A stretch of DNA of 59,692 bases, from contig FLMG01001109.1 of NCBI GenBank assembly GCA_900088475.1, positions 1 to 59,692 on the forward strand, given 5' to 3'. Numbering within the stretch: position 1 is the stretch's first letter; the number at the start of each line of letters is the position of its first letter. Shown in pieces: positions 1 to 59,692 of the stretch. The notes under the pieces were generated by a model that saw only the letters and a program-made list of their open reading frames with translations, had not been told where the DNA came from and did no database searches. Source of the stretch: Hyphochytrium catenoides. Its lineage: Eukaryota; Protista; Hyphochytriomycota. A program made the translations under genes and the position numbers.

Positions 1-402
1 AGTTGATGAGAAAAAGGTTGTCTCTTGGCTTTGATGTCTGTCTCTCTGGAAGCACGAAACGAACCGTCACGCGGGTCAGGAAATCTATCCATTTCCATGT
101 CTGAAGTATATGAAACTAACGCCTTTGACATAGCTTCTATAAGCGAGTAGTTGAATCTTTGCACCTCGAATGTTTCTTAGGATGGGTTCTGACCAAAGAG
201 CGGGACAAGCCAAAGATTTGGGCACCCAAATGGGTAGCTTTGCGGTACTATCCGGATGACCCTAATGGAAGCAAATATAGGGACAGCTACGTGCACAGCT
301 TTTGGCAGAGAACCCATGGGTACCCGAGGTTGCACTTCTGGATAAGTAGGAAATTGATGATGCGAACCCTCCACTCTTCGCTCTCTCCTCTCTCCTCTTT
401 TC

Positions 403-455
<53 letters not shown>

Positions 456-1015
456 ACACAGACTCTCTCTCTCACACTGTCTCTCTCTCTCTCTCGCTTC
501 ATGTCCTGCTCTCTCAAGCATCTTCCCTCTCCTTTCCTTCTTCCTCTTTCTCTTTGAACTGTGCATCTTCACAGTTGTGCTGTTTCTCTCGTCTGTCAGT
601 GCTCAGTTTCTTGCATAACACACGCCGGCCCCGCCGCATAGTGAAGTTCGGTGCCCATGCTATTCGCATGCAGCAGAGATCAGCGCAGAGGTCTGCCGCA
701 TCAAACCTGAGGAAAGGAGAGCTGGAAGCAAAGGGAGAGACCTCCCAGATAGAGAACGAGGAACTAGAGACTGCGGGAAGGAAGAGCCAAGAGCGGATAG
801 AGGAACAGAAAGAGACTAAAAGAACGAGACAGAAGGGCAAAGAGGTAGACGACAGGGTAGAGCAAAAGAGCAGCCCCGAGCGCAGAGACGGCGACCACTT
901 CAGCGGAAGCAAGAGAACACTTGCGTTTGCTATCTCACCAACCACCGGAGCCTACCGCGACCATCATCCAGTCCTTTCAGCCATCCAAGGGCAGTGAACG
1001 CCTCACGTTAGAAGG

Positions 1016-4000
1016 ATGGTGGAAGCAGAGAACAGAACCTCTTCGATTGGAGGTAGGTGGACCATATGAAGGCTTTACACTCCTTTTACTGGCATGACAG
1101 GGTCTGACAGTGTGTGTATAGACTTAAGGGACCGCCTACGCTTGGAGCTGAGCTCGGACGGCATCAGAGAGCTGGCTGGCCATCTAAGACAAGTAAGGAA
1201 CCACTTGCTGCCTTCTTTATCTCCTCCTTTCCTTCTTTCAGTCATGGCACTTGTCTCTGGTGCTCTCTCTGACTCTTCTCTCCCTTGGATTAGCAAGGGA
1301 GTCTTCTAATCTCTAAGACCATTATCATTGCTTGGGATCGCCGTAATGGCTATGTCCTCCTCTTCCGAGGTGCTCTACTTCCTATCGTTGCCTTAACCTG
1401 GGGCCACAAGCCTAATAATCTGGAGCACAGTCCTCTCCCTCCTTTCCTCTCCACAAAAGCGTCGCCCCGTCCACCCATCCACTTCTATCTTGGCGGAAGT
1501 CAACGCTTGTACTTCATGTTCTCGCGCCTTGTTGGCGCTCTATGGCTCTATTACTCCTTTATGGCTCTATTGACTGTCAGTGGCTCACACAGTTCTAAAT
1601 GCACCTTTAGAATGTCGACATACGCAACCGTCGGAAGCGAATGTGGCGATATCGCCTTTGCTTTAGAACTGATGAAGCGGTAGACTGGCTGGTGGGCAAT
1701 GAATTTGCAACTTCTGAGGCTGAGGCGCTGGGACTGCTGGAGCTGATGATCATACATAAGATTATAAACTGTGTCAGAGGCGCGAACAGTAAGCCAGATG
1801 TCTTCAACATGCCTCTCTTCTCTTCTCCTTTATGTGGCCTCACAAACTCTATTCCCATTGTACCATATCTTCCCGCAAAATGCCTCTGCCTGCCTCTGGC
1901 GTCGCTGGGCCCTTGTGTTGAGAGCTTGCTTTCTTTGTTCAGTGTGCCTAACTCCATATCATCAAAGGCCTCAGGGTGACTCCTTTTGCCTCTTCCTTTC
2001 GATCGTCTCTCTTTGCAGTATGTGTAGGCCTTTGTAATGCTGCTGCAATTCCAATGTTCCCCACCTGATGACTCTCTCTTTTCGTTTATCCCGCTGTCCT
2101 TATGGCATTGACTCAACTTCTGCTATAGCAAAAGAGCCTTGTATCCTAGCCCTTCACACTTCTCAATTTTTCATTTGCCTCTGCATTCACATACCTGATA
2201 CGCTTGCTCTGGTTATCTCCACAAATTTTGAAGAGGGGACTCTGGACTACTCTGAAGATTGTTTATGCCGCTTCGTTCAAGAGGAGAAAGAAGAGAGAGA
2301 ATCCGATGACAGAGAATCAGTTTATGTCTCTCGTCGGTCGAGTGTTCTTTCCTCTGAAATTGGTAAGGCATCCATCCTCCCTCTATTCTCTTCCACTAGT
2401 CAGTTCCGAGCCTCTTGCTTGCTCTGAACGTCCACCCGGACCTCTTCTTGCATGTCAATGTCTTCCTTCCCAGTACCATCGCGTAATGGCACCCCGCGGT
2501 CTCGGAAGTCTTTCACTAGATAGACAATCCAAAGCCTTTTCTGTCAATCGTTCTTCCTATTCCATATCTTCTTCTTTCTTCATGGGCTTCCTCTCTGTCT
2601 AAGCTTTTCCTCTCACCCTCATCACTTCCCTGAAGGTGAGCACTATGAAGATGCGATAGGTCTTTTGGATAGTGATCTAAAGACTGATAGCGATACCACT
2701 GCCAGTCAAGGAGAAGAAGAGAATGGCCCTTGTTGGGTCTCGGTCTTACGTACGACTTTGAAACACTTTCGCTTGCTGGCTTTGTTGGTTCTTGCAGATC
2801 AATCGTGGTTTCGGACTGGTCTGATGCTCGGTTATACTCTTCTGGCGCTGTCACTGCCAAGAAAACTATTTGATTATTTTATTCTGGCAGTTATTGATGC
2901 TGATCCTCTTCCGCACGGCGGAAAGACTGAAGACGAGGCATTTGTGCGGGTCTTCTTCTGTCTGGGCGATGAGAAACAACTGGTATGGGAAGAAGTGCTA
3001 AAAGTGTTACCATTCGGTGGCCCTCGAGCAGCGCTGTTGAAACGCAATCCTTTCAAGTTGATGATTCTACTGTCCTTCCCTTCCGTCTTGCTTGCCTGTT
3101 TTCCAGGTGGCGATGCAAACTTTGCCTCGGCGTCTATCTTTGGTTTTGTCCTCATACTCTAAACAGCCATTTCTTGAACTTCCAGATAGGACAAAGCTCT
3201 CCCTCGACATCTCATTCCCCTCGGTGGTACGCTGAGATCGGAGAGTTTTGGGGCCTGGCTCTTGAGCAAGAGGACAAGGCCGCAATCATGCTGCAAGTTT
3301 ATGTTGGACAGGAGCTGATGTAGGGCCCTATTTCCTGTCGCTTCCTCCATACATTAGCTCTGGTGTTACCTTCCTGGGCCCTTCTGTTCTGCTTACCAAT
3401 CGTTGCTGCTTGCTTGCCTTCATGACTCTCCATGCATACACGGCTGTCGTCTTGACTCATCTGCCATTTCCCCTTTGCCCAGTGGTGAGGCTAAGTTGCC
3501 CTTGGTCGGTACAGCGGAAAATATCTGCCACATTCCGCTGCAATTGCGGGACAAGAAAAAGAAGGTAAACCTTATTACTTTCAACCGCTATTTCACCCTA
3601 CGGAGGATTCACCCTACGGAGGACCGACTGCCTTATCAGTGTGCTGCTCAATCACTACTTCAGTTCTGGGTATCTGTGTCCTCTTTGAGCCCGCCATGAA
3701 GATGCTGTCTTTCTCCTGCTCATACAGTGAGGCGGCTTTACAACTCCTTCTCCTCTGACTCTTACTCCGCATCCGTTAGGCTACCATCCAAGCTGCTCCT
3801 TACATCAACGTGGCTGTGAATAAAGGGCCCAGAAGTCTGTCTGAGCATGAACGAAGAGAGGTAAGAAAGAAATGTGATACATGGGAGAAAATCTAAAGAT
3901 CTCGGAGGGTAGAAGTGAAGGGATGTAATTTGCCGATAAAGATACAAGGCATATTTATTCAAAGAGGAGAGCCACGAAGAGCCACATGGTATATCTGCTG

Positions 4001-7000
4001 CCCGTCGGCTGAGGACATTGTTTCACGATCGATTCTCTGCTTTTAGCTTTTTGGGGTATCTACCGATAGATATCTATCTTTCTCTGCTGTATCCCTGCTG
4101 CACCAGATAAGTAGTTTTACCAACCAGGTAAGAGCTTGTCTCTTCTGCTCAGATATGTGCAGACCCTATCAAGCTCGTATAGATGAAATTGTTGCCGGCT
4201 CTGCTGTCCATAGTGGCAGACGATCTCACAGCCTTCCATCTTGGGTCAAGGATTCGCCAGACTCTGTTCAATGCCAATGCCAACACATACATCTCATGAT
4301 AACCCTTTCAATCGCTTCTTCCTATGTTTTGGTGCCTATTCTGCCAGAGTCCATTCATTAATGGGCATCTCCTGCCATGCGTCGTCTCTCTTTTTATATA
4401 CAGCACTCCACGAAAGATCGCGTATATCCCTACAGCATGATCATTCAGGCGATTGCAGAGGGAGAAGAGATCTACCGCAATATAACTCAGGCTAGGAAAA
4501 GGCAAGAAAATTTACATAATAAAAACGTGCCTCTTACGCCGGAGGAGCCAGGAGAAGATGATGAGGACGAGGAGGAAGTCGGTGGGAAGAAGGAAGACAT
4601 TGCCAACCTGCTCTGGTTTCTGTTCGCCAAGTGTGGGGAGAAGAGAGCACTCTTTACTAACGGGTCCATCCAGATCGAGGTAGATTCGTACACAACTCTG
4701 TGTTGCAGTTTGCCCTGGTCCTCGTACTTAAAGTTTTAGCGCACTGGAGTTCGCCCGGCACTCCTCTCTGCTTCATTCTCCACTTCAGTCCCCTCATGAC
4801 GGACGAGATCAAGTCATGGGAGTGCTTCTTCCTTGATGGTCATCCGTGCTTTATGCACTGTGCTCCCCTAATGCCTTAACCCTAACAGTTCTGGAACCAG
4901 TCATGGACTGGAGAGGAACTCCCCCGACTGACTTAACCCTCACATCCTGCATGTTGCCACATATCCATAGGATCCCGGATACCAGCTATTTTCCTTCTTG
5001 TCCAGATTCGGTTATTTGCGCGCGTTTTCTAACTCACAGGTCGGGGCCTTCTGAGAATAATTTGAGCTGTGATCAGCTCCCTGAACATTCTTTGTGTTCC
5101 TGCCGCCACTTCTCTATGGTTGCGCCGTAGAAGGAAGCTCCTAGAGAATATAGCTCGAGAACTTTTGACTCCTCTCACCTGCTGAAGTATATCCGCTTGA
5201 GGCAGCAGCTGGGCAAATATAATCGTATGTTTGTTGCCCGGATCTTCATATAGAGGGGCCGTCTTCGTTCTTTGGTGTCCATCTCAGCCCAATACTCTGT
5301 TGTGGCGCTCGTCGACATCCTTTCTCTCTCCTTCTATGAGCCTATATCCTCGGGATCTACCTTCCTCATGGTCTTTGTCTTTCTCTCTCTGTCTTTCTCT
5401 AATTCGCTCTGTAGTCTGATTGACTTACTCAGCTAGTCTACTCATTGCTTCTCTGAAGTCCCGGAGCAGGAGATCAAGTTTAGCACTGCAGAGGGCGAAT
5501 CTCAGGGCTACTTCCAGGTAAGCAATGATAAAAAGCAGCTCAGCCAACGGCAGACTACTTCTTTCTCTCCTCATTCTCTCTCTCTCTCTTTCTTATCTCT
5601 CTCTCTCTCTCCCTTATCTTTCGCCGTTCCGTCCTCATTCTTGCCTGTTTTTAGCTTCTTTCAGGGTCGTTTTTCGTCTCTCCTCCACCCCGCTGCCTAT
5701 CCTTTGTCTACACTTGCTTCCCTAGCCATTAACGTTGCCTCCTATCGCTTATGTCCTCACAACGTAATCCCATAGGTTGGGATAGACCTCGGCCCCAAAG
5801 AACTCCGGACAGGGGCGATTAGCCTGTTCTGCAACAAAGCGGTACGTATATCGCCCGGATGTGAAATTGCACTAACTGCCTAGCTCTGAGATTTCCTTAT
5901 GATAGCTCTCAAAGACTCTGCTTTCTCTGGCTTGTCTAGTTAGGTTGAGCTTAGATAACTTCGACCCTCCTCCACTCATACGCTTTTGCTGTCCATACCG
6001 TGGTCAAGCTGACTTCCACTTCTCTGTAGCTCTTCTGTATCCCTTCCTCATCACCTTCCTTGCTCCTGCTCTCCTTCTCTACTCCTACAGCACGTTATCG
6101 TGGGAAAAATTCCGCCAAAAGTGCCGGGACGGGACTTTCTCTTTCTAAAGCCGGAGCTCTGGGGAACAAAGCACCGGAAAGACCAGTTTAGGCATAGTAT
6201 TGAGTTTCTCAGAACTCGCCGAGTCAATGTTAGGGGAAACAATGTGAAAGAAAACGGTATTCTAGCTCTCTGGAACTGCTTCTCGTCTCCCATGGCTTGT
6301 AGAGGATGTTTCTGTTAACTCTTATCTCTCTTCCTATGTCTTACCCCAGTTGAGTCTTCCTCTCCAGTCTTATTGCTGCTTTGGCTGGTCTGGAACATCG
6401 TAGCTCGAATATGTTTGTGCACCTCAGTCCCCCGCCTGCCTTACGTCTTCGTTTGCTTCTCAGTCCCTGGACTGCTTGTTCTCAGTTAGTTCCGTGCTGT
6501 ACCTCCGCTATCACAGCACGATTGTATCTCTCGGTCTTCCTCTCCTCTCTCAAATAAGCTTATTGTTTTCAAGCATCTGGTGCTTGATCGCTCTTCCCCT
6601 AACGTTCCTTCCATTTCTCTTTCTTATCTCGGGATCGGTGTCCTTTCCTGCCACCATGGCCTCTGGCTTCACAGAGGGGACCGAAGAAGCCTTTGAAGTG
6701 GCAGAAGGTATGCGGCGATACTGCTACTACTCTTTTACTGTTGACTTCCACAAGAGGTTACCGCTCCTCTGCCCTCGAAAGGCACACCAAGTCCCGAAAA
6801 TGTCTCCTTCCTTGACGCTAACCTTTGCTTACTATGGGTGACTTCACTGTCTGACTGCACCAGCGGGAAGAAAGCATCTGAGGAAGGAACATCCGGATCC
6901 AAGATTTCTTCTTCAGTTCTCCTCCCTCTTGGATCAAGTCATGGAGATCCCTTTCGGATCCGTCATTGAGCCGCCCATGACTAAGGTAAGAACACGTCTT

Positions 7001-8428
7001 CAAGAAAGTAAAGTACACTTTCTGCCTTTCGTTGGGATGAGGAGATGAAGGGAAAGTGAAAGACGCAGCTGCACGTGGCTGAGGAAGGAGCTTTCTAACG
7101 CCGATGATTGCTATCTCCGTCTGGTCGACCTACCTCATAGGAGGAAATGACCTATCGAGCATCCATTTGCGGTCTTTCCTACATTTTCAGGACAACTGAG
7201 GAGGTAAGATAACTCGGCCTGAGGCTCTGACAATTGGTAACGAGGACCACCTCATCGACGAGCGCTTGCGCACTCTGTCGCCATTGTGTGGTCTTCTAAC
7301 TCGGCAGGATTGTTGTTGCATTATAGTCCCTAGTCCCTGTTCATACGTCTACTTGCTGCCTGGTAGACGTCCTCGATCTATATGACACTCTCTGCCTGCG
7401 GCCACGTTGTTAGCTCCTCTAACTCTGTCTGTCCTCTTCATGACCATCCCAAGGTGCTTAAGCAGAGTAAGCTGTTATTGGAGCGTCACACAGGGGAAAA
7501 TGGAGTTGAGCTTGGAGCTCTTCAGAGCTCCTATCATCTGGCTAATGAGATCCTAGCCAAAAGTGAGTCAAGGAGAAAGTTGCTATCTACCCCGTGAGTT
7601 AAGGCACCGAAAAGACAGTTAGAAACAGACATGGAGTGAGTTCGACAGCTAAGTGACGTGGCAAGATGACCGTAGTGAGGGGTAACCGGGCTATGGAGGA
7701 TGCCGAGTCGATCATCTGCATGTCTCCGCATAGTGCGTGTAGCGCAACTTACACATTTGTCTTCTGCTCTCTCTATCTTCTCTTCGCGTCGGGATTACCT
7801 CGCTATGCTTCACTTCACGTCGCCCTTCTCTTTCTCCCTCTCTTTCCTTATCTCTCTGTTCCAACCTTCTGCCTTTCTTCACTTTCCCGTGGTCTGTTAT
7901 GTGCCAGTTAAGACAAACTCGTGGCTCGATCATCTGGAGTTCAGATTTGGAAATGAGGTCATCTTGGATCAGGGAGAGCTCGAGACACCTCTTGGCGTTC
8001 GCTACGCGAGAAGGAAGACCCAAGAAGGACGGGAACCGGTTGATAAAGTGACAGAAAACGACCGAGCACCGTTTCTCTTGCCTGCTTTACGCAGAGGTTT
8101 GCAAGAGATCCAAGCTAGCTCGCAGTCTCTCCTGTCTACACCTCCTTGCGGCTATCCATCCCCAGTTAGCCCATCTCCCTCACCTGTTAGCAAAAGGGAG
8201 GTGAATAAGGGAGAGGACGATAGAGACTCTCTTTTATACCAAGACGCTCTTGGAGAGGAGTTGAAGAGGGCACCGCCGCCTGTTATCGCTCTAAAGGAGA
8301 AGCGAGAGGACATTCCAAGGAAACAGGGTGATAGTCTTGAGGAATTGCCCACAGAAGCTGTTCAACCAGCGCTAGAAGAGGAGCGTGATTTAACTGAAGA
8401 AGCCGACTTCCAAGACTGCCAACAATAA
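1016..8428 (+). CDS. Multi-exon (~20 exons, ~890 aa) protein: DEP domain, hydrophobic/TM segment, C2-like domain, unassigned conserved enzyme-like domain, low-complexity tail
   Basis: GT-AG exons that join in frame without stops: 1016-1052, 1101-1192, 1611-1788, 2234-2362, 2636-2982, 3186-3319, 3483-3564, 3780-3860, (4107-4127), 4404-4679, 4971-5039, 5131-5224, 5459-5517, 5776-5841, 6091-6256, 6675-6707, 6864-6985, 7454-7562, 7676-7732, 7908-8428. DEP signature: VDIRNRRKRMWRYRLCFRTDEAVDWLVGNEFATSEAEALGLLELMIIHKIINCV...DCLCRF. C2-like: AFVRVFF...IGQS...SPRWY...IMLQVY...LIGEAKLPL. Start codon and minor exons uncertain. Confidence 0.75.
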
Positions 8429-9037
8429 GCACGACACTGAGACTCTCCAGGACTCTATCTTTGTCCCCAAATCTCTTTCTCTACCCTCCTGAGTTCTTTC
8501 GAGACAAGCAGTGACCGGGCTGTGGAGGATGCTGTCTTCTGAGCCAGAGGTTTTGGATCCCCTCACCCATTGTGGAGGAAGTCACAGCAGATAAAGGAAG
8601 AGCTTGACCATACAGATCCCAACGCAGGAGGCTCCTGCTACTCAGACTCAGACAGGCCCTGCACATCATCACATCTCTCCTCTTTCTTTTGTTCGTGCTA
8701 CTGAGATTAGGGTCAGAAAGAACGCCAGCAACCTCTCGGAGAGGAAAGGGTGGATGCCCCGTTAAATAGTATTAAAGATATAAACGTTCCCCTACAGCTA
8801 GTAGAGAGAGAGAGAGAGTGAAGAGAAAAAAGGCCAAGAGGTGGTGTGCAGTGAAGATAGAAATAACAAAAAAAGACAATTGTACATCACTGCCTTCCCT
8901 CTATGTCTCTTTCTTCCTTTAGCCCTTTGTTTACAGTGGGCCATCTAGGACAGATATGACGAGAGCGAAGTCTCCAAAAATATAGCGAAGAAAGAAGAAG
9001 GCGGCTTGACAAGGGCACACTAGATTCCTTTCGAGCG

Positions 9038-12000
9038 TTACGATTTGAGCTTGTGCCCTTTGCCGTGGTGTGGAGGAGGAGGCACAACTCCCGCAGATCC
9101 TGTCGATGCACCTCCTGCTCCCCCGCCTGCTGCAGCACCATCCTGCTGTTGATGGGCGTAGTGCTGGGTAACAGCGTGCCGTCTCCTATCTTCCATGGCT
9201 GCTTGCTGCCTTGCCAGGCGGCGGAGGTGCTCCTTCAGGTCTCTACAGCGAGGGACTGGACAATTCTCTGCCCGGCACTGGCGGGCGTGGATCTGTAGCA
9301 ATGCCCAGATCCGCCGACATACGTGACATCCCCCAGCTGCTCGGACTGTACAAGTTGCGCCGTGTCGAAGCAATTGCTGCAGATTGCAGTTGCGTCAGAG
9401 ATAGCAGATAGAGAGGTATGAAGCGAGAGGCTGCAATTAGGGAAAGTCTTCAAGTACAGAACAAACCCACAAGAAAATAGCAAGAAGAGCTCTTGACGAC
9501 TAGGGCGGGTTAAGTTGCGTCAGAGAAGACTCCGAAGAGTAAGGAGGGCCACACACCTTCATCTTAGTACAGTTTGCCGAAGGGCAGGAAGTGCCTGAGC
9601 ACGCTGAGGCGTGGGAGAGCAGCTGCATATGCAACTGGATAGACCGAGCACGCTCCCTTCGAGCCTTGTCAGCCTTCGCACTGTCATCCTTACCGGTGCC
9701 TGTAAAAAGGGAGCGTGTGTAAGGACAAATGGCTGGCGTTTTACATATAAAAAGGGTGAAAAGGCAGCTGCAATGGCTGAGAATGGCAGATATAGCAGGC
9801 AGGCCAAGAGAAGAAAGACAAGATGAAGCAAAAAAGAATCCATAATATCAACAAGCGGCTCCGTGGCAGAGAAACTATATTCCATTCTCTATCTTTTCCA
9901 TATACCTGTGACTGGGAAGGCTTTGAGCTCATGCTGATGCTTCACTTTCTGTTGACAATCGTCACAGAGATCAAAGTCCGCGCATACATCACAGTGGTGC
10001 CTATTCCCTGTGAGAATATCCTTCTTGCAGTTGTCACAGGTGTGTATGTACGCTGGGGCTGTGGGGTTGTGAAGGTGATAGAGAACCATGATGGAGCTAT
10101 GCTTAGCGCGCCGAAGTTGGTCGAACTGGTAGTGATTGCCCTGTGTAAGCAAATGAAAGCATTGGCCAAAAGAGCAATTGACATCAGTAGGGACTCCATA
10201 GGGGAAGAAAAGCAGCACTTCTTATCCAGCCAGTATCATCAAAGAGATCATCTGAAGAAGAGCAACCATATGTACAAATGGATGTCCAAGATGCGCACAC
10301 AGTAACGGACTGAAGAAGCTTGCTGAGGGTAATACCTGACACAAGCTTAGGAAAGCTTGTCTTGTGTCAAAGAACTCGCACTCCACCATTTCGTCCTCCT
10401 CCACCACCTCTTTGGGTACATTCACTGGCTCGGGAATGAGGGCATGCACCTCATCCTTTCCTTTCGGATGCTGCTCCTTGCTTGGGAGAGAAAGAGAAGC
10501 CTCGTAGCACGTATCGCATAGATTATACTCTACGGTGGCGGGGTTGAGGGCGTGTTCCGTCGCGGGACACGTAGTACATTTCCACCTATTTCCTTTGATG
10601 ATAGGTTTTAGACAGGCCTGGCAGTCAGGGTAGAGCTTACAAACAAGGAAGTCGTCCTTCATCGGCTCAATGACGGTGCCTAACTTGACCATGAGCGGAT
10701 CCTTGTTCTTGTCGTCCTCCGATTCTATTGTCCCTGTGCTCCTGGTTCCTTTCTTATTGCCCTTCTTTTTGCTCGCCTTCTTGTTTCCTCTCTTCTTTCC
10801 CTTCTCTGCTTCTTCTTTCTCTTCATCTTCTAAGCTCTTGATGAACTCCTCTGCAACTCCGGTCCAATAGTCTCCTTCGAAGTACGGGAGCGCCGTAACG
10901 CCCTTGGCCTCGTTAAAGAACTCCTTATATAGGTTCGAAATCTCTACCACGATCCCTTCTTTCTGGCTCTTTAGGAGAAGCGTGACATACCACTGCCGCA
11001 GCCTCTCACTCTTCGGAGTCTTCTGTTCTTCTGGGTGGCAATAAAGAATATAGTCATCGCCCTTAAGAGGAGGGCAGGCCCAAATGTGCGCCGTATGATA
11101 GCCACGTCTCTTGACATACTCCAAATATGCCACAAGTAACTCTTGGTATACCAGCGTTCGCACATGTCGAGGACGGAAGTACTGGACAGAATCCAAGTAG
11201 CTGATATAAACACGGCGTTTGTTTGGTTCCGGTGCCTGGTGGTCGAACTCGTGGACATACATTCCAAAGAGAAGCACATCTACGCCATCTATCTGCTGGA
11301 AGAGCACGATGCACTTGCTCTTATAATGGAACTCCGCTGGATATTTGTGGCTTTCCTTATACCTTTCGTACATCTTCTCTCTCACCACGAGGGGTTTCTC
11401 CACGAAGGAAACCTGTCGGATGACGAGGTTATCTGCTGTTTCTATGTCAGCCACCGGTCTACCTGTCCTTGCCGCCTCATCTTTTCTCTCTCTATCCAGC
11501 ATCTGGCGTATCTTGACTTCTAGATAGTCACTAAGCCGAGTCCGCTGCAGTTCTTTGGCACCCAGCGGCCGAGGCTGGATTGCATATTTGGCGGGTTCTG
11601 CCTTTCTTTTGTCCTTGAGGCAGATTGGACAGTAATATTGTGTATTGTTGTCACTTTCCATGTTGCGACCGTTGAAGAGGGCGCAGATCTGGTGCATCCA
11701 GCGGTTGCAGCCGTCGCATCCTACCCATGGCTCCTCATGCACCTCGTCATTCTTCTTCTTTACTAGTTCACTTCTCTTCACCACTGAGCCGTCGGAAACT
11801 GTGATGCTCTCCTCTTTCAACTCCTGATAGCAGGTCTGGCACCAATGGTACTTGTTCTCACTGTTCGTATAGTAGTAAGAGTTGCGTCGAATTCTGCCTG
11901 CACAGGTGCCGTTGCAGAAGAACACAATGGGTTCAAAGGTAAAGCGCTCTCCGCCGCAGAGGCGGCAAGCATTCGCTCCTTCCCTTCTCTTCTTCTCTTC

Positions 12001-24420: not shown

Positions 24421-27400
24421 TCACTCAAAATCCGTCACTGCTGAGGGACGGAAAGAAGAGGAAGACCCGAACTGCTTCTCCAAAGAGCTAACCAGCAGGT
24501 TCTGCTCCTCTAAAGCCACCTTCTGCTTCTCCAGCTCTCTCTTTTCTCTCTCCTTCGCTCTCATGGCCTCCTTCATCTGTTCTTGCAGCGCAGCATTCTC
24601 CTTCTCCCTCTGCCTGGCTTGCTCAAGCTCAGCTTCTCTCTGCTCTTTCTCTCTTCGCAGCTCTTCTAGCTTCTCTTCCTCTCTTCGCCGAAGCTCTTCC
24701 CTCATCGCCTTCTCCTATGAAGGAGAAACAAAGAATGAAGGAAGAAGCATGGACTGTTAGATAACAGAAAAGGCAGCATCCTATGGCAGGTACACTTCTT
24801 ACCTTGTTTGCCACTTCCAGCTCCCTCTGCACTTTCAGATGTTCTTCTGTCCGTACAGAGGTCCAGAGAGAAGAAGAGGTGGGGAGAGGCGCTGTTGGAT
24901 TCGAAGTGGAGGAAGAGAGAGTGTCTCCCTTTGTGGTCGAGGAAGAGGCGAGAGAAGACCACGCTTGGACATTCTTGAGCTCCAGCTGTTGAGGCTTGTC
25001 TTTGTCTTCAGACGCGACAGTAGCAGCAGCAGCAGCAGCTACCGCCGTTGCTTCCACTGTCTTAGGAGCTTCGGGAGTTCTCTCCGATGTCTAATGAACG
25101 AGCAAAATAGAGACAAAAGACAGAGAGAGAACAGAGTAAGAAACAGGAAGGCTTATGGTTAGCAATCAGCTAACAGCTGCTCTTGGAAAAGAACTCAAAA
25201 GACCAGTCCCGGCCAAGGGTCAACGATCCCTACGCCCCCTTTCCTTCTTCCCTCCCTCTACATCTTTGGAGAGAGAGAAGAGCGAGGAAGTAAGAACCCA
25301 CCCAAAGAACACCAGCCCGTCAAAACCCCATTGGCACCTTGTCGTCATCTGAGGCGCTGCCGCTATCTTCATCATCACTCTCAGAACCTAAGAGCAGGGA
25401 GGCGGCGTCAGACAGGAGCTGATGAGCAGAATCCACTAAGATACTTACCGCTAGACGACGAGGAATCGCTCCCACTGCTTGAGCTATCTGACGAGCTCTC
25501 CCCCAACGTTGGAAAAGGCTCAATCTTCGCTCTCTTAGCCTGCTGGCCGTTGAAGTCGGGCACCTGGGCACCCTCAAGTGCACTCAACTGTGCCTGAACT
25601 TCAGCGATCTGCGCCTGATGCGCTTCAGCCACTCGTTGAGCGAGTTGCAGCTGAGACCGGCCAGCAGGTTTTGCAACAGAAGGGCGAGGACGCTTCTTCT
25701 TGGCGGTGAGGCAGCCCTATTTAGCAGGAGTCGTGAGCCTCTGATCAGTTCAAATAGGTAAGAGAAAGGCTAGCGATAAGCAGCACCGCAAGAACAAGAA
25801 ATTTCGCTTTGTACGTCGTTTAAAGTCTTTAAGCGTCGGCCCAAAAGGTCAGTTCTCCATAAAAAGCGAAAAGACTGACAGAGCGTCACGACAGTGCTGA
25901 TTGGTACCTTGACGTAGTTCTGCAGATGTCTCAGAGTCTGAGTATCAAGCGAGCCGATGTCAATCTCTATCTCTTGGTCTGTGTCCTGCTTGCTGATGGG
26001 CATCCGCTCGCTGATGATCTGCAGAACGCGGGTCAACTTGTCCGCTGACAGCTTGTTGATGTCCAAGCTAAGTCTTCTCTTCTCTTCGAAGGTCAAAGGA
26101 CGATTCTCGTCAAAGTCGTAGCTCATCCGAGAGCCGTTGGACGGCGCTGGTGATGACACTCTGCCGGAGGTAAAAAGGAGCCGCAAATTAGTGAGATAGG
26201 AAACAGAACAGCTGATGTCTAGGAGGCTAAGCACAACGAAGATGGCAGAAGTAAGCCATGAGAACCTCCTATTCCTAGTGAACTGTACGAACTGAGATAT
26301 GTGGTTCTCTCTTCTCACCTTTTCTGTCCGAAAGGAGACAGAAGAGAAGGCGCCAGACTGCCCATTGCGTGCATCTCGTCAAGCTGCTTTTTCATCATCG
26401 CAATCTGTTGCTTCATCCTCTCAATCTCATCCGCTGCCTCCGAGGACACAGGCGGTGTAGGGATAGGGGGAGGAGAGGTTTTCCCCTTAGCTGAAGAGAA
26501 TGACGATGACCGAGGAAGAGAGTCTCTCTTCCTGTGAGAGCTTACGCCTCTGCCTCCCTTTACACGAGGTGTCTTCGCGCTATAAGGTTTATCGTCCGGA
26601 TCGTAGGGCAACTTGGGCTTCTTTGTTCTTGGAGTCTTCGTAAGTGAAGCGGGAAGAGGACCCATCTTGGCCATCAGCTCTCCATACTTATAATCCCAGA
26701 TTTCCTCGAGCATCTTCGCCCACTCGTGTACGAGGTGCTTTGGTCTATTGTATGTCTTAGCATTGCGGAAGGTGAGCCTCACATGCTCTGCCACCTCTTC
26801 AGGAGATGTATAGAAGCCGTCCTCAAGCCTCTCTCTAACAGTTCCTAAGTCCATCGGCTCTGTTATGATATCCAAATAATCTGGGATGTTCAGCGCGACA
26901 GGATCCACCGGCTGGAGGAAAGGATGTGCATACTGGTGCTTCATAATCTGAGAAAGGATCTGTCCTACTTTCTTCATATATTCCGGCACCTTAGCAGGCT
27001 GTGGTGCCTCTTCTTCCTCCTCCCAGGCGTCTCGAAGATGAGAGGGGATTACCCTCTTTCTCTCCGATCGAACCCTTGGTGATGATAAGTCTTGAAGCGG
27101 AGTTGCCGCCGCTGTAGGCGTAGGCTGCGAAAGCTTTCCCAACGCACTCCTCTTCGCGCCTTGCTTAGGTGAGGCGCGAGGGGTTGCCTCTTTTGCTGCT
27201 GGCTTTTCTGCAACAGCTTCAACAGTCGGCGCTGTTGTCCCCGCTCTTGCCGTATCTACTGTGGCTGTGATGGGCTTTGCCTTAACAGTCCTTTTGCCTA
27301 CTGAGGCCCTTCCTTTGGCAACCGGAGGTTTCTTTGCTGGCTTGGGCGCTATAGGGCGATAGGTTTTGGTCACTTCTAGACTATTCTTGCTAAGATTGAG

Positions 27401-28381
27401 ATGTCCATCGAGGTCAAACGATCCAAACTTGTTGGCCCCGTGTCCTCCAACTTTATAGCGCCCGCTGATCGCTGGATCCTTCACAAAGATCAATGTAAGA
27501 TTACTCTCATTGATCTTTTGTGGATTCCCAGGCGTGATCTGGATGAAGAAGTGTCCATCATAGAGACCCGAATAGGGAAACTGTTCCTCATCATCAGGGT
27601 TGATGGGCTTCTTGGATTTATATTGAAAGCGACTCGTTTGGCCACCAGGTAAGAACGCCGCTTCGGACATGCCCCAGTCCCCTTCCCACACAGCCAATCC
27701 GCCCTGGACAGAGTATGATCCCCGCAGGACTGGGACAGGAACAGGAACAGCAGGCGCTGGGGGAACAGGAGCGGCTTCCTTGACAGGAGTAGTCTCCGCC
27801 ATTGGCTCCTAACAATGAAACGAAGAACGAGGAGAAGACAGAGAAAGATGCCGGAGCGCAAGAAAAGACAAGGGATAATGTCAGCTCCTCTTTCTAGTGC
27901 GCTGTCATAAGACTAGGCCATGAAAATAGAGGAGCTATTATTGAGACAGGAAAATTAGGGGGAGTCCATCCCGGACCTTGTCGTTGACGTGCTCTGCAGG
28001 ATTATCGTGGTCAATTCCCTCTTTCTGCATTTGACTTATCTCACTACAGATAGAGATAGATGACGTTAGCTCTAACATGCCCGCTCTATCAATGGAGCCA
28101 CTCTGAGAAGTAAGACAGGCCCGGATGCCCCAACAAGCTTATCGGTAAGGTCTATTACACCCTCTCCAACTATAATGAGGACAACGAAGAGATACGACGG
28201 CCCCTGTCCCCAAAGGGTGACAGCAATTCAAAAGCGGGACATGGGGGGAGGGAAGGAAGACGGCGACAAGAATGAAGCACGGTTCATCGTACCTATTATC
28301 CTTGGTAATCCAATTGTCCACGTATTGTCTATTCTCAGTGCTAAGATGACCGTCATCGACCCTTGTAGGTGGGTTTAACAT
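24421..28381 (-). CDS. BET/GTE-like chromatin reader: uncharacterised N-terminal domain, single bromodomain, ET (NET) domain, C-terminal coiled coil
   Basis: Bromodomain YAHPFLQPVDPVALNIPDYLDIITEPMDLGTV...VRLTFRNAKTYN; ET domain RPLTFEEKRRLSLDINKLSADKLTRVLQII...EIEIDIGSLDTQTLRHLQNYV; LKNVQAWSSLA motif and E/R-rich tail. Two small upstream exons splice in frame, so the start is 28381, 28030 or 27802. Confidence 0.92.
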
Positions 28382-28930
28382 GGAGAGACCAAAGGGGCGC
28401 CAAGCGCTCTAGACGGAGCCAAGGAGACAGATACACGTTCTGTCCAAGACCCTTATTAGCACATTGACGTGCAACATAAGGAGCGAAACGGTAACGCTAT
28501 CTATATCAGATAGGTAGAGAAGGGCGATGGACTAGGAAGAGGAGATGTGGCTGTAGACGAGAGATGCAACTGAGAGATGGCTATAGATTCAGTTCGTAGT
28601 CACCAGTGGTGGTGGTATACATACAAGCAAATCACGGTCGAGAGGAGAGACCCGCGGTGTTCTATTCTTCTCGAACCTCCAACTAGGACGCGATAGGCTC
28701 CGTCTGCCCCGTGAGAAGACCAGAGAGGGCAGACAGGAGGATGCCCCCTCAGCAGCCCACGAATGCGGCTGCGTGGCAGCGCCGGGGAAAGTCTCTGCCT
28801 CAAGTCTCCCTCTCCTCGCTTCAAAAGGAGCAAAGAGCGCGGGAAGGAGTGGTCGAGCGGCGCGGCAAGGCGGCACTCCCGAGGGCTTGTCCCACTGTGG
28901 CCCGAGGGAGAATAGAAGAGGAGAGCGAGC

Positions 28931-28985
<55 letters not shown>

Positions 28986-29095
28986 AAAGATCTTTTCTTC
29001 TCTCTGTTCCCTGTGTGATCTGAAGTGTCGGCTGGGCTGGTGCCTAGAAAGTGAGGCGGAAGGTCAGAGAGGAAGGAAGAGTGGACAAGGGGGAT

Positions 29096-30099
29096 GGGTG
29101 GGCGGAAGAAACGGGGACTCTACACCCAACACATGACGAGAGAGAGAGAGAGAGGAAGAGAAAGATCAACAATGGCCGCACAAACGACCACTAACAACAA
29201 CGACATCAGGGCACCACCAAGGACCACCCATCCCGCAATACACTTAGCCTTACAATACTGCACATTCAGGTGGGTGGGCAATTAACAATAGCAAATACCA
29301 AAGAATGAGAGACGCGAGTGGGTGGGGAAGAATACTATGTAAAATAAAAGGGAGGATCAAGGCCTAGTTTGTTACCTTAACGCACAAAGGAAGCGGGTGG
29401 GAGAAGCTACGATTTCAAAATGGAACAAAACGGAAAATCCTCTTTTCCTGTTATGTCCCCCAAAGGCTAAGATTTTCTATCTCCGTGTGCCCTGCAAAAG
29501 CAGACAGATTAGCCTCCGTGAGGGCGGGTGGGCTGCTTCACAAGGGACAGCAGATCCAAGGAAGGGGAGGAGGAGGAGCTAACCAACGGACTGGAACAAC
29601 CTCATCATGATGGGTAGGCATCAACATAACAACTGCCAAATATCCATGCATTATTCAGATACAGAAGGCGGGTGGGTGCGGAGGAAACAAGTGTGTGTGA
29701 CGAGTGGCAGCCACCCAAATGACCTCTCGTGAAAGTGTAACTTTACCAACGCTAAAGGAGGAATGGTGAGAGACAGAAAGCGGAGTTGTGAGTGAATACG
29801 TACTTTGTACAGATTCAGCTGGCTCTCGAATGCCCTAGAACAAATGGCTGGTTTGGGTTGTTCTGGACTCGGAAATTGAGGAAATGAAGCGTTGTAGGGA
29901 AGGGGAGGAAGGGCAAAAAGGTGGACAAAAACTGGAGGGGAATTCCTGCCTTTTTGAGGGAATTATTATTTAGCTGTATGCAGGATTATATGAACTGGCT
30001 CATAGTATTACTACTGCCGAGCTTTACCACACACCCGATCCGGATGGGTGGGCAGCAGACGGTGATTGGTTGAGATCTTTGGTGCAGGAGGTGGGTGGG
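29096..30099. promoter_or_regulatory. Cluster of GGGTGGG (CCCACCC) motifs upstream of the BET gene
   Basis: Perfect copies at 29096, 29272, 29320, 29395, 29526, 29670, 30046 and 30093, plus variant GGGTAGG at 29612, all on one strand. A regulatory role is inferred only from position. Confidence 0.45.
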
Positions 30100-30539
30100 C
30101 AGAGTCAACTTTCCCTCTTTTGAAAACGTTGCTTTCTTGGGGGAAGATCCAGATGCAGCCACTATTCGGGAAAAGGAGGGGGTTGATGCAGAATAGAAAT
30201 AGGTTTGTGGATGATAGTACTTTATTCAGAATGAAATATAGTATTGTTTTGGACAATGTTATTTCACTTTGCTCTGGTTTCAAATAAGTACGGCTTGAAG
30301 GGGTTGAAAAGTGGACAGCTGTCACGTCGGCGGCTCTGTCTCTTCAGTCTCCCCTCCACATCTCTCCCTTTGTGGTTCCTTTCACTCTGTCTCTCACACC
30401 TTTTGACTCGCAGCCGTGGATTATAAACAGACCGTTAAGGTTATGATGTTATGATAGGACAGAGAGAGAGAGAGAGAGACAGAGAGAGAGCTGAGTATAC
30501 AGAAGAGGGATAATAAAACCTGTAGCGAGACAGAAAGAC

Positions 30540-30572
<33 letters not shown>

Positions 30573-30675
30573 CGGGGAGAGAGAGAGAGAAAGAGAAGAG
30601 AGGAGGATATGAGGCAGCCTTGATCTTTCAGGTGACATGCCAATCACTGTCGTTTTGGGACTGTAAAGAATGGGT

Positions 30676-30719
<44 letters not shown>

Positions 30720-30927
30720 CTCTTTCTTTCGCAATCTTAGCATATGTCATCTCTCTGTCTCGTTCTACGGCCTCTGGCTTGATTGTGTTTCTTTCTCTTC
30801 ATAGAATTTGTGGATTCCCCGTCGTTGGTTTTCTGCTGATCGATCGGTGACGGATCAGCTTTGAGGCTGCACCGCAAGTGTACATCGCTTTCTGATGGCA
30901 AGGATCGGCGCATCATCGTTAGGAGAG

Positions 30928-30960
<33 letters not shown>

Positions 30961-31199
30961 GAGAGAGAAAGGGAGGAAAGATAGTGTCTGCTCTTCCCTT
31001 GTCGTTGTCCGTTGTCATCTTCAAATGCCCCCTGGCATGAGGTCAGCGATCATGCTCATACTCTCACAGACACTGCCTCTCGGGCTTTCATCTTCTACAG
31101 CAGCCTCAGCGCAGATCATCTCCCTCTCTTCTGATCAAGTACTCTCTCTTCTCTCTTCTCTCTCTCTTTCTCTTTCTCCCTACTTTCGATTGCTGTTCT

Positions 31200-31760
31200 C
31201 ATCACTCTCTCATGCAGTTTAGAGGTTCTCCTCTACGTTGTGAGCATGTGGCCCTTGGACTCTTCTCACTCCTTCAGCAAAGTATCGCCGTTCCTCTTTC
31301 TCTCAAAACTTCCCCATCATAGCAGCTGTCTCCCTTGACGTGGCCCCGTCAGCGAGCTAGTCCTGAGCGTTATAGCAGCGGCGGGAGCCTGCTGGAGGAG
31401 TAAACTCAGGCTGTCATGCCATGGCAACGGCTTCTCATCGTCATAGAGATGGGAGAAGTCGTCTGGAAAGGTTCTCGCTTTGATGTCAATGAGGGTGAGG
31501 GAGGGCCTGTCGTACAAGCGCTGGCTATCGCGGGCTATGGGATGCGTCTGGACATGAGCTGAGAGGACAGATGGCTGACTGTCGTCTCTTTCTTGAGCTT
31601 GACTCTTGGCCTGAGGTCATCGTTGGGTGGCAAGGCAATCGTTCCTCTCTTCCTCATACTTTCTTTCTGATATATGAGCAGGTGTGTCACTTCCAGGCTA
31701 GGCTTGCCTCGTCTGAGCAGCTCCACGGCCTTGAAGACATATCCCACTGCCTTGCCAAGT
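31200..31760 (-). pseudogene. Possible decayed or frameshifted Ras-association (ubiquitin-fold)-like coding segment
   Basis: RVKLKKETTVSHLSSQLMSRRIP* continues in another frame as IARDSQRLYDRPSLTL...SHLYDDEKPLPW, resembling the LxDDExPL end of RA domains; stops follow downstream. Confidence 0.25.
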
Positions 31761-32264
31761 CTATCAAATGCTTCTCTTTACCTTTTACCACGTGCTCTTC
31801 CTACTCTGTTCCTCTTTCAACTCTACGAGGCCCTGCCACGTAGTTCCGCATTCCTGGACAGTATAGAGGGGCTCAGGGAAACGAGGGAGGCAGAAGGAGA
31901 GAGAGAGAGAGAGAGAGAGATGGTGGAGGGCGGAGGGAAGAGAGAGACATGAGCCCCTGACCGGGAAAGCGGCTAATCAGTAGCAGCGCCATAGCTAAAG
32001 AGTAAGCGGGAGACGCAGATACCCCGGGAAGGCACGATAAACTTATCATAGATCCCAACAGAGACCACGAGTTTCCCTCTCACTTTCAACCGGACCCATT
32101 CAGAGAAAAAGGCATAGAGATGGTCTTCGTAGAGCTTGCAGCTCGAGCTCTTTACCCATTCTCTTCTTGTCATACTCTTGCTCCTCTCTCTCTCTCTTCT
32201 TCTCTCTCTCTTTCCCTCTCACTTTCTCTGCGCTCGATTGCCACTTTGACTCATGTTCTTACGG

Positions 32265-35200
32265 CTAAGCTCCTCCAGCTGGTAACGACTGCCAGAGCTG
32301 GTGAAGATTCTCCTGCTGCTTCTGCAGGAAGGGCAGAAGACAGTGTCTACCTTCTCCCTCATTTTCTTTATCCCTCTCCGTTTCCTCCGCCCTCTCCGTC
32401 ACTTCCTGCCATAGAATCTCGTTGTACTCTCTCAGCGCTCTTCGCACTCTTCCTCTCGCCCAAAGAGAGAGAGGCACCTCTTCTACCCTCTTGCTTCCCA
32501 GGTTATGGAAGGTCTGGAGGAGAAGAAAGTCCAGCTTAGAGGCGAGAGCGTTATCGATGAGCTTCACTTCGCTAAAGCCTTCTCTTTCTTCTCTTCCTGC
32601 CTCGGCCTCTACGCCGTCTTCCCTATCCTGTCCCGTGGTGAGAGTGACGAGTTCCATGCTGTCCAGCTCCATAGAGCGAAGTGTCCTCTGGTTCTCCTCC
32701 TCTAGGAAGGTGCTGCAGAGAATATGATTGTCTAAGTCCAAGTGATAGCCTGCCTGTTGCCTGTAATGCTGAAGCTTTGTCGGCACCTCCCTCTCTTCCT
32801 CTCTCTCTTTGTCTCTCTCTTGGTCTTCTCTCTCTCTCTCTGTTCGATCTCTGTCTCTCTCTCTGTCTTTCGCTCGCTCGTTTTCCCACCTTGTCTCCTT
32901 TTTCCCCCCGCCCGTTCATCTCTCTCTTCCTCCGTTCTCTTCCCCTTTCTCTTTGACTAACGTATCTGTCCGGGTCGTACCGGTGGGTCTCTAGCCCAAT
33001 GAGTCCAGAGGTGCAGCCTTCAGCAATATCTTGCACAAGGAAGAGAGAGAAGGACCGCCGAACCTGCCAAAGCATATGTTAGGAGACATCTAGAAGCATT
33101 GACTAGAAAGAAGGCAAAAACAGAGCATGAGCTTTGACAAGGAAAGGAAAGAGCTCGAAAGGAAAGATGTTGTAGATATCCTCTCTCAGGAGAGATACTG
33201 GAGAGGACCTAAGACGGCTAAAGAAAAGAGAGATCGAGATGGAAGAGACAGAGAGAGCGAGAGAGAGAAAGAGAGAGAAGCAAGGTAAGGCTGGGCTACT
33301 ACCTGCTGAGATGAATGACAGAAAATGCCATAGAAGTGCCTTTTAAGGATGACTTTCCCTATGAATTCGTCTTTCTGTCGCCAAGACATGTACGGGTAGA
33401 TGCTCTTGACAAGAGAGAGAAGAGAGAGAGAGACTTCGTCTTTCCCATAGGTCGGCGCATCTTCCTCAACTGGCAGCAGGATTCTGAGAGACTCGAAGAG
33501 AGAAGAGAGATCTACCGAGGATAACTCTAGCTTCATTTCTCCGACTCTTGTCAGGACTTTCTTTAGAAGAGACAAAGAGAGCACGAGCGAAGATAAAGAC
33601 TTTTTATGATTCAGAGCCCGAAGAGCAATATCTTGGAAGAGAGGAGAGAGGCCAACGTTAGCGATGACTTCTCTCGAGAGATCCACTATCTCCCTTCTCT
33701 GCTCCTGACTAAGCGGAGAAGCGAGAAAAGGGAGAGTCCCGGGGTCGCTTACGCGTACAATTCTCTCCTCGCCTTTCTCTGTCTCTCTCCCTCTGTCAAG
33801 AACAATGTCGTCAAGGATAAAGTCTTCAGCTTCTTCAATCTCTTGCAAACACTCATTGATCTCGTCCAGAAGCTCCTCAGAGAGAGAAGAAGATGTCCGC
33901 AGCCGCTGTTCCTCTTTGTCAGTCTCTTTCTCTTGATGTACCATAGAAGCTCCGCCGAGCACCTTCTGCCGCTGTTGCTCTTCTCTCTCTTCGGTGTCTC
34001 TCTCTCCTTCGATGGCTCGACTGAGCATCGTCAGATAAATAGAGAGAGTCTCGGTATAACCAGGGATGCGTGGCCATAGCTTATCATCGACTGACTTGTC
34101 TCCCTCTCCCGGCAGAGATTGCGAGAGAAGGCGGAAGTAGGCACCAAGGAAGTCAAGAAAGAGAGAAACGTGATTGCTGAGCAGGGAGGCAAAGCGTTTT
34201 CCTATCTCTTGAGAGGAAAGAGATATTTTCTCTTCTTTCTTCTCTCCTCCTTTATCTTGAAGCCCAAGGTCAGGGAAGCGCGATAGAAAGATATCGTCCC
34301 TCTCGCTCTGTTCTCCTTTCTTAAGGTCCTCTCTCTCTGCGGAGGCAATGAGAAGAGAGACTCTGTTTGCAAAGACAGAGGCCTCCTCACTCTTCGTGAC
34401 GCAGGAGGACCAGTTTTCCATTAGCGCGCTTTGGACGGCTGGGAAGACAAAGAAGGCTCTAGAGGCCAGGCTTTGTAGCAGCTGCCGAAGCTGTCTTTCC
34501 TCTTCTCTTTCTTTTCTTCTTTCCTCTCTCTCTTTATCTTCCCTTTCTCTCTCCACTTGGCTGGGCAGGACGTGTGCCATAGTCTCTTCAACCTTGTCTA
34601 TGGCATGGCGTACAGTGTCTAATAGTAGCTGCTGATAGACACAACGGAGATCTCTCTCTCTCTCCTTCTCTCTCCCGCCTGCCCTGAACTCTTCACGAGA
34701 GAGAACAGCTCCCAACAATTCATAGATTAGCGCCCGATCATCAGAGGACATGGTCTCTCTCTCTTGTCCTCCTGGTGTGTCTTCCTTTCTTTCCAGCCTC
34801 TCCTCCTGCAACTGCCTTAAGAGCCAGACAGAGAGAGCGAGAAGGCTCTCTTTACTCTCTTGGAGGTCAGAGAGAGAGTCATAGAGAAAGAAAGGTTGAA
34901 GAAGCGTACACCGCAGGCCGCGGAGAAGTCTGACATTCTTTTCCTTCTCAAAGGAGAAGGAAGAGCATGAGACAAGAGAATTGATGGCCTCTCCAAGCTC
35001 TGGATGATAGCGATACACCTGCCTGGCCGTAGTCGTCCTGGCTCTCTCTCTTCTCTTGCCTCTCTTCTTCTCTCTCTCTTGGTCTCTTCGCTCTCCCAGG
35101 AGACGGTCGCACTCTCCTTGCAGCTCCTGTACGCCTCGACTCAGATCATCCACAATCCCATTGAGTTTCTCTTTGGCGATGGCAGCAAGATGCTTGAAGG

Positions 35201-35276
35201 AAGAGGCTCGATACCGGGCCCAGCCGGCCTTCTCTCCCCTTCCATCCGTACAGCCTTCCTTCATCCTCATTATCAT
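32265..35276 (-). CDS. Large helical protein, probable DUF1765 family
   Basis: 696-codon ORF plus further exons to TAG at 32265. Motifs LASRAFFVFPAVQSALMENW, LWPRIPGY and spliced HFYGIFCHSSQQ|VRRSFSLFLV resemble DUF1765 motifs as recalled (AFFFxPGV; FxHWSxxVRxYF). 5' end uncertain. Confidence 0.6.
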
Positions 35277-36374
35277 CCAGCAGCTCTCAAGAGAATGGGA
35301 CAGAGGAGGAAGAGGGAGCTGGGGTTAAGGGGTCAGAGAGAGATTGTGGTGGAGCTGCAGATGAAAGAGAGAGAGAGAGGCGGCTATCGCAATAGAGCTA
35401 CTAAAGCGCGCAGAGGCAAGGGACGCGGACTGTGAGGTGCGGCTTGATGGCCGAAGACTGAAGGGACGGGAGAGGGAGAAAAGAAGAATGAGCGAAAGAG
35501 ATGTCTAGAGGCGGGAAAAGAGAGAGAACGGGGAGATATAGCGGAGGAAAAGAGAAAGAGAGAGGGAGAGAGCGAGCGAGAAGAGAGAGAGAGAGAGAGA
35601 GAGAGAGTCTGGTCCATCTGGACTTCAAGGTCTTCACAATCTCTCTCTCTCTCTCTTCCACTTCTTAGAACATCCTTTCGCTACAGTGCTTCCCCTGGAG
35701 CTGAGGCTGAGGGGTATGTGAAAGTTTCAAGCTTTCATTCCGAATCCTAGAGATCGCCCCCAGTAGTGAGCTGAAGGAGTGGGGTTGAGACAGGTTGTGA
35801 CAGAAGGAGAGGGGAGGGGGAAAGGAGAAGGGAGAAGAGAGAGAGAGAAAAAAAGAGAGAGAGAGAGAGAGAGACAGATAGACAGACAGACAGACAGACA
35901 AACAGAATGTCAGGGAGAGACAGAGAGAGACAGAGAGAGGCAGAGTGAGAGGGAGTGAGAGAGAGTGAGAGAGAAAGAAAGTGCGAATAGACTAGAAGAC
36001 AGAGGCGGGAACAGAGATAGACAAGAACCACTCACATGAAGNNNNNNNNNNNNNNNNNNNNNNNNNNNNNNNNNNNNNNNNNNNNNNNNNNNNNNNNNAG
36101 AGAGAGAGAGAGACAAGAACATGAGAACCCCAACAGCTCTGTCAGGCCAGTGTTTATGCCCTTGAAGCGGCAGGACGGGAGAGATCGAGACGCGAGAACG
36201 GACAGCACAGAGATCGGGAGAAAAGCGAAGAGGCTGAAGCTCTCTCTCAGACTCATTCTCATCAATCGCTCTCTTTCCCTCTTTTCTTCTCTCTCTCTCC
36301 CTCTCTCTCGCCCGCTATCATCCTCCGCAAGCAAGCTCCACATTTTCCTCTTCAGCGTACCCTTCTCTTCTCTT

Positions 36375-36406
<32 letters not shown>

Positions 36407-36454
36407 TTCGGTGTGCTTCTCTCTTAGCCTTTGCTGGAAACCTTCACTTAGACT

Positions 36455-36846
36455 ATGACAGAGCCTCAGGTACCGCCAGCGGGCTCTGCCGAGACTCTCA
36501 GCAAGACAGAGCGGCGAAGACAAGCAAAGGCCGCGAAAAAGGAGAGACGGCGGAGAGAGAAGGAAGAAAAGAAGGCTGCCAGGCTGGAGAAGAGACAGAA
36601 AATTATTGAGGCGAAACGCGCCAAGCGCCAGAAAGAAACAGAGAATCGTAAGATGTGGCTACAGGCAGGGGACAACCTGGAGCAGAAGAGAGAGAGAGAG
36701 ACGGAGAGAGAATAGCATCGTGAGCAGCATGAGCAAGCGACGGGAATGAGAAGAGGACAGAGTAGAGGAGAGGATGTTAGAACAGACAGATGTATAAAAT
36801 GGCGTGGTTTAAAGGGATGAGAGAGAGAAAGAGGGAGAGGTCAGAG

Positions 36847-36884
<38 letters not shown>

Positions 36885-49993: not shown

Positions 49994-52554
49994 ATGAAGC
50001 TTCGAACAGTTCTCCTATGGGCGCTAGCCCTGAGCGCTCCTTTTAGCACTCTTGGAAGTGAAGAAGTCTCAGTCACACCCAACACAGAGTCTTCTTCTGA
50101 TCAACGCGGACCTAAACCGTCCTCTGGCCCATCTTCACCTCCTCCGATCTTCGGCGGGGGTCCTGGACTTCCTAACCTTCCAACGGACCCGTTCTCCCCC
50201 ATTGTCCCTTCCAATGGCCCAGGCCCAGACCCAGTCACACCTACACCTCAAGCCTCGCCTACTCCGGAGCCACCAGCTCCTTCCCCTGCCCCAACTTCAG
50301 CTCCTGTTCCCACCTCTCCGCCAGTCATCTCTCCAACGCCGGCTTCTTCTCCGTCGATAGTGACTCCGCCTCCGTCTTCTGATCAGACAGGAGAACATGC
50401 GAGAAGAGGTTCTGATCCGGTTGAGGAATCAGCCGAAGAAGAAGAGATCCTCAAGCCGCTGTACTTCAATCAGCGGCCTATCAGCCTGAGCCAGGCGCCC
50501 ATCTCTGCTTTTAGCCCTGTGGAGCCAAGTAAGTTACACTGTCTTCTCTTTTTGCCCACAGTCTCTGTCTGCTCCTTTCTCGAACTCCTTCCTCCCACTG
50601 GCAATCTTGTCTTTCTTATAAATTGTCTGCCTCCCTAGAACTCTTTAGACTCTCTGTCTCGATTCATACTGGTTATTCACCTTGTCCTCTCTCTCTCTCT
50701 CTCCGCGCAGCACAAGGTGACGTGAATGGCACGCTGAACTCTACGGAGCCGACCGACATACCGACGCCAACGAAGGCAGCGCCCACCCCTCCACCGACGC
50801 CGCCTCCACCTGTCATCCCTCCTTCCCCGTCTGGCAGTCCTATGAGCATCAAATTCTCCCTTGATCTTATCTTTAACTCTTCAGATCTTTGGACAGACGC
50901 TGTCATTGAGGAAACATGGAGGCGGTCTGTCGCTGCCATCTTTGACGTGGATTACCTCTATACACATGTCAGCGTCAGCCCTGGCACACCATATGTCCCA
51001 GCCGAGAATAACAGCAGCCATAATGACTCACTACAAGCCGCGACGGAGGAGGATGGTCAAGACTCTTTGATCGCCATCTTGAAGGAGATCAATGGTGAAG
51101 AAAGATCAACAGACGGAGATTCAAATAGTGGGAAGGTGCAGGTAGACGGCAAACAGGTGAGAGTCCCCGTGACAACGATTGTCTACGTTGTGACGAATGC
51201 ACGGGCACATGTGGTCTTCGGAGAGGCAGTACGACGCACCATCATTGCTGAACTGCAGGCAAAGCTCCAGGCATTAGCTCTGGGAGACAAGCTGAAGGGC
51301 AAAGTGGCAGTCAAAGAGATGCAGAAGGTAGACATGACCATCCCCCCAGTCTCCCCTTCCTTCGTAGAAGCAGATGTCGAGCTGAAGGGCGTCACTCCCT
51401 CTGAGTACTTTAACATTTCAACCGTGAAGCTGGTAGGGGAAGCTGTGAGAAACTCTCTCCCCACGATACCACTGGGAGAGTACGCTGTCACTCGGGTAGA
51501 GTTCTCTGCGGATGAGGTGCTCCGAACGAGGCTGCAGTTTGCTGTTTACGGAGAAATGGCAGTGAATCTTCTACAAAGCCAGTTGCCTGACGCCCAGCAA
51601 AAGATGGTCCTCTATCTGCAGGCCGCGGACCCGCTCACTTACAGGTTTGCGGCGGTTCAGCAGCTTAGCTCTACATATACGAAGACAACGGAAGCAGGAG
51701 CGACAGAACAGGACTCGTCCTCTTCTAGTCTTTCCTCTCTCACCTTCATTATCTTCGCAGTTTGTGGCGTCGTATGCGCTAGCGCGCTGCTAGTTGGCGC
51801 TGCTTTCCATTATAGGAAGCGCTATCTCGCCAGCAGGAGAGACTCTCTCATAGTCTTGGACGAGCTCGATATGCCAAAGTATCGAGGGCCACAACTCTCT
51901 ACTATTTTCTCTGTAGGAAGCGAGGGCGAACTAGGAGACGATCTTGCTGATCTGGATGGGGAAGGAGAGCGAGAGAGAGCTAAGGAGAGAGAAGGAATGC
52001 GTACAAACAAGTCTAAGGGTCAGGCGGGAGTGCAGCTGGTAGAGAGACAGCCAAGAAGGTCCAAGTATGGTTACGGTCAGAGCATGGGTCTTCCACGACT
52101 CAATCTTCTATCCGTCTCTTCCTCTACGGACGTCGCAGCGGTCACGTTGTCTCCCTCCGTTGATCCAGTGACAACGCCTCAGCAGTTGAGCCCTGGGAAC
52201 AGCTACTATATCAGAAACAGAAGCAGCACGGCGGGCAGCCTGGGAAGGGGAGACCTTGAAGGCTTCTCTTGGGCTAGGTCTACCTCTACTCAGTACTCAT
52301 CAACAGAGGCACTGACGCCTACCAATGGCCAGCGGAGAGAGGAACAACAACGACAAAGGGGAGCAAGCAATCTTTCCACTTTACAGGGCGAGTACGTGGC
52401 CAGTATGGCCCAATCGCACTCTGAGGGACCGTCTGACACGACGGCGTCATCCTTCAGCTACTGCCGTTCAGTGGAGGATGAGGATGTGGAGCTGAGAAAG
52501 GGAAGTGAGATAAAATCGAGCGATGTCGATCCCTCGCTTTGGGCGAGGCTCTAG
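49994..52554 (+). CDS. Type I membrane protein: signal peptide, Pro/Ser/Thr-rich mucin-like region, globular ectodomain, TM helix, Ser-rich cytoplasmic tail
   Basis: Signal peptide MKLRTVLLWALALSAPFSTLGS; one GT-AG intron at ~50529-50710; TM LTFIIFAVCGVVCASALLVGAAFHY followed by basic RKR; stop TAG at 52552-52554. Confidence 0.85.
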
Positions 52555-53101
52555 AAACGCTCTGTCTATTGTCTCCTTTTCTTCTCTGACTCTGTTTGCT
52601 TCTATTTATTTCCATCTTTTTCTCTGGTCGTTCACTTTGCCATCTCCTCTCTCTCCTTTTTAAAACCCAGCCCAAGCTTACGTCCTAAGAGGACATTGCT
52701 GGGAGGCTATACATAGATAGTCCAGTGTCTGCTAACATCATAAAGTGCACACCATTCACGTTGAACGATCTGCTTCAATGCTCTTATTGTCACTGGAGAG
52801 ACAAGGAAAAGGAGCCTTCCGAGGTTCACATGGGTATGAGAGCGATGGCCGTAGCATTTACAAAGTGAGATTTGATGAAGAGAGAGAGAGAGAGAAAAGA
52901 GAGAGGCTTATGGGCATGGGGGCCAAGCTAGCCTTACAAGGTCTCGACTTCATGATTATAAGCCAACTATGCTGATCGACAAAGACTGATACTCTGCTGA
53001 CGGCGGAGCGACGTAAAGATTAGGAACAAGATGAGGGGCAGAGAGGCCCACGATAGGAGAGTGAGGACATGAGGAAGAGAACAGATGGAGAGAATGCTGT
53101 C

Positions 53102-56100
53102 CTAGGGATCTTGACTCGTCCTTCTCTTCGCAGTCTTGATCTCACACGAGTTGACTTTCTTGGCAAAGCGAAGTGAACAGAGCGACTCTCCGAGGCTGGC
53201 CCCTGAGGGGCTAACATTGACCAGCATCAAGGTCTTACTATTGCCCACTAGTTGAGGCAGTGAGGAAGTAGAGAAAGTAGAGAGGAAGAGGGAAAGAGAG
53301 GCGTCAGTAAGGGTGAGTGCGAGATGATCCGTTCACGGTCGAATGCAAGAAGACAAAGAGAGACAGAGAGAGACAGAGGCACGGACACCAAAGGAGCTGC
53401 GTGATTGCGAAGCCAACAGGAGAGATAAAACCTTAGATGGTGAGTATAGACACTGGATAAAGGTTGAGAAGAGAGAGAGAGACTAGGCCCAACGCAGGGG
53501 GGAGAGAGAGAGAGAATGAGAGAGAGAGACATGGACTAAGTGTGAGCGCTCTGGTAGTAGGAGTCGAAGCACGCTACCGAGGGAGGTTTGCAGCAGAAAG
53601 GTAAGCTTAGAGTTTCTGAAAGGAATGTGCTTCTCTTTGCTATGCAGCGCAGCGATGACATCTCCTAAGGCACTAAGACTCTTGTTGATGGCCTGAGCTT
53701 CCTTCAGACGCTCGCCCTTGGCCTTTAAGAGTTAAGAGAGACAGTGTACCGAGAGACCGTGGGAGAAAGAAGAGTGAGACGTGGAAGAAGAGCAATTAGA
53801 GCAGCGGGCGACAAGCTATTCTGGAGAACGCCTAACTTGGCAATGCCGGCTACTGCGCGCATACCGTCATCCCACCTCACTCTCTCTCTTTCTCTTTTCC
53901 TCTCTCGGTCTCCTCTTCCACCCCACCCCCCTCTCTTCTCCCTCTCTCTCTCTCTCTCGCTCCTAACTCTATTCTCCCTTTTGCCTCTCTCCTTCTCATC
54001 TTCGTCTATCGGCTGTGTCTTTCTACCGCTTATCTCTCTCGCCCCGTTACTCTGGTGACGCACCTCGCTCTTGCTAACTCTTTCACTTCCCGCAAGGTCG
54101 ACCAGGTTAAGGACACCATGGCGATGCTCATTACTGAGAGAATTGTGGGCCTTGAGAGTCAACTGCAAGATGCTGTTCACGGAGTGATTGTAAGCACACA
54201 CCGAGTTAGAGAAAGAGACAGCAGGAAGTGTTAAGAGTTCTAAGGACACGGAAAGCCAAAAAGCTGAAGAGGACAAGAGCTAAGAAGAGCACAAGAATGC
54301 GTTAAAGAGAGAGAGAGAGAGAGAGAGAGATCGAAAGAGAGAGAGAGAGAGAGAGAACAGTGAAAACCGAAAGGATATAACGAAATAGGAGAGAACGGAA
54401 TAGAGCAAAAGGTCTCGTTCTGGAACTTCTTTTCCTACAACTCTGCTCACTCTCATCAGAGCCGCCGACAGCGCTAAGTACCTGTGGCTCCTGGAAGATC
54501 TCTCGTTACTTTTGGTAGCGCCTACAGATCTGGCTCCAGACGCTTCTCTTAGAAGTTCAAAGGCTTGAGAGGGAGAGGAAAGCTCTTCTTCATGGACATT
54601 CGTCAAACGTGTGCTCTCCCCGTCCCGAGAATGGATGATTTGAATTTCCGAGCTTCATATGAAAGAGGGGAGGCAGAGAACGAAAAAAGGATAAAGACAG
54701 AGAAGGAAGAGGTGGGGAGAGAGGAGGAGCAGTGTGAGACAGAGCGAGAGAGAGAGAGAGAGTGAGAAAGAAGAGAAGAAGAGAGAGACAGAGAACACAC
54801 AGTCGGTAGGGAGTAAAAGGTTCGTCAGGTGCTTCGGCAGGAAGCAGGTAGAAAAGAAATAGTGCTGACCCCTTCCTCCGGTTTGCATTCTGCTCTTGCG
54901 CAGGCGTTGTCCTCCGGCCGCTTAGTAGGTCCCGCAGCTGCTCCTCATAGATCTCCACATAGGAGGCAGTTACCGTGTAGGTCCACCCTGAGAGAGAGAG
55001 AGAGAGAGAGAGAATATGGAGAGCATAAAGGGAAAGGAAGAGGGCCAGAGTTGGGCGTAAGCTAGGCACTCGAGGAAAATACAGTCTCTCAAAAATGTGC
55101 AGACGTACCGCTCTGCTTCAGCTTCTCTATCTCTTGAAAGAGCATGAGTACAGCCTTCGGGATAATGCCCGCGCACTCAGGGCGAGCGAGATCTCCCTCC
55201 ATCTGCAGGCATCAGCCACTGAGGACGCTCGCATATTGGAGGGAAGGAACACAGCGAAAGAGGAGATGAAGAAAGAGTAGGTGCGGTAAGGAAGAAGAGC
55301 ACTTACCGTGTATGTCTTGCCAGAGCCTGTCTGCCCGTACTGCGATGAGTTCAGCCATGCGAGAGAAAGCAAGAGCAGAGGTCGAGGAGATGACACACAG
55401 ATACACGAGGTGTTCTTTGTTAGACAATTGGCGCGTTGCTAGCCCGTAGACAATAGACGTATAACACACAGAGAGGAGTGAGAAGGGGAAGAGAGAGAGA
55501 GAGGGAGAGAGAGAGAGAGAGAGACAGAGAGAGAGAGCGAGAGGGACAGTCAGGGGTTGGATCGAGAGGTACACTGAAACGTATAATCAGAGAGAAGACG
55601 CAGGGAGAGAGAGAGAGAGAGAGTCACTAGCGCACTGGCGACTTCTCTCTGTTATTACCGCGAATATGCAAACTTTGTATCCATCTACGGCCGACTGGAC
55701 GAGCTGTGAGACTTCTTGAAAAAGCTCATCTTGAGAAGAAGATGGGGAGAACACCCGATCGAACTGGAATTGCCACTCCTTCTGCTGGAAAGAGCTGTTG
55801 TCGACATTCCTCTCTTTCTCGCCAAAGAGATGGATAAGGCGATGATCCTATTCAAAGAGGTGTCAGGCCACTGCACTTTAGAGAACATCTGCAGGTCATT
55901 TGGTTGTTCTAACGCTCTCTATCCCTTCCCGATTTCCCTCCCTTTCTCTCTCTCTCTGACGAGCGTTATCCTTTCTTACGAACCGGGTCATTTTCTGGGA
56001 ACTGGACCACAAAGTTCTCTTCTCCTTGAAGAAGAGGGCGTACTCGGCAATATACCTGGCAATTAGTTGTGTCACTGAATGTGCAAGAGAGAGAGAGAGT

Positions 56101-57553
56101 GGGGGAGATACTGGGAGAGACACGACGCAGATATAACCTCAGGGGAGGAAGGCTCAAAGACAAAGAGAATAGGATATGGGTCACCTAGACGATAGGAGAC
56201 GGCCATGAGACGAAGGAGAGAGCCACAGGACAGTGATAGCCCTGGATCTGACCCTCGACCAGCATTCAACACCAGTGAGAGGGAGAGAGACAGCATGAAG
56301 ATCGACAGAGCAAAGTAACAGTGTACTGAGTCCTCTAGATAGAAAGATCCCCCAAAAGAAGCTAGAAGAGGGGCATCCGATCACCCTGATGTTTCCTTTC
56401 AGTTCCTGGACTTGATTGTGGAGCTTCTTGCGCAGCTCTAGCTCCTCCCTGAACCAACAACATCACGGCTTAGCCACACACACGTACCATCTCTATTATT
56501 CACCTGCAGTTATCGGCCTCTCTTGTCTCACTATGTTTCTCTTTCACTTCTCTCTCCCTCCTTACGCTCTTCCCTCTCTCGCTGTTCTTCTCGTTCTCTA
56601 GATAGACACAGAGGACGCAGTGGCTCCTATCTCCTTCTCTCTTTCGCTTACGTGCATCGCTGCTCGAGTGCCTGGATGTGGGCCTTAGCCTGTTCTAGCT
56701 CTGCATAGGCTGACAACACCCTAAACGACCAAGAGAGGAGCACGAAACTTCAGAAATGCAGGGAGTCACTGAGATCAGCCACTACCATATCTCGCTTGTT
56801 GTCTCTCCAGAAATATTGTGGCTTCTCTTCCTTATCTCCTCCCTCTCTTGTGTCTGTCTCGACCTATTGTAGGCGTTCGTTTCCGCTAGCGGCATGGTTT
56901 TCCCGTCTCTTCCCCCATTTCTTTCTCTGTTTTCCTCTCGTTTCCTCTTTCTTCCTTTCTCTCATTTTCTCTCTTACGTCTCCCCCNNNNNNNNNNNNNN
57001 NNNNNNNCCCCCTCCTTCTCTCTCTCTCTCTCTCTCTCTCTTGTCTTCTCTTTCTCGCTCACTCCTTTGTCTCTTCCTCCTTCTCATCTCTTTCCCTCTC
57101 ACTCCAGTGTCATCCACATCTTACCTTTCGCTCTGTTCCTGAAGCTCCTGAGTGCGCATTGCGAGAGCTCGGTTTGCGCCCTCTAGAGCCTGTTTAGCCT
57201 GCGTAGCTTGTCATGTGAGGAAGAGAAGGAAAGGACAAAGAGATGGGGAGGGATCTCAACTGACCTCTGACTCTCTCTCCTGGGAGTCTTTCAGCATGGC
57301 TAGCGTGCTTGCGTACTCAGCCTCATACTTCTCTCTCTCTTTCTCTTCCTCTTCTTTTGCTTTCTGCAGCCTTTGTATGGTTGACTCTAGCTCAGACTTT
57401 AGCTTTGATAAGGATTCACAATCACGGCAATTCTGACAGGCGGAGAGCAACGAACAACGTTAGCAATGGAGACGGGAGGGAAGTAAAGTGATGGGAGGTC
57501 AAGAAGAAAGGGCGAAGAGACAGTGGGCAGTGAAGAGCAGAGAAAAGAAGGAG

Positions 57554-57603
<50 letters not shown>

Positions 57604-58461
57604 CAGATACGGGCTAGGGAGAGGGAACAAGACAGTGGAAAAGAGAGATGCCGTCGCTGTTGAAAGATGGCAGGTTATTGGGGGAAGTGGGACAAGGTCC
57701 TTCTTACCCTGGAGGCTGCTGTCCTAGCTGAAGAAGCCTGAGACCGAGAAAGGGAAGGAAGAGCTTTGTCTGTCGGCTTTCTGACATCATTCACAGCTTT
57801 GACAGAAGACTTCTTGCATTCTTCCTTCCCTTTGTCTCCTGCTCTCTCCACTTGATTCTCATTGATTCTTCCAAGTGCTGCTCTCTTTGCTGGCGGCGCT
57901 GGCTTCGTGATCCCCGTGTTTACCTTAGACGAGACATGGACGTAGGAGACTCTGCGGTTCAGCTTCTTAACTAAGGAGAAGAATGTGTTAAGCTTTTAAA
58001 AGGAGACACAGCGGGTGATTCTTAGAAGGAGAGGCGGTGGACAAGATTGATGAAAGGAGGGAGAAAAAGAGAGAAGAGACTCACACACAAAAGTGTCGTT
58101 GAGGAAAGTCAGAGGAGAAAGAAGAGAGACAACCATAAACAGACGGAACAAAGTAGACACACAGAGAAAACCATTATAGAGAGAGAAAGAGAACAAGAGA
58201 GAGAAAGAGAAAAAGAGAGAGACATAGCGATGAGAGACAGATTCTCTGAGACGAGATGCTACCACGTTCAAAAGAGAACGACAGGAGAACGAGCTTAAGG
58301 AGAGAGCAATCGGCCCTAGAGTTGGTTGTCATTATACCTGCAACTGAAGAGTCAGCGGCCTCTCTTCCCGTGGCTCTTCTCTTTGCTGGCAACACCGCTT
58401 TTGCAGGCCCTTCAGGTGCTGCATTCTCATCGTTCAGCGGGAGACTCGGACACGTTGTCAT
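53102..58461 (-). CDS. Kinesin-14 (Kar3/Ncd/KIFC1-type C-terminal motor)
   Basis: Neck [16 protein letters not shown]|VYCRVRP; DGYKVCIFA|[12 protein letters not shown]; NERSSRSH; [11 protein letters not shown]; [12 protein letters not shown]; [14 protein letters not shown]; [10 protein letters not shown]...[16 protein letters not shown]; stop TAG at 53102. Coiled-coil exons lie upstream; start uncertain. Confidence 0.95.
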
Positions 58462-59112
58462 CCTCTGGCTTTTCCTGGTCAGAAGAAGATTATCCTTCTC
58501 CGCTATGATAAGGGTTATGGCTCCTCCCAAAGCCAGGACTACCAAGAAAGAAGGAAGAAGCTCTTTTCCTCTTTTGCCTTTATATCTCTCAGCTCTGGCG
58601 TTGGTCCAAAGAACCGTTCCGTGGACGGACTTTGACGAGAAAGTTCAGGCTTCTTAGGGCAGCGTGGGCTTTCTTCAGCAGGCCGTAGGGCAAGAAGAGA
58701 CACTCGAGGACAAACAGAGGAAGAGAGGACGATGGCGCAACGAAGGGGAAGAAAAGGAACCGATCAGTTCTCCAACAGAGAAGCGATGGAGGAGAGAGAA
58801 CACGGAGAAAAGTGAGACGGAGATGAAGGGAAACGCGTCTTTGAAGGTCAAGAACAAGCCTCGTCAATAGAGTAAAGAAGGGAGTGGGATAGGGACACAG
58901 AGGGGAAGAAAGAAAGAGAGATATGAAACCAAAAAAAAAACAGAGAGAGAGAGATATGGTGCACACGTCCGCGGGGAGAGAGAGAAAGAGAGAGAGCAAG
59001 AGAGAGAGCAAGAGAGAGAGCAAGAGAGAGAGCAAGAGAAAGAGACAGAGACAGAGACAGAGAGAGAGAGAGAAACAAGAGAGAAGAACGAGAGAGAAAG
59101 AGAGAGAAGAAC

Positions 59113-59158
<46 letters not shown>

Positions 59159-59429
59159 AAAAAAGAGAGCAAGGAAACAGCTTTCATGCGACCGAGGAGC
59201 GAGGGATTTCAAACCCAACTAGCCGTTAAGCCGCTAACGACTAGAGACGCCCAGCCTCTCAGATGTCCAAAATCAATATACGGACGGTAAGTACTGGTAG
59301 AAAGTGGGCAATATCGGTATTTTATCGTTAGATAACAATGATTTAGGCACTGTTCGCCGCTGATGGCGCCACTTCCTTCAGTTTCTCCAGTCATCGCATT
59401 GGCCAAAGGTTGAGCTCTGGAGCTCCAGG

Positions 59430-59665
59430 GCTCTCCGTCATCGAGCAGCAGTTGGGCTATTATTCGGAGTCTCCGCGGCCAGTTGACGCCAGTCATCGGC
59501 AGTAAGGATGAGGATGTGGAGTGTGAGGAATGTGGGCCAGCTCTTGAGGTCTGGTGTTCTCTTTCTAACTCTGTCGATAGGACTCCCGTTACTCTCCTAG
59601 GTAGTTCAGCCTTTTGACGCCAAAGCAGCATTTCTAAATGCAGCGCAACGATTCTTCTTCATTCA
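59430..59665 (-). mobile_element. Degenerate Ty3/gypsy-like reverse transcriptase fragment
   Basis: In order across shifting frames: SLRCI*KCCFGVKRLNYLG, PDLKSWPT, TGVNWPRR. These match the order of the KCxFGxxxxxYLG, IxxWPxP and LGxxNYYRR motifs of the gypsy RT C-terminal region. Confidence 0.4.
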
Positions 59666-59692
59666 CAATCCCGTATCTCTTTGTCTTTGAGG

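Follow-up and report, generated by a model that had tools for sequence, protein, structure and literature searches.

This stretch of the Hyphochytrium catenoides genome (contig FLMG01001109.1, 59,692 nucleotides, hereafter the window) raises the question of what is encoded by a run of short plus-strand exons whose spliced product carries widely spaced polar motifs, and how that product relates to a DEP domain encoded upstream of it. The original prediction proposed an enzyme-like domain assembled by splicing, and all of the peptide strings that it quoted are present in the spliced translation of the following 11 exons (bacterial residue numbers refer to the Chlamydiia relative discussed below).

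4404..4679, plus strand: domain exon 1, a helical and acidic lead-in after which the conserved domain begins (IANLLWFLF...FTNGSIQIE), placed by frame and codon score; its final 25 residues align with bacterial residues 135-159.
4971..5039, plus strand: domain exon 2 (DPGYQLFSFL...), which carries the block FxxGxIxxED...FF on over the junction.
5131..5224, plus strand: domain exon 3, with the SSH motif at 5170-5178; SSH, K and R align with bacterial S180-S181-H182, K184 and R187.
5459..5517, plus strand: domain exon 4, required by the frame and in the best codon frame; it has no counterpart in the bacterial protein and no homology support.
5776..5841, plus strand: domain exon 5 (VGIDLGPKELRTG...), in which LRT aligns with bacterial L204-R205-T206 and GID is similar, by eye, to bacterial GMD.
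6091..6256, plus strand: domain exon 6, in which the invariant loop KPELWGTK occupies 6148-6171.
6675..6707, plus strand: doubtful exon 7 of 33 nt (EGTEEAFEVAE), frame-neutral, with a high codon score; it lies within a segment inserted when compared with the bacterial protein.
6864..6985, plus strand: domain exon 8 (GRKHLRKEHPDP...), in which H-x-R-[RK]-E aligns with bacterial H262-R263-R264-E265.
7141..7203, plus strand: domain exon 9, placed by frame and codon score, with a weak alignment at G-x-S.
7454..7562, plus strand: domain exon 10, placed by frame and codon score, with a weak alignment at LQ-SY.
7908..8428, plus strand: domain exon 11, with the end block DHLEFRFGNEV at 7928-7960, then a tail to the stop.

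The ten introns predicted between these exons all have GT...AG ends, and the reading frame of the chain is open through to a TAA at 8426-8428. Codon usage, scored with a model built from four long ORFs in other parts of the window, is best in the chain frame, among the three codon frames, for all 11 exons (probability by chance roughly (1/3)^11), and the purine fraction is 0.36-0.73 in the exons as against 0.28-0.43 in nine of the ten introns. A crude chain finder using GT/AG ends and the codon score recovered eight exons exactly and two more with both acceptors; its alternative to exon 4971..5039 drops the match to the FxxGxIxxED...FF block, which in the bacterial alignment crosses the 4679|4971 junction. 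Furthermore, an intron-less bacterial protein aligns collinearly with the spliced product and provides independent comparative support for the exon chain, which is genuine at the sequence level. The true exon count may be 10 rather than 11, because exon 6675-6707 is frame-neutral and lies in an insertion, and the score of the product against a profile of bacterial relatives rises from 34.5 bits with this exon to 37.7 bits without it. Nothing was found for this gene in three small sequencing runs that bear the same species label.

The bacterial relative came from a scan of 185,579 genomes with six exact 8-residue seeds from a single exon, which gave one species match: a 362-aa protein of a Chlamydiia MAG (P0003, L001:2052-3140, MAG contig CAWDOQ010000023.1) that contains the exact KPELWGTK loop. 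After a search of 5.8 billion proteins, the detectable bacterial members of the family number three proteins of 358-362 aa (P0003, P0001 and P0002) from closely related Chlamydiia, two of them 97% identical and the trio otherwise 70% identical. Exon 6091..6256 shows 40% identity to the MAG sequence (tblastn 1e-8 among the candidates) and gives a profile domain of 21.3 bits; in the reciprocal tblastn of the bacterial protein against the window, this exon is the sole match (E 1.2e-5). Six motif groups keep their order in the protist and bacterial sequences: FxxGxIxxED, SSH, LRT, KPELWGTK...FxH[AS]I...TR, HxR[RK]E and DHL[DE][LF]RxGxEV..QxE.E. The spaced polar motifs highlighted in the original prediction are thus conserved in relatives and in the same order, with G-I-D read as G-M-D and RKE as RRE in the bacteria, alongside SSH, KPE, H and RxGxEV.

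Because about 245 candidates arose in the collection by chance seed matching, it might be argued that the bacterial match is itself an accident of one 8-mer and that the 'domain' is confined to its lineage and has no relatives, a reading to which the low overall identity (about 25-26%, with many gaps) would lend itself. However, with the 8-residue seed masked the match still scores 12.9 bits, above all of 5000 shuffles (maximum 7.1), corresponding to an extrapolated p of about 2.6e-6, or about 6e-4 after correction for the 245 candidates. The profile of the three bacterial sequences gives 34.5 bits against the spliced model in three collinear domains, one of which is a separate block in exon 7908..8428, some 100 residues downstream and in the correct order (10.5 bits, i-E 1.1e-5). 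With the seed exon removed altogether, the part downstream of it reaches 13.7 bits, whereas the highest of 1000 shuffles gave 8.2; the score of the upstream part is weak, being equalled by 16 of 1000 shuffles, but its blocks too are collinear. A chance match is therefore highly improbable, and the homology of the protist domain and the Chlamydiia proteins is shown by these sequence comparisons.

Chlamydiia are obligately intracellular bacteria, of the kind that infect microbial eukaryotes. The expectation of relatives among intracellular bacteria associated with protists is upheld for this class but not for the Dependentiae that had been named, none of which was seen with the exact 8-residue seeds in a scan able to detect close seed matches from one exon alone. 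The family has no member among the metagenome contigs searched, none among viral contigs, whether these were searched with the profile or with a degenerate form of KPELWGTK, and the literature search returned no paper containing the motif.

The domain, of about 320 residues (roughly 4600-8020), belongs to no named family on present database comparisons, as the original prediction had supposed. The full-length bacterial homologue finds at best PAS_10 in Pfam (E 0.035, under the cut-off) and has no match in NCBIfam, and its profile, searched to E 10, has none in the PDB; bacterial residues 285-330 used as a PDB query were likewise without a match. Taken singly, the protist exons match nothing in Pfam, the PDB or the ESM Atlas, nor in length-restricted word-index protein searches or metagenome contigs. 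The tail after DHLEFRFGNEV (about 135 residues, acidic and proline-rich) has no Pfam match either. The structural check that had been proposed was carried out on the bacterial homologue, but the two AlphaFold models are poor (mean pLDDT 49.9 in both, pTM 0.32-0.37), mainly helical with one hairpin, and Foldseek found no match to such a model in the PDB; against AFDB clusters there was one tentative lead, A0A814UVB2, with probability 0.99 but a TM of 0.22. Separately, several resemblances were considered and dropped for want of search support: CRAL-TRIO/Sec14 (FLFLKPEL), RapGAP (GNEV), the kinase catalytic loop (LKPE), Fic, IPK, the R-S-E of mono-ADP-ribosyltransferases and the BARA domain of Beclin/UVRAG.

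Upstream of the domain, on the same strand, lie the features from which a DEP-TM-C2 arrangement had been proposed.

1611..1788, plus strand: first exon of the DEP domain (Pfam PF00610), with GT-AG flanks.
2234..2362, plus strand: probable second DEP exon and acidic linker (CVRGANKGTLDYSEDCLCRFV), joined in frame to 1788, assigned by eye.
2636..2749, plus strand: exon for an acidic linker, frame-consistent, GT-AG, whose 3' end encodes strand 1 of the C2-like part.
2750..2890, plus strand: probable intron (gtacga...ctggcag, 141 nt) whose in-frame read-through was taken as a TM segment.
2891..2982, plus strand: putative C2-like exon 1, frame-consistent.
3186..3319, plus strand: putative C2-like exon 2, frame-consistent.
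3483..3564, plus strand: putative C2-like exon 3, frame-consistent.
3780..3860, plus strand: linker exon, phase 0 in and out, with a strong donor GTAAGA at 3861 and in frame with 4404.
3861..4403, plus strand: proposed intron of 543 nt separating the domain from the DEP/C2 part, a predicted join.

The DEP module is borne out, since its match to PF00610 lies above the gathering threshold (E 4.7e-9, 36.5 bits versus a cut-off of 32.7, profile positions 2-57 of 72); it sits 2.6 kb upstream of the unnamed domain. Exon 2234..2362 alone has no Pfam match. A C2 module (PF00168; spliced length about 105 aa) is plausible from by-eye resemblance; the three C2-like exons (30, 39 and 27 aa) singly have no Pfam match even at E up to 10, and an unrestricted HMMER search with 2638-2982, about 40% of which is intron read-through, gave 0 matches. 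The linker exon 3780..3860 differs by three conservative amino-acid changes in the second haplotype. No paper combining DEP, C2 and oomycete was found in the literature.

The supposed membrane span between the two modules, in contrast to the DEP domain, is not supported. The stretch 2750-2890 has intron-type ends, a length that is a multiple of 3, no stop and 38% T, and in the second haplotype (DNA run X1) it differs by 12 substitutions and, at 2878, by a +1 insertion. It contains D and R when translated, and the best 19-residue hydropathy window of the read-through (1.56) is located elsewhere. Cutting it out joins ...CWVSVL|LIDADPLP, and the chain finder too skips it, stopping an exon at 2749. 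Most probably the 'TM' segment is intron sequence that was translated in frame, and the architecture is corrected to that extent.

Whether the DEP/C2 part and the domain belong to one gene depends on the putative join at 3860|4404, which is frame-consistent. If donor 3861 is left unused the frame hits a stop at 3894, and an in-frame ATG is present at 4377, so that the upstream gene could end at 3894 and a separate gene starting at or near 4377 could encode the domain without any DEP/C2 fusion. The purine fraction of 0.67 over the first 100 nt from 3861, unlike that of the other introns, would suit two genes, as would the stand-alone bacterial homologues. Against this, the 3861 donor matches the consensus (GTAAGA), the acceptor ahead of 4404 has the strongest polypyrimidine tract of the region, and the phases are compatible; moreover, the intergenic gap would be less than 500 nt, and the residues from 4377 to 4403 merely translate the pyrimidine tract. 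Two separate genes appear rather unlikely on this balance, and in the reading that we prefer the domain, the DEP domain and the C2-like module would form one polypeptide.

The bacterial gene has its own suggestive company. In all three contigs with readable flanks (the MAG contig and two Logan contigs carrying P0001), a PI3_PI4_kinase-like gene adjoins it back to back (E 4.4e-12), and the family gene lies upstream of a gene for a hydrophobic protein of 653-669 aa. The contig, with a KDO-transferase-type gene and a leucyl-tRNA synthetase nearby, is of genuinely bacterial origin. By language-model comparison the bacterial protein has type III effectors as its neighbours, at weak scores (0.63-0.73), which is a lead only towards its being such an effector.

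From the conserved polar residues alone we infer that the domain may have an enzyme activity: the invariant KPELWGTK loop, together with conserved His, Asp, Glu and Arg, would form a catalytic or substrate-binding site. The domain would act at a membrane surface in phosphoinositide or small-GTPase signalling, a link drawn solely from gene neighbourhood and domain company, and the bacterial copies would be secreted, host-directed proteins with the same activity inside the protist host. Alternatively, the domain could serve to bind or regulate, its partner being for example a lipid head group, a small GTPase or a kinase, with the conserved loop as an interface. DEP proteins are often regulators rather than enzymes, neither a known catalytic signature nor, in Pfam, NCBIfam or the PDB, a match to an enzyme family came to light, and the mostly helical low-confidence models with their one hairpin fit as well. 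However, the positions conserved despite so low an identity are mainly His, Asp, Glu, Arg, Lys and Ser, a pattern more typical of an active site, if not decisive, and we regard a non-enzymatic module as an appreciable, though not the favoured, possibility. The boldest version of the enzyme reading, in which the domain around KPELWGTK would be a novel catalytic fold or class of enzymes for phosphoinositides or small GTPases at membranes, under DEP/C2 control in the protist and copied by chlamydiae into an effector that manipulates the host jointly with its PI3/PI4-kinase-like neighbour, is speculative and unlikely.

Horizontal transfer would have moved the gene between the protist and chlamydial lineages. 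The original prediction had favoured an old, domesticated effector, that is, a bacterial enzyme (chlamydial or similar) acquired by the protist long ago, with introns and the fusion to DEP and C2 added afterwards. Relatives do exist in bacteria and keep the motifs, and no eukaryotic relative was seen in the length-restricted word-index protein searches, but that absence is weightless given their restricted range. The ten introns and the host-like GC content (0.496 for the domain, 0.503 for the window) imply that any bacterium-to-protist transfer was not recent. On the other side, the bacterial range is very narrow, with three proteins in 5.8 billion and none in metagenome contigs, which is the usual picture when an intracellular bacterium acquires a host gene, and the adjoining PI3/PI4-kinase-like gene is itself of eukaryote-like type. 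A bacterial origin is thus somewhat doubtful. Transfer from a eukaryote to chlamydiae is weakly preferred, and is at least as likely as the domesticated effector.

Taken together, it is moderately probable that the locus encodes the 10-11-exon C-terminal domain of an unnamed family common to this protist and Chlamydiia, with the fusion, membrane role and transfer that we infer. Such a domain gives a concrete lead on how protists and the bacteria living in them share genes; domains confined to these partners mark the molecular interface of their relationship; should it prove widespread in eukaryotes, the case would become one of ordinary chlamydial borrowing of a host gene. Being unnamed but sharply conserved, it is also a defined target for finding new membrane-signalling activity, with DEP ahead of it in the eukaryote and a PI-kinase-like gene next to it in the bacterium. 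Furthermore, the bacterial homologue offers a comparison, seldom available, against which to check a gene model from a genome without annotated relatives.

Compared to the Chlamydiia proteins, with which it shares the exact KPELWGTK loop and the collinear blocks, the protist copy has insertions (exons 4 and 7, and parts of 2/3, 8 and 10) and ends in a long acidic tail, whereas the bacterial proteins are stand-alone and intron-less, lack DEP and C2, and have an N-terminal part of about 120 residues of their own. DEP signalling proteins such as the RGS7-type, Epac, P-Rex and DEPDC1/5 likewise place DEP upstream of an effector module, and theirs act on G-protein or membrane signalling. By analogy, a DEP domain ahead of an effector module of that kind is the likely logic of the architecture, although their RGS, CDC25-GEF, DH-PH and RhoGAP modules were not detected here by Pfam. 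Legionella LepB, which reportedly combines phosphoinositide kinase activity with a Rab GAP, pairs a PI-kinase-type with a second host-directed activity in a way analogous to the bacterial gene pair, without sequence similarity detectable in the PDB profile search (E up to 10). In amoeba-associated Chlamydiae and in Legionella, the proteins classed as eukaryote-like have named domains (ubiquitin-related, ankyrin, F-box and others; PMC4209131, PMC11323580), whereas the domain here is nameless and its secretion putative. The likeness is that a domain is common to an obligately intracellular bacterium and a microbial eukaryote, and the unnamed bacterial gene further resembles this class in adjoining a eukaryote-type PI3/PI4-kinase-like gene.

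The window, at ~50% GC, is eukaryotic DNA with many introns that are rich in pyrimidines. Splicing of eleven plus-strand pieces between 4404 and 8428 at predicted junctions gives an open frame of 525 codons, of which ~320 form the domain considered here. All ten introns of this chain are of the GT...AG type, with lengths of 91-418 nt, and every string quoted in the original prediction of an enzyme-like domain is present in the spliced translation. When scored by codon-usage log-odds, with four long ORFs elsewhere in the window as the training set, the frame of the chain is the best of three in 11 of 11 exons, and the purine content of the exons lies above that of nine of the ten introns. A chain finder that was kept crude on purpose (GT/AG, codon score, pyrimidine tract) reproduced 8 of the exons exactly and, for two others, both acceptors.

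Searches for relatives were made exon by exon, and exon-level queries found no match in Pfam, the PDB, the ESM Atlas, protein searches restricted by length, or a metagenome scan. A scan with exon 6 (6091-6255) against 185,579 bacterial and archaeal genomes, using six seeds, yielded one locus, L001, in a Chlamydiia metagenome-assembled genome (MAG), where an ORF at 2052-3140 encodes a 362-aa protein. This protein carries an exact KPELWGTK and, in the same order as the protist domain, the motifs FxxGxIxxED, SSH, LRT, FxH[AS]I..TR, HxR[RK]E and DHL[DE][LF]RxGxEV, which include the spaced polar motifs that the original prediction had singled out.

The 8-mer seed is not significant by itself, as 245 stretches matched the six seeds. 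Against a profile of the three bacterial sequences, the spliced model scores 34.5 bits in three collinear pieces, one of which is a separate block at the C-terminal end (10.5 bits, i-E 1.1e-5). When exon 6 is taken out, the sequence downstream of it has a score of 13.7 bits, and 1000 shuffles give at most 8.2; the score of the upstream part is reached by 16 of 1000 shuffles. If only the eight residues of the seed are masked, what is left has a score of 12.9 bits, and the best of 5000 shuffles has 7.1, for an extrapolated p of ~2.6e-6, or ~6e-4 after multiplication by 245. In the reverse search of the whole window with the bacterial protein, exon 6 is the only match. On these sequence comparisons, we regard the homology of the protist domain and the Chlamydiia protein as established.

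Because the collinear match is to a contiguous bacterial protein, it also argues, by comparison, for a single product of these exons, the junctions of which are predicted. The first conserved block crosses the 4679/4971 junction uninterrupted, and is lost if exon 2 (4971-5039) is swapped for the alternative proposed by the chain finder. Exons 4 (5459-5517) and 7 (6675-6707) fall in insertions relative to the bacterial protein, without comparative support. Exon 7 (33 nt, frame-neutral) is doubtful, because the profile score rises to 37.7 bits when it is omitted.

In bacteria, the family appears narrow in range. Among 5.8 billion proteins, only two other relatives of the bacterial protein were found, which are 97% and 70% identical to it; both come from Logan assemblies, in clusters without names. 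None was found in JGI metagenome contigs or in viral contigs. Pfam assigned no family to the bacterial protein (PAS_10, at E 0.035, was under threshold), and neither NCBIfam models nor a profile search of PDB sequences up to E 10 gave a match. Two AlphaFold runs gave a mean pLDDT of 49.9, one for the complete protein from three sequences and one for the domain by itself, with two exon rows as additional input; the models, too poor for use, hint at a largely helical protein that has a single hairpin ahead of the KPELWGTK loop. Foldseek found no match for the bacterial model in the PDB, and among AFDB clusters the only high-probability match was A0A814UVB2, an unnamed protein of 374 aa, near the length of the bacterial protein (probability 0.99, E 3.6e-3, 16% identity over 312 columns). 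Its TM score is no higher than 0.22, owing to the poor query model, and on model comparison it may be a further member of the family.

On each contig with flanking DNA, the bacterial gene and a 480-aa PI3_PI4_kinase-like gene (E 4.4e-12) are arranged head to head. Downstream of the bacterial gene come a gene for a protein of 653-669 aa, which has several hydrophobic stretches and matches no family, then an ATPase_2 gene and, in the MAG, also a Fic gene. The coordinates of neighbours are:

L001/L003, 393-1835, minus strand: neighbour of the domain gene in the Chlamydiia locus
L001/L003, 3217-5226, plus strand: neighbour of the domain gene in the Chlamydiia locus
L001/L003, 7324-7761, plus strand: neighbour of the domain gene in the Chlamydiia locus

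The contig is truly bacterial, because a KDO-transferase-type gene and a leucyl-tRNA synthetase gene lie a few kilobases from the domain gene, and the locus has the look of a small island of genes for host interaction. Given its very restricted spread among bacteria, and a neighbour of eukaryote-like type, capture of the domain gene by a bacterium from its host is at least as likely as the transfer from bacterium to eukaryote implied by the 'domesticated effector' of the original prediction. The ten introns and host-like GC content indicate that any transfer in the latter direction would be old, and nothing more.

Upstream of the domain in the protist lies a recognizable module:

1611-1787, plus strand: DEP domain exon, above Pfam's threshold

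Strong GT-AG sites link this exon to 8428, in frame and stop-free, in 18 exons and 795 codons. The stretch at 2750-2890, originally taken for a transmembrane segment, is probably an intron. It starts with gtacga, ends with ctggcag and is T-rich, and can be read through in frame because it is 141 nt long; the hydropathy of the read-through is always below 1.6, and the chain finder passes over it. In the second haplotype found in the DNA sequencing run X1, the stretch carries 12 substitutions and a +1 insertion, and the next intron a further single-base deletion. Model exons occupy 31% of 2789-3975, and outside them lie all six of the listed indels and 33 of the 39 listed substitutions. Removal of the stretch restores VSVL/LIDADPLP, a strand such as C2 domains typically begin with. 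A HMMER search with 2638-2982, a query of which much is probably intron, found no match, nor did Pfam match the C2-like exons one by one, these being too short to score; judged by eye, a putative C2 module between DEP and the domain, ~105 aa spliced from the end of 2636-2749 and from 2891-2982, 3186-3319 and 3483-3564, is reasonable. The 3860/4404 join is phase-compatible with good splice sites, although a gene boundary may lie there instead: without use of the donor at 3861 the frame ends at 3894, an ATG at 4377 is in frame, and purines are unusually frequent in the 100 nt that follow 3861. The start of the gene probably lies before the window. In-frame exon candidates upstream of the DEP exon, at 181-349 and 607-1060 on the plus strand (WVLTKERDKPKIWAPKWVALRYY..., ...LTLEGWWKQRTEPLRLE), look like pleckstrin-homology strands when judged by eye; Pfam matched none of them.

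X1 contains two haplotype-like contig sets, at roughly equal depths of ~210 and 240, at 2600-4360, 5148-5343 and 6324-6715, with small indels and 5-10% difference in introns; this means that the organism or culture either is highly heterozygous or mixes two strains. A single contig covers 5623-6465, exon 6 included. (CT)n/(GA)n microsatellites and N runs (assembly gaps) are frequent (360-520, 5560-5625, 7696-7891, 23200, 36100), and a depth spike of ~2500 at 7696-7891 marks a repeated CT-rich element within the last intron. Other genes in the window are:

10222-16998, minus strand: p300/CBP-type histone acetyltransferase gene, with bromodomain, CBP/p300 RING, PHD and HAT_KAT11 in one 658-aa exon; a TAZ zinc finger lies further upstream
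26315-27802, minus strand: bromodomain protein, 495 aa, single exon (PF00439, E 6e-21)

The eight-residue KPELWGTK loop is invariant despite ~25% overall identity, and His, Asp, Glu, Arg, Lys and Ser residues are conserved, a pattern that would fit an active site or a site that binds tightly. Its settings suggest that the domain acts at the membrane surface, on phosphoinositide or small-GTPase signalling: in the protist it is accompanied by DEP (and probably C2), and in a bacterium that is obligately intracellular its gene has a PI3/PI4-kinase-like neighbour. The bacterial proteins are promising candidates for effectors aimed at the host; the sole hint of secretion comes from language-model neighbours, which are, weakly, type III effectors.

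Architectures that combine DEP with an effector are common. That protists and environmental chlamydiae share domains is already known (PMC4209131, PMC11323580). Within the limited reach of distant-relative searches, and with no name, structure or recognizable catalytic signature attached to it, what is new here is the domain itself.
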